From the NCBI GenBank assembly GCA_041662625.1, contig JBAZSB010000001.1, positions 791,710 through 855,709 on the forward strand: a stretch of DNA of 64,000 nucleotides. Reading direction: 5' to 3'. The translations under genes were made by a program, and so were the position numbers. This DNA is from Patescibacteria group bacterium (GTDB taxonomy: Bacteria; Patescibacteriota; Patescibacteriia; Buchananbacterales; UBA6539). The stretch's first letter is position 1, and every line of letters starts with the position of its first letter. Shown piece after piece: positions 1 to 64,000 of the stretch. The notes under the pieces are model-generated. The model did no database searches, was not told the DNA's origin, and saw only the letters and a program-made list of their open reading frames with translations.

Positions 1-49
1 TTAACTTCTGAATTCTGGCAGAAAGCTTCATTAACGAGAATGAAAATTC

Positions 50-337
50 TTACTTTTTATCACTTGGCCGATTAAGCTGTTTGGCTAAATTCACCGCCCG
101 GCCTAATTGAACCGTAATAATTACCACAATAATGGTAATAAATAAGGCATAAATAAATAAAGCAAAAATGTTACCGCCGGGTTCAGGAAAAAAAGTGGCA
201 AATAACGCTTTGATTGCCTCGTTCCAGGCCAAAGCCGCCACTAAACCAAAGCCGCTGGTGGCAAGCGCTGCGATCTGTTCCAAAATTTCAATTTTTAATG
301 ATTTTTTTTCTGCTGATGTTCGTTTTTTGTTAGGCAT
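50..337 (-). CDS. small membrane protein, function unknown (two hydrophobic segments)
   Basis: 95-aa ORF with hydrophobic core; end overlaps start of downstream HAD gene by 8 nt (operon-like). Confidence 0.4.
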   Translation of the reverse strand: MPNKKRTSAEKKSLKIEILEQIAALATSGFGLVAALAWNEAIKALFATFFPEPGGNIFALFIYALFITIIVVIITVQLGRAVNLAKQLNRPSDKK

Positions 338-995
338 ATTTTTTAATATAATTTAATAATCTTCGGCTATTTAATTTAGTGACAATCAAATCAGCATTGC
401 TAAACTTTATCTGTCGGTGATGCTTATCCCGAACCACGGCACAGCGGAAGCCGCCATTCTTTGCCGCCGCTAGGCCATTACTGGCGTCCTCTAAGACTAA
501 AATATTTTTTGGCAAAATACCAAGCTGCTTGGCTGCTTTCAAAAAAATATCAGGCGATGGCTTACCCCGTCGGACTTGGTCAGCGGTGACAATCACGGAA
601 AAATATTTTTTAACACCATATTGTTTATTAATGGCGTTGAGCCATTTTAGGCTAGCCGAAGTAGCAATGGCTAGCTTAAAATTGTTTTTCTTTAAAAATT
701 TCAGCAGATCAAATAAACCGAACATGGGCCGAAGCTTGGACTCTAAAAGTTTATAAACTACCAGGCTCCGTTGTTTAAAAAGCAGTTTAGGATTTTCTTT
801 GATTTCTAAATCTTTGGCGAAAACTTTCATTGATTCCAAACCCAACAATCCTTGCATCCGATGGAATGTATCTCTGGTCATTTTTCTGCCGTATTGTTTT
901 GCCAGTTTTTTTTCGGCAATCAAAAACAGGCTTTCCGTATCAAACATTAAGCCGTCCATGTCAAATATTATGCCAAGCAACTTATAATGTTTCAT
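330..995 (-). CDS. HAD-superfamily hydrolase (subfamily IA, beta-phosphoglucomutase-like)
   Basis: Motif I 'IIFDMDGLMFDTE' (DxDGxxxDT), C-terminal 'VLEDASNGLAAAKNGG' motif typical of HAD IA. Confidence 0.8.
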   Translation of the reverse strand: MKHYKLLGIIFDMDGLMFDTESLFLIAEKKLAKQYGRKMTRDTFHRMQGLLGLESMKVFAKDLEIKENPKLLFKQRSLVVYKLLESKLRPMFGLFDLLKFLKKNNFKLAIATSASLKWLNAINKQYGVKKYFSVIVTADQVRRGKPSPDIFLKAAKQLGILPKNILVLEDASNGLAAAKNGGFRCAVVRDKHHRQIKFSNADLIVTKLNSRRLLNYIKKYA

Positions 996-1018
996 ACGAA
1001 AAATTATAACAGAATCTA

Positions 1019-2770
1019 TTATTCTTCCCTAAGGTAAATATAGTTTAAATCGGTTTTTAGGTCAAAGAATTTTCCCTGCCGGCTTTTATAAAAATTAACA
1101 AAATTCCATTCATTAAACCGCCAAATGCTCAAATTCCGTAGGTGCGATTCGCGAATCGCACCTACGGAATTGGTATCTTCCAAAACCACCAATTCATTTT
1201 TACTATCACCGTCTAAATCAGCCAAAGCCATTTCCCGAATCGGCTGATCTAGGGCCGAGGAACCCCAAATCATTTGTAGAGACGCAATATTGTGCGTCTC
1301 TACAAATTGATATAAGAATAAATGATTAGAAATATTTTTGTCGTTTTCTTCTTCCCAAAAAGGCAAATCCGGACCAAAGCTGCCTTCCTTCCATAAAGAA
1401 AAGCCAACTTCGATTTTGCCGTCATTGTTAAAATCACCAATTAAGACATTATCCAGCTGCCAATTTTTATCACTTTGCCATAACACTTTATCATTTTTAA
1501 TTAAATAACCAACTTGCCCGACAATTACCGCCTCTTCGGGCTGACCGTCAGAATCCAAATCAGCGGCCCCGAAGGTGCGATTCGCGAATCGCACCTTCGG
1601 AGAAATTGGAGATGAAGACAGATTAATCTGCCAACTCGTTGTTTCTTGGTATTCCTTGCCATTCCAAAAAAATCTTGGCTGGCTAAAAATAGGCTGGGCC
1701 AAACGGTTAATGATATTCTGACTGGTTTTATCATCGGCTAATTCCGGCTGAAAATTGGTATTGATTTTAAGCGGAATAAATTCAATGTTTTTTATCTCTT
1801 GAGGCGAAAAAACAATCTTTGCCGCCACTCCCTGTTGAGCATCGGCTGACCAGATCTGATCAAAAATAAAATTACCCAAACTATAAATAACATAACCATT
1901 GCCATATTTTTCAAAAGTCTGGACCACATGCGGATGATGGCCAAGCACTAAGCTGGCACCAGCATCAATTGCCGTATGGGCAAATTCGATCTGGTGCTGA
2001 CTAGGCTTGGTATCATATTCCACCCCGCCATGCATTGAAACAATCACAAAATCCACTTGCGGCTTTAAATTAGCAATATCAGTTTTAAGTTGGTCTAAAT
2101 TCATAAAATTGACACCAGGCTGATTTTCAGTTGCCTGATAACTTTTTGGCAAATCCGAAGAAACATAAGCCAAAAATCCAAACTTAATCCCTTGTTTTTC
2201 AATGATAACTGGCTTTTGCGCTTCAACTAGATTACGACCAGCGCCGATATAGCTAATCTGATTTTTTTCTAGTTCACTAAACGTGCTTTCTAAACCCGCT
2301 TGACCAAAATTAGGCGTGTGGTTATTGGCCAAGGAAACTAAATCAAAACCTGCTAGTTTCAAACCAGCAATGGCCGCAGGGTCAACCCGAAAATTTAATT
2401 CACCAGCCATAATCGGCCGACCGGCCAAAATTGCTGTTTCTAAATTACCCAAAGTAATATCGGCTGCACTGGTAATTTTTTCTAGCGGCTTAAAGGGTAA
2501 AATAAAATCATTTTTTTTAACCAGCAACTGCTCAACACTGCGGGAAAGCATAAGGTCACCGGTGGCAATCAAAGATACTTCTGGTTTTGGTTTATCATAG
2601 GTTGGCAACGGAATAACTATTGGCTGATTAGTATTGACCGGCCCCTGATTAGAAGTCTCAACTGGCGTGATAACTTGAGGCGATAAATTCTTGGCAACTA
2701 AAACGCCGCAGACAACTGCGGCAATGGTTAATAAAACTACTACAAAGATTATTGGGATTAACTTTTTCAT
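1019..2770 (-). CDS. membrane-anchored CapA/PGA-capsule-type metallophosphatase fused to FG-GAP-like repeats
   Basis: N-terminal TM helix; 'VSMHGGVEYDTKPS...ASLVLGHHPHVVQ' CapA/calcineurin-like motifs; C-terminal D-x-D-x-DG repeats (DLDGDSKNELVV, GDFNNDGKIEVG, ADLDSDGQPEEA). Contains three in-frame palindromic elements (see repeat features). Confidence 0.7.
   Translation of the reverse strand: MKKLIPIIFVVVLLTIAAVVCGVLVAKNLSPQVITPVETSNQGPVNTNQPIVIPLPTYDKPKPEVSLIATGDLMLSRSVEQLLVKKNDFILPFKPLEKITSAADITLGNLETAILAGRPIMAGELNFRVDPAAIAGLKLAGFDLVSLANNHTPNFGQAGLESTFSELEKNQISYIGAGRNLVEAQKPVIIEKQGIKFGFLAYVSSDLPKSYQATENQPGVNFMNLDQLKTDIANLKPQVDFVIVSMHGGVEYDTKPSQHQIEFAHTAIDAGASLVLGHHPHVVQTFEKYGNGYVIYSLGNFIFDQIWSADAQQGVAAKIVFSPQEIKNIEFIPLKINTNFQPELADDKTSQNIINRLAQPIFSQPRFFWNGKEYQETTSWQINLSSSPISPKVRFANRTFGAADLDSDGQPEEAVIVGQVGYLIKNDKVLWQSDKNWQLDNVLIGDFNNDGKIEVGFSLWKEGSFGPDLPFWEEENDKNISNHLFLYQFVETHNIASLQMIWGSSALDQPIREMALADLDGDSKNELVVLEDTNSVGAIRESHLRNLSIWRFNEWNFVNFYKSRQGKFFDLKTDLNYIYLREE
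1132..1171. repeat. palindromic element family A, copy 1 (40-nt perfect palindrome; core GGTGCGATTCGCGAATCGCACC) inside CDS
   Basis: aattccgtaggtgcgattcg|cgaatcgcacctacggaatt is its own reverse complement; translated in frame as NSVGAIRESHLRN in the CapA-like protein. Confidence 0.9.
1273..1306. repeat. palindromic element family B, copy 1 (13-bp stem TTTGTAGAGACGC/GCGTCTCTACAAA, 8-nt loop) inside CDS
   Basis: Read directly; encodes VETHNIASL in frame in the CapA-like protein. Confidence 0.9.
1569..1600. repeat. palindromic element family A, copy 2 (32-nt perfect palindrome with same 22-nt core) inside CDS
   Basis: ccgaaggtgcgattcg|cgaatcgcaccttcgg; translated in a different frame (VRFANRTFGAA) from copy 1, so the repeat is DNA-level and not protein-level. 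Confidence 0.9.
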
Positions 2771-2956
2771 TTTTATTATCTAAATAAATCCAAAACAAAA
2801 AATTACAAACTCCAAGCGCCAAGCTCCAAACAAATTACAATTACCAAAATTTCAAATCACAAACCCCTTGAGATCAACGTTTGGAATTTTTAATATTGTG
2901 ATTTGGAATTTGTTTGATATTTGTAATTTTGGATTTGGTGCTTTTCAATATGGATA

Positions 2957-5347
2957 TTACTTGGCCACAAACGCACTGGTCCAGTCAGGCAAAGCTGGAG
3001 CTTGGTTGTTATCAACCATCCCCCGCCACTTTTCATCAGTTAACCGGTCAGTAATCGGCCAAGAAAATTCATAGTAAGAGAAAACCCCGCCTTTAGCAAT
3101 TCGCAATTTACCTTCAACTGGCACGACAGCATAAATATCATAAATTCGGCCAGTGCCTTCTTCCAAAACCTGACCAGCCGGATCGGAGGCAACATCAGCC
3201 ACTAAAGCAGCCGGCTCTTGATAAATTTGGCTTGGACTTTCAATACCTAAATCTTTATAAGCTTCCAGCCATAAGTGTTCCAGGCTGCCACCATAAGTCC
3301 GGATAAAATCATAATCATCATCGCTCAAAGCCTGATTACTTAATTCTTTTTCCGAAATATCTTTTAACCGTGAAACTAAAATTTCCAGGCGGTCTAAAAA
3401 CTCAGTACTATTTTCGGAAAGCAAACTCCGCAGCTGCAAACCTTCTTTCATCATTTTGGTTAAAGCTGCCAGGCGGGCGTAAACATAAACATTGGGCTCA
3501 ACATAACCCCGATCATCTTTTTGATCAGGCGAGCCGCCGCCAAGTTCGGCATAAACCTGCTTAGCATATAAAATCGTGTCATGTTTTAATTCAGTCCAGT
3601 TGGCTAAGAAAGTATTCATATCCTTTTTCTGCCAGGCAACATTAGTCATAAAGCTGGGATAACCCTGAGTCTTTTCCGCCAAAAGTGGTCGAAGCGAATA
3701 AAGCCAACCCCAGTATAAATTCTGCGTCCAGGTTTTACCATCAAGACTAGCGACATATTGCCGCATCTTATTGGAATTTTCCACATAACAGGCATAAGCG
3801 GTTTCGCCTTTGTCTTCCTGGAGTTTAGCCGCCACGTTTGAGCCAAAAGCTGAAACTACATCCAGACCAGAAGGGAGGCGGCGCGACTGTTCCGGCACCC
3901 AGGTCGTGGGGTCAGAATCACAAGTATGATCTTTGTCACCGACCTCGCGATAAACCAGACGCTGGAAAATATCCGCATCCAAAGTATAACGCTGGCCCAT
4001 GAAACGAAAACCTTTAATTGCTGCCGTTCGGTCAGGCTGGAACCGGGCATCCAAAATCGGCATTGAATTAATTTTCGGTCCAGCTAAATTGGCCGCTTGG
4101 GTCAAAAGGCCTTGAAATTTAGCTTCATCATATAAATCCGTTAAAGTATAATCCGCACCATAGCTATCAGTTATCAATTTGCCATAATCATTAAAGGTTA
4201 AATCATCAGCCAAGCCAACAAAGAAAGCAGTTGGTTCATAAATTTTATCCCACAAATTCTTTAACGCTTCAGAATTTTGCAGCGCTTGGGTAATTAGCAC
4301 TGCTGAGCGGGTTTCATCTTCGGACTTCAAGCGAAAAGTCAGCCGACCCAAATACATCATCGATTTGAAATAAATTTTTAAATCATCGGTTCGGGTGTAA
4401 TGGCCGCGGGGAATATATTGGGTGTAATCTTCTAAATTATATTGGGCCGGATCAGTCACACCAAGATTCATCACCGGCGAAGGCATGCCGACTTGGGTCT
4501 GACCTTCAATTAGCGCCAATTCATCAGTAACTTCTTTAGCAACATAGCTGGCGGGCTCAGCACTGGGATAAACCAATTTATTTGCCACGGCGAAAAAAGC
4601 TACGTTGCGCTTGGCGGCATTTTCCCAGGGTGTGCCTTGCAACTGCTCATATTGCTCCTGACTGGCCTGAACCATCCCATAAGTCAGTTCGGTTAAAACT
4701 TGCTTTAATTTGTCAGTTTCCAAGGTACGGAGTAAAAAATCAAAAGCTAAATGATAATTATGTAAAATCGAGTCAGTGGTAATAAAGCTTGGCGTAAAAC
4801 TATAACGATTACTTTCATATATGCTGAAAAATTCCTGGGAGTACCCGGGGACGACCGCAAAGCCATTTTGACTCAAAAGGTTTTTTGCTGAATCAGAAAG
4901 CGTAAAATCACTTTTATTTTCTACATTACTTAAATCCGCGGCCACTTGATAGGCTGAAACGGTCGGCACGACATTGACGGCTGGCTCGGTAAAAATTGCA
5001 AACTCATTGGCCTCAGCAATCGGAGCGCCAATTAAATTACTGATGGCTTCAATCAAAGTTTTGACTGGCTCAGGCGGTGGGGTTTGATTAGTATTTTGAT
5101 TAGTGTTGACCGGCGCAGACTTAGGCGCGAAAAACTGTAGGTAAACAAAAAAGCCGCCACCCCCAGCTAAAGCTAAAACAACCAAAATCGCCGCTAAAAT
5201 TCCGGCTGAAGTGATTTTGCCGGTGGTCTTTATCTTCGGCTTAGGTGGCTTGGACACTGACGGGCCGAAAGGTGAAACCGGCGGTGTTTGGGGTTGATTT
5301 GACGAAGGATTAATTGAGGATTGAGGTGGAGTTTGATTTTCAAACAT
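2957..5347 (-). CDS. large extracellular protein with N-terminal Pro-rich linker and TM anchor, function unknown
   Basis: 796-aa ORF; N-terminus 'PPQSSINPSSNQPQTPPVSPFGPSVSKPPKPK' followed by hydrophobic helix; no recognisable catalytic motif. Confidence 0.5.
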   Translation of the reverse strand: MFENQTPPQSSINPSSNQPQTPPVSPFGPSVSKPPKPKIKTTGKITSAGILAAILVVLALAGGGGFFVYLQFFAPKSAPVNTNQNTNQTPPPEPVKTLIEAISNLIGAPIAEANEFAIFTEPAVNVVPTVSAYQVAADLSNVENKSDFTLSDSAKNLLSQNGFAVVPGYSQEFFSIYESNRYSFTPSFITTDSILHNYHLAFDFLLRTLETDKLKQVLTELTYGMVQASQEQYEQLQGTPWENAAKRNVAFFAVANKLVYPSAEPASYVAKEVTDELALIEGQTQVGMPSPVMNLGVTDPAQYNLEDYTQYIPRGHYTRTDDLKIYFKSMMYLGRLTFRLKSEDETRSAVLITQALQNSEALKNLWDKIYEPTAFFVGLADDLTFNDYGKLITDSYGADYTLTDLYDEAKFQGLLTQAANLAGPKINSMPILDARFQPDRTAAIKGFRFMGQRYTLDADIFQRLVYREVGDKDHTCDSDPTTWVPEQSRRLPSGLDVVSAFGSNVAAKLQEDKGETAYACYVENSNKMRQYVASLDGKTWTQNLYWGWLYSLRPLLAEKTQGYPSFMTNVAWQKKDMNTFLANWTELKHDTILYAKQVYAELGGGSPDQKDDRGYVEPNVYVYARLAALTKMMKEGLQLRSLLSENSTEFLDRLEILVSRLKDISEKELSNQALSDDDYDFIRTYGGSLEHLWLEAYKDLGIESPSQIYQEPAALVADVASDPAGQVLEEGTGRIYDIYAVVPVEGKLRIAKGGVFSYYEFSWPITDRLTDEKWRGMVDNNQAPALPDWTSAFVAK

Positions 5348-5380
5348 AATTGTAATTATTAAAATTTAACGCTTAAAAAA

Positions 5381-7066
5381 TTATAATTTCCCTGAACCTT
5401 TGGGATTATATCCTTTTAGAACTTCCGCTCCGTCCAGATAACTATCACCGTCAGTGTCAGGATTATTTTTATCGGTACCATACTTTTCTTCAGAATAATT
5501 GGCTAAACCATCTTTATCTGGGTCCAGACAGACCTCTCTTAACACAAACTCGGCGCCATCGTTTTGGGGATAAATTCCCGAAGGAGTGGCATAATTCTTG
5601 CCGGCTTTAAGATTGCCCACATCTTGGCTAATACTAAATTCGATAACATAATCGTTGTCCGCACATGAGTAATAAAGATAATCTGCTACTGGCGAGTTGG
5701 GGTGGGCGGGTAATAAAGCCATGTAGGTATTACCTGTACAGGTAGTCCCCAGCTGACTGAATCCTCCCTCGCTCAGACAGGTTGTATCAACTCCCAAACG
5801 ATTACCACCTACTGGCGGTAAAGGATAATTCATAAAATCATTAAAATATAATTCTAAGGCAGTTTGGGTTTGTTTAACATCAGCAATAGTTTTAGCATCA
5901 CTTGCCTTCTCCCGACTAGTTTCTAGGGCAGTACCCATCATTGAATCCATTAATTCCTTAAAAGACATCGCGTTGGTTGGTTCATCAATTTTAATCGGCT
6001 GATTATAATTGGTTAACACAATAGTACTTTTAACCTCACTACTATAATTTGGGTCATTCATTAATAAATTAGCTACTGCCTTTTTTATAATCCTGCCCTT
6101 TTTGGCAATCCAAATTTCGCCGGAAAAATCAAGTTTAGCCAATACTTCATCCAGACTCTTCAACTGATCTTCAAGATTAAGATTATAATCTTTATCTAAT
6201 CCCTCCTGTTTAGATAATTCATCCAAAGCGGTGATAAACTTTTTGAAAGCTTCTTTGTCTAAAGTTATCGCGTAATGATAACTAGCAGCATTATCAATTG
6301 TTTCACTTTTTAATTTCTGCCACTTAAAAAAACTGTTCTTTTTATACACATCAGTAAATTTTTGTAAAAAATCTTTAACTTTAGCGGAATCGTTCTCAGC
6401 TGACGGCTTGATCTTTAGGCCATACTGCGCTTGCAATTCCTGAAAATTAATTTTTATCCATTGATTATTAATTTTGCTCGCATCAAAAAAAGGCAATACT
6501 GGTATACCTTCAATTTTGGCGTATAAATTTTCTTTATCAACGGACACAATACTTATCTTTGGGCTATAAGTCATCTGCCCAACTAGAGGAATCTGCGTCC
6601 CAGCCGGGATATCAATATTTATTTCCGAGGCAGTTTGAACAAAATCATTATTTTTTGCGAAATTAATTGTCGCTGCAGCTGAAAGATTAAATTCCTGGGG
6701 CATAAGAAGCGAAAGCGAAGTTGCGGCTGAAGGCTGATTTGCTTGATTTGATAGACTTGGCTTCATCGAAATGCTAATTTCGTAATCCAACTTACCAGAA
6801 TCCAATTTAGTCAAATTTTTGATAGCATCTTCAAATACCTTTTCCGGTGCTAGATAAATGTTAGAGTAATAATAAAAAGCTCCCGCCCCCGCTGCCATTA
6901 AAAATATAAACCCGGCAACAATAGCAATAATCAAGCCTTTCTTACTTGATTTGCCTTCTGGTGCCAAAGGTTGTGGCATATTTGATGAAAAACTTTGTAA
7001 TTGCCGACCATTTAAATACTGATTCTCTGTAGGTTGATTGGGTCTAAAATTTTGGTCATTAAACAT
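5381..7066 (-). CDS. membrane-anchored extracellular protein with pseudopilin-like segment and thrombospondin-type-3-like Ca-binding repeats
   Basis: N-terminal TM helix; 'TQTALELYFNDFMNYPLPP' resembles GspG-type pseudopilin globular domain; C-terminus 'DPDKDGLANYSEEKYGTDKNNPDTDGDSYLDGAE' DxDxDG repeats. Confidence 0.5.
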   Translation of the reverse strand: MFNDQNFRPNQPTENQYLNGRQLQSFSSNMPQPLAPEGKSSKKGLIIAIVAGFIFLMAAGAGAFYYYSNIYLAPEKVFEDAIKNLTKLDSGKLDYEISISMKPSLSNQANQPSAATSLSLLMPQEFNLSAAATINFAKNNDFVQTASEINIDIPAGTQIPLVGQMTYSPKISIVSVDKENLYAKIEGIPVLPFFDASKINNQWIKINFQELQAQYGLKIKPSAENDSAKVKDFLQKFTDVYKKNSFFKWQKLKSETIDNAASYHYAITLDKEAFKKFITALDELSKQEGLDKDYNLNLEDQLKSLDEVLAKLDFSGEIWIAKKGRIIKKAVANLLMNDPNYSSEVKSTIVLTNYNQPIKIDEPTNAMSFKELMDSMMGTALETSREKASDAKTIADVKQTQTALELYFNDFMNYPLPPVGGNRLGVDTTCLSEGGFSQLGTTCTGNTYMALLPAHPNSPVADYLYYSCADNDYVIEFSISQDVGNLKAGKNYATPSGIYPQNDGAEFVLREVCLDPDKDGLANYSEEKYGTDKNNPDTDGDSYLDGAEVLKGYNPKGSGKL

Positions 7067-7133
7067 AAACTTTATTATTAAGGCTTACTTAACAATTATA
7101 CCATAATAAAAAAAATCCTGCTCTCAGGATCTT

Positions 7134-7220
7134 TGGTGCCGAAGGAGAGACTCGAACTCTCAATCCCTTGCGGGAACATGGTCCTAAGCCATGCGCGTAT
7201 ACCAATTCCGCCACTTCGGC
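7134..7220 (-). tRNA. tRNA-Leu (anticodon UAG), CCA encoded
   Basis: Reverse complement folds as acceptor GCCGAAG/CTTCGGC, anticodon stem CATGG/CCATG with loop CTTAGGA, long variable arm, T-arm GAGAG-TTCGAGT-CTCTC, 3' ACCA. Confidence 0.85.
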
Positions 7221-7557
7221 CCGTCTTGAGTGAAAACAAGAGATATCATCTTTTATCATGGCTAATTTTGGCCTAATTGTCAACGATGCCTTTTGTCGGG
7301 GGCATATTTTTTTACACTTGACAAAGATTTTTCACTATGATAATTTGAAAATGAGCTTTAGGCTCAACATAGCGCGAAAAGCCCGGATTTTTCCGGGTTT
7401 TCGTTTGTCTAATTTTTAGTATCAATCATTAATTTAAAATCAAAAAGGTAATCAATATGGCGCAAACCAATTTTGGTTGTGCGCTTTTATTATTAAAATT
7501 TTGAATTTTTAAATTCGAATTTTGACTCAATATTATAATATCTTAATTTATAAATGT

Positions 7558-7917
7558 ATGACCAAAACTAATAATAAATTTGACTTGGAGGAAAGAACGG
7601 CAAAATTCGGAGGAGACATTATTGAATTTTGTAAATTACTAACGGAAAACACTATTACTAGACCTCTTATAAGCCAGGTTGTCCGTTCCGGTACTAGTAT
7701 CGGTGCAAATTATATGGAAGCAAACGGTGGTAGTTCAAAAAAAGACTTCAAAAACAAAATTTTCTACTGTAAAAAAGAATGCCAAGAGACAAAACACTGG
7801 TTAAGAATGATAGCTAAGGCTTGTCCAAATAATTTAAAAGATTGCCAAAAACTTTGGCAAGAAGCTCAAGAATTAACTTTAATTTTTGGCAAAATAATTT
7901 CAACTTTAAAATATTAA
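7558..7917 (+). CDS. four-helix-bundle protein (23S rRNA intervening-sequence protein family)
   Basis: 'LEERTAKFGGDIIEFCKLL...SQVVRSGTSIGANYMEANGGSSKKDFKNKIFYCKKECQETKHWL' matches the family signature; ATG at 7558 preferred over TTG at 7522; gene flanked by AT-rich inverted repeats. Confidence 0.85.
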   Translation: MTKTNNKFDLEERTAKFGGDIIEFCKLLTENTITRPLISQVVRSGTSIGANYMEANGGSSKKDFKNKIFYCKKECQETKHWLRMIAKACPNNLKDCQKLWQEAQELTLIFGKIISTLKY

Positions 7918-7970
7918 ATTATTCGAAATTGAATCAAAATTCAAAATTCGAAATTAAAAATTATAAATCT

Positions 7971-9851
7971 ATGAAAAAACTTCTATTTCTTCTCCTCTTA
8001 CTCACCCCTTTACTAGCCACAGCCACTGAACCAACCGTGCTAATTAATGAAATCTGTTGGATGGGCACGGAAATCTCCAGCAATGATGAATGGATTGAGC
8101 TTTATAACCCAACTGAAAATGAAATTGATTTAACCGGCTGGACTTTAGAAGCAACTGACGGCAGTCCAAAAATAAATTTGACCGGGATTATTCCAGCGGC
8201 GGGCTATTTTTTGCTGGAACGGACCGATGACGAAACAGTACCGGCAGTTCCGGCCGACCAAATCTACACTGGAGCACTAAGCAATACCAGCGAATGGCTG
8301 AAACTTTATGATACCCAAAATAATCTCATTGATGAAATTGATGCTAGTTCTGGCTGGCCCACTGGTGATAATGCCACCAAACAAACTCTGGAAAGAACAG
8401 CGAATTATAACTGGCAAACCAGTGCTGCTGGTGGCGGCACGCCCAAGGCCAAAAATAGTACCGCCACTTCTGAAACTGAAGAACCTCCTAGCGACGAGCC
8501 GGAAGTAAAGCCAGAGCCAGAAGAAACATCTTCTTCTCCATCGTCTGTCCCGGAAAGTGGGGCGAAAAAAGGTGACATTATTTTCACTGAAATTTTCCCT
8601 AATCCAATTGGCCCCGATACCGTGGGTGAATTTATTGAGATTAAAAATGTCAGTGTCACTAATATTAATTTGACTGATTGGCAAATTAGAAATGCTGCCA
8701 AACAAATTTTTACCATTCCGGCCTGGACAATGACACCAAAAAGTATACTAGTCTTCTATCGCCCCGAAACTAAGTTGGCATTAAATAATGAAAAAGAACA
8801 AATCAAGCTTTATTCGAAATCCGGCTCAATTATTGATCAGATAGAATATAAAGCCGCACCAGATGGCCAAAGTTACCAACTAAGCGATGGCAAATGGTAC
8901 TGGGCGCAAGCTTCAGGGGGCCAAGAAAATATTTACCAAACTTCAATTATACCAAAAGCAATCATTACCGGACCAAAGGAAGCAAAGGTTGGTGAGATTA
9001 TTACTTTCGATGCCTCTGATTCTTTTGATCCAGAAAATCGCCCGTTAAGTTTTTTTTGGGATTTCGGCGACGGCCGGACTGATACTGGCGTTTTGGCCCG
9101 CCAGATTTATCTAGGGCCAGAAAACTACGAAATAAAACTCAAAGTTTCAGCCGATCAGGCAAGTAGCACGGAAAAATTTAAAATAAAAATTACCGGCGAA
9201 AAAAAGGAAGAACAAAAAGATAACTCCGGGTCGGCAACCACAACCGAAGTAACTACCACCCCAATGACTAGCCTAAAAGACATTCCTTTCATTTTTATTT
9301 CCGAATTTTTACCTAATCCCCAGGGTTCAGACGACCAAGAATTTATCGAAATCTTCAGTAATCACACTCAGCCGGTCAACCTGGCGGGCTGGCAGCTTGA
9401 TGATGCCGAAGGCGGCAATAAGCCTTACCAAATCCCGGAAGGAACAATTATCAAACCCGACCAGTATTTAGCTTTCTATAAAACCGAAACTAAAATTTCT
9501 CTAAATAATAGTAATGATGCCATTCGCCTGCTGGCCCCCGACGGCACTTTAGTTGATTATACTGACTACGAAGAAACCGAAGAGGGAGTAAGTTTTGTCT
9601 TGGATGAAGAGTTCAACTGGCAGCCAAGTCAGACACCAACACCGGGTGAAATCAATGTCTTACAACAACCACCTGAAGCTGAGTCAACCACCGCTAGTAC
9701 CAGCACACCAAAAGTTTTAGGTGCCCAACTAAACCAAGAAGACTTACTGACTGAACCGCCGAAAAACAAAAATAAATATATCTTTGCTGGCATTTCTGCC
9801 GTTGTGGTTTTGGGTTTAGGTACGGTTTTAAAGTTAAAAAAGAAAAATTAA
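7971..9851 (+). CDS. secreted/C-terminally anchored protein with three lamin-tail-domain (LTD) repeats and a PKD domain
   Basis: Signal peptide MKKLLFLLLLLTPLLATA; LTD signatures 'PTVLINEICWMG...EWIELYNPTENEIDLTGW', 'GDIIFTEIFPNPIGPDTVGEFIEIKN', 'ISEFLPNPQGSDDQEFIEIFSN...LAGWQLDD'; PKD 'FWDFGDGRTDTG'; C-terminal TM helix + KKKN. Confidence 0.75.
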   Translation: MKKLLFLLLLLTPLLATATEPTVLINEICWMGTEISSNDEWIELYNPTENEIDLTGWTLEATDGSPKINLTGIIPAAGYFLLERTDDETVPAVPADQIYTGALSNTSEWLKLYDTQNNLIDEIDASSGWPTGDNATKQTLERTANYNWQTSAAGGGTPKAKNSTATSETEEPPSDEPEVKPEPEETSSSPSSVPESGAKKGDIIFTEIFPNPIGPDTVGEFIEIKNVSVTNINLTDWQIRNAAKQIFTIPAWTMTPKSILVFYRPETKLALNNEKEQIKLYSKSGSIIDQIEYKAAPDGQSYQLSDGKWYWAQASGGQENIYQTSIIPKAIITGPKEAKVGEIITFDASDSFDPENRPLSFFWDFGDGRTDTGVLARQIYLGPENYEIKLKVSADQASSTEKFKIKITGEKKEEQKDNSGSATTTEVTTTPMTSLKDIPFIFISEFLPNPQGSDDQEFIEIFSNHTQPVNLAGWQLDDAEGGNKPYQIPEGTIIKPDQYLAFYKTETKISLNNSNDAIRLLAPDGTLVDYTDYEETEEGVSFVLDEEFNWQPSQTPTPGEINVLQQPPEAESTTASTSTPKVLGAQLNQEDLLTEPPKNKNKYIFAGISAVVVLGLGTVLKLKKKN

Positions 9852-9854
9852 AAT

Positions 9855-10412
9855 ATGACGGCTAAATCTAAATTAAAACAACCTAAAACGGCCTCTCTAA
9901 TTCCGGCCGAGACAATTACCCAATCAATTTTGTTTATCCGCGGCCAAAAAGTAATGTTTGATGAAACTTTGGCTCAACTTTACGGCGTTAAAACAAAGGT
10001 TCTAAATCAGGCAGTAAAAAGAAATCGTAGTCGGTTTCCTAAAGATTTTATGTTTCAACTAACAAATGAGGAATTAGAAAATTGGAGGTCACAATTTGTG
10101 ACCTCCAATCCGTCAGCAAAAATGGGGCTGAGACGCAAACCTTATGCCTTTACCGAACAAGGTATTGCTATGCTTTCAAGTGTCTTAAATAGTAAACGTG
10201 CTGTTCAAGTTAACATTGAAATTATGAGAACCTTTGTTCGCCTCCGCCAAATGCTGGCTTCGCACCAACAGCTTGGCCGAAAAATGGAAGCTTTGGAAAA
10301 AAGGTATGATCGGCGGTTCAAAATTATCTTTGATGTCCTTCGCCAGCTAATGAAGCCACCGGAACCAAAACCTAAGCCGATTGGCTTTGAAGATCGCCAA
10401 AAAAGAAAGTAA
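9855..10412 (+). CDS. ORF6N-domain protein (KilA-N-like DNA-binding, phage-associated family)
   Basis: 'IRGQKVMFDETLAQLYGVKTKVLNQAVKRNRSRFPKDFMFQLTNEE' is the ORF6N signature. Confidence 0.8.
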   Translation: MTAKSKLKQPKTASLIPAETITQSILFIRGQKVMFDETLAQLYGVKTKVLNQAVKRNRSRFPKDFMFQLTNEELENWRSQFVTSNPSAKMGLRRKPYAFTEQGIAMLSSVLNSKRAVQVNIEIMRTFVRLRQMLASHQQLGRKMEALEKRYDRRFKIIFDVLRQLMKPPEPKPKPIGFEDRQKRK

Positions 10413-10468
10413 CTTAAAACTATTAACAATAAATAATAGAAAAATGAAAAAACGAATCTAACTAATGA

Positions 10469-10497
10469 TTTGACAAATTATTTGAATAAGGGTAAAT
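10469..10497 (+). promoter_or_regulatory. sigma70-like promoter (TTGACA-17-TAAATA) for GC-rich small ORF
   Basis: Read directly; followed by RBS AAAGGAGA and ATG 10552. Confidence 0.4.
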
Positions 10498-10551
10498 AAA
10501 AAAGGGGGCTTACCAAAACCGCACTTAAAAGTAGCGGGGAAAGGAGACGGT

Positions 10552-10788
10552 ATGACTGAAGACAGGCAACTGCCCAAAGACTTGAGACCGGGCGATATCC
10601 TGGTCTTCGATAGCAACACAGAAACACCGGTTCAGGCGGTGGTTGATCGTGGAGGGCCAGACGTCCAGATAATACTGGCCAGCGGGCCACCAGACCGAAG
10701 GAACAATTCCCTCTTTCCTATCACCATTAGCAAAAATGGGAATGGCGGCTTGCGCTATCCCGCCAACATCACCACGGTGAAGCGGTAA
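10552..10788 (+). CDS. small GC-rich hypothetical protein (78 aa)
   Basis: ORF with GGAGA RBS, GC-rich codons, followed by hairpin terminator at 10811-10845. Confidence 0.35.
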   Translation: MTEDRQLPKDLRPGDILVFDSNTETPVQAVVDRGGPDVQIILASGPPDRRNNSLFPITISKNGNGGLRYPANITTVKR

Positions 10789-10869
10789 TTGTTTGCGGAC
10801 TTATCTTATTGTGGCTCAGCCTCGCCTGAGCCCTTTCTTTTTTAAGACTTACTGATATAATAAATATAT

Positions 10870-11043
10870 ATGCTTTTGCTCAACACAAGCGCCAAAACCG
10901 GCTGGTTTCAGCTGGGAATAATAGTGGTAATGACAATTATTAGCTTTTATTTTATCAAAGAAGCTTTTGCCAAAACCCTGATTGAATGGCAAAATGTAAA
11001 TGAACTCCAGCAGACCGAAATCCAAGGAATGTTAGACCAATAG
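10870..11043 (+). CDS. small hydrophobic peptide (57 aa), hypothetical
   Basis: ORF MLLLNTSAKTGWFQLGIIVVMTIISFYFIKEAF... followed immediately by a strong terminator. Confidence 0.25.
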   Translation: MLLLNTSAKTGWFQLGIIVVMTIISFYFIKEAFAKTLIEWQNVNELQQTEIQGMLDQ

Positions 11044-11046
11044 ATT

Positions 11047-11102
11047 AAAAAATCACCCGGCCAAAATATTGTAGAACCATTTTTTGGCCGGGTGATTTTT
11101 TG
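11047..11102 (+). terminator. rho-independent terminator (18-bp stem AAAATCACCCGGCCAAAA/TTTTGGCCGGGTGATTTT + T-run)
   Basis: Perfect inverted repeat read directly; flanked by A-run and T-run (bidirectional). Confidence 0.8.
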
Positions 11103-11214
11103 TTAGAAACAATAGAATTGACAAGGTTAAGAAGAAGGTGTTAATTTAAAATATCCTGACAAAGAGCAGGATGAAGCAGCTAACCATAGGCTCAAACGGA
11201 GGAGGTCAAGACAT

Positions 11215-12264
11215 ATGGATACATCGGTTTACGCCGCCTTTGCAGACGGCACAAGAGTTGAAGAAAAGGTCCTCAGAGTACTAAAGAGGTTCGCGCCCGA
11301 CGGGCACCTCGACGTCCTGGCCTGCGACCAGGACAACTCGTTCCGCTCGATGTTGAAGAAGTTCCACACCAACTGCCGGGCCGCGGGCGGCAGAACCGAG
11401 GATTATCCGGAAGTTCCGGAGGATTTGCATGTAACCATTCTCAGCCGGCTGCTGGCGAGGACATTGGGCCGCGGCCATCACGCCGCCTTGTTCAACCAGC
11501 TTGGCTTCAAGAAAGGCGGGTTCCGCGAGGACCTGGGCGAGGAAACAATGTTGCTCGGCCGTCTCGAGAACACCAAGTTCGCCGATGGACCGGACGGCGG
11601 GCAAGTTGCCCAACTGGCCATCGAGCCTGAAGAAGCCGACCCGTACGTCGACGGTTTCAAGACGCTGGTCAAGGTCGATCCGGCCAAGCCGGCGAGTTGG
11701 GAGGCCAATCTTGCGTGGCTGCGCGACGTTGACGCGCGGTGCAAGGCACTCGGCAAACCGCTATTTAACGAGACCTTGTACACGCCGCCGGCCGATGTCT
11801 CCAAACTCGTGATGGCCCAGAACTTACCCGGCGCCCTGCTGAAAATCGCCCTCGCCTTCGGTCCCTTTGGCACCTTTTACAAAACCCAGGTGCCACTGGC
11901 ATGGGTCGAAGGCGTCGCGGTCGGCCATTCCGGCGGTATCAGAACCAACATCGGCTTCATGGCTGAGCTCATCAAACGCCCGCTGTTGATCCTATCGGCA
12001 GCAGTCGACTTCGACCAGTACGCGCTGCAATTCGCGTCGATTGCCGATTTGGCCGTCGGGCCGATGTGCGGACGGGCCTATTTCAAAGACCCGTTCAGCG
12101 ACCCGGCCGTGAGCAACTGGGAACTGCTCGAGCACGCCATCGCCGAAATCGCCCTGCCGCGCATGAAACTGATCCGCGGCATGATGCAAAATGTCGGCCG
12201 ACCCTGGTGGGCGGACTTCAAGGAAGTATCGCCGGCGGCGAAAACGCTGCTCGGCCTCAGCTAG
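11215..12264 (+). CDS. class I aldolase of the LacD/DUF2090 family (tagatose-1,6-bisphosphate-aldolase-like), GC-rich
   Basis: 'VLACDQDNSFRSML' resembles LacD 'ALAFDQRGALKRMM'; C-terminal 'GPMCGRAYF' resembles LacD 'GVLCGRATW'; strong RBS GGAGGAGG; high GC3. Confidence 0.5.
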   Translation: MDTSVYAAFADGTRVEEKVLRVLKRFAPDGHLDVLACDQDNSFRSMLKKFHTNCRAAGGRTEDYPEVPEDLHVTILSRLLARTLGRGHHAALFNQLGFKKGGFREDLGEETMLLGRLENTKFADGPDGGQVAQLAIEPEEADPYVDGFKTLVKVDPAKPASWEANLAWLRDVDARCKALGKPLFNETLYTPPADVSKLVMAQNLPGALLKIALAFGPFGTFYKTQVPLAWVEGVAVGHSGGIRTNIGFMAELIKRPLLILSAAVDFDQYALQFASIADLAVGPMCGRAYFKDPFSDPAVSNWELLEHAIAEIALPRMKLIRGMMQNVGRPWWADFKEVSPAAKTLLGLS

Positions 12265-12300
12265 GCCCCAAATCCGAGGAGGGCAGAACAATTACAACAA

Positions 12301-12336
12301 CGCCGCGTCGGCTTTCCGATGCGGCGAATTTTTTTA
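12301..12336 (+). terminator. rho-independent terminator after aldolase-like gene
   Basis: CGCCGCGTCGGCTTTCCGATGCGGCG hairpin + AATTTTTTT. Confidence 0.7.
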
Positions 12337-12378
12337 CTTAACTTATTAACTTGCCAACTTACAAACTTAGCAGCTGAT

Positions 12379-14181
12379 CTATTCCCACTCAATCGTGGCG
12401 GGCGGTTTATTGGTTACATCATATAAAACTAAATCAATGCCGGGAATTTGTAAAATCTTTTTCGCTATTTTATCCAAAACTTTTTTGTTCATTTGGTAAA
12501 AATTAACGGTCATGGCTTCCTGTGATTCCACTGGCCGCAAAATTATAGTTTGACCACCTTTTAAACCAAGCGGCGCTAAAACTACCGGGAACTGCCAGAT
12601 GTCATTATAAATTTTTGCTTTTTTAATTTCCTCATTGACCAAAGCATCAACTCGGCGAAGTAAGTCCAACCGGTCTTTAGTCAAATAAGCTTTTTTTACT
12701 TTTAAATTGCTTAACTTAACTTTGGCCGGCGCCACTAAATAAACCACCCGGTTAATCTCATGGACTTCGTTAGTAATTCTGATTGAAAAATCATGAAGTT
12801 TATTCCAATCAAGCGACCCACTGAGTAAAACCGGCTGCCGGTAAGTCCGATTATCGCCCTGCACCCCGACACTTTTGAGCGGTAAAATTATTGATTTCAA
12901 TTTCTGACCAACAATTCTTTGCAGATTGATTTTTTGATTTTTTGATTTTTTGATTTCTTGACCGCTACTGCAAAGCACCCTGATAAACAACCCCGGCCCG
13001 GGAAATGGATGGCGATTAATTAAACTTGCAGGCAAACCCAGTTTTTTGGCTACTTGCCGGACCTCATCTTTGTATAATTCTGACAGCGGCTCAACTAAAG
13101 CACCCAGCCGCATCAGCTTTAAAATTTCTTTGACGCGATTATGATGGGTTTTGATTTTATCCGCATGCTTGGTGCCGCCGGTTTCAATGGTATCGGGATA
13201 AATTGTGCCTTGGCCCAAAACCCAATCTTTGGGCTTAAGGCCATTTTTTTTCATTACTTCATCTTTTATCTGCAAAAACGTCCGGCCGATGATCTCCCGT
13301 TTTTTTTCCGGGTCAACTACGCCTTTCAAAGCTGCCAAAAACTTGGCTGAAGCATCATATACGTGCAAATTACCAAACCCGGCTTGGGCTAAAGCCGTTT
13401 TAACCTGGGCTGACTCATTCAAACGCATGGAACCAGAATCGATATGTAGGCCAAAAACCCGGTTTTTGCCTAAAATTTTCTCCAGCAAGGCAAAACAAAC
13501 TGTCGAATCAACTCCGCCGGAAACCAATAAAAATACGTTACGTTTGCCAACGACAGCTTTAACTTTTTTTACCATCTGACTAAAATATTTTTCCAGCGAC
13601 CAGTCTTTTTGACAGTGGCAAATCTTAAAAACAAAATTACTTAAGACCAACTGACCGGCTTTGGTATGAGCCACTTCGGGATGAAATTGCAGGCCATAAA
13701 TATTTTTACTGGCGCAAGCCATAGCCGCCACATTACAGTCACTAGTCTTAGCGCAATTGATAAAGCCCGGCGGCAACTGCACAACGCTATCACCATGACT
13801 CATCCAAATCCGGCTTTGCTTGGGCACACCGGCTAAAATTCTGCCATCAACAATTTTTTCCAAATTGGCAAAACCATATTCTTTAACTCTGCCTTTCTGG
13901 ACTTTGCCACCCAAATGCTGGGCAACTAATTGATGACCATAGCATAGACCTAAAATCGGCACCTCTAATTTAAATAGTTGTGGATTATATCTTACCGCGG
14001 TTTGGTCATAAACACTATTTGGCCCCCCAGATAAAATTATTCCCCTTACTCCTTTTAATTCTTGAGTAGAAACTAGCGGCGGAAAAATCTTAGCTAAAAC
14101 GCCCAGCTGTCTGATCCGCCGGGTAATTAAATGAGTGTATTGCGAGCCAAAGTCGATAATGGCGATTTGTGATGGCTTCAT
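12379..14181 (-). CDS. guaA: GMP synthase (glutamine-hydrolysing)
   Basis: N-terminal class-I GATase (LGLCYGHQL, HPEV), PP-loop 'LVSGGVDSTV', conserved GMP-synthase C-terminal dimerisation domain; contains Lys-rich insert encoded by (TTTTTTGAT)n tandem repeat at 12925-12960. Confidence 0.9.
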   Translation of the reverse strand: MKPSQIAIIDFGSQYTHLITRRIRQLGVLAKIFPPLVSTQELKGVRGIILSGGPNSVYDQTAVRYNPQLFKLEVPILGLCYGHQLVAQHLGGKVQKGRVKEYGFANLEKIVDGRILAGVPKQSRIWMSHGDSVVQLPPGFINCAKTSDCNVAAMACASKNIYGLQFHPEVAHTKAGQLVLSNFVFKICHCQKDWSLEKYFSQMVKKVKAVVGKRNVFLLVSGGVDSTVCFALLEKILGKNRVFGLHIDSGSMRLNESAQVKTALAQAGFGNLHVYDASAKFLAALKGVVDPEKKREIIGRTFLQIKDEVMKKNGLKPKDWVLGQGTIYPDTIETGGTKHADKIKTHHNRVKEILKLMRLGALVEPLSELYKDEVRQVAKKLGLPASLINRHPFPGPGLFIRVLCSSGQEIKKSKNQKINLQRIVGQKLKSIILPLKSVGVQGDNRTYRQPVLLSGSLDWNKLHDFSIRITNEVHEINRVVYLVAPAKVKLSNLKVKKAYLTKDRLDLLRRVDALVNEEIKKAKIYNDIWQFPVVLAPLGLKGGQTIILRPVESQEAMTVNFYQMNKKVLDKIAKKILQIPGIDLVLYDVTNKPPATIEWE

Positions 14182-14328
14182 ATTATGAATTGATTATATC
14201 GCAGTTTTAGGTTATTATAAAGTAAATTAGAAGGTAGATTGGTAGAACGGTAGGGCTGTAGAGCCTAATTAGTCAGCTACTTACCTACTGATCTACCAAT
14301 CTACTAACCTACTTACCTAAACTATACT

Positions 14329-15408
14329 ATGCGCGAAGCCCTAACTTTTGACGACGTCTTGCTCGTCCCCCAAAAATCCAATGTTTCACCAGGTAAAGTC
14401 TCAACCCAGACTTTTTTAACTAAAAGAATTAAGTTAGATATTCCAATTTTATCTGCCGCCATGGATACGGTGACCGAAAGCCCAATGGCCATTGCTTTAG
14501 CTAAGGCCGGGGGTTTAGGTATTATTCATAAAAACATGACGGCTCAACAGCAGGCCAGTGAAGTTAAAAAAGTTAAAGCCAAAAAACTGCTGTGCGGCGC
14601 TTCAGTTTCAGTTGGTGACGAAGCAATTGCCCGAGCAAAACTTTTAGCCGCCGCAGGAGTTGACGCCATTGTTATTGATGTGGCTCACGGCCATTACTAT
14701 AAAGTAGCGGAAACTATCAAAGCTTTGAAAAAACTGATTGGCAAAAAAGTTGTCATTATCGGCGGCAATGTTGCCACTGGCCAAGCCACCTCTGACTTAA
14801 TCAAAGCCGGAGTTGATGTGGTTAAAGTCGGCGTCGGTCCAGGTTCAATTTGCACCACCCGAATCATTGCCGGCATTGGCGTGCCCCAGCTGACCGCGGT
14901 CATGGATGCGGTGGCGGCCGCCAGAAAAACCAAAACTCCGATTATTGCTGATGGCGGCATTAAATTCTCTGGTGACCTAGTTAAAGCTTTGGCCGCCGGA
15001 GCCAGTGCGGTGATGCTTGGCGGACTTTTGGCCGGAACTGACGAAGCACCCGGTAAACTGTTAACTGTTAACGGTCAACGGGTAAAAACTTACCGCGGCA
15101 TGGGCTCAATTGATGCCATGCAAAAAGGCAGCAAAGACCGCTATTTGCAAGGCGACAAAAGCGGCAAAGAACTGATTGCCGAAGGCGTGGTCGGCCACGT
15201 GCCTTATAAAGGTTCAGTTGATAACGTGATTAGCCAATTGATCGGCGGGCTGCGGCAGGGCTTAGGCTACTGCGGTTCTAAAGATATTACCGAACTTTGG
15301 AAGAAAGCTGAATTTGTCAAAATTTCACCAGCTGGTCTGAAAGAAAGCCATCCGCACAGTCTGCAGCAAATCAAAGAAGCACCAAATTATAGAAGCGAAT
15401 TTATATAA
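14329..15408 (+). CDS. guaB: IMP dehydrogenase-like enzyme lacking the CBS subdomain
   Basis: Catalytic loop '[14 protein letters not shown]', flap 'GSKDRYLQ...[10 protein letters not shown]' typical of IMPDH and not GMP reductase; no CBS pair; divergent from guaA. Confidence 0.8.
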
Positions 15409-15430
15409 AATTAAAATTGCCTTTAAATAA

Positions 15431-15481
15431 AAGAAACAGTCTGTCCTTACTGCCTCCTTGCTTTCAGACAGACTGTTTTTC
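15431..15481. terminator. bidirectional rho-independent terminator between guaB and the pilin gene
   Basis: 12-bp stem AAACAGTCTGTC/GACAGACTGTTT with U-runs on both strands. Confidence 0.8.
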
Positions 15482-15525
15482 AAATTGTGCCTTGGGAAGG
15501 GTCTGGCGCACGACGCTACTCGGCG

Positions 15526-15951
15526 CTACTCTTTGGCGGGTTCGCTGTCGGCCTTGGCTGGATTGTGCATATTCTGCCGAACGGTACCGGATTGGTCGAC
15601 ATAGAAGAAGCGATTGCCCGTCTCGCTATCAGCTACGGGTTCGGCCGTGGCAGCAAAGTTGTCGCCGCTACCCGTCAGATCGAACTTGTAGCCCCTCTTT
15701 TGTGCTACCTGATTCCCATCGAGGAACGGCGGCGTAGCCGCAGTTAGCTCTTCGAGAGTGCTGGCGTACTTGCCGTTGGTGGACTTGAAAGCCTGTTGGG
15801 CCCCAACGACGGCACGCAGACTGCCGATCGCAGCGGCTTCATTCGATTGCATCCGCGACCGGAGCAGGTTGGGGATCGCGATCGCCGCGATGATCGCAAT
15901 AATCGCAACAACAATCATCAACTCAATCAGTGTGAACCCGTTCTTTCTCAT
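15526..15951 (-). CDS. type IV pilin / pseudopilin (prepilin-type N-terminal cleavage-methylation domain), GC-rich
   Basis: 'MRKNGFTLIELMIVVAIIAIIAAIAIP' class-III signal peptide; RBS GGAGGA; high GC3. Confidence 0.8.
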   Translation of the reverse strand: MRKNGFTLIELMIVVAIIAIIAAIAIPNLLRSRMQSNEAAAIGSLRAVVGAQQAFKSTNGKYASTLEELTAATPPFLDGNQVAQKRGYKFDLTGSGDNFAATAEPVADSETGNRFFYVDQSGTVRQNMHNPAKADSEPAKE

Positions 15952-16159
15952 GTAGTGTCCTCCATTCTATTCGAGGCGCTATGGCCTCACCCAATTGCTG
16001 GCGTGATTCGCCGGATTGGCAAATCAAACTCGCCAAGCTTCTAAAGACATTAGCAAAAGTCCACTATCTTGTCAAAGGTCTTTTGGCGTATTCATCAAAT
16101 ATAAAAGAAGGTAACCTTGGTTAAGCTACCTTCTCTATTATTTTATTACCTATTTAAAT

Positions 16160-16672
16160 TTATTCGCCCAAAATCAAAGTCTGAATGATACTGAAACCAG
16201 TTTTATCTTCTGGGATGCTGGTACCGACTGTTGCTGACCACTTGTCTTTTTTAAACACTAAAACCGTATTGCCATTAACAGTTGAATCCATTTGTTTTTC
16301 CCAGCCAGCCGCAGCAAAAGCCTCCTTATAGTAATTTATGATTTCTTCTTGACTGTTATTAGTATTGATGGCCATGGTAAAACTTCTGCCACCGGGTAAA
16401 TCCAAAACTGAAGAATTTTCAATTGTGCCATTTTGATAATAAGGCACTTCGCTCGGCCAGCCCTCCGGTAAAGTATTATTGCTTTTGACCGAAATAATAT
16501 TACCATCCTTATCCTTAATAGTTGTTTCTTCATCATTGATATTAATGTTCGCACCAGTTTTGGTCTCAACATACTTCTCAGCAGCTTTTTGGCCTAAACT
16601 TTTACCACAACCAAAAAGCACAAGCGTCAAAACCACTATAATCCCCAAAAATAATGTTTTTTTACTAAGCAT
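16160..16672 (-). CDS. putative lipoprotein, function unknown
   Basis: Signal peptide with lipobox 'LVLFGCG'. Confidence 0.5.
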   Translation of the reverse strand: MLSKKTLFLGIIVVLTLVLFGCGKSLGQKAAEKYVETKTGANININDEETTIKDKDGNIISVKSNNTLPEGWPSEVPYYQNGTIENSSVLDLPGGRSFTMAINTNNSQEEIINYYKEAFAAAGWEKQMDSTVNGNTVLVFKKDKWSATVGTSIPEDKTGFSIIQTLILGE

Positions 16673-16705
16673 AGATTTTTATCTTAATTTTAAAATTCAC
16701 TAATT

Positions 16706-18145
16706 TTATTTCAGCCGCTTTCTTAAAGCCATGTGGGCAGTTTGTAACTCCAAAATCAATTGGCTTTCATCAATTAAATTATGAATCCGATTGGAAATTA
16801 TAAATTCGCCGTTAATCATCAAATCGCGGACGTTGCGGCCGCCATGGGTAATCATATTACCGATTAAACTGACTGGTTTATGTTCGTTATAAGGCATAAA
16901 ACCCCGGTCGCGCAGTTTCCAAAAAGCCAAATCTGCCCGAAAGCCCGGCAAAATCCGGCCAACCGATCCGAGCTTAAGAATTTCTGCGGCCTGCGAAGTC
17001 ATCATCTTAAATAAATCTTCGTATAGCACCCGATGTTTGTCTTGATGCATAATCCGCATTTGTAAAGATTCCGAAAGTAAATCCAAACTGTTTTTAGAAA
17101 CCACACTATCGGTACCTAAACAAATCTGTTTATCAGCTTTAAATTTAACAAATGAGGGATATTTAAATTCACCGCTTTTGTGCAGTTTGTTGGAAGTCGG
17201 CAAATGAACAATGCCGATTTTATATTTTTTAACCAATTTAATTTCTTCATCATTCAAATGAACCGCGTGCGACAAAATCGTGTTTGAATTGGCCAAACCC
17301 AGCTTCACTAAAGCCTTGATGGTTGGCTGACCAAGTTTTTCAATACATTCTTGAACCCACTCTTCAGTTTCCGCGGCATGCATCGTCAACAAAACCTTGT
17401 ACTTTCTAATTAGTTCTTTAATTTTCTTCAGTTGCGCCGGAGTTGGCTTATGGAGATAATGAATGGCAATCGCTGGTTGGGAAAAATAATTTTTTTTCTT
17501 TTTTAAAATTTGTTCCACCAAGGCCGGAGAATTCTGGGGATGGGAATTCGAAACCGCCGAAATGGCGTTAATCACTCTTTGTTTAGTAATGAAAGCTGCC
17601 TGCTCAATCGGTTCAAATACTCCATAATGGCTGAAAGTGGTAGTAATACCGTTCTTCTGCTCCTCGGTAAAATCACCAACTGCTCCCAAAAAGAAGTCTT
17701 GGTTTTGCATTCTCGCTTCCAGTTCACCCATCCTCTGAACCTGATCAACAATATTGCCTTTGTCTAAGGTCATTGATGAGCGCAAAAGATACATCGGCGG
17801 ATGAGCATGGGCATTAATAAAACCCGGCGTCACTACAATGCCGCTGCGTTTACCAGCATCATAAATTAAATCAACTTTGCTGGCCAAGTTTTTGCTTTTT
17901 TTGGCCACAAAGACATCCTTAATAATGCCATCAACAATATAGATTGAACGGTTGGGCCAAACCTGAAGCTTATTGCGCTGGTCAGTCGTAATCACAAAAG
18001 CTGCATTATTAATCAGCACCCGCCGGATCTTTTTAGGGCTACCCATTAAAATATAACGGCTGTGTTTCTGCCGTTCTAAAAGGTAAGTCGGTTCAGCATT
18101 AATGGCATCAAAAACTGTATTATTTTTTTTAATGATTTCCTGCAT
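16706..18145 (-). CDS. amidohydrolase-family metal-dependent deaminase/hydrolase (MtaD/SsnA/cytosine-deaminase-like)
   Basis: 'GFINAHAHPPMYLLRS' HxH metal-binding motif, 'VHLPTSNKL', 'GTDS' typical of amidohydrolase_1. Confidence 0.75.
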   Translation of the reverse strand: MQEIIKKNNTVFDAINAEPTYLLERQKHSRYILMGSPKKIRRVLINNAAFVITTDQRNKLQVWPNRSIYIVDGIIKDVFVAKKSKNLASKVDLIYDAGKRSGIVVTPGFINAHAHPPMYLLRSSMTLDKGNIVDQVQRMGELEARMQNQDFFLGAVGDFTEEQKNGITTTFSHYGVFEPIEQAAFITKQRVINAISAVSNSHPQNSPALVEQILKKKKNYFSQPAIAIHYLHKPTPAQLKKIKELIRKYKVLLTMHAAETEEWVQECIEKLGQPTIKALVKLGLANSNTILSHAVHLNDEEIKLVKKYKIGIVHLPTSNKLHKSGEFKYPSFVKFKADKQICLGTDSVVSKNSLDLLSESLQMRIMHQDKHRVLYEDLFKMMTSQAAEILKLGSVGRILPGFRADLAFWKLRDRGFMPYNEHKPVSLIGNMITHGGRNVRDLMINGEFIISNRIHNLIDESQLILELQTAHMALRKRLK

Positions 18146-18220
18146 AATTTAGAGCTAGAAGTTGATTTAATTTTATGATAGCCTAGATTTATGATATAAT
18201 CAATCTACCATCTATATACT

Positions 18221-18391
18221 ATGAGCATAAGATTCAATGAAATTATCACCAAAGCCGATTGGGCAAAAATCATTATCTTAGTAGTAATTTCAACGATTTG
18301 CTGGATTTGGGTCTGGCGCGAATATCAAAAACCAGTCATCCCGCCGGAGTGGGATCAGGAATGGAGCCAAACAGTAGATATTCAAGATTAA
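18221..18391 (+). CDS. small membrane peptide (56 aa), hypothetical
   Basis: ORF MSIRFNEIITKADWAKIIILVVISTICWIWVW... not in supplied track (<60 aa); one TM helix. Confidence 0.3.
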   Translation: MSIRFNEIITKADWAKIIILVVISTICWIWVWREYQKPVIPPEWDQEWSQTVDIQD

Positions 18392-18541
18392 TTTAGACTG
18401 GCCGGAATTGACAAAATCGGCTAATTAAACTTAAGATATAAGCACGTGGAAGGAGGCACAGGGCCTCTTTTTTCGCACCTTTGACAACAGGATAAGGCAC
18501 GCTGAGCGTGTAGCTACATAACTAGACGGAGGATAACTGCT

Positions 18542-19831
18542 ATGCCAATGAACCAAGGCTTCACCCAAGAGTTGTTTCCAATTCTGGACCAACTGCTGGC
18601 TGCTTTTCCCGCACCGTTCCATATCATGCATGAACGAGGGATAATCGATACAGCTCAGCAACTTCACCGCGTACTGCGCCAAGCGTGCCCGCAGTTCCGC
18701 AACTTCTTTGCCGTCAAGGCCAATTCCAACCCGGAAGTTCTCCGACTGCTCTACGAGCAAGGTATGGGGTTTGACTGCAGCTCAATCGTCGAACTTCGGC
18801 TGGCGCGAGCAACAGGTGCTAAACCGGAAGACATCTTCTTCACTTCGAATGACACTTCGCAGGAAGAGTTTGAAGAAGCAATGTCGGCCGGTGGCTGCAT
18901 TCTCAACCTCGATGACAAGGGATTGATTCCGAAAGTACCAGAGCCATTCCCGAAGTCGATCTGTTTCCGCTGGAACGCAGGCAAACTGCGCGTCTTGGAC
19001 AGCGTCATCGGCAACCCAGAAACCTGCAAGTACGGAGTACCGCACGAACAGATTGTTGATGCCTATCGGCTTGCCCAAGAACGTGGCGCCGAGCGCTTCG
19101 GCCTGCATGCGATGCTTGTTTCAAATGAACGAAACTGGGAATGTCATGCCCAGACCGTCGGCATGCTACTGGAAACCGCCGCGCTACTGGAAACCGAACT
19201 CGGCATCCGCGTTGAGTTCATTAATATGGGCGGCGGGCTTGGTATTCCCTACCGTCCTGAAGATGAACCGGTAGCGCTCGAACAACTGGCCGAAGCGATT
19301 AGCAAAGCTATGGCAGCTTTCGAGGCAGAACACAAATGGCGGCCGCTGCTGCGTTCGGAAAACGGCCGCTACGTTACCGGTCCACACGGTGTCTTCATTG
19401 CCCGATGCATCAATGAAAAGCACGGCTACCGCGAATTCCGAGGCGTTAATGTCTCAGCAATGGCTGCCGTGATGCGTCCGACAATGTATCACCCCAAAGG
19501 TGGCTATCACCACATTACCGTTTTTGAACCCCCTTTGGATGAACCGGTCATATGTAGTGTAGTCGGTCCGGCCTGCGAAGATAGCGATCGCTTTGGCTGG
19601 GATCGGCTACTCTCACTTCACGAAGGTCAGCACGTTTTTGTCCATGACATCGGCGCCCACGCTACGGAAATGGGAAGTAACTACAATAACCGCCCCAAGC
19701 CGCCGATGCTGATGTTGCGCCAAAACGGCCAAATTGATCTGATTGAGCCGGGCCAGACCGTCGAAGAATTGGTGGCGAAACGCTTTCGCTACCTCGAGCA
19801 GCCATGGTCATTTAAGCCTGCTGGGCAATGA
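18542..19831 (+). CDS. PLP-dependent decarboxylase, Orn/DAP/Arg decarboxylase family 2 (diaminopimelate-decarboxylase-like), GC-rich
   Basis: 'FFAVKANSNPEVL' PLP-lysine motif, 'GGGLGIPY', 'CEDSDRF' ; RBS GGAGGA. Confidence 0.8.
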   Translation: MPMNQGFTQELFPILDQLLAAFPAPFHIMHERGIIDTAQQLHRVLRQACPQFRNFFAVKANSNPEVLRLLYEQGMGFDCSSIVELRLARATGAKPEDIFFTSNDTSQEEFEEAMSAGGCILNLDDKGLIPKVPEPFPKSICFRWNAGKLRVLDSVIGNPETCKYGVPHEQIVDAYRLAQERGAERFGLHAMLVSNERNWECHAQTVGMLLETAALLETELGIRVEFINMGGGLGIPYRPEDEPVALEQLAEAISKAMAAFEAEHKWRPLLRSENGRYVTGPHGVFIARCINEKHGYREFRGVNVSAMAAVMRPTMYHPKGGYHHITVFEPPLDEPVICSVVGPACEDSDRFGWDRLLSLHEGQHVFVHDIGAHATEMGSNYNNRPKPPMLMLRQNGQIDLIEPGQTVEELVAKRFRYLEQPWSFKPAGQ

Positions 19832-19870
19832 CCACCACCCAAACTTCACAACACAGAGAAGGGAGAATTG

Positions 19871-21148
19871 ATGATGACACAAAGCCCCATAGACATCCGC
19901 CGCTCTTTCGGAGCGGGAATCGGTGGCGCCACCTTTGGTGACGATACCGCCGAGTATCTGTTCGGCCGAATCAAACGGCTCCGCCTGAAGTTTCAAATCG
20001 AACATCCGGACATCACAGTGCTAAACTTCGGCATTGGCGAACCGTATAACGGTCCGGATCATATCGTGCGGGAAGCGGCTGTAACGGCTATCCGCGATTC
20101 CCGGTTTGACGGGTACCCGGACCTTGGTTTGGCTAAACTAAGAGAAGCAGCGGCTTCTCATTTCCAAACCGTCTTCGGACTAAGCTACCAGCTCGACCCG
20201 GAAACCCATGTCCAGGACTGTTGGGGAATCAAGCCTAGCCTTGACGCCTTAACCAAGGTGTTCTGCTCTCCCGGCAATCAGGAGTGGCCGGTTGCGCGAA
20301 TCCAGGTCGCGGTGACTACACCAGGCTACCCGGTTTTTGGCACCCAGGCCGCCAAACTCGGCGCCCAAGTTATCACCATGCCAGTGACCAGAGAAAACGG
20401 TTACCTACCGGACATCTCGGTTCTGGAGAAAGCCGCGCACCTTCACGCCATCTACCTGATTAGTCCGCACAATCCGACTGGCCGAGCCTACGATACCGAG
20501 GCTGGCTGGTGGCAGAAAGTCGTGGACTTCTGCCGCGAGAGAAGTGTCGCGTTGATCGTCGATGAAGCCTACTGCCATCTGCGCTGGGCGCCGGGCAAGC
20601 CGTTCACCGCTCTGTCTATTCCGGGTTTCATGGATGTCGGCGTTGTTTTGCACTCCGTCTCCAAAACCTTGGACTGGACCAGCGGCCGCATCGGCTGGGT
20701 GGTCGGCAATCCGATGATTATCCGGGCATACCGGAAAGAGTACGAAGACTCTTCTTCTGGCCAAACCCTGGCTCTGCAATGGGCCGCGGCAGAAGCGCTG
20801 AACAACTTCGGCTTGATCGTACCTAAAATCCAAGCCGACTATCGGCGGCGGCTGGAGGGACTGATCAAGATACTCCAAAGCCGGGGCTTCCCCGTTCAAA
20901 TGCCCGACGGCGGGTTCTTCATCTTCAGTCCGGCGCCGACGTATTGCGGCGGTCAGACTATTGCCGATGCCGAGGAGTTCATGCAGTACCTACTGAATGA
21001 GCACGGCATCGTCAGCGTTCCTTTCGGCGACCATATCCGGTTCGCCAGCACAGTCAAAGTCGGCGGTCCAGGCCAGCCGGCAACATACGAACGGGCACTA
21101 GAAATGCTCAACGAACGCCTGCCTGAAGTGTTCCAATTCAAATCGTAA
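19871..21148 (+). CDS. class I/II aminotransferase (LL-diaminopimelate-aminotransferase-like), GC-rich
   Basis: 'LNFGIGEPY', PLP lysine region 'HSVSKTLDWTSGRIGWVVGN'; RBS AAGGGAG; 36 nt downstream of the decarboxylase (operon). Confidence 0.8.
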   Translation: MMTQSPIDIRRSFGAGIGGATFGDDTAEYLFGRIKRLRLKFQIEHPDITVLNFGIGEPYNGPDHIVREAAVTAIRDSRFDGYPDLGLAKLREAAASHFQTVFGLSYQLDPETHVQDCWGIKPSLDALTKVFCSPGNQEWPVARIQVAVTTPGYPVFGTQAAKLGAQVITMPVTRENGYLPDISVLEKAAHLHAIYLISPHNPTGRAYDTEAGWWQKVVDFCRERSVALIVDEAYCHLRWAPGKPFTALSIPGFMDVGVVLHSVSKTLDWTSGRIGWVVGNPMIIRAYRKEYEDSSSGQTLALQWAAAEALNNFGLIVPKIQADYRRRLEGLIKILQSRGFPVQMPDGGFFIFSPAPTYCGGQTIADAEEFMQYLLNEHGIVSVPFGDHIRFASTVKVGGPGQPATYERALEMLNERLPEVFQFKS

Positions 21149-21167
21149 CGGAGGGAAGAATACAATT

Positions 21168-21221
21168 CCTGCACTAACTTGCGTCGAAACAAGACGTCGG
21201 GTTGGTGCAGGTTCTTTTTTT
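21168..21221 (+). terminator. rho-independent terminator after aminotransferase (overlaps stop of transposase gene on opposite strand)
   Basis: CCTGCACTAAC...GTTGGTGCAGG stem + TTCTTTTTTT. Confidence 0.7.
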
Positions 21222-21870
21222 ACATATTTAACCCCTCCGGATTATTTCTGTCTCGCCACCATTTTTTAGGATTTTCAATAATATATTGCCGGATATTATT
21301 TAATGATTCTTCGTTACGAATAATATGATCATAAAAACGTGATTGCCAGCCAAATTCAATATTGTTACTATTGCCATATTTTTTAACGCTTGATTTAAAT
21401 GCCCGAACCGCAGCAGAAATATTTTTGGATTGCGGGCCAAATTTATTTTCGTATTGTACCGCCGGGCAATTGCGCATTTGAATATTTTGACAACAATTAT
21501 TATCACGTTGTAGAGACGCACAATTGTGCGTCTCTACCCGATTATTAATGTCGTCCAAAAAACCATCAGCGCAATTGCCCGGTACCTGTTTTTTAATTTT
21601 CAATATGGCGTGAATATGATTGGGCATTACAATAAATGAATCTATTTTTATATGTTTGTAATATTTTGGTATTACCTTAAAAAATCTTTTGGCAACATAA
21701 CCAATCCTGTTTAGATGCGCCTTGCAATTAATGACGTCTCCAAAATAACAAATTCTGTCTTTAGCACAAATAGTAATAAAATAATAGCCCGGCCAGGAAT
21801 AATCCCAACCCTTCAATCGGACGGAATCAATTCGATATTTATTTTTAAATAATTCATTATTTTGATACAT
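21220..21870 (-). CDS. HUH Y1 transposase of the IS200/REP-associated (RAYT-like) family, with internal palindromic element
   Basis: 'FIVMPNHIHAIL' HUH motif, C-terminal 'GWQSRFYDHIIRNE' catalytic Tyr region; 216 aa with an insert containing the family-B palindrome. Confidence 0.7.
   Translation of the reverse strand: MYQNNELFKNKYRIDSVRLKGWDYSWPGYYFITICAKDRICYFGDVINCKAHLNRIGYVAKRFFKVIPKYYKHIKIDSFIVMPNHIHAILKIKKQVPGNCADGFLDDINNRVETHNCASLQRDNNCCQNIQMRNCPAVQYENKFGPQSKNISAAVRAFKSSVKKYGNSNNIEFGWQSRFYDHIIRNEESLNNIRQYIIENPKKWWRDRNNPEGLNM
21510..21537. repeat. palindromic element family B, copy 2 (28-nt perfect palindrome GTAGAGACGCACAA|TTGTGCGTCTCTAC) inside transposase CDS
   Basis: Read directly; encodes RVETHNCASLQ in frame, the same peptide (VETHNxASL) as copy 1 in an unrelated gene. 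Confidence 0.9.
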
Positions 21871-21931
21871 AAAAACGCATCTTATGATGCGCTACGTTGA
21901 TTATTAAATTATGTTAATTTTTAATATTTTC

Positions 21932-22006
21932 TGGAGCGGGTGAGCGGAGTTGAACCGCCGTCTCAACCTTGGCAAGGTTGCATAATAGCCGTTATACGAC
22001 ACCCGC
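21932..22006 (-). tRNA. tRNA-Gly (anticodon GCC), CCA encoded
   Basis: Reverse complement: acceptor GCGGGTG/CACCCGC, anticodon stem CAACC/GGTTG loop TTGCCAA, T-arm GGCGG-TTCAACT-CCGCT, 3' TCCA; D-arm pairing irregular. Confidence 0.75.
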
Positions 22007-22054
22007 AAAAGTTACAGAAAGAATTATAACAGAAAGAGAAAAAAATACAAGCCC

Positions 22055-22516
22055 TTAATTCCTTAACCGATATAAAGCCACCGCTGAGGCTACCGCCACA
22101 TTCAACGACTCCTTCTTCCCCAACATCGGAATCTTAACTATATCATCAGCTAAAGCTAAAATCTTTTTACTCACTCCTTTGGTTTCACTGCCGACCACCA
22201 AAGCCAAAGGAAATTTTGGTTTGAAACTAGGCAGAGACTGACTTTTTTTGCCCGTTTCTAAAACCACAATCTTAATCCCCTGTTTTTTTAATTTCTTTAT
22301 CAATAAATGTGTTTGCCAATGTCTTTCCCAAACGATCCACTCATCTGCCCCTAAAGCGGTCTTGGAAATTTCTTTCCGCACTGGAAAACCGGTGTAGCCA
22401 CATAAATAAATCTTTTTAACGCCAAAAACATCGGCACAGCGGAAAAGCGCACCAACGTTATATAGACTGCGGATATTTTGAGCAATTAGATATACTTCTT
22501 TATTTTTTATTGACAT
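22055..22516 (-). CDS. SpoU/TrmH-family RNA 2'-O-methyltransferase (TrmL-like)
   Basis: 153 aa; 'LYNVGALFRCADVFG', 'LVVGSETKGVS...SLNVAVASAVALYRL' SPOUT motifs. Confidence 0.75.
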   Translation of the reverse strand: MSIKNKEVYLIAQNIRSLYNVGALFRCADVFGVKKIYLCGYTGFPVRKEISKTALGADEWIVWERHWQTHLLIKKLKKQGIKIVVLETGKKSQSLPSFKPKFPLALVVGSETKGVSKKILALADDIVKIPMLGKKESLNVAVASAVALYRLRN

Positions 22517-22564
22517 ATCGACATTTTTATCTTAATATAGTTAAAGTTTATAAGCAATAATTTT

Positions 22565-22648
22565 GCCCAGGTGGTGGAACTGGTATACACGCAGGACTTA
22601 AAATCCTGTGGCTGCAAAGCCATGCGGGTTCGATTCCCGCCCTGGGCA
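22565..22648 (+). tRNA. tRNA-Leu (anticodon UAA), CCA not encoded
   Basis: Acceptor GCCCAGG/CCTGGGC, anticodon stem CAGGA/TCCTG loop CTTAAAA, long variable arm, T-arm GCGGG-TTCGATT-CCCGC. Confidence 0.85.
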
Positions 22649-22722
22649 TATAAATCGAAAATGAGTTCGCCTGCCCCACCCGTTATAACAACGTAACAAT
22701 TTATTCACCCAACTTAACTACT

Positions 22723-22746
22723 ACAACCATAATGGTTGTTTTTTGT
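22723..22746 (+). terminator. rho-independent terminator after tRNA-Leu
   Basis: ACAACC-ATAA-GGTTGT + TTTTTTG. Confidence 0.6.
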
Positions 22747-22864
22747 TTGAGATAAATTGACATATCAAAAAAAATCTGTTAAGGTTTTGGAAACTACAGT
22801 GGAAGGAGTAGAAGTTTAACCCAAGGGAAGTACTCTACAATTGAATCGGAAGGAGAAACAACTG

Positions 22865-24586
22865 ATGGAATATGCGCAAGGAGTAACCGACCTAAGCCGA
22901 GACCAACTGCGGATCCTCCTTGAAATCGCGGGGATGATCAACACCACCGGCGATCTGAAAGGTCCCCTCTCCCAAGCACTGAGGATGGCCATTGAGGCTA
23001 TCGGCGGCGAGGAAGGCTCCATCTTGATGCTGAATCACGATGGGCTCCTAAGGATCTATGCAGCGTTAGGCATTCCCGAAGAGACTATTCGAACTGTCAA
23101 TGCGAAGGGGATCCAGCTAGGTGAAGGCTTCGCTGGCTGCGTCGCCCAGACGAATAAGCCACTGCTCTTGAATAAAGGCAATGGCCATAGCGTTCGAATC
23201 CAGTCCGCCATCTCTGTCCCGCTATCAGTAGACCATAGGGTAATCGGGGTCCTGAATGTCAGCCGAATCAAATCGGATTTACCCTTCAACGAGCTAGACT
23301 TGGCCATGCTTGTCCATGTGGCAAGGGAACTCTATCCGGTTATCGGCAAACGACGGAACCTCGAAGCCATCTACGAAGCAGCAGTCGCTTTAGCCGCCGC
23401 TACCAGTCTGCCAGAAACTATCTTCGCCATGATGGTGATGAAACAGGCTTTGCTCGTCAACGAGCTTGCTCTGTTCATAGTCGCTGGAGAATATCTGGAA
23501 GAAGTAACCAGCACGACCACTGGCCCTTCGCAGGTCAAGATTCCGCTGGCTGGAGAACCGGCAACTGACGACACGACAACGGCTGCAGTCATAATCCAAT
23601 CCCTCCGTGGGAAAAAGATGATTGTCTGCAACGAAGTGACGCCTGGAGCTAGTGACCAACGCCCATTTGCCGTTATTCCCTTCTTCGATCCGCGGCAAAA
23701 GCCAGAAGGGGCAATAGTCATCTACGGCGAAGTCGGCTGCGCGGTCACCCAGGAGGAAACCACGGTCATCCAAACCTTTGCCCGCATTGTTGCCCTGCAA
23801 ATCTCCCACCTCCAAGATATAGCGGACAAAAAACAAGGTCAGCAACGGATGGTCTTTATCCTCGCCGCCGCCTTGGAATTCCGCAGCCACTACACCGCCG
23901 GGCACTCCAACCGCGTCAGCACCTATGCCGTCGCCGTAGGGAAAAAACTCGGCCTCCGTCCCGAGGAACTCCTGCTTTTGGAGCACGGCGGGCTAATCCA
24001 CGATATCGGCAAAATCGGAATTCGCGACGAGGTCTTGGAAAAACCTGGCCAGCTCACTGTGGAAGAATGGGCCGAGATGAAACAACATCCCGATCGTGGC
24101 GTGGCGATGATTAAGGATGGCGGCGCTTTCAGTGAAGGTGTCGCGCGGTTCATCCTAAGACACCACGAACGTCCGGATGGTAAAGGTTATCCCAATGGGA
24201 TTGGTGAAGATCAGCTCACGACCGCCGAGCTCATCCTTGGGGCAGTGGACTGTTTTGATGCCATGACCTCCCGCCGTAACTACCGGCAGGAACATAAAGA
24301 CGGGATGCCGATCGAAGCCGCCATCCTGGAAATGATCCGGTGCAGCGGCACGCAGTTCAACACCCAGGTGGTCCAAGCGCTGATTAGCGCCTTGAAAGAT
24401 GGGATCCAGATCGACGAAGATGGTGGTAGCCGAACAATGCTACTTGGGCCAACCGAGTGTCAAGCCATCGCGACCGCCCTCCTTCACCGGTCAACGCCGG
24501 ATCCCAACCCAGCCGACAGGCAACAGATCAGTAGCCAAATCGCTACCCAGTTCGCGACCCTGTTTCCGTTGACAACTGCGGGCTGA
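22865..24586 (+). CDS. GAF-domain / HD-GYP-domain protein (putative c-di-GMP phosphodiesterase), GC-rich
   Basis: HD-GYP signature 'HDIGKIGIRDEVL...HHERPDGKGYPNGIGEDQ'; N-terminal GAF-like region; ATG 22865 with RBS GGAAGGAG preferred over TTG 22841. Confidence 0.8.
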   Translation: MEYAQGVTDLSRDQLRILLEIAGMINTTGDLKGPLSQALRMAIEAIGGEEGSILMLNHDGLLRIYAALGIPEETIRTVNAKGIQLGEGFAGCVAQTNKPLLLNKGNGHSVRIQSAISVPLSVDHRVIGVLNVSRIKSDLPFNELDLAMLVHVARELYPVIGKRRNLEAIYEAAVALAAATSLPETIFAMMVMKQALLVNELALFIVAGEYLEEVTSTTTGPSQVKIPLAGEPATDDTTTAAVIIQSLRGKKMIVCNEVTPGASDQRPFAVIPFFDPRQKPEGAIVIYGEVGCAVTQEETTVIQTFARIVALQISHLQDIADKKQGQQRMVFILAAALEFRSHYTAGHSNRVSTYAVAVGKKLGLRPEELLLLEHGGLIHDIGKIGIRDEVLEKPGQLTVEEWAEMKQHPDRGVAMIKDGGAFSEGVARFILRHHERPDGKGYPNGIGEDQLTTAELILGAVDCFDAMTSRRNYRQEHKDGMPIEAAILEMIRCSGTQFNTQVVQALISALKDGIQIDEDGGSRTMLLGPTECQAIATALLHRSTPDPNPADRQQISSQIATQFATLFPLTTAG

Positions 24587-24634
24587 ACCAAGTCCGCTGA
24601 AGTAATCGGAGGATTGGAGGGAACACTTTGAGAC

Positions 24635-24725
24635 ACTCGCACAGACAAGGAAGGGAATGTGCGAGTCTTTTTTTATGTTCAATTTAGCACCTCGAGTTAA
24701 GTCGAGAGGTGCGAGTCTTTTTTTA
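24635..24725 (+). terminator. tandem rho-independent terminators sharing the 3' half GTGCGAGTCTTTTTTTAT
   Basis: Hairpins ACTCGCACA...TGTGCGAGT + T7 (24635-24675) and GCACCTC...GAGGTGC + T8 (24687-24725). Confidence 0.7.
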
Positions 24726-24764
24726 TTTGTTTTTTTGGCCTAAAAACGGTAAGATACTATTGAT

Positions 24765-25802
24765 ATGACAAAAACAAAACCAACAGAAAAAAACCGAATC
24801 ATCGATCCTCAGGAACTAAAAAATGAGGAGAATTTTGATTTGACTTTACGGCCAAAAAATCTCGATGAATTTGTCGGCCAACATAAAATTAAAGAAAATC
24901 TGAAAATTTTTATGCAGGCGGCAAAAAACCGCCAAGAGCAAATTGAACATGTCCTGCTTTATGGCCCGCCCGGTTTAGGCAAAACTACCTTAGCTCATAT
25001 TATTGCCAAGGAAATGGCAGTTAACATCCGCATCACTTCCGGTCCGGCGCTGGAACGAAGCGGCGACCTGGCCGCCATCCTGACTAATCTGGAAGATGGC
25101 GATATTTTATTTATTGATGAAATCCACCGCCTAAACAAAGTAATTGAAGAAATTTTATACCCGGCTATGGAAGATTATGCTTTGGATATTGTTATTGGCA
25201 AAGGACCTTCAGCCCGAACCTTAAGGCTGGAGCTCCCCCATTTCACTATTGTCGGCGCCACCACCAAAATCAGCCTGCTTTCTTCACCGCTGCGCGACCG
25301 GTTTGGTAATATTTATCATCTGAATTTTTATCAAGATGATGAAATTGAACAGATTCTTGCCCGCTCGGCCAAAATTTTGGCAATTGAAATGGAAAAAAAT
25401 TCAGCCGGCCAAATTGCAAGGCGAGCACGCAAAACTCCCCGGGTGGCTAATCGTCTTTTAAAACGGGTTCGCGATTTCTGCCAGGTCAAAGCGGACGGCA
25501 AAATCAATCCGGATATTACCCAACAAGCTTTAACTATGCTTGATATTGATGAATTCGGCCTCGACGAAATTGACCGGCGGATTTTGGAAATTATTATCAA
25601 CAAATTTGGCGGCGGACCGGTGGGTTTGAACACAATTGCCGCGGCCACTGGTGAAGAAATGGCCACAATCGAAGACGTTTATGAGCCGTTTTTAATCCAA
25701 ATCGGCATGCTTAAAAGAACCGCCAAAGGCCGGGTTGCCACCGAAAATGCCTATAAACATTTGGGTCTGGATGGTGTTAACCAAACCAATAAACTGCTAT
25801 AA
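24765..25802 (+). CDS. ruvB: Holliday junction branch-migration helicase RuvB
   Basis: '[21 protein letters not shown]', '[10 protein letters not shown]', conserved RuvB N/M/C domains; no ruvA adjacent. Confidence 0.95.
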
Positions 25803-25817
25803 TAATCTTGGAGACAT

Positions 25818-26057
25818 ATGGAAATTTCCCTTAGCATCTTCTACTACATTTATTTAATCTTTGTTATAATTTATTTATTTTACACTTTTTCTAATATCTA
25901 CCATCTGGTACGATTTGGTTTTCTAAGTGTCAGCAATATCACGCTGATATTTTTTTATCTGGCAGTTTCAATTTTAATTTTGACGATTTCCTGGCGCTAT
26001 ATTAGCCAAATTAACTGGCACCAAATGATTTCACTTATTCCCCAATTCCAATTTTAA
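25818..26057 (+). CDS. small membrane protein, hypothetical
   Basis: 79-aa ORF, two hydrophobic helices, starts 13 nt after ruvB. Confidence 0.35.
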   Translation: MEISLSIFYYIYLIFVIIYLFYTFSNIYHLVRFGFLSVSNITLIFFYLAVSILILTISWRYISQINWHQMISLIPQFQF

Positions 26058-26065
26058 GCAAACCT

Positions 26066-26629
26066 ATGTTTCACTTTAATATTCCCAACGGCGAAAAAGG
26101 AGAAAAAGTTATTATGTTGCTTAGGCGGCATCCTTTTATTATTTTAGTGAGAATTATCAGCTGGGCAATTATTGCTTTACTACCTCTTATTTTCTATTTA
26201 ATTTTGGGTGAAATTGTTGCTGGGTTTTTTACCCATGAAGTTTTTTGGCCAATTTTGGTTTTATTCACTAGCATCTATTATCTTTACATTTGGCTCTTTA
26301 TGTTTTCTAGTTTTGTCGACTATTATCTTGATGCCTGGGTGGTGACTAACTACAGAATTATTAATATCGAGCAGAAAGGACTTTTCCACCGAGTGATTTC
26401 CGAACAAAGGCTATACCGAATCCAAGATGTTACTTCGGAATTAAAGGGTTTCTTCCCTACCTTTCTGAACTTTGGCAATATTTACGTCCAAACTGCCGGC
26501 GAAGCGGAAAGATTTGTTTTCAAACAAGTGCCCAACCCTTACCAGGTGGTCAGCAAAATTACTAAGTTAGTTGAGGAAAATAAAAAATTCCATAATCTGA
26601 TGATGGCTGAGGATAAAATCTCCACTTAA
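26066..26629 (+). CDS. membrane protein with bacterial PH-like (bPH_2/YdbS-type) domain
   Basis: Two N-terminal TM helices then 'VVTNYRIINIEQKGLFHRVISEQRLYRIQDV...NFGNIYVQTAG'. Confidence 0.5.
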   Translation: MFHFNIPNGEKGEKVIMLLRRHPFIILVRIISWAIIALLPLIFYLILGEIVAGFFTHEVFWPILVLFTSIYYLYIWLFMFSSFVDYYLDAWVVTNYRIINIEQKGLFHRVISEQRLYRIQDVTSELKGFFPTFLNFGNIYVQTAGEAERFVFKQVPNPYQVVSKITKLVEENKKFHNLMMAEDKIST

Positions 26630-26644
26630 TTTTCCTTGGTCAAT

Positions 26645-27958
26645 ATGGACAAAAAGATATTTGCCATTCTAATCGCCTTAAGTTTTTTTGCTTTTATTAT
26701 CCCAAATCTTTCTCCGGCAATAAAAATCAGCGGCGACGGCATCGGGTATTACAGCTGGTTACACAGCGTTTTTTTTGATCAAGATATTAATTTTAGAAAC
26801 CAAGCAGAAAATTGCGCCGCGTGGGATAACAATTGCCGCACCATTATTGAAAGAAACCTGGTAACTCATAGCGGAAAAACGAATAATCCTTACGCTTTTG
26901 GCACTGCAATTATGTGGTTGCCAGCTTTTTTAATTGCTCATTTTCTATCTCTGATTTTAAGCCAAATAAATCCAGATTTCTTTCAGCCAGATGGCTATTC
27001 TTATCTTTATTTTTTAGCAATTTTCTTCGCCACTTGGCTTTTTAGTATTTTGGCTTTGCTTCTAAACTATAAAATTCTTAAAAAAGTTTTTAATGACAAA
27101 TCTAGTTTTGGTTTTTCCAGCTTAGCTTTAATAGCGGGCTGGCTGGCCACCCCTTGGATTTATTATCAAACCCTTTCTTTAAGTATGGCTCACATTCCTT
27201 CGCTGCTAGTGGTCAGCTATTTTTTGTATTTGCTTATCAAAATGTGGAAAAAAGAAAAAGTGAGCGGTTGGGTGTTGGCCATTATAATTTTTTTGATGAT
27301 TTCCATTCGCTGGCAAAATCTAATTTTTACCCTGATTTATTTACCATTATTAATTGAGCAAAAACGGGAAAAAACGCCCACAAATAATATTTTAAAAACT
27401 AGCCTTCTGTTTATTGTCCCCGTAGCAATTTTTTGGTTATTGCAATGCTTGATCTGGAAATATATTTATGGCAGTTTATTCTTATTCACCTTTAATTGGT
27501 ACTTTGCAGAAATAAAACCTTTTGGTTTTTTGCATATCCTTTTTTCTTCCGATCGCGGTTTATTTCTCTGGTCACCCATTCTAATACTGGCCATTCTCGG
27601 CTGGTATTGGCTTTATAAAAAAATACCATTTTTAGGCATGGCTGTAGCTTTGGCTTTTGTTGGTCAATGGCTGGTCAACGGTTCACTGGCTGATTTGGGC
27701 GGCGGCTGGGCCTTTGGGTCAAGACGATTTATTGAAACCCTCCCCTTCTTAATTTTAAGCTTAGCTGCTTTATTTCAAAAATTCCAGAAAAAAATCAAAA
27801 TTTTTTATGTTATTGTAATCATCGCCATAATTTGGAATTTTATTTTGATCGGAAATTACCAGATTGGTGTAATTCCACCCGGCGGTGAATTTAACTTTTT
27901 TGGGACTGATTATTTCAGCCAAATTGGGCCGGGGATTACCAAAAGGTTAGGCTGGTAA
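26645..27958 (+). CDS. polytopic membrane protein (possible GT-C-type glycosyltransferase), function unknown
   Basis: About 10 predicted TM helices; ATG 26645 preferred over TTG 26636. Confidence 0.45.
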   Translation: MDKKIFAILIALSFFAFIIPNLSPAIKISGDGIGYYSWLHSVFFDQDINFRNQAENCAAWDNNCRTIIERNLVTHSGKTNNPYAFGTAIMWLPAFLIAHFLSLILSQINPDFFQPDGYSYLYFLAIFFATWLFSILALLLNYKILKKVFNDKSSFGFSSLALIAGWLATPWIYYQTLSLSMAHIPSLLVVSYFLYLLIKMWKKEKVSGWVLAIIIFLMISIRWQNLIFTLIYLPLLIEQKREKTPTNNILKTSLLFIVPVAIFWLLQCLIWKYIYGSLFLFTFNWYFAEIKPFGFLHILFSSDRGLFLWSPILILAILGWYWLYKKIPFLGMAVALAFVGQWLVNGSLADLGGGWAFGSRRFIETLPFLILSLAALFQKFQKKIKIFYVIVIIAIIWNFILIGNYQIGVIPPGGEFNFFGTDYFSQIGPGITKRLGW

Positions 27959-28043
27959 ACTGGATCCGCGGACAAAATATTAGAGGATTTTCTAAAAAAT
28001 CCAATAAATAAGGGGTATTAGGCCCTATTTTTTTTGTTGACCC

Positions 28044-28071
28044 TTGACAAAATGGAAATAATCTGTATACT
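28044..28071 (+). promoter_or_regulatory. sigma70-like promoter TTGACA-16-TATACT for GC-rich permease gene
   Basis: Near-consensus hexamers read directly; followed by RBS AAGGAGGAG and ATG 28142. Confidence 0.55.
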
Positions 28072-28141
28072 TGCTCCATTATCATGGAAAACCATGATAA
28101 AAACTGGTTGCGTGAACGCAGGAACAAGGAGGAGAAACAGC

Positions 28142-29602
28142 ATGTTGAAAAAATCCGTTCTGGTCGTAGTAGTCGTAGTTTTGTTCCTTACAATACCCGT
28201 CACAAGTTTTGCCAGTGACGAAAATGAAGGCCCAAGTCCCTATTGGTTAATCCCGTTCGCGACAGTGCTTCTGTCCATCGCGGTGATACAATTCATCACC
28301 AAACGTCGGTGGGACATGAATGTAGCGGTCGGTCTAGGTCTGCTAGTCATCGGCTACTACATGTCAGAAAACCCACAAAGGATGACCGAGACAGGTTTGG
28401 AGTATTTCAGTTTCCTTTCCTTGATCGGCTCGCTGTTTGTGGTTTCCGGCGGAATTTATATCAATGTTCCATCGGGCAGGGCGACACCTCTGACTAACGT
28501 CGGACTTTTGGCAATAGGTGCAGTGGTGGCGAATATTGTTGGTACAACCGGTGCCAGTATGATGTTGATCCGGCCATACCTTCAGCTCAACAAAGGCCGG
28601 GTCAGACCTTACCACATTGCATTTTTTATCTTTGTGGTAAGCAATATCGGCGGTGCCGTAACACCAGTTGGCGATCCGCCACTGCTGATGGGCTATCTCC
28701 AGGGAATCCCATTTTTCTGGATCAGCGGCCGGGTACTCCCCATCTGGTTCATGACTGTAGGTATCGTGTTAGTGGAGTTCTTCATCATCGACCTGCTCCA
28801 CTTCCAGAAATTGCCCAAGGGACAAGAGGCGATAACAAAAGCCGAAGCAGAACCAGGGCAGAAAACCGGAGGATTGCTGAATGTTATCTTCATCTGTGTT
28901 ATCCTCGGAGCGGTTTTCTGGACTACTCCCTGGCGGGAAGTGGTAATGATTGGTAGCGCTGCGGGCTCGTGGGTCTACACTCGTCTGATGGAACCTTGGA
29001 TCCACCAGAACAACAAGTTCAGCTTTGCACCAATCACCGAAGTGGCGATTCTCTTCTTTGGAATTTTCGCCACGATGGTTCCAGCCCTGGAATGGCTAGA
29101 AACGAATGCCGCAAGCCTGGGAATTCAAACGGCCGGCCAATTCTTCTGGGCAACCGGATCGCTGTCGGCAGTGCTGGACAATACGCCGACGTACCTGAAT
29201 TTCCTATATACTGCGATGGGATTACTGGTGAATCCAGAAACCATTGCTCAGGTGCAAGCTGTCTTGAATAACCCCGAGCTGCTCTTGGCAAGTAGTCAGA
29301 ATGTCCAGACGTTGGTTGCGGGGATCAATCAGTACTTCCCCGGGCAGGTACTTTCTGCCGACCAGATGCAGGTTGCTTACTTGATGATTTTGTGGCCAAA
29401 GTTCTTGGTCGCAATCTCAATCGGGGCCGTGTTCTGTGGTGCCATTACCTACATTGGTAATGGCCCGAATCTGATGATCTGGGCCTTCGTGAAGGAACAT
29501 GAATTACCGTGTCCGAGCTTCTTCGGGTACATATTCAAGTATTCCCTGCTGTACCTAATTCCAGTCTTCGTCCTGGTATGGCTGGTCATGTTCGTCCTTT
29601 AG
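28142..29602 (+). CDS. ion-transporter-superfamily permease (ArsB/NhaD-like), GC-rich
   Basis: Signal peptide + about 12 TM helices; 'GGAVTPVGDPPLLMGY' motif shared with ArsB/NhaD-family 'GG..T..GDPPN'; ATG 28142 preferred over upstream start. Confidence 0.6.
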   Translation: MLKKSVLVVVVVVLFLTIPVTSFASDENEGPSPYWLIPFATVLLSIAVIQFITKRRWDMNVAVGLGLLVIGYYMSENPQRMTETGLEYFSFLSLIGSLFVVSGGIYINVPSGRATPLTNVGLLAIGAVVANIVGTTGASMMLIRPYLQLNKGRVRPYHIAFFIFVVSNIGGAVTPVGDPPLLMGYLQGIPFFWISGRVLPIWFMTVGIVLVEFFIIDLLHFQKLPKGQEAITKAEAEPGQKTGGLLNVIFICVILGAVFWTTPWREVVMIGSAAGSWVYTRLMEPWIHQNNKFSFAPITEVAILFFGIFATMVPALEWLETNAASLGIQTAGQFFWATGSLSAVLDNTPTYLNFLYTAMGLLVNPETIAQVQAVLNNPELLLASSQNVQTLVAGINQYFPGQVLSADQMQVAYLMILWPKFLVAISIGAVFCGAITYIGNGPNLMIWAFVKEHELPCPSFFGYIFKYSLLYLIPVFVLVWLVMFVL

Positions 29603-29793
29603 TAGTCTCCTAGTAGTCTCCCTGTAAGACAATGCTATGCCCCGATATCAAGGAAGATATCTGGGCTTTTATTATAATATTTAATGATTTTTTATTGATT
29701 TTGTGGTATAATTAAGACTAGATAAATTAATTTTTGTCATTTTTAGCCAAAATTTCACGGGCAAAATTGTTACCGATATTTTATAAAAAACCC

Positions 29794-29821
29794 TTGACTA
29801 TTTCACTAAAACTAGTATAAT
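29794..29821 (+). promoter_or_regulatory. sigma70 promoter TTGACT-16-TATAAT for the ATP synthase operon
   Basis: Consensus hexamers; about 140-nt structured leader precedes atpZ-like gene. Confidence 0.6.
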
Positions 29822-29963
29822 TGTCACATCAAAATTATGAACCCGGTAGTGATCCCGCCCTTTAATCTAAATATACGAATTATTACTAGGATTAAATAAA
29901 AAAAATAATTAATATGATTTTCTCGCCGATTGTCAAGGAAAAAGAGCGGGACTACTACCGGGT

Positions 29964-30278
29964 ATGAGTGGGACGCAAAAGCAAGACCAAGCCCAGCAAA
30001 ATCCCAGTAAAACCCAGCAAAACAAGTGGCAGCAGACCGGCTTAAAACTGGCATTTGAACTCTCCGGCTGGTTGGTTGGACCATTGGTCTTAGCGCTATT
30101 TGTTGGTAACTGGTTAGACAATAAATACCAAACAAAGCCCTGGCTATTTTTATTATCAGTGGGTATTGCCTTTGCCATTACCTGCATCGGCATTGTTAAG
30201 GAAACCATGCAATATATCAAAGATATTGAAAAGGAAGCTGAACAAAAAAAATCTCAACAAAATCAGGAATTAAAATAA
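29964..30278 (+). CDS. AtpZ/AtpI-like small membrane protein of F-ATPase operons
   Basis: 'LAFELSGWLVGPLVLALFVGNWLDNKYQTKPWLFLLSVGIAFAI' resembles AtpZ family; first gene of atp operon. Confidence 0.6.
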   Translation: MSGTQKQDQAQQNPSKTQQNKWQQTGLKLAFELSGWLVGPLVLALFVGNWLDNKYQTKPWLFLLSVGIAFAITCIGIVKETMQYIKDIEKEAEQKKSQQNQELK

Positions 30279-30283
30279 AGATA

Positions 30284-31171
30284 ATGACTAACGAAATAAA
30301 CCAAATCAACGAACAACCGATTACCCAAACTCAGGAGATAAAAACCGAGTCAACACTTTTTGCTGAGCCAATTTACAAAGTTAATGGCTTTACTATTACC
30401 AATTCGCTTTTAACTTCCTGGCTGGCCGTTGCCGTCATTATTTTGTTTTCTTTAGTTATCCGCAAAAAAATCGCCACTGTCCCCAAAGGGATAATGAACT
30501 ATGTTGAGATAATTTTGGATGAAGCTTTAAAAATGGCGGATTCAGTTACCGGCTCACGCCAAAAGACCTTGAAATTCATGCCCATTGTCTTTCCACTTTT
30601 CATTTTTATTTTACTGAACAACTGGTTTGGGCTTTTGCCCGGTGTGGGCTCAATCGGCTTTGTCCAGCATCACGGTGCTGAAGCAATCTTTATCCCCTTT
30701 TTACGCGGTGGTACGGCTGATTTAAACACCACTTTGGCTTTGGCAATTATGGCAATTGTTTTAACCCATATTTTTGGCGTGGTTTTAGTCAGCGGCTGGT
30801 CGCATTTAAATCGTTTTATCGGCCTCAATTTATTTTTAGAAATTCCCAAAAAAATCATCAAAGAAAAAGATTACAATGTTTTGTTTGTCAACCCAATTAA
30901 ATTTTTTGTCGGCTTAATTGAAATTATCGGTGAATTTGCCAAAGTCGCTTCACTTTCTTTCCGGTTATTCGGCAATATCTTTGCTGGCGAAGTGTTGCTT
31001 GGCGCCATGGCGGCGATTTTCGCTTTTGTTCTGCCAATTCCGTTTATCTTTTTAGAAATTATCGTCGGCATTATTCAGGCTTTAATTTTTGCGATGCTAA
31101 CCTTGGTATTTTTGACAATTATGACAACCAGCCATGATGGGGAAGAGGGACATGCGGAAGCAAGACATTAA
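30284..31171 (+). CDS. atpB: F0F1 ATP synthase subunit a
   Basis: 'LSFRLFGNIFAGEVLL' signature with essential Arg. Confidence 0.95.
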   Translation: MTNEINQINEQPITQTQEIKTESTLFAEPIYKVNGFTITNSLLTSWLAVAVIILFSLVIRKKIATVPKGIMNYVEIILDEALKMADSVTGSRQKTLKFMPIVFPLFIFILLNNWFGLLPGVGSIGFVQHHGAEAIFIPFLRGGTADLNTTLALAIMAIVLTHIFGVVLVSGWSHLNRFIGLNLFLEIPKKIIKEKDYNVLFVNPIKFFVGLIEIIGEFAKVASLSFRLFGNIFAGEVLLGAMAAIFAFVLPIPFIFLEIIVGIIQALIFAMLTLVFLTIMTTSHDGEEGHAEARH

Positions 31172-31362
31172 AATTAATTTCAAAATCATAATTTCAAATG
31201 TCAAATCAAATCCAAAGCTCAAATATCAAATTTCATTTGGATTTTAGATTTTGAACTTGATTTGTAATTTGGATTTTGACATTTGGATTTAATTAATAAT
31301 ATTAATAATTAATTTATTAGTAGGTATGCCAAAAAAGCTTTGACAACCTACTTGAGAGGTAA

Positions 31363-31584
<222 letters not shown>

Positions 31585-31682
31585 AACCGCCAAGGTAAAA
31601 TTGATTAATGCCAATTATTTCCGCATTTTTCGCGTTTAATTCCGCGTCATTCCGCGTTTAATTAACTAAGATCAGTTATTTT

Positions 31683-32177
31683 ATGGGTGAAATTATAAAC
31701 ACCTTTCACATTGATTACAAAATCATTATTGCCCAGTTAATTAACTTTGGCATTGTGGTTTTTGTTTTATGGTTTTTTGCCTTAAAGCCGCTAGCCAAAA
31801 AAATGAGTGAAAGAAGCGACAAGATCGAAAAAAGCCTGAATGACGCCAAAGTGATTGAAGAAAAACTCCAGCATGTCAGTGCCGAAGAAAAACGGCAAAT
31901 GATTGAGGCAAAAAAGGAGGCGGAAAAGATTTTAGCTTCTGCTCAACAATTGGCAGATAAGCAAAAACAGGAAACTGTTGACAAAGCTAAAGTGGAAGTG
32001 GCCAAAATCGTTGAAGCGTCAAAAAAACAAATTGCCCAGCAAAAACAGGAAATGGTCGCTGACGTTAAAAAAGAAGTGAGTGAACTGGTCATTTTGACTA
32101 CTGAAAAAATCATTGGCGAAAAACTGAACCAAGCCAAAGATCAAAAAATTATTGAGGATGTTATTAAAAAAGTTTAA
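31683..32177 (+). CDS. atpF: F0F1 ATP synthase subunit b
   Basis: N-terminal TM helix then long charged coiled coil; operon position. Confidence 0.85.
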   Translation: MGEIINTFHIDYKIIIAQLINFGIVVFVLWFFALKPLAKKMSERSDKIEKSLNDAKVIEEKLQHVSAEEKRQMIEAKKEAEKILASAQQLADKQKQETVDKAKVEVAKIVEASKKQIAQQKQEMVADVKKEVSELVILTTEKIIGEKLNQAKDQKIIEDVIKKV

Positions 32178-32274
32178 TATAATGCGAATCTACGAATGAT
32201 ATACTAATGATACAAATGGCTAATTCGTAGCATTCGCAATATTCGCATCAATTCGCATTCATTAGTATTATATT

Positions 32275-32676
32275 ATGAAGATTTCCGCTAAAAAATATGC
32301 CATCAGCTTGTTTGAGGCTGTGCAAGACTTAGACCACAAGCAGGCTGACAAAGTAATTAAAAAATTTGTTTTGGTTTTAGCAAAAAACCAAGCTTTGTCT
32401 TTGGCGCCAAAAATTATTGAAGAATTTGAAAACTATTCGCGCCAAAAGCAAGGCATCCAAAAAGTGGAAATTAAAACAGCCCGACCGCTTAGTAAATCAG
32501 ATGAAAAAGAAATTACTAGCCAGCTGAAAAAACGACTTGGTAAGGAAATCCAGGCAGAAAAAATCGTGGACGAAAGCCTGATCGGAGGAATGATTATCAA
32601 AATTGGTGACAATTTAATCGACGGCAGTATAAAAATGCAATTAATAAATTTAAAAAATAATTTGATCAATAACTAA
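32275..32676 (+). CDS. atpH: F0F1 ATP synthase subunit delta (short form)
   Basis: C-terminal '[20 protein letters not shown]' OSCP signature; operon position; only 133 aa. Confidence 0.7.
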
Positions 32677-32677
32677 T

Positions 32678-34186
32678 ATGGCAGATCAGAACAAAGATTA
32701 CATAATTTCGAGTCTGAAAAAACAAATCAGTGATTATCAGACCGAGGTTAAAACTGAAAAAACCGGCACTGTCGTGGAAGTCGGCGACGGCATTGCCAAA
32801 ATTTCCGGACTTTCTGAAGCGATGTCTTCGGAAATGCTTGACTTCGGCAATGATATTTTTGGCGTAGCTCTAAACTTGGATGAGGATTTCGTCGGCGCCA
32901 TTATTTTGGGTAACTACGGTAAAATTAAACAAGGCGACACGGTTAAATCAACTGGCCGAATTCTGGAAGTACCAGTTGGTCCGGCGGTAGTTGGTCGCGC
33001 GGTAAATCCACTTGGCCAGCCGATTGACGGCAAGGGCACAATCAAAAGTGAAAAATTCTATCCGGTGGAAAAAATTGCTCCCCGCGTCATTACCCGCCAA
33101 GGCGTTAATACGCCGCTACAAACCGGCATTAAATCAATTGACGCGATGTTTCCCATCGGCCGTGGGCAACGCGAATTAATCATTGGCGACCGGCAAACCG
33201 GCAAAACCGCTTTAGCCATTGACGCCATTATCAACCAAAAAGGCCAGAATGTTACCTGCATTTACATCAGTATCGGCCAAAAAGAAGCTAAAGTCGCCAG
33301 AATTATTGCGGAACTGGAAGCACGCGGCGCCATGGAATACACCACCATTGTTGCAGCTAATGCTTCGGATCCGGCGGCTTTGCTTTACTTAGCGCCGTTT
33401 GCCGGCTGTGCCATGGGCGAGTTCTTTATGGACCAAGGTAAAGACGCTTTGGTAATTTATGATGACTTATCCAAACAAGCCGCCGCTTACCGCCAGATTT
33501 CTTTGCTTTTAAAACGCCCGCCTGGCCGTGAAGCTTATCCCGGCGATGTCTTTTATCTTCATTCCCGGCTTTTGGAACGCGCTGCCCGGCTTAATGCCGA
33601 TTATGGCGGCGGGTCACTGACCGCTTTGCCAATTATTGAAACGCAAGCCGGTGATATTGCCGCTTATATTCCCACTAATGTTATTTCCATTACTGACGGC
33701 CAGATTTTTTTGGAAAGCGATTTGTTCTACCAAGGCATCCGGCCGGCCATTAACACCGGGCTATCTGTTTCCCGCGTCGGCTCGGCTGCTCAGATTAAAG
33801 CGATGAAACAGGTCGCCGGCAAGATGAAACTGGAAATGGCCCAGTACCGCGAATTGGCCGCTTTTGCCCAATTCGGTTCGGATTTGGATGAAGCCACCAA
33901 AAAACAGATTAACTTAGGCGCGCGGCTGACTGAAGTTTTAAAGCAGCCGCAATATGAACCCGTACCCGTTCAATATCAGGTTTTGATAATTTATGCAGTC
34001 ATTAACGGCTTCTTGGATGATATCGCTGTTGAAAAAGTCCGGGATTTTGAAACCGGCTTAGTTAAATACACCGGCGCGCACGCTAAAGCGGTAATGGAAA
34101 AAATTGTTAAAGAAAAGCAGTTAACCCCGGAAATTGAAGAACAAATTAAAAAATTAATAACGGACTACAAGCAAACTATTGCTTAG
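32678..34186 (+). CDS. atpA: F0F1 ATP synthase subunit alpha
   Basis: Walker A 'GDRQTGKT', conserved alpha-subunit sequence throughout. Confidence 0.97.
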
Positions 34187-34224
34187 CCCCTACTACCTAC
34201 CTCCTACTTCCTACTTTCTAACCT

Positions 34225-35127
34225 ATGGCCGTTTCAAGCAAAATAATTAAAAAAAGAATCCGGTCGATTTCTAATACCAAAAAAATTACCCGGGCGATGG
34301 AAATGGTTTCCGCCGTCAAGATGAGAAAAGCGGTGATGGCGGTTTTAGCTTCGCGTGATTACGCCGCCACGGCCTGGAATTTAGTTTTAGGCTTAGCCGG
34401 AAAAACTACCGCCGAAGATCATCCGCTTTTGGCCAGCCGGAAAGAAATAAAAAAAATCGGCGTAGTTATCATTTCGGCCAACCGGGCGCTTTGCGGCGGT
34501 TTCAATGTCCAAATAACTGGTAAAGCCATACAATACGCCCAAAGCCAAAAAGCCGAAATTGAATGGATTGCTGTTGGCCGCAAAGGTGCAGAGTTTCTGG
34601 TCAGAAACGGCCAAAAAGTCGTGGCCGAATTTGAAAAACCGGATGTAGTTAGTGGCACTAAAGAAATTCTGCCGATTGCCAAAATGATCACTTCTGACTT
34701 TTTAGCCGGCACTTATGACAAAATTATTTTAGTTTATACTGATTTTCGTTCGGCCATGGTCCAAAAGCCAAAAATCCGCCAGCTTTTACCATTTGAGCCG
34801 ACACCTGATTCCGACTTAGGCAGTGTCGGCGAAACAGATAAACAAACTGCGCCAACTGATTTTGAAATTTTTGAATATTTATTTGAACCGAATAAAACTG
34901 AAATTTTAAATCAATTCTTGCCGCGGCTGATAGAAATTCAGCTTTATCAGGCTTTGCTTGAATCAGCTGCTTCCGAACATTCAGCCCGCATGCTGGCGAT
35001 GAAAAATGCCACCAGTGCTGCCGGCGATATGATTGACAGCCTAACGTTAGCCTTTAACCAAGCCAGACAAGCAGCGATTACCCGAGAGATTGCTGAAATT
35101 ACCGGCTCTAAAGCCGCTTTGGAATAA
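34225..35127 (+). CDS. atpG: F0F1 ATP synthase subunit gamma
   Basis: 'ITREIAEI' C-terminal helix, 'SNRALCGGFN' region. Confidence 0.95.
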   Translation: MAVSSKIIKKRIRSISNTKKITRAMEMVSAVKMRKAVMAVLASRDYAATAWNLVLGLAGKTTAEDHPLLASRKEIKKIGVVIISANRALCGGFNVQITGKAIQYAQSQKAEIEWIAVGRKGAEFLVRNGQKVVAEFEKPDVVSGTKEILPIAKMITSDFLAGTYDKIILVYTDFRSAMVQKPKIRQLLPFEPTPDSDLGSVGETDKQTAPTDFEIFEYLFEPNKTEILNQFLPRLIEIQLYQALLESAASEHSARMLAMKNATSAAGDMIDSLTLAFNQARQAAITREIAEITGSKAALE

Positions 35128-35148
35128 TTAATAAATATTATTTTATAA

Positions 35149-36522
<1,374 letters not shown>

Positions 36523-36597
36523 ACATTAAATATCTGATTCAGTAAATTAAGCATCTGAACTCGCTGAATTTACTGAACTCGCTGATCTCGCTATATT

Positions 36598-37041
36598 ATG
36601 CCTAAACTAAAGTTCAAAATTGTCACCCCGGAAAAAGTGGTTTTCGAGCAAGAAATCGACCAAGTGACTTTGCCGACCCAAACCGGCCAGATTACGGTTT
36701 TGCCAAATCACATACCTTTGCTCTCCGCTTTGCAGGCCGGCGAACTGGTGATTAAATCCGACGGCAAAGAAACTCCTTTGGCTATTGCTGGTGGCTTTGT
36801 TGAAGTCAAACCTGACAGTGAAATAGTTGTCCTAACGGAAAATGCCGAACATGCGCAAGAGATTGATATTGCCCGCGCCGAAGAAGCTAAAAAGCGCGCT
36901 GAAGATTTATTAAAAAATACTAAAGATAAAGAAGCGGTTGACTATACTGCCCTAACAGCCAAAATTGAAAGAGAACTGGCCCGGCTCAAAGTCGCCCGCA
37001 AGCATAAACCCAGCCATCAACCCACTATCAAAACCGACTAA
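36598..37041 (+). CDS. atpC: F0F1 ATP synthase subunit epsilon
   Basis: N-terminal beta-sandwich + C-terminal helices; operon position. Confidence 0.9.
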   Translation: MPKLKFKIVTPEKVVFEQEIDQVTLPTQTGQITVLPNHIPLLSALQAGELVIKSDGKETPLAIAGGFVEVKPDSEIVVLTENAEHAQEIDIARAEEAKKRAEDLLKNTKDKEAVDYTALTAKIERELARLKVARKHKPSHQPTIKTD

Positions 37042-37090
37042 AGCCTAACCTCCTAAATTCCTAACTTCCTAAATTCCTAATTTCTAGCTT

Positions 37091-37495
37091 ATGAGTCATA
37101 CCTGCCAAGCCATCGTTTTCCGCTGCATTGATTTCCGGATTCAATCCGGGGTCTTTGCTAAACTCCTGGCGGAAAACGGCATTTGCGCCGCTGACCAATT
37201 TGACTTGGTTTCCTTAGCTGGTGCAGCTAAAGTGTTTCTAACTGATAGCCGAGATTTACTATTGTCACAAATTGATATTTCCAGCCGGCTCCATGGCATC
37301 AAAAAAGTCGTGCTGGTGATGCACGACAATTGCGGCGCTTACGGCATTGCTGATCCGGCTGAAGAGGAAAAAATCCAAAGACAGGACTTAGCAGAAATCG
37401 CTGGTCTGATTGCGGCAAAGTTTTCCCAACTGACAGTAGAAAAATTCATTCTCCAAGGCACAGCCAGCGGTAACTTTTCACTCCTGAAAATCTAA
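37091..37495 (+). CDS. small protein with beta-carbonic-anhydrase-like Cys-x-Asp-x-Arg / His-x-x-Cys-Gly motifs
   Basis: 'FRCIDFRI' and 'VVLVMHDNCGAYG' match the two zinc-ligand motifs of beta-class CA, but only 134 aa. Confidence 0.4.
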   Translation: MSHTCQAIVFRCIDFRIQSGVFAKLLAENGICAADQFDLVSLAGAAKVFLTDSRDLLLSQIDISSRLHGIKKVVLVMHDNCGAYGIADPAEEEKIQRQDLAEIAGLIAAKFSQLTVEKFILQGTASGNFSLLKI

Positions 37496-37575
37496 ACCAG
37501 GCTGGTTTAGCTGGTTTCGACTTACTGCCAAACGGTAGGTCTTTTTTTATTAAAATTAAAAACAAAAGAAGCTAT

Positions 37576-38473
37576 TTACCAATTGCTCCTTCTGGTTCTG
37601 ATATCTAAATTATTTTTTGAAAAAGGGTGACGACGGACCAAGTCACTTCGCTTCGACTCCAAAGGAGTGAATTGAGGTGAACGGACTGGTCCGTCGTCGA
37701 TTGACTGGCTTCCGACCATCGGGAGATTTTCCTCTCCAGGTCGCTTCCGCAGGAAGCTACGTAACGATGAGCCCGAAAGCCTTCGCGTGTACGCCGGCGG
37801 CACCGAGACCCTGTACGCGTTTCTTCTGCGCGATGTCATGGCTGCCGGCCAACTTCTTCCGATTACGCGTCTCAACGATCTCAGCAAATGGTCCCATGGG
37901 TAACCTCCAATCTTTTGGGGGCTCGATGGCTCCCCACCTAGTTACGGACCTCCATGTTGGTCCGATTATTCGTATATTAACAAAAAATAATAAATTATAC
38001 AAGCCTTTTTGTTTGCCATGCCGGCCTACGAGCCGGCATCTGGGATTCTGCGACAAAACTCTGGATTCCGGATTCACATTTTAAGGCTATTATTGACAAA
38101 AAATGAGAGTTGAACTATATTGGAAAAGTGCCGCTTGGGCCGCTATAAAAAGGCCCATAGCGACCAGTGTCGCCGCGGTCAAAGCGGACAACGGCGACGT
38201 TGATCGGTCCGGACCAGGCGTGGTCCGAGGCCACAGAAGTGGAAACGAAAAGGCGACAACCTCTATAGGAGAAAAAGGTTCGGGGAATTTAAGGGTCTGA
38301 CCAGCCTCTGGCAAATCAGGTGGAATTCCTGAACAGCTAGTAGAGCAAACGTGCTCTTGCCATATTCCCCTTGCTTACTTAAAATTAGGATGAAATACTA
38401 GAGTTTAATGCCAAGGGTAAAACTAAGGCATTTTTTTATAAAAAAATATATGGCCCACAGGCCATATATTTTT
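37576..38473 (+). other. GC-rich non-coding island (about 0.85 kb) with sigma70-like promoters (TTACCA-17-TGATAT at 37576-37604; TTGACA-17-TATATT at 38094-38122) and two tandem terminators (38407-38437, 38446-38473); candidate structured ncRNA(s) or decayed acquired gene
   Basis: No ORF >135 aa on either strand despite high GC; long-range complementary segments GACGACGGACCA (37630-37641) / TGGTCCGTCGTC (37687-37698); hairpins GCTTCC-GCA-GGAAGC, ATGCCGGC-CTACGA-GCCGGCAT; I could not match tmRNA, RNase P or SRP consensus. Confidence 0.3.
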
Positions 38474-38573
38474 GGTTTTTGTTTTGGTTGTACTAAAAAG
38501 GACAACTATCTTAACGCCAAGGATTTTAGCTGCCTTAACAAGGTAAGGCAACGCTAGACTGGCGAAATAAAAA

Positions 38574-38858
38574 TTATCTCAGCTCCATATAACCCTGCCT
38601 AATTTTGTCGCTGACAAACTGTCCCGGGGTAAAAGCGACTTTTTCTTCGGTTAGTGAAACCGCCTCAGCGGCTGGCGTGGATTTTTCCAAGGCCGAAGTT
38701 GCAATACCCAAAACTAGACTGATAGCCAAGACAACAAAAAAAGCACTGATTAAACTGCCGAAAAGTCCAAAACTGGCAATTTTTTTATTCAGTACTGTCG
38801 GGTATTTGGCTATCCCAAATAAGGATAATACTTCGCGACCGGCTTGAATTGATGACAT
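38574..38858 (-). CDS. small membrane protein, hypothetical
   Basis: 94 aa with central TM helix; preceded by two strong hairpins at 38875-38937. Confidence 0.35.
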   Translation of the reverse strand: MSSIQAGREVLSLFGIAKYPTVLNKKIASFGLFGSLISAFFVVLAISLVLGIATSALEKSTPAAEAVSLTEEKVAFTPGQFVSDKIRQGYMELR

Positions 38859-39142
38859 ATTTTTGTTTTTGTCCCGATTTCTCCCAAATCTTTGATTTGG
38901 TGAGAAATCGAGGATCCCGACAGCAGTCGGGATTTTTATTTTGGGTTTTATAAAAGAGAGTACTTCTCAACTCTCTAAATACAGTATAGCACATCTAAAA
39001 AATTTTGTCAAATATTTAAATTGAAAAAATAGCTAAAATTTGCTAGAATAGAACTAGCAAAAAAGTAAGAAAATAAGAAATTAAGAAAATCAAGGCTTTA
39101 ATTTTTTAATTTCTTATTTTGTTAATTTCTTATTCTTCAACC

Positions 39143-40582
39143 ATGACCGAAGTCCGAAAAATTGCCCACAACACGATTATCCAAGTTTTTGGTAAAGTTA
39201 TAACTATTGCTTTAGCCCTCTTTGGTTTTGGCTTAATGACTCGTTACTTAGGTCAAGAAGGAGTTGGCTACTATTCGACAATTTACGCTTTTTTAGCCAT
39301 CTTTGGCATTCTAGTCGATCTGGGCCTGCAAATGACCACGACCCAATTGATTTCTGACCCCAAAGAAAATGAAAGCCAAATTTTAAGTAATGCTCTAACC
39401 ATTCGTCTGATTGCGTCCGCTACCTTTTTAAGCCTGGCGCCAATTTTGGCAATATTTTTCCCTTATCCATTGGTAGTCAAAGTCGGCATGTTAATTTCTG
39501 TTTTTGGCTTTGTAGCGGCTTCACTCACCTCAACTCTAACCAGCTTCTTTCAAAAAAAATTTTTAATGGTCCAAGTGGTACTGTCGGAAGTCACCGCTAA
39601 ACTAATTTATCTACTGTTAATTATTATCACGATTTATTTTGATTGGGGGCTTTACGGAATTTTACTGGCCGCTGCCTTAGACAGTTTGCTGATCTTTTTA
39701 ATTTTATTGTTTTTTGCGGCAAAAAAAGTTTTGCTCAAACCCAGGTTTGAACTGGCAGTCTGGAAAAAAATCTTAATCAAAACCTGGCCAGTGGCTTTAA
39801 CGATTGCTTTAAACCTAATTTATTTTAAAGGCGATATTTTCATCATGTCTTTGATGCGGCCTCAAACTGAAGTTGGACTATATGGTGCCCCTTACAAAAT
39901 TCTGGAAGTTCTAATTAACATTAATTATTTATTTTTGGGTTTAATTTTGCCGGTCTTAGCTACCGCCGTTGCGATTCAAAACTTTGCTAAATTAAAAACT
40001 ATCATTCAAGTAGCATTTGATTTTTTGATTATTATTATCATCCCGATGATTGTTGGCGGCTATTTTCTCGGCGTACCCTTAATGGTTTTGATGGCCGGCA
40101 CCGACTTTACCATTTCTGGTGAAATTATAAAAATCCTTTTAATTGCCACCGGTATCATTTTTATTGCCGGATTATTTGGTTATGCCGTTGTGGCCTTAAA
40201 TCAACAGAAAAAAATGATAAAATTTTATGCCATTAACGCGGCAGTTTCCATTATCGGTTACATTATTTTTATTTATAAATACACTTACTGGGGTGCGGCC
40301 TGGATGACGGTGTTTACCGAAACTTTTATTTTATTTACTGCCGCTTATGTGATGTACCAAAATTTAAAATTTCTGCCAAAATTAAAAATGCTAGGCAAAT
40401 CAATTATTGCCAGTCTGGTAATGGCTATCCCCCTTTGGTTTTTACCTAATTTACCGCTAGGGCTGTCAGTTAGCTTGGGAATTTTGGTTTATTTTGCCGC
40501 TTTGTACTTACTCAAAGGCTTTGACAAACAGATAATTTTAGACATTGTTAAAATAAAAAAGGATGAAACCGCTGATTATTAA
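39143..40582 (+). CDS. polysaccharide biosynthesis protein / Wzx-type oligosaccharide flippase (MOP superfamily)
   Basis: About 12-14 TM helices, N-terminal 'IAHNTIIQVFGKVITIALALFGFGLMTRYLGQEGVGYYS' typical of Wzx/RfbX; ATG 39143 preferred over TTG 39119. Confidence 0.7.
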   Translation: MTEVRKIAHNTIIQVFGKVITIALALFGFGLMTRYLGQEGVGYYSTIYAFLAIFGILVDLGLQMTTTQLISDPKENESQILSNALTIRLIASATFLSLAPILAIFFPYPLVVKVGMLISVFGFVAASLTSTLTSFFQKKFLMVQVVLSEVTAKLIYLLLIIITIYFDWGLYGILLAAALDSLLIFLILLFFAAKKVLLKPRFELAVWKKILIKTWPVALTIALNLIYFKGDIFIMSLMRPQTEVGLYGAPYKILEVLININYLFLGLILPVLATAVAIQNFAKLKTIIQVAFDFLIIIIIPMIVGGYFLGVPLMVLMAGTDFTISGEIIKILLIATGIIFIAGLFGYAVVALNQQKKMIKFYAINAAVSIIGYIIFIYKYTYWGAAWMTVFTETFILFTAAYVMYQNLKFLPKLKMLGKSIIASLVMAIPLWFLPNLPLGLSVSLGILVYFAALYLLKGFDKQIILDIVKIKKDETADY

Positions 40583-41546
40583 CCATAAAATCTACGGCCG
40601 TTTTATTATTACTGAACCGGTTTTAATTGAGTTGATTAAATCTCCGGCCCTGCAGCGTCTTAAAGGAGTTGGCCAAAATGGCGCTCATGATTTTCATTAC
40701 ACCTCACCGGGGCCTTTTACTCGTTTTCAACATTCAATCGGCGTTATGCTCCTGCTCAGAAAATTTAATGCCCCGCTAACCGAGCAAGTTGCCGGCCTTT
40801 TACATGATGTTTCTCATACGGCTTTTTCCCATGTTGCCGATTTCGTTTTTAATTCTCACACCACTCAAAGTTACCAGGACACAAAATTAGCCCAAGCCTT
40901 GGAAATTCAGGGAATAAATAAAATTTTAACCAAACATCACATTAAACCTAAAGAAATTTTGGCTCAAGAAAATCTTCCTCTTTTAGAAAAAAAATTGCCT
41001 GATCTTTGCGCTGACCGTCTTGATTATACTTTGCAGGAGCCAACTTTAAAAAAGCTCAAAATGACCGATCCAAAGTATCTTTTGGAGAATTTAACGGTCT
41101 GGCATAATCAATTCATTTTCAAAAATAAAAAATCAGCAAAAATTTTTGCCGCACTTTATCTAAAAATGAATCAGGTTTTATGGTGTAACCCCCTGGAAGC
41201 AACTATTTATCAGGTATTAGCCGACATTATAAAATTAGGCTTGGAAAAAAAGTTAATTCAAAAAAAGGATTTATTTACGACTGACCAACTGGTTTTAACT
41301 AAATTAAAAAAAGACCCTATCCTTGCCCAAAAAATAATAAAATTGAAAACAATTAGAGCAAAGGTAGTGCCAAAGAGCCAAGCTGAACTTCATATTTATT
41401 CCAAAACTCGAGTCGTTGATCCCTACTTTATGAAAAATAATAAATTGGTTAGACTGTCAATGGTGGACAAAGGTTACAATAAACAAACTGGGGCCTGGCT
41501 CAAAACCGCCAAAAAAGGTTTTTATATCAAAATCCTAAATTCCTAA
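40563..41546 (+). CDS. HD-domain metal-dependent phosphohydrolase
   Basis: 'FQHSIGVMLL...VAGLLHDVSHTAFSHVADF' H...HD...H..D motif arrangement. Confidence 0.7.
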   Translation: MKPLIINHKIYGRFIITEPVLIELIKSPALQRLKGVGQNGAHDFHYTSPGPFTRFQHSIGVMLLLRKFNAPLTEQVAGLLHDVSHTAFSHVADFVFNSHTTQSYQDTKLAQALEIQGINKILTKHHIKPKEILAQENLPLLEKKLPDLCADRLDYTLQEPTLKKLKMTDPKYLLENLTVWHNQFIFKNKKSAKIFAALYLKMNQVLWCNPLEATIYQVLADIIKLGLEKKLIQKKDLFTTDQLVLTKLKKDPILAQKIIKLKTIRAKVVPKSQAELHIYSKTRVVDPYFMKNNKLVRLSMVDKGYNKQTGAWLKTAKKGFYIKILNS

Positions 41547-41582
41547 CCCTACTTCCTACAACCTACTTCCTACTTGCTAACT

Positions 41583-42911
41583 ATGTTCATCTTCGACTTC
41601 AACTGGCAAATTCAAAGTTTTCTCAATCAATTCTGGTACCAGATCAATTTTTTGCTTTTGGTAATTTTAGTAATTCTCGGTTATCTAGCTTACAAAAAAC
41701 CGGCTTACGCCGTTGGTCTAACCATTATTTTACTGCCGACCTATCTTTTTCGTTCCAAAATCTGGTTTCTTCCTTTCACCTATCTAGAACTTTGCATCTG
41801 GGTCACCTTCCTTGTCCCTTTCATCAAATCACTTTTAACCAAATCCTACCACCTACAACCTACCTCCTACTTCCTAAAATGGCCAATCCTTTTAATCATC
41901 ATTGCCTCAACAATCGGCGTAATACTTTCTCCCGATAAAACTGCTGCCGCCGGTCTTTGGAAAGCCTATTTTATTGAACCCCTCTTATTTTACTTAATAT
42001 TGATTAACGTCTTAAAAACACAGAAAGACAAAGAAATTCTTCTATGGTCTTTAGGTATTTCCACCCTTGTCATTTCTCTGCTGGCCATTTATCAAAAGTT
42101 TACCGGCTTTGGTATTGCTGAGGCGGGCTGGGTTGCTGCTGAACACCGGCGAGTCACTTCGATTTTTACTTCGCCGAATGCAATCGGCTTATACTTAGGA
42201 CCAATTTTGGCCATCTATTTCGGTTGGTTGCTTTCGGAAATTAAAAACTTCAAAGCTACCATTTTAAAATTACTGATAATTATCCCCTCAATCCTGGCGG
42301 TAATATTTACTGTTTCCCAAGGCACCTGGCTGGGCTTGGCCGCGGCTATTGTCTTTTTAGCATTCTTTGGCTGGAATAAACCCGCACACCAAAATTTTTG
42401 GTGTGCGGGTAAAAAATGGACAACTTTAATTGTCCTGGTTCTGATTATTACCTGTCTGGTAATTCCAATAACTCAGCACCAAGTTTTAGACTTAATTACT
42501 CTTCAGGACACATCAGGCCAAAATCGTCTGATTTTATTACAAATGAGTTGGCAGCATCTTTTGACCAACCCGCTAAATTTTATTTTTGGTGCTGGAATAA
42601 ATGGCTTTGCCCAAATTCAAGACCAACTGCGTGATCCTTTAAAAATGGAGGCTCTCCTCTATCCTCATAATATTCTTCTGAATTTTTGGCTGGAAATCGG
42701 GCTGCTGGGTTTAATTGCCTTTGTTTGGATAATAATCAAATTCTTTAAGACTGGCTTTAGAAGCTCGGGGCTCGGGGCTCGGGGCTCGGGGCTTCTAATT
42801 CTAGGCGTACTCGCCGCCATGATAACCATTCTCGTCCACGGTCTAATCGATGTCCCCTATTTCAAAAATGATTTAGCCGTTTTATTCTGGGTAATTATTG
42901 GTTTGCTTTAA
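41583..42911 (+). CDS. O-antigen ligase / polymerase family (Wzy_C-like) membrane protein containing a heptanucleotide SSR
   Basis: About 10 TM helices, 'SQGTWLGLAAAIVFLAFFGWNK' loop typical of O-antigen ligase family; ATG 41583 preferred over TTG 41574. Confidence 0.55.
   Translation: MFIFDFNWQIQSFLNQFWYQINFLLLVILVILGYLAYKKPAYAVGLTIILLPTYLFRSKIWFLPFTYLELCIWVTFLVPFIKSLLTKSYHLQPTSYFLKWPILLIIIASTIGVILSPDKTAAAGLWKAYFIEPLLFYLILINVLKTQKDKEILLWSLGISTLVISLLAIYQKFTGFGIAEAGWVAAEHRRVTSIFTSPNAIGLYLGPILAIYFGWLLSEIKNFKATILKLLIIIPSILAVIFTVSQGTWLGLAAAIVFLAFFGWNKPAHQNFWCAGKKWTTLIVLVLIITCLVIPITQHQVLDLITLQDTSGQNRLILLQMSWQHLLTNPLNFIFGAGINGFAQIQDQLRDPLKMEALLYPHNILLNFWLEIGLLGLIAFVWIIIKFFKTGFRSSGLGARGSGLLILGVLAAMITILVHGLIDVPYFKNDLAVLFWVIIGLL
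42764..42791. repeat. simple sequence repeat (CTCGGGG)x4 inside O-antigen-ligase-like CDS
   Basis: Four exact tandem 7-nt units read directly; unit length not a multiple of 3. Confidence 0.9.
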
Positions 42912-42980
42912 TCAACATTACTAAAAAATAAAGACACAATTTTTTAGATTGCGTCTTTATTTATAGTATATCGAAACGTC

Positions 42981-43343
42981 TTAAACAGCACCTGTGGCCG
43001 AAATCAACTGATTGATGACAAAGGTAGCAATAGCGTAGGAAATAAAGATAATAACTAAACCAATAACCCCGGCGCTGATGATTTTCTTGGCCTGACCCAC
43101 TTTTTCTTCATTACCACCTGCAATCATCCAAGTAAAGCCACCATATAAGACAATTAAAATTGCAATAATTCCAAGAAATCCTAATAGAATACTAACAATA
43201 GCCATTACCCCTTCGCGGATATCTTTAGTCCCTAAACCAGTATAAGTACCATATTCAAGACCGGTCTCTAAGGCTAGGGCTGGTAAAGTCGTTAAAGCAA
43301 AAATTGTTCCTAAAACTACAAAAACTATAATCTTTTTCTTCAT
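42981..43343 (-). CDS. VirB2/TrbC-like (T4SS-pilin-family) small secreted membrane protein, paralog 1
   Basis: Signal peptide MKKKIIVFVVLGTIFALTTLPALA, two hydrophobic helices separated by 'GGFTWMIAGGNEEKVGQAKKII'; strong RBS AAGGGGGTG; internal Met start chosen (track ORF starts 63 nt upstream). Confidence 0.55.
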   Translation of the reverse strand: MKKKIIVFVVLGTIFALTTLPALALETGLEYGTYTGLGTKDIREGVMAIVSILLGFLGIIAILIVLYGGFTWMIAGGNEEKVGQAKKIISAGVIGLVIIFISYAIATFVINQLISATGAV

Positions 43344-43465
43344 TTTTTCACCCCCTTCCTGCTTTTTAAAAATAACGAGATAATCCCTCTTCCCAAAGAA
43401 TACCATAAAGAAAATAAAAAAGAAACCCCCACTAAAAGCGAGGGCTCCTTTTCTATTTTAAATTT

Positions 43466-44140
43466 TTATTTTTTACTCAACTGATCTAATATTTCCTTAG
43501 CTTTATCTTTACCCGCTAAACCAAAGGCAATACCACCAGCCAAAGAAAACATCAAAATTAAACCAGTAAAAAGAATTTGGATTAATTCTGTTGCCACTTT
43601 CAACTGAAGCAAGGCTGCCATCAAAGTAAAAACTAAAATGGCCCATCTCGCAACAGAAGCTAAGAAATCTGATGCCTTTAATTTGGCCGCCAGAGATGTT
43701 TCCTTGACCAAGGTATAGATAAAATTACTAACTACAATCCCAACGATCAGAATGACAATAGCAATAATTACATTGGGAATGTACAAAACTACTGCTTGCA
43801 GAAATCCAGAGATTTGGCTTAAGCCTAAAATATCAGCTGCCACCACTAAAACAATGGCATACAAAAACCAAGTAACCAATAGACTTAAAGCTTTACTGAT
43901 TTCAATCTTGAAACCAATTCGTTCCAAAATCTTTTTCAGGCCAGTTGTTTCCGTCACCCGATCGACATAAAGTCTTTTCAGAATTTTGGCGGTAACTCTA
44001 CCTAAAAATTCGGCAATAAATAAACCGGCAATAAAAATTATTACTGCCACTAAAATCTTTGGCACTAAACCAATGATTTCAAGCCAAATTTCGCCGACAG
44101 AAACATCCAAAGCTGACCCAAAATTATTGAAATTGGACAT
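43466..44140 (-). CDS. membrane protein with repeated 'conserved TM helix' (MscS-N-terminal-like) segments, function unknown
   Basis: 224 aa, 4-5 TM helices, short amphipathic linkers; lies between two pilin paralogs. Confidence 0.4.
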   Translation of the reverse strand: MSNFNNFGSALDVSVGEIWLEIIGLVPKILVAVIIFIAGLFIAEFLGRVTAKILKRLYVDRVTETTGLKKILERIGFKIEISKALSLLVTWFLYAIVLVVAADILGLSQISGFLQAVVLYIPNVIIAIVILIVGIVVSNFIYTLVKETSLAAKLKASDFLASVARWAILVFTLMAALLQLKVATELIQILFTGLILMFSLAGGIAFGLAGKDKAKEILDQLSKK

Positions 44141-44197
44141 AAATTAGCATCTCTCCTTGTATTACTTAAGTAAAGTTTAGTCTTGGCTGATAATTCT

Positions 44198-44557
44198 TTA
44201 GACTGCGCCTGTTGCGGTAATCAACTGATTGATGACAAAGGTAGCAATAGCGTAGGAAATAAAGATAATAACTAAACCGATAACCCCGGCGCTGATAATC
44301 TTTTTGGCCTGACCCACTTTTTCTTCATTACCACCTGAAGTCAGCCAAACAAAACCTCCGTAAAGAATAATGATAATAGCAATAATACCTAAAAAGCCTA
44401 ATAAGACATTAACAATTGCCATTATTCCTTCACGGATATCTTTAGTGCCTAAACCAGTATAAGTACCGTATTCAATACCAGTCTCCAAGGCTAAAGCCGG
44501 CAAAACAGTTAGCGTAAAAATTACTGCTAGAGTTGTTAAAGTTGCGATTTTTTTCAT
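44198..44557 (-). CDS. VirB2/TrbC-like pilin-family protein, paralog 2
   Basis: 119 aa; about 95% nucleotide identity to paralog 1 over about 125 nt of the 3' half (44219-44338 vs 42995-43120), same RBS. Confidence 0.6.
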   Translation of the reverse strand: MKKIATLTTLAVIFTLTVLPALALETGIEYGTYTGLGTKDIREGIMAIVNVLLGFLGIIAIIIILYGGFVWLTSGGNEEKVGQAKKIISAGVIGLVIIFISYAIATFVINQLITATGAV

Positions 44558-44728
44558 TTTTTCACCCCCTTCCTTGTTAATTGAAATTATCTAAATCTAA
44601 TATACCACAAAGCTAAAAAAAATACTAGCTTATTCCAACTTTGTCATCAAGAACAAAAACGACAAAAAAGTAGTAATGGGATTTACAAAAAGGAAAAAAT
44701 ATGCTAAAATATAAGTAGATTCAAAACT

Positions 44729-46957
44729 ATGGCCTTTTTTCAACCTTTTACTAAAACAAAAACAAAAATTAAGAAAAGACTTACTCTCAAGCTAAGTATC
44801 GTAATCTTAGCTTTTTTTGTCTTATCTGCCCCAAATACTTGGGCCCGAACGTTTAATCCCCATAATATAATCACTGACCAAGACTTGATTAATAAAGATT
44901 CACTGTCTCAGGCAGCAATTCAGAAATTTTTGGAACGGGAAAACAGCGTTTTAGCCCGTTATAGCCAAGTTATTGATGGCCAAACATTGAAAGCTTCAGC
45001 AATGATTTGGGAAATTGCCCAAAAACATAGCATTAGCCCAAAATTTTTATTAACTACCCTGGAGAAAGAGCAAAGCTTAATTCATAAAGAGCAAGCAACG
45101 GAAAAAGCTTTGGACTGGGCGACTGGTTATGGTTGCTATGGTGGTGGCTGCAAAGAAAAATACCGCGGGTTTTATAATCAAGTTGAGGCTACCGCCGAAA
45201 CGCAACAAATTTATTGGCAGAAAGCCGGTCAGTTTTCCTTTACTAGTGGCCAGACCACTACCACTTTTGATGGCTACAAAGTCACCCCCGCCAATAAAGC
45301 CACAGCAAATTTATATATCTATACTCCCTATGTTGGTTATGCACCGGAATTGGGAGTAACCCAACCCGCTGGCGGCAATAAATTATTTTGGCGAATTTGG
45401 TCCCGCTATTTTACTGAACAAAAATTTCTTGATGGCCAAATCCTTACCCACGATGGTAACTATTGGCTAATTAAAAATAATAAAAAAAATAAATTCGCGT
45501 CAGCAACATTATTTTTAAAAGATTACAAAACAACTGACGCCATCAATGTTTCTTCTGATGATTTGGCTGCTTATCCTGACGGACCAGAAATTATTTTTGC
45601 TGATAACACTTTGGTTAAGTCGACTGATTCAGGTCAAATCTATTTGCTTACGGAAAACCAAAAACGACCAATCATTAATAATTCAGCTTTAGCTTTGCTT
45701 GAAGATTTTCAAATTGCTATTACCGAGAATGAAATTACCACGGTTTCCGAAACTCAAATTGCTGATTACACTTTAGGTACCCTGATTTCTGATTCTGCAA
45801 TTTTTCCTCAAGGAAAATTATTTAAAGATGAAACCGGAAAAATTTGGCAGGTTCAAGACGGATTAAAACATGAGGTTAACCAATCAGTTTGGCAGAATCG
45901 ATTTGATTCCGCAGAACCAGAAACTATTAGTATGAGTGATTTAGAAAAATATCCAACCGGCAGTCCGATCAAATTAAAAGATGGAACCTTTGTAACAATT
46001 GACGGCAAATATTATTTAATCACTGGTGGTGAACGGATGAAAGTTGAAGATTTAGCTATCTTTGACCGGAATTTTGGCCCAAGCAAAAAAACTGGGGCTT
46101 TAACAGTTAATTCTGCCCTTCTAGAAATCCATGGTGCCAGTGATTATATTGATTATGTTGATGATACAATTCAAGATGCTGTTGTTGCTACTCCCACTAA
46201 CACCGTGACTGGAAATTTTGCCGCCACTTTTGATTCAATAAGTCCTGATGGCCTAATTATGGTCAACGGTGCCACTCAATCAGTAACTATTAAATTCAAA
46301 AATAATGGCAGCACTAATTGGCAGGCAGGCGACGTTTGGCTAAAGGTTACGGATAAAGATAAAGAAACCAGCTCTTTTAGCGTGCCAGATAAAGTTAACT
46401 TTACGGAGACTTCAGTTGCCAGCAGCCAATTGGCTAGTTTTACCTTCAATTTGACTGCTCCCTCTGACCAAAGTGGCCTTTTAAACCAGGAATTTAGCCT
46501 ATATTACAACAAAAATGGCACCCCGACTAAAATTACCTCAATTGCCAAATTTATCATCGTCAAAGCCGGACTATCCGCTCAAATTTTAGAACATAATATT
46601 CCTGCGGCTGTTCGTAACACCTGGAAGCCAATCCAAATTACGATGAAAATAAAAAATACCAGCGCTGATACCACTTGGCTGGCCCGCAAAACTGCCTTAG
46701 AGCTTTATAACCAAGATGGCTCCACCAGTTATTTTTATGACCAAAGCGACTGGGTAAGAGAAGAAGTTGCCGCCGTGCCGGTTGGTAAAACTTATATTCA
46801 ACCCGGCGAAACCGGTGAATTTAAATTCACTTTAGATCCGCGCGGCATTAAAAAAGGCACTTACGTTTTGAACTTCAAACTCAAATTATTGGATAAAGAG
46901 AAAGACGTTTATCTAAACGGCGGCTTAGAATGGCATCGCGAGATTCGGGTGGATTAA
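44729..46957 (+). CDS. large secreted protein with four 'G-x-YWLI/YLLT' repeat modules, function unknown
   Basis: Signal/TM 'LKLSIVILAFFVLSAPNTWA'; repeats GNYWLIKNNKK, GQIYLLTENQKRPI, GKIWQVQDGLKHEV, GKYYLITGGERMKV. Confidence 0.5.
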   Translation: MAFFQPFTKTKTKIKKRLTLKLSIVILAFFVLSAPNTWARTFNPHNIITDQDLINKDSLSQAAIQKFLERENSVLARYSQVIDGQTLKASAMIWEIAQKHSISPKFLLTTLEKEQSLIHKEQATEKALDWATGYGCYGGGCKEKYRGFYNQVEATAETQQIYWQKAGQFSFTSGQTTTTFDGYKVTPANKATANLYIYTPYVGYAPELGVTQPAGGNKLFWRIWSRYFTEQKFLDGQILTHDGNYWLIKNNKKNKFASATLFLKDYKTTDAINVSSDDLAAYPDGPEIIFADNTLVKSTDSGQIYLLTENQKRPIINNSALALLEDFQIAITENEITTVSETQIADYTLGTLISDSAIFPQGKLFKDETGKIWQVQDGLKHEVNQSVWQNRFDSAEPETISMSDLEKYPTGSPIKLKDGTFVTIDGKYYLITGGERMKVEDLAIFDRNFGPSKKTGALTVNSALLEIHGASDYIDYVDDTIQDAVVATPTNTVTGNFAATFDSISPDGLIMVNGATQSVTIKFKNNGSTNWQAGDVWLKVTDKDKETSSFSVPDKVNFTETSVASSQLASFTFNLTAPSDQSGLLNQEFSLYYNKNGTPTKITSIAKFIIVKAGLSAQILEHNIPAAVRNTWKPIQITMKIKNTSADTTWLARKTALELYNQDGSTSYFYDQSDWVREEVAAVPVGKTYIQPGETGEFKFTLDPRGIKKGTYVLNFKLKLLDKEKDVYLNGGLEWHREIRVD

Positions 46958-47091
46958 AAATAAAAAATTGAAAAAATAAAAATACTAATCCAACTTAACT
47001 AATATATCTAACTATTATTCATAAAAGTAGGAAGGAGATAACTATGATCCATTAATTACACCTACTATTTACAAATAATTTTAACGTTTTT

Positions 47092-48033
47092 ATGACAACA
47101 ATACCAAATAAAAATCAAGATACGGCAACTAAAACCAAAATAAGTAATAAGGTAATTATGCTTGTGCTTGCTAGTTTAGTTATTATATGTACAGGTATTG
47201 TCAGTATGAATTTACTGCCGGCAATTTTTGGCAAAAGCAATACAATTTTTAAGAGTACTAGAGTCTCCTGCAGTTTAATGGGTGACGTGGATAGAAATGG
47301 TATTATTAATTGCACTGACGTAAATCTTATATTCGATCGATATCTAAAAAAACCAAGTGCCAACAACATTAATATTTATTGCGCTAATGTTAATGGTATT
47401 GATGGCTTGGAACCAACACCGGCAGATGCACGAGCGTTAGTACAAGTGCATAAACTAGTTTGTGGCACTGGATCTTGCAATTTAATTGGCGACGTTGATA
47501 GCGATGGCAAACAAACATGCACCGATGCTTCATTAATTTTCAACTACTACCTAGATAACCTAAGTAACACGCAACCCTTTAACCTTTATTGCGCCGATGT
47601 CGACAATGATAATCACGTCACGCCGGCAGATGCACAAGAGTTAATCCTCTACTACCCAGTAAATTGCCCCGAACAGCAATGCGCGGAAACCGACAATGGT
47701 AATGATCCAGCGCATAAGGGTACCATTTTATACAAGTCCTTGCCTGCAGCAGAAGCAAAAGCAACTGACTATTGTGTAACTTATAGTTCGAAGACTATGG
47801 TTGAGTATTTCTGTGTTGGTAACAGTGGTGACTTTAGCTCTGCAAGTATTGTTTGTGATAATGGGTGCTTTGACGGTCGATGTACCAATCGCGGTGAAAA
47901 ATGTATTCCTGGCAGATACTGCTATAATAACTATTCCCATGCCGCAGTTGATAGTAACTGTCGCTGGAGCGATTTTCGGGCATGCAATGTTGGTGAAGTC
48001 TGTCAAAATGGTGGCTGTATACCAGCACTCTAA
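47092..48033 (+). CDS. membrane-anchored protein with dockerin-type (EF-hand-like Ca-binding) repeats and Cys-rich C-terminal domain
   Basis: 'GDVDRNGIINCTDVNLIF', 'GDVDSDGKQTCTDASLIF', 'ADVDNDNHVTPADAQELI' dockerin type-I-like repeats; 16 Cys in C-terminal 120 aa. Confidence 0.5.
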   Translation: MTTIPNKNQDTATKTKISNKVIMLVLASLVIICTGIVSMNLLPAIFGKSNTIFKSTRVSCSLMGDVDRNGIINCTDVNLIFDRYLKKPSANNINIYCANVNGIDGLEPTPADARALVQVHKLVCGTGSCNLIGDVDSDGKQTCTDASLIFNYYLDNLSNTQPFNLYCADVDNDNHVTPADAQELILYYPVNCPEQQCAETDNGNDPAHKGTILYKSLPAAEAKATDYCVTYSSKTMVEYFCVGNSGDFSSASIVCDNGCFDGRCTNRGEKCIPGRYCYNNYSHAAVDSNCRWSDFRACNVGEVCQNGGCIPAL

Positions 48034-48125
48034 TATTAATCTACTGAAAAACACCTCGGTAAATCCCGAGGTGTTTTTATTTATTGAAGCTTGAATTTTA
48101 TAACTTTACCATTTTCATTCTAAAC

Positions 48126-48677
48126 TCACTTCACCTTAAATATACCTCCATGGCCGGGAATAATGTAATTGGCAATATCCAAAACTTTTTTCCGGCTGGC
48201 TTCTAATTTTTTCGAATCAGTCGCATAGGGGTCAGCTTTAGGATAATCTTTTCTCCAAAAAACATCGCCAACAATTGCGACTAAACCAACGTCAGTTTTG
48301 ACCAGTAAACTCAAAGCATCATAATTATGCCCAGGAGTTTTAATTATTTCAATATCATCAGTTAACTGGTCTGGCCAGTCATCACAATTGCCTTTATCCC
48401 AAACGCCAAAATATTCCACAGTTTTAGCTTCGGGAAACATGCCAATATTACGATAATGATCCAAGTGGGAATGAGTGACAAAAACATAATTAACATCAGA
48501 AACCTTCAGACCTTCTTTGTTTAAAGCTTCTATTAAAAGATTTTGACTTTCTAAAACTCCCGGGTCAACTACCATAATGATATGTTGATCACGGACTAAA
48601 GTGATAGTCGGACAAGTTTGGCCTTCACCAGAATCACCACTAGTATAACCTTCAATTAAAATTTTTGCAGAAGCCAT
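48126..48677 (-). CDS. MBL-fold metallo-hydrolase
   Basis: 'VFVTHSHLDHYRN' HxHxDH motif, downstream His/Asp ligands. Confidence 0.8.
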   Translation of the reverse strand: MASAKILIEGYTSGDSGEGQTCPTITLVRDQHIIMVVDPGVLESQNLLIEALNKEGLKVSDVNYVFVTHSHLDHYRNIGMFPEAKTVEYFGVWDKGNCDDWPDQLTDDIEIIKTPGHNYDALSLLVKTDVGLVAIVGDVFWRKDYPKADPYATDSKKLEASRKKVLDIANYIIPGHGGIFKVK

Positions 48678-48686
48678 AAGGTATTT

Positions 48687-49211
48687 TTAACTATTGATTA
48701 ACTGCTGAATAATACTTAACCTTTCTTCCAAGGATTGCGCCATGTTCATTTCAATATATGGCAAATCAAATTCTAAAGCCAGTTTAATATGATTATCCGG
48801 AAATACCCGTTGAAATTTCGCCGCCAAGTCAAGCGGACTGATCACCCTTTTTTGATCTCCTTGGGTTCGGTCCAACACCCGTTGGATACAAGTTTCCGCA
48901 TCCAGCAGACAGAATATAACTTTAATATTAAATTTATCTTTCAAATTATTAATGCCACTCATATTTAATTCCTCCCGATTGGTGCCAATTTCCAAAATTA
49001 AATTTTTATCCATTTTACCTAAATCCTGATGCATCTCTTGATGAGCGGCCAAAGATCCTGCCGGCTCAATGTGTCCGGTTTCATCTTTATACTTTTGAAT
49101 ATAATTAAAAACATCAATAAAATCAAAGTCCGGGTATTGTTCAATAATTTTTCCAATCAAAGTTGATTTGCCGCAAGCAGACGGACCGCAAAAAACAATT
49201 AGGTTATTCAT
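48687..49211 (-). CDS. P-loop NTPase, putative nucleoside/nucleotide kinase
   Basis: 'VFCGPSACGKSTL' Walker A; size 174 aa. Confidence 0.55.
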   Translation of the reverse strand: MNNLIVFCGPSACGKSTLIGKIIEQYPDFDFIDVFNYIQKYKDETGHIEPAGSLAAHQEMHQDLGKMDKNLILEIGTNREELNMSGINNLKDKFNIKVIFCLLDAETCIQRVLDRTQGDQKRVISPLDLAAKFQRVFPDNHIKLALEFDLPYIEMNMAQSLEERLSIIQQLINS

Positions 49212-49311
49212 AATTAATAAATTTGGGTTGACAAAATCAATTCACTGTGTTATTTTAAGAAGTCACTGGCAGGATTGGTCTCAATCAGAAATCATAGAAA
49301 GGAATGGATGG

Positions 49312-50001
49312 ATGGAAACTTTTGGCAAGGTGACCAACACCTCTGTCAGACTCTTGCTCTTTGATGTAGATCGGACTCTCTATCCGAGCGATGAAGCGGG
49401 TGAAGCTTTCATTAAAGGCAGAGGGTTGACAGAGCTTGAGCAATTAGCCACTCTCTTTCGGTGGTCAACCGAGCTGATGCAAAGGGCAATTGCCCGACAT
49501 AGGGCTATAGCGGCAGACCAAGACCGGCCAATCAGCAGGACCGAGGCAGTCTATCGGCTTTTGCAGGACTGGCAAATTGATGCTGCCAAGTGGAGTCAGC
49601 GGCGGGCCGAGATTTACTGCCCGGACGGTAAAATAACCATTGTACCGGAGGTTAAGGTGGCAATGGAGCAACTCGCTCCGCACTACCAGATTTGCTTCGG
49701 GACGACTTCACCACCAGCGATGGCTCAGCGGGTTTTGGAGCTAACTGGTATTACTGAAGTGATACCACAGGCCAAGGTGTTTGGCGATGAGAGCTTCAGT
49801 CTGGAAGCCATCAAGCCCAATCCAATGTTCTTTACCCGGATTTCCCAAGCCTTCGGCTTCACACCAGACCAGGTAGTCTCGATCGGCGATCGAAAAGATC
49901 GGGACATTGACCCGGCCTTGGACGCTGGCTATGCCGGCGGAATCCTCATTACTGGGCCAGCCGAGCTACCCCAAGTGGTAGAACTGCTTAAGCGCGCCTA
50001 A
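49312..50001 (+). CDS. HAD-family hydrolase, GC-rich
   Basis: Motif I 'LLFDVDRTLY', motif IV 'SIGDRKDRDIDPALDAG'; internal ATG with RBS AGGAATGG chosen because track start would overlap the upstream gene; sigma70-like promoter TTGACA-17-TATTTT at 49228-49256. Confidence 0.65.
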   Translation: METFGKVTNTSVRLLLFDVDRTLYPSDEAGEAFIKGRGLTELEQLATLFRWSTELMQRAIARHRAIAADQDRPISRTEAVYRLLQDWQIDAAKWSQRRAEIYCPDGKITIVPEVKVAMEQLAPHYQICFGTTSPPAMAQRVLELTGITEVIPQAKVFGDESFSLEAIKPNPMFFTRISQAFGFTPDQVVSIGDRKDRDIDPALDAGYAGGILITGPAELPQVVELLKRA

Positions 50002-50006
50002 ACTGC

Positions 50007-50048
50007 AGATCACTCGGTCTTGCCACGGATCAAGTGATCTTTTTTTAT
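50007..50048 (+). terminator. rho-independent terminator after HAD gene
   Basis: AGATCACT...AGTGATCT stem + TTTTTTT. Confidence 0.7.
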
Positions 50049-50266
50049 TTTCTTAAATATTTAAACCGCGGGACAATTTTGCCACCCACTTTTACTTTTC
50101 CCAAAAACATCTTTTTCGGCCGAACCCAAAGCTTAGAAACTTTATTATTATACAAAGCTTTATAAACTACCAATTCTTCCAGAGTTTCACTGTGCTTAGC
50201 TAAACCAATCACTAAATAATTCTTTCCTTTATAATGACAATATTTTCCTAATTTTAATTTCGCCAT
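50045..50266 (-). CDS. DUF1653-family small protein
   Basis: 'YCHYKGKNYLVIGLAKHSETLEELVVYKALY...KLWVRPKKMF' matches DUF1653 pattern. Confidence 0.6.
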   Translation of the reverse strand: MAKLKLGKYCHYKGKNYLVIGLAKHSETLEELVVYKALYNNKVSKLWVRPKKMFLGKVKVGGKIVPRFKYLRK

Positions 50267-50288
50267 AACTAAAACCTTTATTAAAAAA

Positions 50289-51083
50289 TTACTTAGTTGA
50301 AACTAATGAATCAGCAATTAAACGAGCGGTCTCAATATTTTTGTTCATTTCTTCAGAATAGGTGTTAGCCAATATCTTAGCTGCGACTTTTTGATAACCC
50401 GCGCGCAAATTACAAGCAGCACCGTATTGCGCCGCTTGCTGCGCCTCCTCAGCTTTAATTATTGGATCATTTTGCATCGCGGAGGTGGAAATACTAATCT
50501 CAAAGTTTGGATAAGCTTCACTAAACGGCGTTAAAATAACTAACCGCATCATTGGCGAGCATTCCGGCGATTCATAAAGGGCAACTAACATTGATTTTTC
50601 ACTTAATTTTTTGGTAAACAAGATATCGGCGATATCCCCAACGCCCATATTGGCGGCGAATTGAGAAGTGGTCCAATTAACATCCACTGATTTTTTATTT
50701 AAGATCGAGCCTTCATATTCTTCAAAATCTTTTGAATAGAAAGCAAAGAAAAAAATCTGACCCGGGTCAAAATAATTTACACTAGTGTCAGTACCACTAC
50801 TATAAACTGTGCCAGCTAAAAAATTAACAATATTACCCTGCTTATTCAGCTGGATGGTTTGCCAATCTGCTGGGTATTTAAAACTAATACCCAAATCTTC
50901 ATTTTCATAAGTCTTCCAGCCAGTGGTTGAATCATAACCAGCTGATGGCATTGACTGAGAAGTTGAGGGTAAATTTTTGGTTTGTACTGGTACAACATGA
51001 ATTGTTGTTTGCCAAAGATAAACTCCACTGCCAATAATTAGAGCCGCTAAAATGATAATAAATAAAATGTTTTTGGCTTTCAT
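50289..51083 (-). CDS. secreted/membrane-anchored hypothetical protein
   Basis: N-terminal TM/signal helix, no recognisable motifs. Confidence 0.45.
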   Translation of the reverse strand: MKAKNILFIIILAALIIGSGVYLWQTTIHVVPVQTKNLPSTSQSMPSAGYDSTTGWKTYENEDLGISFKYPADWQTIQLNKQGNIVNFLAGTVYSSGTDTSVNYFDPGQIFFFAFYSKDFEEYEGSILNKKSVDVNWTTSQFAANMGVGDIADILFTKKLSEKSMLVALYESPECSPMMRLVILTPFSEAYPNFEISISTSAMQNDPIIKAEEAQQAAQYGAACNLRAGYQKVAAKILANTYSEEMNKNIETARLIADSLVSTK

Positions 51084-51089
51084 AATTTC

Positions 51090-51596
51090 TTAGCTATCTT
51101 TTATTAAATTAAAATCAGTTGCTTCCCTCACCCGGTTTAATAAACTGCCAAAAACTTGTTTCAAATCAGCTCCCCTAACCTGCACGGTTTTAGTTGAAAG
51201 TAATGGGCTAAATAAAAACCATTCCTGCTGATAAATTATTGGGTCAATATAAATATCAATTCCCTCAGCAAAACCAAAAGGATAAGCACAGCCGGGTTCA
51301 GCCGCAAAAGATTCTTTTAATTCCTCGGCTGTGGCCAGCCTAATAGTTTTGGCACCAACGACTTCACTTATTCGTTTGAAATTTACTTTGCAGCCCTGAA
51401 TTGTAACATAAACAATAAATTTATCATCAGCTTTTAAAACTAAGCATTTACCTTCAGTGCCGAAAAACCCGGCTTCTTTTTGGACCACTGCCAGGTCCTC
51501 ATAAGTCAAAGCTGACCGATGGCTGAAAAGTTTATAATCAGCCTGGTTACTATCCAAAAGACTAATAATTTTTTGAAATATTTCTTGTGCTTCCAT
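51090..51596 (-). CDS. YbaK/ProX-type aminoacyl-tRNA deacylase (trans-editing domain) protein
   Basis: 168 aa; 'KCLVLKADDKFIVYVTIQGCKVNFKRISEVVGA' resembles YbaK/ProX editing fold. Confidence 0.6.
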   Translation of the reverse strand: MEAQEIFQKIISLLDSNQADYKLFSHRSALTYEDLAVVQKEAGFFGTEGKCLVLKADDKFIVYVTIQGCKVNFKRISEVVGAKTIRLATAEELKESFAAEPGCAYPFGFAEGIDIYIDPIIYQQEWFLFSPLLSTKTVQVRGADLKQVFGSLLNRVREATDFNLIKDS

Positions 51597-51701
51597 TTAA
51601 ATCATTTTAGCTTTAAATTCAGTAAAAAACAATGGTGGATTTTTGCCTACCTGGTCCTTATAGAGTACAATAAACCCATAAGCCATAAGCTCCAAAACTT
51701 T

Positions 51702-53870
51702 ATGAAAAAGAAATTAATTTTAGGGCTAATCGTCCTAGTTATTATCATTGCCAGTGCGGCTTTATTTTTTATTCTGCCCAAGGGAGAGAAAACTACTGAG
51801 GCTGATCAATTTACCGACCCTCGCTATTCTACTGAACCAACCGGTATAAATTTGATTCAAACCGCTTTAGATGAAGGTAAAATTGATTTAGAAACGGCTT
51901 TGATTTACAAAGTAAAATTTTTGTTTAATGATCCGACTTTGCCCAAGGAATATTTAACGGAAAATAAGCCTTTTGAAGATGCCGGCGCTTTTGCTGAAGT
52001 TCAGGAAAACTGGGATAAACTTTCTGCCGAAACTAAAAAAACTTTGGCGCCCTATTTTTTGCGGCCGGACAATCCAGAAAGTTTTATTAGTAAAATGTTA
52101 AACGGCGAAATCCAAACACCGCAAACGGGATTTTTAAAACTGATTGATCAGACCAAGGCTTTTGACCGGCCCCTCTCTTATAAATCCGACGATACTTTGA
52201 ATACTGCTGACGGCAAAATCAAAGTCTGGTATCTGGAAAAAAAAGAAACAGTTAACGGTGAAGAAAAAATCACCAAACTTTATTATGGCCCCGCCCAAAA
52301 AATTGTGGCCAATTTAAATACTGACCAGGCTTATGCCCAATATGTCGGACTTTTGGGAAAAACTCCCCCGTCTGACGGCACTTTGGGCGGGGACGAAAAA
52401 ACTGACATTTTTTTAGGTCCAACCGGTTTTGCCCAACTTGGCTCTTCTTACGGCGTTAACGTTCCAGACAACGGCAACAGCCGAAGCAGCTTCATTATTA
52501 TTCAGGAAAATTTGGATGATAAAAATTTGAAAACCACGACTGTTCATGAACTCTTCCATGCTTTCCAGCGCGCTTTTGACTGCTGGCTTTATAAAGCCAA
52601 CTGGTGGTGGATTGAAGGCACGGCAACCTGGTCGGAAGATTTCATTTATCCAAAAGATAATACCGAGCAAGGTTATGTTGAGAAATTTATTCCCAAATCG
52701 GAATTAAGTTTATTTAAAAATGGCGACAATTTTGAATACGGCGCCTATGTTTTTCCTTTTTATCTTTCAAGAACTTATGACCGAATGGTAATTACTAAAA
52801 TCTTTGAAGGCTGTAAAGGTAATGGTGATCCACTTGTCTCTGCCGAAAAAAATATTGACGGCGGATTCAAAAAAAATTGGAAAGAGTTTACTTTATGGAA
52901 TTATAATAAAAAACCGGCTGAATTCTATAAAAATGGCGACCAAAGTAAAACTTTTACGGCTCATTCTTCAGAATCGGGTGGTAACTCAGACATGCAGTTC
53001 ATCAATGGCATAGGTGAAATGCCTTATCCAACCAAAGAGCTGGCGCCGCTGACCGCTCAGGTAATAAGCTTCAGCGTAGGAGATGATACTAATCAAATCC
53101 GGAAAATAATTTTCAAAAACCTGAAAAATTTCACCGGCAAAACCGATAAAGCGGCAATCAAAGCCGTTGTTTATCCCAAAACCGGTTCGCCTTATACCGA
53201 AGATTGGACCGACAAAGAAAGCCGAAGTTTTTGTTTTGACAAGTCTGATGAAAATATTGATAGAGTAATTTTAATCTTCAGTAATGCCGAAACTAAAAAT
53301 AAGATCGTCGCGATTGAAATCAAAGGTAGGGCTGCTGATACCTGTTTCGAAATTAACCAGGGTGAAACCATGGTTTCTAAACCGGTATTTGGCGTTGATC
53401 CAAACTATACTGGTACCGTCAAATATCAAGCCGAAGGCGAATTAGTGAAAGACTCCGTACCGGCCAAAGCGAAATACGCCTACTTGGGTAAATGGAAAGT
53501 TAAAGTCATTTACCGGGAAGATTGGCCAAGCCAAACTGTTATGTTTATCACTTCAAGTGGAATGTATTTTTCTTATGACCATTATTTGGAATTTGATTTG
53601 AGCGCCGAATCAGTCGAAAAAGACGGCACTTTTGAAGCAATAACCAAAGAAGGTAAATTTGAAACCCCGGGTTGGACTGTTACTAATCAAATTTCCGGCG
53701 AGAGTGTAACTATTCCCGAGAATACCACTCCTTGGGATGTTCCTAAAAAAGGCGTGATTTCGGAAATGACAGAAGACGGCTGTAAAATCAGTTTGCCGGA
53801 TTTTGTCTTGTACAATTCTGGCGGCTACCGCGACTTGCCTCACCCGATTATCTTTGAAATTAAAAAATAG
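51702..53870 (+). CDS. secreted protein with HExxH zinc-metallopeptidase motif
   Basis: Signal/TM 'MKKKLILGLIVLVIIIASAALFFI'; 'TVHELFHAFQRAFD' HExxH; internal Met chosen over upstream track start that overlaps opposite-strand gene. Confidence 0.5.
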   Translation: MKKKLILGLIVLVIIIASAALFFILPKGEKTTEADQFTDPRYSTEPTGINLIQTALDEGKIDLETALIYKVKFLFNDPTLPKEYLTENKPFEDAGAFAEVQENWDKLSAETKKTLAPYFLRPDNPESFISKMLNGEIQTPQTGFLKLIDQTKAFDRPLSYKSDDTLNTADGKIKVWYLEKKETVNGEEKITKLYYGPAQKIVANLNTDQAYAQYVGLLGKTPPSDGTLGGDEKTDIFLGPTGFAQLGSSYGVNVPDNGNSRSSFIIIQENLDDKNLKTTTVHELFHAFQRAFDCWLYKANWWWIEGTATWSEDFIYPKDNTEQGYVEKFIPKSELSLFKNGDNFEYGAYVFPFYLSRTYDRMVITKIFEGCKGNGDPLVSAEKNIDGGFKKNWKEFTLWNYNKKPAEFYKNGDQSKTFTAHSSESGGNSDMQFINGIGEMPYPTKELAPLTAQVISFSVGDDTNQIRKIIFKNLKNFTGKTDKAAIKAVVYPKTGSPYTEDWTDKESRSFCFDKSDENIDRVILIFSNAETKNKIVAIEIKGRAADTCFEINQGETMVSKPVFGVDPNYTGTVKYQAEGELVKDSVPAKAKYAYLGKWKVKVIYREDWPSQTVMFITSSGMYFSYDHYLEFDLSAESVEKDGTFEAITKEGKFETPGWTVTNQISGESVTIPENTTPWDVPKKGVISEMTEDGCKISLPDFVLYNSGGYRDLPHPIIFEIKK

Positions 53871-53930
53871 CTAAAAATAGATTAAATAATTATCCTTGAC
53901 AGTTTCAAAAATAAAACTACTATTAAAAAT

Positions 53931-54404
53931 ATGAAGCAAAAAAAACAATACTTGATCAAAGATTACATGTCCGATCACGGCGGTGTTATTATTCAGGAAT
54001 CGGCTGATTTTCACCAAGCCGTTAATTTAATGATCAAGAAAAAAACTAATGGTTTGGTTGTCGTTGATGAAAAAAATAAAGTAACTGGTATTCTCTCCAG
54101 CTGGGACCTTATCAGACAAGTAGTCCCCAACTATCTTGAAGGCGAAGAAAATCTTTCCTCCTTTGAAGATGCCGACATTTTTAGCCAACGGATTAATGAA
54201 GTCAAAAATCTGCCAATCAAAAAATTCATGACTAAAAATGTCCATGCGGTTCATCCTGAAGGTACTCTAATGGAAGCCTCAACACTTTTAGCCAAACATG
54301 GCATCCGCCAACTGCCGGTGACTGACCAGAATGGAACTTTGGTTGGTTATCTCAATCGGACCGACATCAAACGGGCAATTGGTGACATCCTTAATTTAAA
54401 TTAA
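53931..54404 (+). CDS. CBS-domain pair protein
   Basis: Two CBS motifs ('GLVVVDEKNKVTGILSSWDL', 'RQLPVTDQNGTLVGYLNRTDI'). Confidence 0.8.
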   Translation: MKQKKQYLIKDYMSDHGGVIIQESADFHQAVNLMIKKKTNGLVVVDEKNKVTGILSSWDLIRQVVPNYLEGEENLSSFEDADIFSQRINEVKNLPIKKFMTKNVHAVHPEGTLMEASTLLAKHGIRQLPVTDQNGTLVGYLNRTDIKRAIGDILNLN

Positions 54405-54423
54405 TAAACCCAAAAACAAAAAT

Positions 54424-55689
54424 ATGTTTTTAGCTGTTATTATTATTTTCATTTTCGCCTACGGCTTAATTATTTCGGAAAAAATTCATCGCACGGTTGT
54501 GGCTTTGACTGGTGCGATTTTATTAATTTTGATTGGGGTTATCACTCAAGAAGAGGCGGTGGCTGGGGTTGATTTCAATACTTTGGGACTTTTAATCGGG
54601 ATGATGATTATTGTTGGCATTGCCAAAAATTCAGGCATGTTTCAATATGTGGCAATTTGGGCTTCCAAAATGGGCCGGGGCAAACCAATTCCGATTTTTT
54701 TGCTGCTTGGTTTGATTACAGCCGTGTTCTCCGCTTTTTTGGACAATGTCACTACGGTTCTTTTGATGATTCCCGTGGTTTTTGTGGTGGCTAATAATCT
54801 TAAACTTAATCCTAAGCCTTTTTTAATTTCGGCTATTTTACTTTCCAATGTCGGTGGAACCGCCACTCTAATTGGTGACCCGCCGAACATTTTGATCGGT
54901 AGCGCCGCCAAAATTAATTTTAATGAATTTATAGTCAACATGGGTCCGATTTCTTTAATAATCACCTTTTTGACTTTAGGCCTGCTTTATTTTTGGTACC
55001 GAAAAAAATTGGTTGCAACGCCCGCGGCTCAAGCTAAAATTATGAAATTTAAACCGGCCGAAGCCATTACTGACAAAAAGTTGCTGATTAAATCGCTTTT
55101 GGTTTTAGGTATAGTTTTATTTGGTTTTTTCACCCATAGCTTCACTCATTTTGAAGCGGCAACGATTGCTTTAACTGGCGCCGCCTTGCTTTTAATTTTG
55201 ACGATGACTGACCCAGAAAGCCATCTTAAAGAAGTGGAATGGACAACAATTTTTTTCTTTATCGGTTTATTCATCTTAGTCACTGGATTGGTAAAAGTTG
55301 GTGCGATCAGAATTTTGGCCGAACAACTTTTAAATTTAACCGGCGGTAATTTGACCACTACCACCATGGCGATTCTTTGGGGTTCGGCTTTTTTCTCGGC
55401 CGTGATAGACAATATTCCTTTTGTCACTACAATGATTCCGCTGATTAAAGACATTGGTGCAATATCTGGCATCAACTTGACGCCGCTTTGGTGGGCTTTG
55501 GTAATCGGAGCTGATATCGGCGGCAATGCTACAATTGTTGGCGCTTCGGCCAATGTAGTGGTTTCCGGCATCGCTAAACGCGAGGGCCATGAAATCAAAT
55601 TTTTGGAATATTTAAAAATTGCCGTTCCTATTACTTTTGCCGGCTTAATTTTGGCTACCGGTTATATTTGGTTCCGCTATCTTGCCTAA
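54424..55689 (+). CDS. ArsB/NhaD-family permease (IT superfamily)
   Basis: 'LIGDPPNILIGSAAKI', 'ADIGGNATIVGASANVVVSGIAKREG' duplicated-half motifs; 10-12 TM helices. Confidence 0.7.
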   Translation: MFLAVIIIFIFAYGLIISEKIHRTVVALTGAILLILIGVITQEEAVAGVDFNTLGLLIGMMIIVGIAKNSGMFQYVAIWASKMGRGKPIPIFLLLGLITAVFSAFLDNVTTVLLMIPVVFVVANNLKLNPKPFLISAILLSNVGGTATLIGDPPNILIGSAAKINFNEFIVNMGPISLIITFLTLGLLYFWYRKKLVATPAAQAKIMKFKPAEAITDKKLLIKSLLVLGIVLFGFFTHSFTHFEAATIALTGAALLLILTMTDPESHLKEVEWTTIFFFIGLFILVTGLVKVGAIRILAEQLLNLTGGNLTTTTMAILWGSAFFSAVIDNIPFVTTMIPLIKDIGAISGINLTPLWWALVIGADIGGNATIVGASANVVVSGIAKREGHEIKFLEYLKIAVPITFAGLILATGYIWFRYLA

Positions 55690-55711
55690 AGTAAAATAAA
55701 TAACCAATTTG

Positions 55712-55752
55712 AAAATTCCGCGGGGTAAGTCGCCCCGCGGAATTTATTTTTA
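55712..55752. terminator. bidirectional rho-independent terminator (12-bp GC-rich stem AATTCCGCGGGG/CCCCGCGGAATT)
   Basis: Perfect IR with A/T runs on both sides; sits between convergent permease and rubrerythrin genes. Confidence 0.85.
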
Positions 55753-55767
55753 ATGCATTATTCTAGT

Positions 55768-56343
55768 TTACCGCACCACCTTCAATGCCATGTAATAGCC
55801 TTGCGGTTTTTGGCAAAGCGGACATTTATCCGGCGCGCTTGTGCCTTTATGAATATAGCCGCAGTTCAAACACTTCCATTCAATTTCCTCGTCACTTTTA
55901 AATAATTTTTTCTGTTCCAACCGATCACCTAAAATCTTGTAGCGCTCAGCATGCTTTTCTTCAACTTCACTAATTTCTTTAAATAAATCAGCAATATCTT
56001 TCTCCCCTTCTTCGCGGGCCACTTTTTCAAAATCCGGGTACATCGTGCCAAATTCATATTCTTCTCCCGCCTGGGCATTACGCAGATTCTCCAAAGTTTT
56101 TCCCAATGGATGAATGCCATAAGTATTGGTCATTTCTACCGGCGCTTTTAATTTCTCCAGTTCTTCCTGAGCATGCGCCCGCTCATTATCCGCGGTTTCT
56201 TCAAAGACTTTGGCAATCCAGACTAAGCCCTCTTTCATCGCGATTTCGGCAAAATAGGTGTACTTATTGCGCGCCATTGATTCGCCGGCAATGGCTTTGA
56301 GCAAATTTTCATGAGTTTTTTTAGTCATATTTTCTCCTTTCAT
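55768..56343 (-). CDS. rbr: rubrerythrin
   Basis: Ferritin-like diiron E..H motifs plus C-terminal rubredoxin-like 'CLNCGYIHKG...CPLCQ'. Confidence 0.9.
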   Translation of the reverse strand: MKGENMTKKTHENLLKAIAGESMARNKYTYFAEIAMKEGLVWIAKVFEETADNERAHAQEELEKLKAPVEMTNTYGIHPLGKTLENLRNAQAGEEYEFGTMYPDFEKVAREEGEKDIADLFKEISEVEEKHAERYKILGDRLEQKKLFKSDEEIEWKCLNCGYIHKGTSAPDKCPLCQKPQGYYMALKVVR

Positions 56344-56371
56344 TTAAATTATCTTAAAATAATTATTAAAA

Positions 56372-57616
56372 TTAATTTCGCCTAACCTTAATTTTAATAC
56401 TTTTTGGCGTCATCATCAAAAGAATCAGGGAAACTAACACGCCAGTAGCACCAAGAATAGAAAAAGTAATTTGATGACCAAAATATTGGCCAAAAATCCC
56501 GGCCATAATCGGCCCAACGACATAACCAATATTAACAAAAGAATCCTGCAAGGTTTCAATTTCAGTCGCCACCTGCGGCGCTTCAGCAATATAATCAGCA
56601 TAAGCGCCTTGAATTGCCGGCCAAGCTAAGGCGAGAAAAAAAGAAGCGACAAAACTAATTAAAATCAAAATTAATGGATTACTAACTAAAAACAAACTAG
56701 ACAGGATCAAGGAACCGATCATTAAAGAAATAAAAGCGGTTTTTTTCTGGCCAAATCGAGCGGTAATTGAACCAATAAACCAACCAATAAATAAAGGCGG
56801 TAAACCATAGGCGACCATAAATAAACTGCCAAAACCGCTATGAGCAAAAAGACTTTCGGAAAACAATGGCCCAATCGTCCAAAAAAATGAATCATTAATA
56901 TTCAAAACGAAAGTTAGAATTAAAACTGGTAAAATTAATTTGCCAATTTTTTTCCAAAGCCGGTATTCCCTGAAAAAATTCAAGGATTGAAAATTCGTCT
57001 TTTGGTTATAACTTTTTGTCTTTTGAGTAAAAATTAAAAGTAAAAAATAAAAAACAAAAGCCAGACCCAAAAAAATCAAAGCCATCACAAATGGTTTAAA
57101 ATTAACCACCTCCCCAATTAAAAATCCGGCAATCAGCGGGGCCATTAAATACCCCAGTGAAATAAAAACCTGCATCACACCAAAACCAGTTGAACGTTCA
57201 CCATTATTTGGCACCCGACTAACAAAATCAAAGTTACCAATGTGATACAAATCATAATATAGCCCCCAAATTGCCATCGCCAGCAAATAAAGCCAGATGG
57301 TTTTGGCTTGCCATAAAACTAAAGGAAAGGTCACTGAAACCGCCAGCATCAAAAAATAAAGCCGGCGAAAATTGACATTAACTAAAAATCGGCACAATAA
57401 AAAATCAAATAGGGCACCAGCAATCGAAGAAGAACCAATAATTATCCCCATCCAAGTTTCTGAAATTCCTATTTCGGTAATACTGACAGGCAAAATAAAT
57501 GATAGAATTCCGTCGCTGATTGCCCAGAAAAAAATCATGATTGAAGCCAAATACAAAGAATGCTGCTTTAAACCATTGGTTTTAAAACTTTTGTAGAGAT
57601 AACTAATATTGGGCAT
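56372..57616 (-). CDS. MFS transporter
   Basis: 12 TM helices, 414 aa. Confidence 0.7.
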   Translation of the reverse strand: MPNISYLYKSFKTNGLKQHSLYLASIMIFFWAISDGILSFILPVSITEIGISETWMGIIIGSSSIAGALFDFLLCRFLVNVNFRRLYFLMLAVSVTFPLVLWQAKTIWLYLLAMAIWGLYYDLYHIGNFDFVSRVPNNGERSTGFGVMQVFISLGYLMAPLIAGFLIGEVVNFKPFVMALIFLGLAFVFYFLLLIFTQKTKSYNQKTNFQSLNFFREYRLWKKIGKLILPVLILTFVLNINDSFFWTIGPLFSESLFAHSGFGSLFMVAYGLPPLFIGWFIGSITARFGQKKTAFISLMIGSLILSSLFLVSNPLILILISFVASFFLALAWPAIQGAYADYIAEAPQVATEIETLQDSFVNIGYVVGPIMAGIFGQYFGHQITFSILGATGVLVSLILLMMTPKSIKIKVRRN

Positions 57617-57632
57617 GTTTTCTATTTAATAT

Positions 57633-58367
57633 TTATTTGCTAAATTCAAAAGTTTGAGCGATTTTTTCCAAAATTCCGGAAAATTTGGCTTTATCAAATT
57701 CTACCACTGTCCCCGGCGTATAATTATAGATATTGCCCGAATGCAATACCTCAACAATTTCATAGCAGCTATTATTTTTAATTACACGGTAAATTGTCGA
57801 TTCGTACAAATTGCCCGCGCCGATTCCGGTCGAAGAAAATTTGTGGAATTGCACGCCGTTGATCACTGCCAAACCTAAATCTTTTTCATCATTATATGTA
57901 TCAGCTTGATTGCACTTGTTCAAAGTTTCAGTATCGGAACCGCTACCAACCACCACAACAGCTTCACCCAAGTTAGTGCCCGCAAAAAAATTTTGGTCTA
58001 ACAAAACTGCAACAAGCGGATTTTTAGTCACGCTTAAATACCCTGCAAAACTTTGTTTCTCGATTTTTGAACCTTCAGGATACCAAAGCTGAAAGCCAAA
58101 CTCCTGGTCATCATAAAGCAAGGAATTTACGCCAGAAATAATTACTGGCGGCTGATTTTGGATTTGCTCAACAAAATTTCGGCCATCCGGCGTCCGGCAT
58201 TGCCTTGGATAGCTTTCCATGACTGGATAACCGGCGGCCTCGCAATCGGTAAAGTTTTGAATGTTTTTTTGTGGTACTGATAAATTGGTAAAAACAAAAT
58301 AGCCAATCACCACTATAGCAATTAGTATTAATACCAATAAAATTACTAAAATATTTTTATTTTTCAT
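57633..58367 (-). CDS. secreted/membrane-anchored hypothetical protein
   Basis: N-terminal TM helix 'ILVILLVLILIAIVVIGYFVF'. Confidence 0.45.
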   Translation of the reverse strand: MKNKNILVILLVLILIAIVVIGYFVFTNLSVPQKNIQNFTDCEAAGYPVMESYPRQCRTPDGRNFVEQIQNQPPVIISGVNSLLYDDQEFGFQLWYPEGSKIEKQSFAGYLSVTKNPLVAVLLDQNFFAGTNLGEAVVVVGSGSDTETLNKCNQADTYNDEKDLGLAVINGVQFHKFSSTGIGAGNLYESTIYRVIKNNSCYEIVEVLHSGNIYNYTPGTVVEFDKAKFSGILEKIAQTFEFSK

Positions 58368-58377
58368 ATTTTTTCAT

Positions 58378-59160
58378 TTATTTTGCCCGATAAACCCATT
58401 TTTCTCCCGGACCTTCGTGCTCAAATCCTAATTGATTGAGCATCTCTTCGCCTAGCATATCTCCGCGAAACAAATCACACTGTAATACCACCTGATGCTT
58501 CAACAAATATTGAAGTAAATCCTGGGCATGCCCCTCTTTTCTTTTATCATCAGCGGTGTAGATATAATCAAGGTATAAAATATGATCGGGTCGTTGATGG
58601 GCAACAGCCACTGATGCTAATTTGTTACCGTCAGTCCGTAGAGTAAAAACTGCTCCTTCCTTAAAACATCTAGACAACCAGTCTCTATTTTTTGCTAAGG
58701 CAGGAACTAAAGAAGTAACTTCATCCAGGGTCAGCTCAGTGGCCATTTCAAATTTACCGGCCTCAGTTTCCAAAATCGCCCTGGGATCCCCTAACTCCTT
58801 TAAAGTATCAATGGCTTCTTGAGAAGATGCTGGGTTATGGGCAAATTGAAAAAGAATCCAATCAATAGTATGGATATCTCTGGCGTACTTGGGATCCTGT
58901 CTTAATTCCAAAAGTAATTCAATGGTTTCTGGTTGGGGAAACTCTTTCATTAAATTAATGGCGGCACCAAAAAATTCTGGCCTAGCAGAAATCAATAGCT
59001 CAAACGCTTCCCTCGGTGGCAGCTGCTTTAGAGCATTAATATGTTTTTGATCTAAATAGGGACGTTCGGAAAAATACTGAGCAATTTCCTCTCGGCTAAT
59101 TTCAGAATCACCATTTCCCTCTGACTGCCCTGGTATAATTTTAGATTCTGTTTCTTGCAT
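58378..59160 (-). CDS. protein with C-terminal GNAT acetyltransferase-like domain
   Basis: C-terminal 'LYLDYIYTADDKRKEGHAQDLLQYLLKH...LFRGDMLGEEMLNQLGFE' resembles GNAT motifs A/B; N-terminal 150 aa unassigned. Confidence 0.45.
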   Translation of the reverse strand: MQETESKIIPGQSEGNGDSEISREEIAQYFSERPYLDQKHINALKQLPPREAFELLISARPEFFGAAINLMKEFPQPETIELLLELRQDPKYARDIHTIDWILFQFAHNPASSQEAIDTLKELGDPRAILETEAGKFEMATELTLDEVTSLVPALAKNRDWLSRCFKEGAVFTLRTDGNKLASVAVAHQRPDHILYLDYIYTADDKRKEGHAQDLLQYLLKHQVVLQCDLFRGDMLGEEMLNQLGFEHEGPGEKWVYRAK

Positions 59161-59175
59161 ATTAATCTATAATCT

Positions 59176-59658
59176 TTAATCAATCTGTGCAAAAAGCACC
59201 ACGTAATTTTTGCCGTAAGCTTTGGCGCACTTTGGGCAAGTAGTATAGGAAAAATACAGTTTTTTCAATTCTTTGCCTTTACTTTTAACATATTCTTGCA
59301 TCTCAATCGCCCACTTGCCGGCATTTTGATAAGGCCCTTCAAAAACTTTGGTCAAAAAAGTACCGGAAAGTTTTGCCATCTGCGCGCCGGGGACTTCCTT
59401 GGCGACATCAATATAAAGATCAGAACCCCAAAGCGATTCGTCACAAAGCATCAGCTGATACGGCGAACGGGCACTGGCCTTTTCAATCAAAGCCATGTTT
59501 TTGACGACTTTCTTGCCAAAGTTAAGCGGAATGTGCAAAAAACTCGTCACGCGGTCTTTGACAAACAATTTGTCTTGCCAGATGATTTCTTTGTCTTGCC
59601 AAGGCGTTGGATTAAACGGCTCACAGCAGCCGGTTGATTTTACTGTTTGATTTTCCAT
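59176..59658 (-). CDS. hypothetical protein
   Basis: 160-aa ORF, no motif recognised. Confidence 0.35.
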   Translation of the reverse strand: MENQTVKSTGCCEPFNPTPWQDKEIIWQDKLFVKDRVTSFLHIPLNFGKKVVKNMALIEKASARSPYQLMLCDESLWGSDLYIDVAKEVPGAQMAKLSGTFLTKVFEGPYQNAGKWAIEMQEYVKSKGKELKKLYFSYTTCPKCAKAYGKNYVVLFAQID

Positions 59659-59800
59659 ATTTTTACTTTAAATATAATTTATTTTTATTCTTTGGCGGAG
59701 AGGCAGGGATTCCCCGCCTTCATAAATAAATTTATTTCGGCGGGTCCGCCATAATTTTTTTAAAAATGGAGGCGGAGAACCCAGCTGATCCCGCATAAAA

Positions 59801-59885
59801 CGGAGGGGACAGGATTCGAACCTGCGATCCCTTGCGGGAAAACGGTGTTCGAGACCGTCGCTTTGAACCACTCAGCCACCCCTCC
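59801..59885 (-). tRNA. tRNA-Ser (anticodon CGA), CCA not encoded
   Basis: Acceptor GGAGGGG/CCCCTCC, anticodon stem ACGGT/ACCGT loop CTCGAAC, long variable arm TCCC-GCAA-GGGA, T-arm GCAGG-TTCGAAT-CCTGT. Confidence 0.8.
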
Positions 59886-59899
59886 GTTTTATGCGGGAC

Positions 59900-59926
59900 G
59901 CTTTGAACCACTCAGCCAACCCACCA
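59900..59926 (-). pseudogene. truncated tRNA 5'-half remnant (Ser-type acceptor/D-arm, acceptor GGTGGGT)
   Basis: 20/20 nt identical to the D-arm region of the adjacent tRNA-Ser (CGCTTTGAACCACTCAGCCA) then a different acceptor sequence; no anticodon or T-arm follows. Confidence 0.6.
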
Positions 59927-59970
59927 AAATAACCATTAACTAGCCAATACAATAGCATATTTAGCCATTT

Positions 59971-59999
59971 TTTACAATTCTTGATTTTTTTGTTATAAT
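59971..59999 (+). promoter_or_regulatory. sigma70 promoter TTTACA-17-TATAAT for galU with structured leader
   Basis: Near-consensus hexamers; leader 60006-60081 contains mutually exclusive hairpins. Confidence 0.55.
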
Positions 60000-60081
60000 A
60001 AAAAAGTAAAACCAGTAAATCCAGTGGGCCAATTAGCCAGCTGGCTAACTGGATTTACTGGCTAACTGGATTTACTAACCT

Positions 60082-60948
60082 ATGTCCAAAATAAGAAAAG
60101 TTGTTATCCCTGTCGCTGGTTTGGGCACCAGGTTTTTGCCTGCCACCAAAGCCCAGCCCAAAGAAATGATGCCAATTGTTGATAAGCCGATTATCCAATA
60201 TATTGTTGAAGAAGCAGTTCGGGCCGGCATTACTGATATAATTTTGGTGACTGGCGCCACCAAGCGGGCGATTGAAGATCATTTTGATCGCAATGAAACT
60301 TTGGAAAGTTTATTAAAAAAATCGGGCAAAATTAATTATTACAGACAGATTAAAGAAGTAGCCGAGATGGCTAATTTTATTTATCTCCGCCAAAAAGGTC
60401 CTTACGGTAACGGCACACCGGTAATGAATGCCAAAAAAATAATTGGCGACGAGCCATTTGCCGTAGTCTGGGGTGATGACATTTGGGTTTGTCCCCATAA
60501 ACCCCAGCTTAAACAGCTGATTGAAGTTTACGAAAAATATGGTGATCCGGTTTTAACCGCGATGAAAACAGATGATGAAGGAACAAAAAAATACGGCATT
60601 ATTTCGGGCATCCAAGTTGAAGAAGGAGTTTTCCAGGTTAAGTCAATCAATGAAAAACCCGGGCCAAAAATTAAAAGCCGCATCGCTTCTTTGGGCGGTT
60701 TTATTTTTACTCCCGATATTTTTACCGCTTTGGAAAAAACAAAGTTAGGCAAAGGCAATGAACTCTGGCTGGTTGATGCCGTTGGTCACTTAATGAAGAA
60801 GCGACCAATTTACGCCAAAGTAATTGACGGGAAATATTACGACCCCGGTTCAAAACTGGGCTGGCTGAAAGCTAACGTTGAATTTGGTTTGAAGGATAAA
60901 GAAATTAGAGGTGAGTTTAAAAAATTTTTAAAAAAAGAAATTAAATAG
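60082..60948 (+). CDS. galU: UTP--glucose-1-phosphate uridylyltransferase
   Basis: 'KVVIPVAGLGTRFLPATKAQPKEMMPIVDKPIIQYIVEEA' canonical GalU N-terminus. Confidence 0.9.
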   Translation: MSKIRKVVIPVAGLGTRFLPATKAQPKEMMPIVDKPIIQYIVEEAVRAGITDIILVTGATKRAIEDHFDRNETLESLLKKSGKINYYRQIKEVAEMANFIYLRQKGPYGNGTPVMNAKKIIGDEPFAVVWGDDIWVCPHKPQLKQLIEVYEKYGDPVLTAMKTDDEGTKKYGIISGIQVEEGVFQVKSINEKPGPKIKSRIASLGGFIFTPDIFTALEKTKLGKGNELWLVDAVGHLMKKRPIYAKVIDGKYYDPGSKLGWLKANVEFGLKDKEIRGEFKKFLKKEIK

Positions 60949-61035
60949 AATTAAGAATCATGAATCAAGAATTAAGGTAACGTAGCAATATTCCCTTAAT
61001 TCATACTTCTTAATTCTTGATTCTTGTAAATTAAT

Positions 61036-62412
61036 ATGCACAAATTTTCAAAAATAAAAATTATCATTTTAATTCTTGTGGCCGTAATTATCACGACCGG
61101 CGGATTTCGCTGCAAATGGATTAGCCCAAAACAACAAGCGCTGCTGGAACCCGTTGAACTAACCTGGTGGGGTGTTTTCGATGACTCCCAAAATTTCACC
61201 GAAGTTATTAATGACTATAAGCAGCTTCATCCGCATATCACTATTAATTACCGCAAGCTCAGAGCGGAAGAATTTGAAAATGAATTATTGGATGCTTTAG
61301 CCGAAGATCGTGGGCCAGATATTTTTTCGATTCAAAATACTTGGGTGACTAAATATTTAGCCAAGATTGAACCCCTACCGGCCAAAACCACCATCGCTTA
61401 TGAAATAACCCAAAAAAGTTTAGGCATTAAGGAAGAAACGTTAGTTGAAATTCGCGATAATATTAGTATTACTCCACCGCAGCTAAAAAATGAATATCTT
61501 GATGTCGTATATGAAGATGTAGTAAGGGACAATAAGATTTATGGCTTACCGCTTAGCGTTGATACTTTGGGCTTATTTTTCAATCGCGATTTACTCAATA
61601 ACGCCGGGATTCCCTTACCCCCAACAAATTGGCTAACTTTACAGGAAAATGTCAAAAAATTAACGTACCAGGATCAAAGCGGTAATTTAATTCAGTCCGG
61701 AGTAGCATTAGGTACTGCTGACAATGTGGAAAATTTCGCTGACATTCTTTCAATTTTAATGCAGCAAAACGGAGCGGAAATGAATCAGGATAATCGAGTA
61801 ACTTTTGGTCTGATTCCTTCAAGCTTTCCTGATCGAACCTATAACCCTGGTCCGGAAGCGGTTCGGTTCTATACTGACTTTGCTAATCCCAGCAAAGAAG
61901 TCTACACCTGGAATGAAACTTTTTCTAATTCCATTGATGCTTTCTCCGAAGGCCGGGTAGCAATGATCTTTGGTTATAGTTATCATATCCCCTATCTCGA
62001 AGCAAAACGGCAAGGTAAGCTTAATTATGGCGTGACTAAAATGCCGCAGATTGAAGGCCGGCCGGAAATTAATGCCGCAAGCTATTGGCTGCAGACAGTT
62101 TCAAAAAAAAGTAAGCATGTTAATGAAGCCTGGGATTTTATTCAGTTTATCTCTAAAGAAAAAGAAGTTAAAAAATATTTAGACAAAACTTTAAAACCAA
62201 CCGCCCTAAGATCACTAATTGCAGAACAATTGACTAATGATAACCTAAAAGTTTTTGCTGACCAACTACTAACCAGTAAAAGCTGGTACAAAGGTAATGA
62301 TGCTTCGGTAGTTGAGAGTGCTTTTAAAGAACTGATTGATTCAATGAAAACCGAGGCTAGTTTGGAAGACTTAATCAATATTGCTGCCAGAAAAATTCAA
62401 CAAACTCTTTAA
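61036..62412 (+). CDS. ABC transporter substrate-binding protein (family 1, sugar-type), orphan
   Basis: Signal peptide + 'RCKWIS' ; SBP_bac_1-like sequence; no permease/ATPase genes adjacent. Confidence 0.65.
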   Translation: MHKFSKIKIIILILVAVIITTGGFRCKWISPKQQALLEPVELTWWGVFDDSQNFTEVINDYKQLHPHITINYRKLRAEEFENELLDALAEDRGPDIFSIQNTWVTKYLAKIEPLPAKTTIAYEITQKSLGIKEETLVEIRDNISITPPQLKNEYLDVVYEDVVRDNKIYGLPLSVDTLGLFFNRDLLNNAGIPLPPTNWLTLQENVKKLTYQDQSGNLIQSGVALGTADNVENFADILSILMQQNGAEMNQDNRVTFGLIPSSFPDRTYNPGPEAVRFYTDFANPSKEVYTWNETFSNSIDAFSEGRVAMIFGYSYHIPYLEAKRQGKLNYGVTKMPQIEGRPEINAASYWLQTVSKKSKHVNEAWDFIQFISKEKEVKKYLDKTLKPTALRSLIAEQLTNDNLKVFADQLLTSKSWYKGNDASVVESAFKELIDSMKTEASLEDLINIAARKIQQTL

Positions 62413-62419
62413 ATAGAGA

Positions 62420-62486
62420 GTAGGTTGTAGTGAGTAGGTAGTAGGCAGTTAATTTATTCTATTGCCACCTACTCACTACAACCTAC
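62420..62486. repeat. 67-nt hairpin with perfect 20-bp stem GTAGGTTGTAGTGAGTAGGT/ACCTACTCACTACAACCTAC built from CCTAC-family repeats
   Basis: Read directly; 27-nt loop; immediately after SBP stop. Confidence 0.85.
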
Positions 62487-62511
62487 AACCTAATCCCTAC
62501 AACTTAACCTT

Positions 62512-63054
62512 ATGCCCAACAAACTAAAAATTATTTTTCTCACAACCTTAGTAACTAGTGTCTTTCTAACTTTGCCTTTACCGCTTCTGGCCGCAGAGAA
62601 CTGCCCACAAACTGCTTGGCTAAAAACCATTGGAATTAAAGAAGGGCGCTTAATCCCCTGCGCCTGCATAACTTCGGAGATAAAAGAGGAAAAAGTTTTA
62701 AGTTGTGGCGTAACGGAGATGTTCCAAACCATTGTGAATTTTACCCAAATCCTTTTGGCCTTAACCGGCTCGGCCGCTCTATTGATGATTATCTATGGCG
62801 GGACCATGATGATTCTGGCTGGCGCTGGCATCACTGGCACAGGCGATAATAAAAAGAATATTAACCTGGGTAAAGATGCCATCCAGGCAGCCATTATTGG
62901 TCTAGCTATCATACTTGGTGCCTGGCTAATTGTTAATACAACAATTGCAGCCTTAACACAAGGAAAAGTTTCCGGACAAAGCTGGCTTTTTGAAGAAGGG
63001 CTGAGGTGGAATGTAGAAAGCAGTACTGGATCCTCAGAGGATTTTACACCTTAA
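62512..63054 (+). CDS. pilin-family-like secreted membrane protein with extra N-terminal Cys-containing domain
   Basis: Signal peptide, 'CPQTAWL...CACITSE...SCG', then two hydrophobic helices around 'GTGDNKKNINLGKDA'. Confidence 0.45.
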   Translation: MPNKLKIIFLTTLVTSVFLTLPLPLLAAENCPQTAWLKTIGIKEGRLIPCACITSEIKEEKVLSCGVTEMFQTIVNFTQILLALTGSAALLMIIYGGTMMILAGAGITGTGDNKKNINLGKDAIQAAIIGLAIILGAWLIVNTTIAALTQGKVSGQSWLFEEGLRWNVESSTGSSEDFTP

Positions 63055-63204
63055 AATAATTTTACAAAATGACTAGCTATGGCCTTTTCAGATTGACATT
63101 TCTGGATATTATTTATTATAATAAAAGCAGATGTTTAAAAAATAAAGCTATCAGACCCAAAACAATTTGATAATTGATAGCTATAAAAGAAAGGGGGTGG
63201 AAAA

Positions 63205-63564
63205 ATGAAAAAAATCGCAACTTTAACAACGTTAGGGGTAATTTTTGCCCTAACTGTTCTACCGGCCTTAGCTTTAGAAACCGGCCTAAATTACGGTACT
63301 TACACCGGTTTAGGCACTAAAGATATTCGCGAAGGTATCATGAATGTGGTTAACGTCTTATTAGGCTTTTTAGGTATTTTAGCGATTGTTATCATCCTCT
63401 GGGGTGGTTTCCGCTGGCTTACTTCTGGCGGCAATGAAGAAAAAGTGGGTGAAGCCAAAAAGATTATTACCGCTGGTATCATTGGTTTAGTCATTATCTT
63501 CACTGCTTACGCCATTGCTACCTTTGTCATTAATCAGTTAATTACCGCCACCGGCGCTGTCTAA
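63205..63564 (+). CDS. VirB2/TrbC-like pilin-family protein, paralog 3
   Basis: Protein about 85% identical to paralog 2 (same length, identical C-terminus VINQLITATGAV) but different codons; RBS AAGGGGGTG. Confidence 0.6.
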   Translation: MKKIATLTTLGVIFALTVLPALALETGLNYGTYTGLGTKDIREGIMNVVNVLLGFLGILAIVIILWGGFRWLTSGGNEEKVGEAKKIITAGIIGLVIIFTAYAIATFVINQLITATGAV

Positions 63565-63671
63565 ATCTGAACTGCTAATCTCAAATAACTACGGGGAGAC
63601 CCTTCTAGTTGTAAGCTGCTTTTTGGGGGCTGGCAACTGGATGGGTCTCCCCATCTACCAAATTTAAAAAA

Positions 63672-64000
63672 ATGAAAGTGACTAAGAAAAAAATAGTTTT
63701 TGTGCTTTTAACAATTGGTTTTCTAACGATTTTATTATCACCTCAAATAATTTTAGCTGCCGACTGTACTAGTGCTGACTGTGCTCTTAAAGGTTTAGAT
63801 GTCACTGCCACTAATGCGGGTTTTGGTGCCGGAGAAAAGCGTGACATCCCAACCATTATCGGTGAAGCAATTAATTATGTTTTTGGCATTGTCGGGGTGA
63901 TTTTTTTAACCATTATTTTAGTTGGCGGCTACCTTTGGATGACCGCGGGTGGCAGTGAAGAGAAAGTGGGTAAGGCTAAAAGCTTTATCGTTAATGGCAT
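63672..64000 (+). CDS. pilin-family-like protein, paralog 4 (partial, runs off window)
   Basis: Signal peptide, 'GGYLWMTAGGSEEKVGKAKSFI' matching the family's inter-helix motif. Confidence 0.45.
   Translation, partial: MKVTKKKIVFVLLTIGFLTILLSPQIILAADCTSADCALKGLDVTATNAGFGAGEKRDIPTIIGEAINYVFGIVGVIFLTIILVGGYLWMTAGGSEEKVGKAKSFIVNG

Follow-up and report, generated by a model that had tools for sequence, protein, structure and literature searches.

The gap of 1079 nt that separates a Pro_CA_2 (carbonic-anhydrase-like) gene (37091-37495, plus strand; Pfam E=7e-13), which sits after the atp operon, from a convergent gene for a 94-aa protein (38574-38858, minus strand) raises the question of what, if anything, is encoded there. 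The window, i.e. the whole stretch of DNA analysed, comprises 64,000 nt of a genome of the Patescibacteria (candidate phyla radiation), with polysaccharide genes (flippase, HD-domain protein and Wzy) lying beyond the 94-aa gene. The closest AtpC among GTDB species genomes, 72 % identical, belongs to a Candidatus Buchananbacteria MAG. The stretch is 100 % identical in four independent assemblies, and is thus not an assembly artefact; the environments from which this strain was obtained are represented by assemblies ERZ27249449, SRR18595301 and SRR6484324. An earlier note had proposed that the island at 37576-38473 is a single structured non-coding RNA of about 0.85 kb. The signals within the island, together with the corresponding loci of related genomes, instead split it into two divergent units, here termed A (left, minus strand) and B (right, plus strand). 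The account to which we give about an even chance of being correct is that the island is a fast-turnover spacer holding two independent divergent units, of which A would be a small damaged gene and B an orphan transcript. In this account the sequence signals, the synteny, the matching of frames and the lack of family matches are observed, whereas transcription, translation and any function of the units are inferred.

Both ends of the variable spacer are marked by terminators. On the left, the intrinsic terminator of the upstream Pro_CA_2 gene (37519-37548, plus strand), recovered by a terminator scan, is ~80 % conserved in two related loci, L036 and L037. The right border is T2 (38442-38473, plus strand; terminator scan), a strong bidirectional terminator with a perfect 14-bp stem, an A-run and a T-run, which is shared between unit B and the convergent 94-aa gene on the minus strand, and which is 87-91 % conserved in L036, L037, L055 and L067. 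The conserved terminator of the locus has the form TATATGGC-N4-6-GCCATATATTTTT. Within these borders the promoters of the two units are divergent and ~100 nt apart, and the segment between them (38003-38092, assigned to neither strand) contains a GC hairpin at 38017-38045 and GGATTC repeats, with no counterpart elsewhere. A further promoter had been claimed at the left edge of the island (TTACCA-17-TGATAT, 37576-37604). Whilst both hexamers are indeed present at these positions, the pair fails a promoter scan because its -10 hexamer has no A at position 2, and it sits between two convergent terminators.

Unit A (about 37620-37972, minus strand) was delimited from promoter, Shine-Dalgarno, start and terminator signals as well as from related genomes. 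Considered as a small gene, it presents promoter, Shine-Dalgarno, start, in-frame stop and terminator, all correctly ordered and spaced. The putative promoter (37974-38002, minus strand) comprises a -35 element TTGTAT (38002-37997), a 17-nt spacer and an extended -10 element TGT-TAATAT (37982-37974), with TATAAT at 37999-37994 as an alternative -10; the aligned promoters read TTGACC-17-TAAATT with TGn in L037 and TTGAAA-17-TATGTT in L036. From this extended -10 promoter a leftward mRNA of ~350 nt would start, with a 5′ leader (37898-37972, minus strand) that is predicted to form two stem-loops (CGGACC..GGTCCG at 37945-37964 and GGGG..CCCC at 37917-37935) and that carries the Shine-Dalgarno sequence GGAGG (37908-37904). 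Ribosomes would load at this GGAGG, which lies 6 nt upstream of the ATG at 37897-37895, and would begin translation at position 37897. The short ORF that follows (37757-37897, minus strand) has 46 codons (MGPFAEIVETRNRKKLAGSHDIAQKKRVQGLGAAGVHAKAFGLIVT) and ends at a TAG (37759-37757); the peptide predicted from it has a basic, hydrophilic composition and lacks a membrane helix.

Past the TAG the frame continues for 37 further codons (37643-37756, minus strand) to a TGA at 37645-37643. This continuation includes a conserved hairpin, GGAGAGG..TCTCC, with an adjoining GATGGT at 37715-37737, and the TGA itself falls inside the 3′ arm of a terminator-like hairpin (37619-37698, minus strand). The stem of that hairpin is the internal complementarity of the earlier note, which is borne out as a perfect 12-nt inverted repeat (37629-37640/37687-37698) with a gap of 46 nt; it is followed by ACCC-TTTTTC (37624-37619), and would act as a transcription terminator. 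The left part of the island is nearer to a decayed gene than to a non-coding RNA, so that of the two outcomes offered earlier for the whole island, an unclassified RNA or a decayed acquired gene, unit A comes closer to the latter, whilst unit B fits the former. In the proposed history, the frame of unit A originally ran for ~84 codons to the TGA buried in the terminator stem, and the TAG would cut it to a 46-aa basic peptide in this genome. Neither the correct 46-aa ORF nor the conceptual ancestral ORFs have a match in Pfam, NCBIfam or PDB.

Loci of relatives were fetched via homologues of the carbonic-anhydrase protein and via AtpC, giving 69 loci in all. The architecture of unit A recurs, in the same place and the same orientation, in a pair of sister lineages: L036/L067, at 73 % protein identity, and L037/L038, at 62 %. 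In both, T2 comes directly after unit A and there is no unit B. Further contigs, reached through the cluster to which the carbonic-anhydrase protein of L036 belongs, are separated by 1 SNP in 1.4 kb and add nothing new. BLAST-level similarity of these relatives to the window is confined to the hairpin and GATGGT block, a motif (GGAGAGG..TCTCC plus GATGGT) that is kept in all three lineages. At the level of arrangement, however, the promoter, both leader hairpins, GGAGG and start, and the 3′ and terminator hairpins are all kept in L036 and L037, even though the sequences of the stems differ. The homologous terminator hairpin of L037 has its T-run directly after it, and in the terminator stem of L036 two pairs are G-U if read on the minus strand, where the plus strand would give A-C; this supports the minus strand as the sense strand of unit A. 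A fourth lineage, L034 (70 % identity), has only a stump, consisting of the terminator 3′ arm, the stop TGA and the T-run.

Correspondence between the three lineages extends to the reading frame. By nucleotide alignment, the frame of the window matches those of L036 and L037 at the N-terminus (C-(IV)-AQR), in a middle block (KKLAGSHDIAQKKR in the window and EKSARRINIANRTR in L036) and at the terminal TGA, with the homologous stop lying within the 3′ arm of the terminator stem in each case (..VEAK*, ..RREE* and ..RREK* for the window, L036 and L037, respectively). Between L036 and L037 the indels of the C-terminal block sum to 3 nt, and ~6 of 11 point differences are synonymous by hand count. 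Differences at codon positions 1/2/3, likewise counted by hand, are 5/4/7 and 4/2/4, with no clear concentration at the third position, and amino-acid similarity of the unit A frames is low among the homologues. An 84-codon frame with a single stop is, moreover, unremarkable in GC-rich DNA, and another minus-strand frame here is fully open. The evidence that unit A is coding is accordingly modest. Every copy also bears one lesion, namely the TAG at codon 47 in the window, a TGA at codon 8 in L036 (CGT in L037), and in L037 an ATA in the aligned position after GGAGG where the window and L036 have ATG. With all three copies damaged in this way, it may be that no protein is produced. Taken together, unit A reads best as a small protein gene, probably of ~52-84 codons originally, that would be dispensable and either decaying or being shortened in every lineage sampled. 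It is the conserved GGAGG, start and stop position that favour this reading, as these would be predicted by a gene and not by an sRNA. A role for the RNA of unit A itself nevertheless stays a live alternative, since the 3′ hairpins are the best-conserved part of the unit.

Unit B has a different character. Its promoter, TTGACA-17-TATATT (38093-38121, plus strand), was found one base from the location first proposed (38094-38122) and matches the consensus at 11 of 12 positions. From this near-consensus sigma-70 promoter a rightward, hairpin-rich RNA of ~310-345 nt would be made, ending at either T1 or T2. Its body (38128-38440, plus strand; ~310 nt, ~50 % GC) is predicted to form a chain of GC-rich hairpins (-108.6 kcal/mol, z=-3.3) enclosed by a 7-bp closing helix, GGGGAAU/AUUCCCC, and including a CGGACC..GGTCCG hairpin at 38210-38227. 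No combination of Shine-Dalgarno and start occurs anywhere in unit B, which has no usable ORF, and a six-frame Pfam search of it was without match. Of the tandem terminators described for its end, the one at 38442-38473 (T2) is strong, as stated above, whilst T1 (38407-38437, plus strand) is weak, with a 6-bp stem (AATGCC/GGCATT), a 14-nt loop and a following T7; T1 is absent from the terminator scan list because its loop exceeds the limit of 8 nt used in the scan.

In terms of distribution, unit B is found in this strain only, with no similar DNA in the 69 related loci, in phages or in plasmids. It is linked to unit A solely by a hairpin stem that the two have in common, CGGACC/GGTCCG. Hairpins of the form CGGACC-N-GGTCCG number three in the window and all are inside the island; a scan found two where 0.03 were expected, and the third occurrence is the 12-nt inverted repeat of unit A. 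The heptamer TGGTCCG is similarly clustered, with 5 of the 11 copies in the 64 kb falling within 600 nt. Unit B may be an sRNA that is young and specific to its lineage, or else a leftover that is expressed. We lean slightly towards the leftover, though unit B may well be a structured sRNA.

The wider comparison of loci indicates that the spacer changes its content from lineage to lineage. Units A and B occur together here, L036 and L037 have A only, L055 has an unrelated unit, and L005 and L034 hold other sequence. In the nearest species, L005, synteny is kept and both units are absent, and comparison of the island with 29 syntenic GTDB loci (AtpC-anchored) by blastn and nhmmer returned no similarity. 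A TTGACA promoter after the carbonic-anhydrase terminator recurs at the same position in L055, L063, L061 and L006, and in the latter three it precedes a second Pro_CA_2 paralogue; between promoter and second gene, L061 and L006 share a conserved leader of ~85 nt. As content differs by lineage, and as relatives carry a second Pro_CA_2 gene in this place, the spacer is apparently a zone of turnover in which the promoter of unit B occupies what was probably the slot of a lost paralogue. Unit B does resemble the second Pro_CA_2 gene of L061, L006 and L063 in having a TTGACA promoter in the same place, right after the terminator of the first gene. It differs in having no detectable carbonic-anhydrase remnant in any frame, and the leader of L061 and L006 is unrecognisable in it beyond a 9-mer.

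The L055 lineage (50 % identity) has, behind a similar TTGACA promoter, a plus-strand GC-rich candidate RNA of ~250 nt with a tRNA-like core and with its own terminator just before T2. Assignment of this unit as a tRNA was rejected, its score of 23 bits lying below the Rfam tRNA threshold of 29 and ARAGORN being negative. Outside the flanking promoter and terminator, no convincing alignment of the L055 unit to unit B was obtained.

With regard to known RNA families, the earlier note had reported no match by eye to tmRNA, RNase P, SRP or 6S RNA, and had named a significant Rfam hit as the result that would speak against novelty. Rfam searches, both at gathering thresholds and at E<=10, agree with it, as does ARAGORN, which detects no tmRNA. 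Across the whole window, Rfam 15 at gathering thresholds returns only four tRNAs, all outside the island. At E<=10 over 37450-38600 the best matches are RsaH (26 bits, threshold 50) and IS128 (23 bits, threshold 80), and all matches at this level sit on terminators. The island was also considered as the template of a diversity-generating retroelement or as a repeat element, and was rejected as such; blastn against the 64-kb window gave self and AT-rich noise only. There was no blastn match to phages and plasmids, no hit to a pattern for hairpin 3 in a scan of viral contigs, and 16 hits to the same pattern in JGI metagenomes that were all chance matches within unrelated coding DNA. A search of the literature turned up nothing relevant. 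Neither unit is placed in a known family.

Certain well-described systems provide useful points of comparison. Small-ORF genes and dual-function sRNAs are exemplified by SgrS/SgrT, RNAIII/hld and SR1/SR1P. Unit A resembles this class in being a short stand-alone transcript (predicted) that has a promoter to itself, a leader with structure, a Shine-Dalgarno sequence, a short ORF and an intrinsic terminator; conservation of its RNA elements exceeds that of its peptide. It is unlike them in lacking any sequence or family relation to them, and in having an ORF that is interrupted, or that has lost its start, in every copy. For unit B the nearest parallels are stand-alone bacterial sRNAs with Rho-independent terminators, among them abundant RNAs of ~200-300 nt such as 6S and Ms1. 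It has in common with them a near-consensus promoter, the lack of an ORF, stable hairpins and terminators, and its size of 310-345 nt falls within that of abundant housekeeping sRNAs. It departs from 6S in having no Rfam hit and in being predicted to form a string of hairpins instead of a rod with a central bubble, and from housekeeping RNAs in being present in one strain only, whereas the latter are conserved. If real, the two units would enlarge the very sparse catalogue of non-ribosomal RNAs and micro-proteins of the candidate phyla radiation by a small protein or mRNA restricted to its lineage and by an sRNA that is an orphan, and would also mark a genomic slot of quick element turnover.

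Two other explanations have some claim to the same observations, each being, in our assessment, unlikely but worth setting out in full. The first takes both units for structured RNAs with a regulatory role; the ORF of unit A, together with its ATG and Shine-Dalgarno sequence, would be incidental or an aid to stability, and the CGGACC/GGTCCG hairpins would bind a common factor. In such a case the function of unit A would reside in its 3′ hairpins, GGAGRGG..CUCCC-GAUGGU and a stem with a purine-rich internal loop, and unit B would be a strongly expressed sRNA. In favour of this explanation, the 3′ hairpin block of unit A is better conserved than any other part and the ORF is barely so, and all copies with ORF lesions have kept promoter, leader hairpins and terminator. 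The clustering of CGGACC-N-GGTCCG hairpins and TGGTCCG heptamers in the island points the same way, as do the folds of the island, which on both strands beat dinucleotide shuffles in stability (z -2.6 to -4.7), although such stability is by itself no demonstration of function. Covariation, in contrast, is minimal; amongst the only three distinct unit A sequences, three leader pairs have changed on both sides and none in the 3′ block. A conserved GGAGG and start at proper spacing, together with an aligned stop, would be unexpected for a pure sRNA, no Rfam relative exists for either unit, and unit B occurs in one strain only.

The second, which we likewise regard as having a minor share of the probability, takes the island to be dead DNA without function, with unit A as a piece of a GC-rich gene for a repeat protein of the TPR_10/TPR_12 type (PF13374, PF13424) that had been acquired, and unit B as the eroded gene of the slot. 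What recommends it is that another minus-strand frame of unit A (WDHLLRSLRRVIGRSWPAAMTSRRRNAY...), open for at least 113 codons, matches six TPR_10/12 repeat proteins with E=1e-7 to 1e-3 in a search of 1.84 billion proteins. The match aligns RRVIGRSWPAAMTSRRRNAY with ERVLGEDHPDTLTSRNNLAY, and a stretch of 28 residues in this non-ATG frame resembles the RVLGxDHPDTLTSRNNLA core of these repeats. A profile of 49 repeats taken from these proteins gives this stretch 10-13 bits, a score reached by 0 of 1000 dinucleotide shuffles, and places it as the top six-frame match of the window. L034 further illustrates that loss of unit A is tolerated, and the promoter of unit B could be taken to mark the position of the lost paralogue.

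Against this, the TPR family was selected post hoc, and the E-values overstate the case, since a single weak match was added up across numerous near-identical repeats. Membership of the TPR_10/TPR_12 families was rejected, as the Pfam models are silent at E<=10 and there is a single scoring stretch with no tandem units of ~42 residues; the supposed second repeat, as well as the equivalents in L036 and L037, score like shuffles and show no resemblance. The frame in question has no start codon behind the Shine-Dalgarno sequence and runs through the terminator. A Pro_CA_2 pseudogene was equally rejected for unit A, unit B and the L055 unit, in all of which a profile built from 73 proteins and the second paralogue of L061 finds nothing, whilst recovering positive controls in L006 (5e-28) and, as a 40-residue fragment, in L063 (0.009). 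Searching the spacer by tblastn for a carbonic-anhydrase remnant yielded nothing consistent. Finally, a long-dead fragment would not be expected to retain promoter, Shine-Dalgarno, start and terminator in three distant lineages.

A more ambitious proposal, and a distinctly improbable one, is that in this Parcubacteria clade the spacer slot is home to structured RNAs which diversify rapidly and are strongly expressed, unit B and the L055 RNA being examples that share a strong promoter at a common position, and that units A and B, through binding of a common factor to their CGGACC/GGTCCG hairpins, would form a new regulatory module.

Very little probability attaches to the view that the units are a divergent pair resembling a type I toxin-antitoxin system, in which A would encode a toxic peptide and B an sRNA that pairs with the leader of A. 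The arrangement of tisB/istR-1 and zorO/orzO, in which a small-ORF mRNA with a structured leader neighbours a divergent non-coding RNA, resembles the layout seen here. The predicted peptide of unit A, being basic, hydrophilic and devoid of a membrane helix, does not suit such a role, and L036, L037 and L067 have unit A without unit B. More decisively, no direct repeat of at least 9 nt joins units A and B on the plus strand, and thus extended complementarity between the two RNAs is absent; for this reason the toxin-antitoxin explanation is largely refuted.

Least tenable of all is the single large ornate non-coding RNA of ~0.85 kb read from the plus strand over 37576-38473, for which the ORF-poor character of the region and the lowest z of any fold (-4.7, for the left part on the plus strand) might be cited, but which is contradicted by an AT-rich gap with a near-consensus promoter in its middle, by the minus-strand signals of the left part and its G-U pairs that are valid on the minus strand only, by relatives that have the left part without the right, by the weakness of the promoter proposed for its start, and by the lack of any match to the large RNAs of Rfam.

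The premise on which that RNA was proposed also calls for comment. As had been stated, no ORF of more than 135 aa exists on either strand of 37496-38573; the 135-aa ORF on the plus strand, taken in a search to stand in for conserved DNA, had no match other than itself. The description of the island as GC-rich holds for 37650-37950, at 57 % GC against 41 % for the window, but not for unit B, at only ~50 %. The main practical value of the locus is cautionary, in that high GC content and the lack of ORFs do not mark out structured RNAs in this genome, and a fold predicted from one sequence, together with promoter and terminator, cannot separate sRNAs from genes that are small or decaying. The heuristic is unreliable here because the other patches of the window at 58-64 % GC fall in long ORFs, among these a type IV pilin-like one (15526-15951, ~60 % GC).

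Two elements shared with related genomes lie beside the 94-aa gene (minus strand). Element X, of approximately 80 nt (window 38858–38937), has an inner hairpin enclosed by the outer helix CGATTTCTC/GAGAAATCG; AGGA and a plus-strand intrinsic terminator come next. Copies also occur at 6112–6189 in L005, ~1970–2055 in L037 and ~3860–3940 in L067. The window and L005 copies share 94 % identity, compared with just 68–77 % for the adjoining coding DNA. In L037 and L067 the inner hairpin is swapped for other sequence with pairing kept (CCCGAC..GTCGGG and TCCCGAT..ATCGGGA, respectively). With regard to position, element X is 5′ of the 94-aa gene in the window and 3′ of its homologue in L005 and L067. 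No match for it was returned by Rfam, and it is a candidate for a conserved small structured RNA or attenuator.

Element Y (window 38948–39011, minus strand; also L005 6771–6834 and L055) similarly lies 5′ of the 94-aa gene, with 91 % identity between the window and L005. It consists of a conserved minus-strand promoter, TTGACA-17-TATACT, with the short AGAGAGT..ACTCTCT hairpin and a T-run immediately downstream of it, an arrangement that looks like a promoter-proximal attenuator.

The equivalent of the island's spacer in the sister lineage L055 harbours a GC-rich plus-strand unit of ~250 nt (L055 2600–2885; the same in L056–L060) with a TTGACA promoter ahead of it. Its core is tRNA-like: the T-arm, CUGGGGUUCGAAUCCCUAG, is perfect, one hairpin resembles a D-arm, and the loop CUAAUAA resembles an anticodon loop. 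At 23 bits the unit falls short of the 29-bit Rfam threshold for tRNA, and ARAGORN makes no call on it; it may represent either an sRNA derived from a tRNA or a tRNA that has decayed.

A further conserved segment, of ~85 nt, forms the 5′ leader of a second Pro_CA_2 (carbonic-anhydrase-like) paralogue in two distant Patescibacteria (L061 2950–3060 and L006 6030–6140). The order in both is AAAGTGC..GGGAG, a hairpin, then AAAGACT..CATGA..AAGGAGG. Rfam holds no match for this leader, which is possibly a cis-regulatory RNA for the paralogue.

Within the island, three hairpins (window 37634–37693, 37945–37964 and 38210–38227) have the stem CGGACC(A)/(T)GGTCCG in common, and no other such hairpin occurs in the 64 kb. 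An identical stem is seen in the leader hairpin of L036. The small-ORF unit on the minus strand, unit A, is flanked exactly on both sides by an 11-nt perfect inverted repeat of A/T only, ATTATTTTTTG/CAAAAAATAAT (37609–37619 and 37981–37991), the right copy falling within the unit A promoter spacer. This repeat could be a chance occurrence in AT-rich flanks, or the trace of an insertion or inversion. REP-like elements are present in many bacteria, and the short GGATTC/GGAATCC-type repeats at 38040–38085 (GGGATTCTGCGAC..CTGGATTCCGGATTC) look similar to these, as does a palindrome in L005 (6030–6085; GTCATTCCGC..GCGGAATCCAG).

Elsewhere in the window, several long ORFs (11215–12264, 15526–15951, 19868–21148 and 22841–24586), one of them type IV pilin-like, have a GC content of 55–64 % in a genome of 41 %, which suggests acquired or compositionally unusual genes.

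Follow-up and report, generated by a model that had tools for sequence, protein, structure and literature searches.

What do the small pilin-like genes of a patescibacterial genome encode, and why are two of them nearly identical in their 3' halves and diverged in their 5' halves? Both questions arise in a 64-kb stretch of DNA (the window, meaning the whole stretch that was analysed), which carries two pilin loci. In the first, on the minus strand, pilB (44198–44557, 119 aa) is the first gene of an operon with an msc-like gene (43466–44140) for a 224-aa multi-TM protein, and this gene lies between pilB and a monocistronic pilA (42981–43343, 120 aa). The second is a ten-gene tandem array headed by a plus-strand gene (62512–63054) whose 180-aa product carries, besides its pilin domain, an N-terminal insert rich in Cys and a C-terminal tail, and which is followed on the same strand by pilC (63205–63564, 119 aa) and by a third array pilin of 137 aa in full, whose gene (63672–64000) is cut by the window end. 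An earlier sequence-only reading had placed all these ORFs correctly, including the multi-TM protein between the minus-strand copies. Its count of four or five copies was too low: seven further PF18895 pilin genes follow the 63672 gene past the window end, and the region holds at least 12 pilin genes, two at the msc locus and ten in tandem from 62512. A 141-aa variant of pilA with a start at 43406 was rejected, as it has no ribosome-binding site and its start falls inside the upstream terminator.

The pilin genes, their signals and their family

The PilB protein is a 100% match to the NCBI MAG protein WC675_04150 (Patescibacteria group bacterium), and among named relatives Ca. Buchananbacteria come closest. 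The products of pilA, pilB and pilC are mutually 76–87% identical (pilC and pilB 87% at the amino acid level) and strongly conserved across species, the 119-aa type retaining 73–95% identity in metagenome-derived relatives that number well above 100. Between the mature PilA and PilB proteins 11 positions differ, mostly conservatively. Pairwise identity among the remaining array members is just 16–46%.

The three similar genes also stand out by their expression signals. A strong GGGGGTG ribosome-binding site is found upstream of pilA, pilB and pilC only (in pilA as GGAAGGGGGTG, 6 nt upstream of the ATG at 43343), so that the earlier statement that all copies keep a strong site holds for these three and fails for the 62512 and 63672 genes, where GGGGGTG is absent. 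By sequence and fold, a terminator-like hairpin with a T-run lies 3' of pilA (42923–42958, minus strand), an equivalent hairpin follows the pilA orthologue of the related locus L003, and another terminator-like hairpin closes the pilB-msc operon (43413–43457, minus strand). Upstream of pilC a consensus sigma-70 promoter is predicted (63093–63122, plus strand; TTGACA, 18 nt, TATAAT, 12 of 12 matches), of which 11–12 of 12 matches are kept upstream of the pilC orthologues in L016, L024 and L030. Downstream, pilC is followed by a GC-rich stem-loop without a T-run (GGGGAGACCC...GGGTCTCCCC, 63593–63652, plus strand, −46.1 kcal/mol, z −7.8), and a similar hairpin is found 3' of the same three orthologues. 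From these signals high expression of the pil copies would be predicted.

Are the encoded proteins VirB2/TrbC-like, as had been proposed? In searches against T4SS pilin models all four complete genes score above the whole-protein gathering score of Pfam PF18895 (T4SS_pilin, 26.6 bits), with 32.0 bits for pilA, 37.5 for pilB, 48.7 for pilC and 28.6 for the 180-aa protein. Against PF04956 (TrbC/VirB2, gathering score 27.9 bits) pilC scores above the threshold (29.9 bits) and pilA below it (23.9 bits), and no match is reported for pilB and the 180-aa protein. The best NCBIfam match of the pil proteins is NF045849, the Mbov_0395 pilin-like conjugal transfer protein, aligned over model positions 7–79 of 80 with 34.1, 38.9 and 39.1 bits, that is, below the 40-bit cut-off. 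The proposal is borne out by PF18895 in all four complete genes and by PF04956 in pilC. The common architecture read from the translations, namely a signal peptide (predicted as MKK, a hydrophobic stretch and ALA/LETG), a helix, a YGGFxW..GGNEEKVGxAKK loop and a second helix, is found in pilA, pilB, pilC and the 63672 gene; the 180-aa protein departs from it, its version of the loop being degenerate.

An AlphaFold2 model (mean pLDDT 78.5, about 78–92 over residues 41–110) contains helices at residues 2–31 (signal peptide), 37–73 and 78–115, a two-helix hairpin with a short charged loop as in the VirB2-type architecture. A Foldseek search of this model against the PDB returned nothing at E ≤ 0.001, the best match being ATP synthase subunit c at E of about 1; it yielded generic helical hairpins because the fold is too simple to discriminate. 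A sequence-profile search of PDB sequences with the family alignment similarly gave chance matches only (E > 0.3) and no solved relative. Judged by profiles and predicted features, the pil proteins are Sec-exported, have about 95 mature residues and belong to the VirB2/TrbC-related family PF18895.

A tract homogenised between pilA and pilB

How similar are the two minus-strand copies, and where? Overall, pilA and pilB are 81% identical, with 60% identity over the first 60 nt and 96.6% over gene nt 221–339, where 4 of 119 nt differ and at most 60 nt in a row are identical. This tract (43002–43120 in pilA and 44219–44337 in pilB, both minus strand) codes for the loop and the second helix, and pilC differs within it from both copies at many synonymous sites. 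The sequence-only reading had described about 95% identity over about 125 nt of the 3' halves, diverged 5' halves and a diverged third paralogue, had taken this as gene conversion and had suggested breakpoints near 43120 and 44338, and on all these points the comparisons agree with it. In a quartet test (max-chi-square with permutation) pilA and pilB were set against both orthologues at the pil-msc-pil locus of a sister species. On the 5' side of the breakpoint 27 sites group the orthologues versus 4 that group the paralogues; on the 3' side 13 sites group the paralogues within a genome versus 1 that groups the orthologues. By permutation p is 2e-4; the breakpoint is located at 43117–43123 in pilA and 44334–44340 in pilB. 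Moreover, dS within the tract is 0.33 and 0.28 between paralogues versus 0.91 and 0.67 between orthologues, and the shared tract states are mostly derived in the window lineage, by an outgroup polarisation that is rough, with synonymous sites near saturation. Two tandem copies in a related genome (L014) are 60% identical in their first 75 nt and 96–99% identical over nt 75–300.

Could such a block arise without recombination, either from constraint at the nucleotide level (codon bias or an RNA element) or as an assembly artefact in a repeat region? The tract codes for a very conserved peptide, and a short-read assembly of the same genome (ENA k141_655222) is interrupted at window position 43341, at the start of pilA. 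However, constraint would hold orthologues alike too, and these differ at 15–19 of the 115 tract sites compared, mostly synonymously, versus 4–6 for the paralogues within a genome. The breakpoint is also sharp, and the copies are not collapsed, given the four remaining differences and the limited length of the identical run. Furthermore, the sister locus agrees at 1,715 of 1,715 nt between two independent assemblies, and L014, a third genome, repeats the pattern. An origin of the block without recombination is in our estimate extremely improbable. The comparisons indicate instead that, once the window lineage and the sister species had separated, non-reciprocal recombination (gene conversion) made pilA and pilB alike over a tract of about 120 nt that codes for the loop and the second helix, and that the tandem copies of L014 have behaved in the same way over a longer tract. 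As a separate candidate, conversion between pilB and pilC gave p = 4e-4 in a three-sequence test, yet this result could arise equally well if the pilA signal peptide had diverged faster, and the event is not claimed.

Does conversion here serve to vary the pilin or to keep it the same? The antigenic variation of Neisseria pilE/pilS involves silent cassettes that lack promoters, and exposed regions that are hypervariable. The sequence-only reading had likened the pattern of the pil copies to cassette exchange and pilin antigenic variation. On such a view they would be exchangeable cassettes and conversion would move variable segments into an expression locus, leading to antigenic or host-range variation as for pilE/pilS or for the multiple VirB2 paralogues of Anaplasma and Bartonella. 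The paralogues are indeed mosaic, pilB being closer to pilC over its first ~70 nt and to pilA over the remainder, the conversion tract is demonstrated, and the other array members are truly divergent. Pilin arrays of Patescibacteria have also been speculated to aid adaptation to differing hosts (PMC12102498). The copies examined here, however, are full ORFs with their own ribosome-binding sites and terminator-like hairpins, so that none is a silent cassette. No part of the protein is more conserved than the converted segment, loop and second helix, and its conversion renders the copies alike. Between species dN/dS is 0.085 for pilA and 0.04 for pilB, indicating strong purifying selection, and the few, mostly conservative differences between the mature proteins and the 73–95% identity of the 119-aa type among its relatives likewise speak against this explanation, which we regard as quite improbable. 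As far as these comparisons reach, conversion homogenises pilA and pilB and constitutes concerted evolution and not antigenic variation, because the converted helix is conserved under purifying selection and a separate ribosome-binding site precedes each copy. The pattern speaks against antigenic variation for pilA, pilB and pilC specifically.

The msc-like partner and the search for secretion genes

The 224-aa protein encoded between pilB and pilA contains two MscS-type conserved TM-helix repeats (PF05552, E 8.5e-16) and lacks the MscS beta-domain. Its gene directly follows the pilin gene or genes in the related loci L003–L007, L014 and L016, and by this gene order the msc-like gene is a conserved operon partner of the pilin. 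The layouts vary: one pilin gene precedes the msc-like gene in L004–L007, the order is pil-msc-pil in the window and in L003 and L018, and pil-pil-msc in L014. Since pilA is missing in L004–L007 and present in L003 and L018, the layouts identify it as a duplicate that is particular to this lineage and lies behind the msc-like gene. Outside the CPR, msc-like homologues of 30% identity in Deferrimicrobiaceae and Limnocylindria loci have no pilin neighbour, which suggests that pil and msc are paired in this CPR clade only. Divergently from pilB a 742-aa exported protein with weak EccB-like and Ig-like matches is encoded (44729–46957, plus strand), and a counterpart of 738–754 aa occupies the same position in L003–L007, L014 and L016; though it is conserved beside the pilin-msc operon, it may lie outside the system. 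The wider surroundings are envelope-related, with Wzy_C in the window, DUF2079 and glycosyltransferases beside the array and a Polysacc_synt gene in the syntenic L014.

Is there a type IV secretion system close to these genes? For VirB4 and VirD4, 27 ORFs of the window, including every long one, were compared with Pfam and most others were covered by precomputed Pfam annotation (the 44–64 kb stretch and 10 kb to its right). The two sources agree that the window holds no VirB4 or VirD4 gene, as had been read from the sequence, and no VirB4, VirD4 or VirB6 gene was found in the 64-kb window or up to 10 kb past its right-hand end. The Pfam-negative window ORFs of 561, 783, 742 and 313 aa contain no Walker A motif. 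Similarly, no T4SS gene was found beside related pilins in 80 metagenome loci, where Walker A ORFs of at least 450 aa are FtsH and other non-T4SS proteins, with no VirB4-type Pfam match. Within this range (window, right flank and related loci) the pilin genes are not linked to virB4 or to another gene of the T4SS machinery.

Such isolation bears on an alternative in which the pil proteins are not filament subunits at all. The PF18895 hairpin could be a general two-helix membrane anchor, or a small membrane protein of the CPR envelope, acting independently of a T4SS, for instance in concert with the MscS-helix protein. With this would agree, besides the isolation itself, that the pilin is in every case partnered by a small membrane protein carrying MscS-type helices, that the neighbours are envelope-related, and that the fold search yields a generic transmembrane hairpin only. 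In addition, the PF18895 domain also occurs at the N-terminus of Ig-repeat surface proteins of 1,000–6,860 aa, an arrangement that is just as compatible with a mere membrane anchor. Against it stands the significant profile similarity to TrbC/VirB2 and to the pilin-like conjugal transfer protein of mycoplasma ICEs. Moreover, VirB2-like genes adjoin virB4 in 1,135 Patescibacteria assemblies (PMC12102498), and in Southlakia epibionticum a six-gene pilin array is essential, along with the T4SS (Wang et al., 2023, as cited in PMC12857230). A membrane anchor would also leave the 12 stand-alone paralogues and the strong promoter, ribosome-binding site and hairpin of pilC unexplained. On balance this alternative appears unlikely.

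Possible role and comparison with known systems

What could the pilins do? We consider it probable that the pil genes encode VirB2-related pilins, of which pilA and pilB have undergone conversion, and that the trio provides the major subunit of a filament or conduit built by a T4SS. To our knowledge no pilus has ever been seen for the PF18895 family. In this reading pilA, pilB and pilC would supply the abundant subunit of a surface filament or conduit of the VirB2 type, the divergent array members would be minor or variant subunits, and assembly would be performed by a chromosomal MPF-FATA-like T4SS encoded elsewhere in the genome, as about 80% of Patescibacteria have one. Conversion would then hold the subunit-packing helix identical and allow products of different loci to co-assemble. 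By analogy with the essential array of S. epibionticum, the filament may act in contact with a host cell or in uptake from it. A more elaborate and rather doubtful version assigns the near-identical trio to the major subunit, the ~9 divergent array genes to minor or variant subunits and the giant Ig-repeat proteins to adhesins inserted via their pilin domain, in a filament unlinked from virB4. If true, this would be a modular organisation of major pilin, minor pilins and pilin-anchored adhesin as known for type IV and chaperone-usher pili and not for T4SS pili, in which sub-genic conversion keeps the packing helix identical and the products of separate loci co-polymerise.

Patescibacteria account for much of bacterial diversity, and in the sole species tested neither their T4SS nor their pilin array is dispensable. 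Two to three almost identical, strongly signalled pilin copies under conversion likely represent the bulk subunit and thus offer a target for antibodies, proteomics and cryo-ET. For this clade it is also of note that a conserved small membrane protein adjoins the pilin genes, with no T4SS machinery found nearby in the window, the 10 kb to its right or the 80 loci.

Arrays of VirB2-like pilin genes in Patescibacteria have already been published (Quinonero-Coronel et al., 2025, PMC12102498). That paper defines an array as 2–11 VirB2-like genes in tandem or with one non-pilin gene between them, a definition under which both pilB-msc-pilA and the ten tandem genes from 62512 fall, and finds VirB4 in 2,417 of 3,035 Patescibacteria assemblies (~80%), most of the listed Buchananbacteria being VirB4-positive. 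Its arrays come from the same phylum, are defined by the same Pfam families (PF18895 and PF04956) and have a similarly low internal identity (mean 25%, maximum 54%, versus 16–46% here); as here, virB4 does not adjoin the arrays in about 40% of its assemblies. In contrast, the 76–87% identity within the pilA/pilB/pilC trio exceeds this within-array maximum, and the accessible part of the paper holds no report of concerted evolution by gene conversion as found in the trio. Furthermore, the published arrays are most abundant in Microgenomatia and Saccharimonadia, whereas the present genome is Buchananbacteria-like, of class ABY1. The pil loci add sound detail to known pilin arrays, described between 2023 and 2025, and are not a new kind of system; they refine the current picture and do not change it.

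With the VirB2/TrbC/TraA conjugative pilins (PF04956) the pil proteins share a signal peptide, two hydrophobic helices, a short basic loop and a mature length of ~70–100 aa, and pilC lies above the gathering score of the family. They differ in that pilA falls below this threshold and pilB has no match, that neither sequence nor fold searches retrieve a solved pilin, and that the host is monoderm and no virB operon adjoins, unlike in Gram-negative T4SSs. T- and F-pili are known for cyclisation or C-terminal processing of their pilins and for lipid co-assembly. The Mbov_0395 family of mycoplasma ICEs is the nearest by NCBIfam; the pil proteins score below its cut-off and so are not members, and the window has no ICE context. 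Neisseria pilE/pilS likewise features gene conversion among pilin paralogues, but in an unrelated protein family (type IV pilins versus VirB2-like proteins here), and the pil copies are complete and expressed-looking, with the conserved core as the converted tract. The tufA and tufB genes of Salmonella are an example of concerted evolution of duplicated bacterial genes through gene conversion. As with the pil genes, two expressed, functional copies are held alike by non-reciprocal recombination and paralogues within a genome are closer than orthologues between species; in the pil genes, unlike in tufA and tufB, just a sub-genic tract of ~120 nt is homogenised and the signal-peptide region is free to diverge.

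Three similar pilin genes at two loci

The open reading frame list reproduces the gene coordinates proposed by the sequence-only reading. On the minus strand the VirB2-like pilin genes pilA (42981-43343, 120 aa) and pilB (44198-44557, 119 aa) flank an msc-like gene for a multi-TM protein of 224 aa (43466-44140), which contains the MscS 'conserved TM helix' (PF05552) twice and in which a profile search found no MscS channel domain. On the plus strand a gene for a 180-aa protein (62512-63054) precedes the third pilin gene, pilC (63205-63564, 119 aa), and a further gene cut by the window end (from 63672). An independently made ENA assembly for this organism continues for 10 kb beyond the window; it reveals that the gene at 62512 opens a tandem array of ten PF18895 genes, after which comes a gene for a DUF2079 membrane protein. 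PilA, pilB and pilC share 76-87% pairwise identity, and the remaining array members 16-46%. PilB matches a protein of a Patescibacteria MAG (922,082-bp contig) at 100% identity, and its closest named relatives belong to Ca. Buchananbacteria (75-81% identity). A 141-aa reading of pilA starting at 43406 is unlikely, because this ATG falls in the T-run of the terminator upstream and lacks a Shine-Dalgarno sequence, whereas the ATG at 43343 is preceded by GGAAGGGGGTG and pilA orthologues have 119 aa. In a 201-kb contig of a relative (L016, 1085-15074) the pilin-msc locus is located about 7 kb from an 11-gene pilin array, and the shorter spacing as compared to the 18 kb in the window suggests that locus and array were once a single region. 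A long imperfect inverted repeat (GTAGGTTGTAGTGAGTAGGT...ACCTACTCACTACAACCTAC, 62416-62495) without a T-run separates an SBP_bac_1 gene from the first array pilin.

Do these genes encode pilins? All four complete proteins (pilA, pilB, pilC and the 180-aa protein) exceed the gathering score of Pfam family PF18895 (T4SS_pilin), supporting the original assignment; pilC also passes that of PF04956 (TrbC/VirB2), pilA falls just short of it, and the Pfam search gave no PF04956 match for pilB. The best NCBIfam model, the mycoplasma ICE 'Mbov_0395 pilin-like conjugal transfer protein', reached 34-39 bits, under its cut-off of 40. The AlphaFold2 model of pilB (mean pLDDT 78.5) predicts a signal-peptide helix and then the expected two-helix hairpin, with a turn of four residues between helices 37-73 and 78-115. 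Since neither sequence profile nor Foldseek with this model recovers a solved pilin, the fold evidence is only compatible with the pilin call and does not discriminate.

A strong ribosome-binding site, originally ascribed to all copies, is common to pilA, pilB and pilC but absent from the genes at 62512 and 63672, the former having no recognisable Shine-Dalgarno sequence. PilC combines a sigma-70 consensus promoter (63093-63122, 12/12 match), a GGGGGTG Shine-Dalgarno sequence and a stem-loop right after its stop codon (GGGGAGAC...GTCTCCCC, 63593-63652, -46 kcal/mol, z = -7.8), and all three recur at orthologues in three other genomes (L016, L024, L030). These signals suggest that the 119-aa proteins would be the abundantly made ones, and owing to its promoter and stem-loop pilC may be expressed more strongly than the array genes downstream of it.

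Gene conversion between pilA and pilB

The block of near identity noted between pilA and pilB is borne out. The genes are 81% identical overall and 60% identical in the signal-peptide region, but a tract towards their 3' ends (gene nt 221-339; 43002-43120 in pilA, 44219-44337 in pilB) contains only 4 mismatches in 119 nt, and pilC has many synonymous differences from both in this tract. Is this recombination or constraint? Loci of relatives were compared to tell the two apart. The duplication is lineage-specific: four Buchananbacteria-like genomes (L004-L007) have one pilin before the msc-like gene, a sister species (L003) shares the pil-msc-pil layout of the window, and a third genome (L014) has pil-pil-msc. 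In the quartet of both window and both L003 pilins, 5' of alignment column ~230 orthologues group together at 27 sites and paralogues at 4, as compared to 1 and 13 sites, respectively, 3' of it (max-chi-square permutation test, p = 2e-4), and the breakpoint falls at 43117-43123 / 44334-44340, matching the position near 43120/44338 suggested beforehand. Moreover, synonymous divergence in the tract is 0.33 (window) and 0.28 (L003) between paralogues and 0.91 and 0.67 between orthologues, whereas upstream of the tract paralogue divergence equals or exceeds orthologue divergence. Since outgroup polarisation assigns most shared tract states to the window lineage, the comparison indicates at least one conversion there after the species split. 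The tandem pair of L014 behaves likewise over a longer tract, with 60% identity up to nt 75 and 96-99% from nt 75 to nt 300. Quartet, synonymous divergence and L014 pair show concerted evolution by gene conversion that recurs in the clade, in agreement with the sequence-only reading.

An assembly artefact is unlikely because pilA and pilB still differ within the tract, their longest identical run is 60 nt, and two independent assemblies of the sister species' locus (L003 and L018) are identical over 1,715 nt. A short-read ENA contig of the same organism, k141_655222, ends at 43341, exactly at the pilA start codon; given that 60-nt run, the cause may be variation between strains at pilA and not a repeat collapse.

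The proposed analogy to pilin antigenic variation is not supported, since the tract covers the GGNEEKVGQAKK loop and second helix, where the family is most conserved, both genes are under purifying selection (dN/dS between species 0.085 for pilA and 0.04 for pilB), both are full genes with their own ribosome-binding sites, and no silent cassettes exist among the pilin copies. The mature proteins differ at 11 positions, mostly conservatively. PilA has its own terminator (42923-42958), and another (43413-43457) ends the pilB-msc operon.

Neighbourhood and possible function

In line with the earlier statement on VirB4 and VirD4, ORF scans and precomputed annotation of the window detected neither of them and no VirB6; its other genes have housekeeping or envelope functions (GMP synthase, IMPDH, ATP synthase subunit, RuvB, Wzy_C, DUF3160). 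Two large ORFs with TM segments at the N-terminus (5381-7066, minus strand, 561 aa; 51519-53870, plus strand, 783 aa), in which neither a Pfam family nor a Walker A motif was detected, encode putative envelope proteins. A 669-aa protein with three lamin-tail domains and PKD domains (7842-9851, plus strand) is followed by an ORF6N-domain protein (9855-10412, plus strand); ORF6N is typically linked to phages or mobile elements. Divergent from pilB lies a gene for a 742-aa exported protein (44729-46957, plus strand) with weak EccB-like (T7SS) and Ig-like matches, whose position is kept in seven related loci and which may have a functional link with the pilin-msc operon.

As the main alternative, the hairpin could simply be a membrane anchor or membrane protein. 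This is rather unlikely, at about one chance in five by our estimate, and draws on three observations: T4SS neighbours are lacking even around related pilins in 80 loci, the product of the partner gene is a membrane protein, and many of the 34,696 cluster representatives from an exhaustive HMMER search are proteins of 1,000-6,860 aa whose N-terminal ~120 residues are a PF18895 pilin domain with 55-66% identity to pilB. Such giants of 2,259-3,264 aa occur in fetched loci (L041 9839-17542, L049 9842-19636, L055 4465-11244), where Ig-like Big_5, Big_7 and TIG domains follow the pilin domain, with LVIVD repeats in L041; library matches reach 6,860 aa (P0133, P0156, P0185 and others). They resemble giant surface or adhesin proteins with a pilin domain as anchor. 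Other library proteins carry serial pilin domains (P0121, 552 aa, 6 matched stretches; P0127, 820 aa, 8; P0229, 1,775 aa, 15) and are genuine poly-pilin proteins or else tandem array genes merged during gene calling, for instance through missed stops or an alternative genetic code. In the preferred reading as pilins, family knowledge predicts that the proteins would be exported by Sec, cleaved after ALA and inserted in the membrane as hairpins, from which a VirB4-type machine encoded elsewhere would extract and polymerise them, possibly for host contact.

Relation to described pilin systems

The locus belongs to an already described class of system. A survey from 2025, covering 3,035 genomes of Patescibacteria and based like this analysis on PF18895 and PF04956, reports VirB4 in 2,417 assemblies and VirB2-like pilins in 1,948 VirB4-positive ones, adjacent to virB4 in 1,135 of the 1,948, and its Table S1 gives most Ca. 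Buchananbacteria assemblies as VirB4-positive (PMC12102498). According to a 2025 review, the array of six pilin genes in Southlakia epibionticum is essential, and these systems are perhaps the sole monoderm T4SSs capable of pilus building (PMC12857230); elsewhere T4SS function is termed 'completely unknown' (PMC11665869). What is added here is the missing linkage between pilin and T4SS genes in this clade, the conservation of the pilin-msc operon and of the exported 740-aa protein encoded next to it, direct evidence of sub-genic gene conversion, and a highly similar trio, pilA, pilB and pilC being far more alike than the within-array maximum reported in the survey (PMC12102498).
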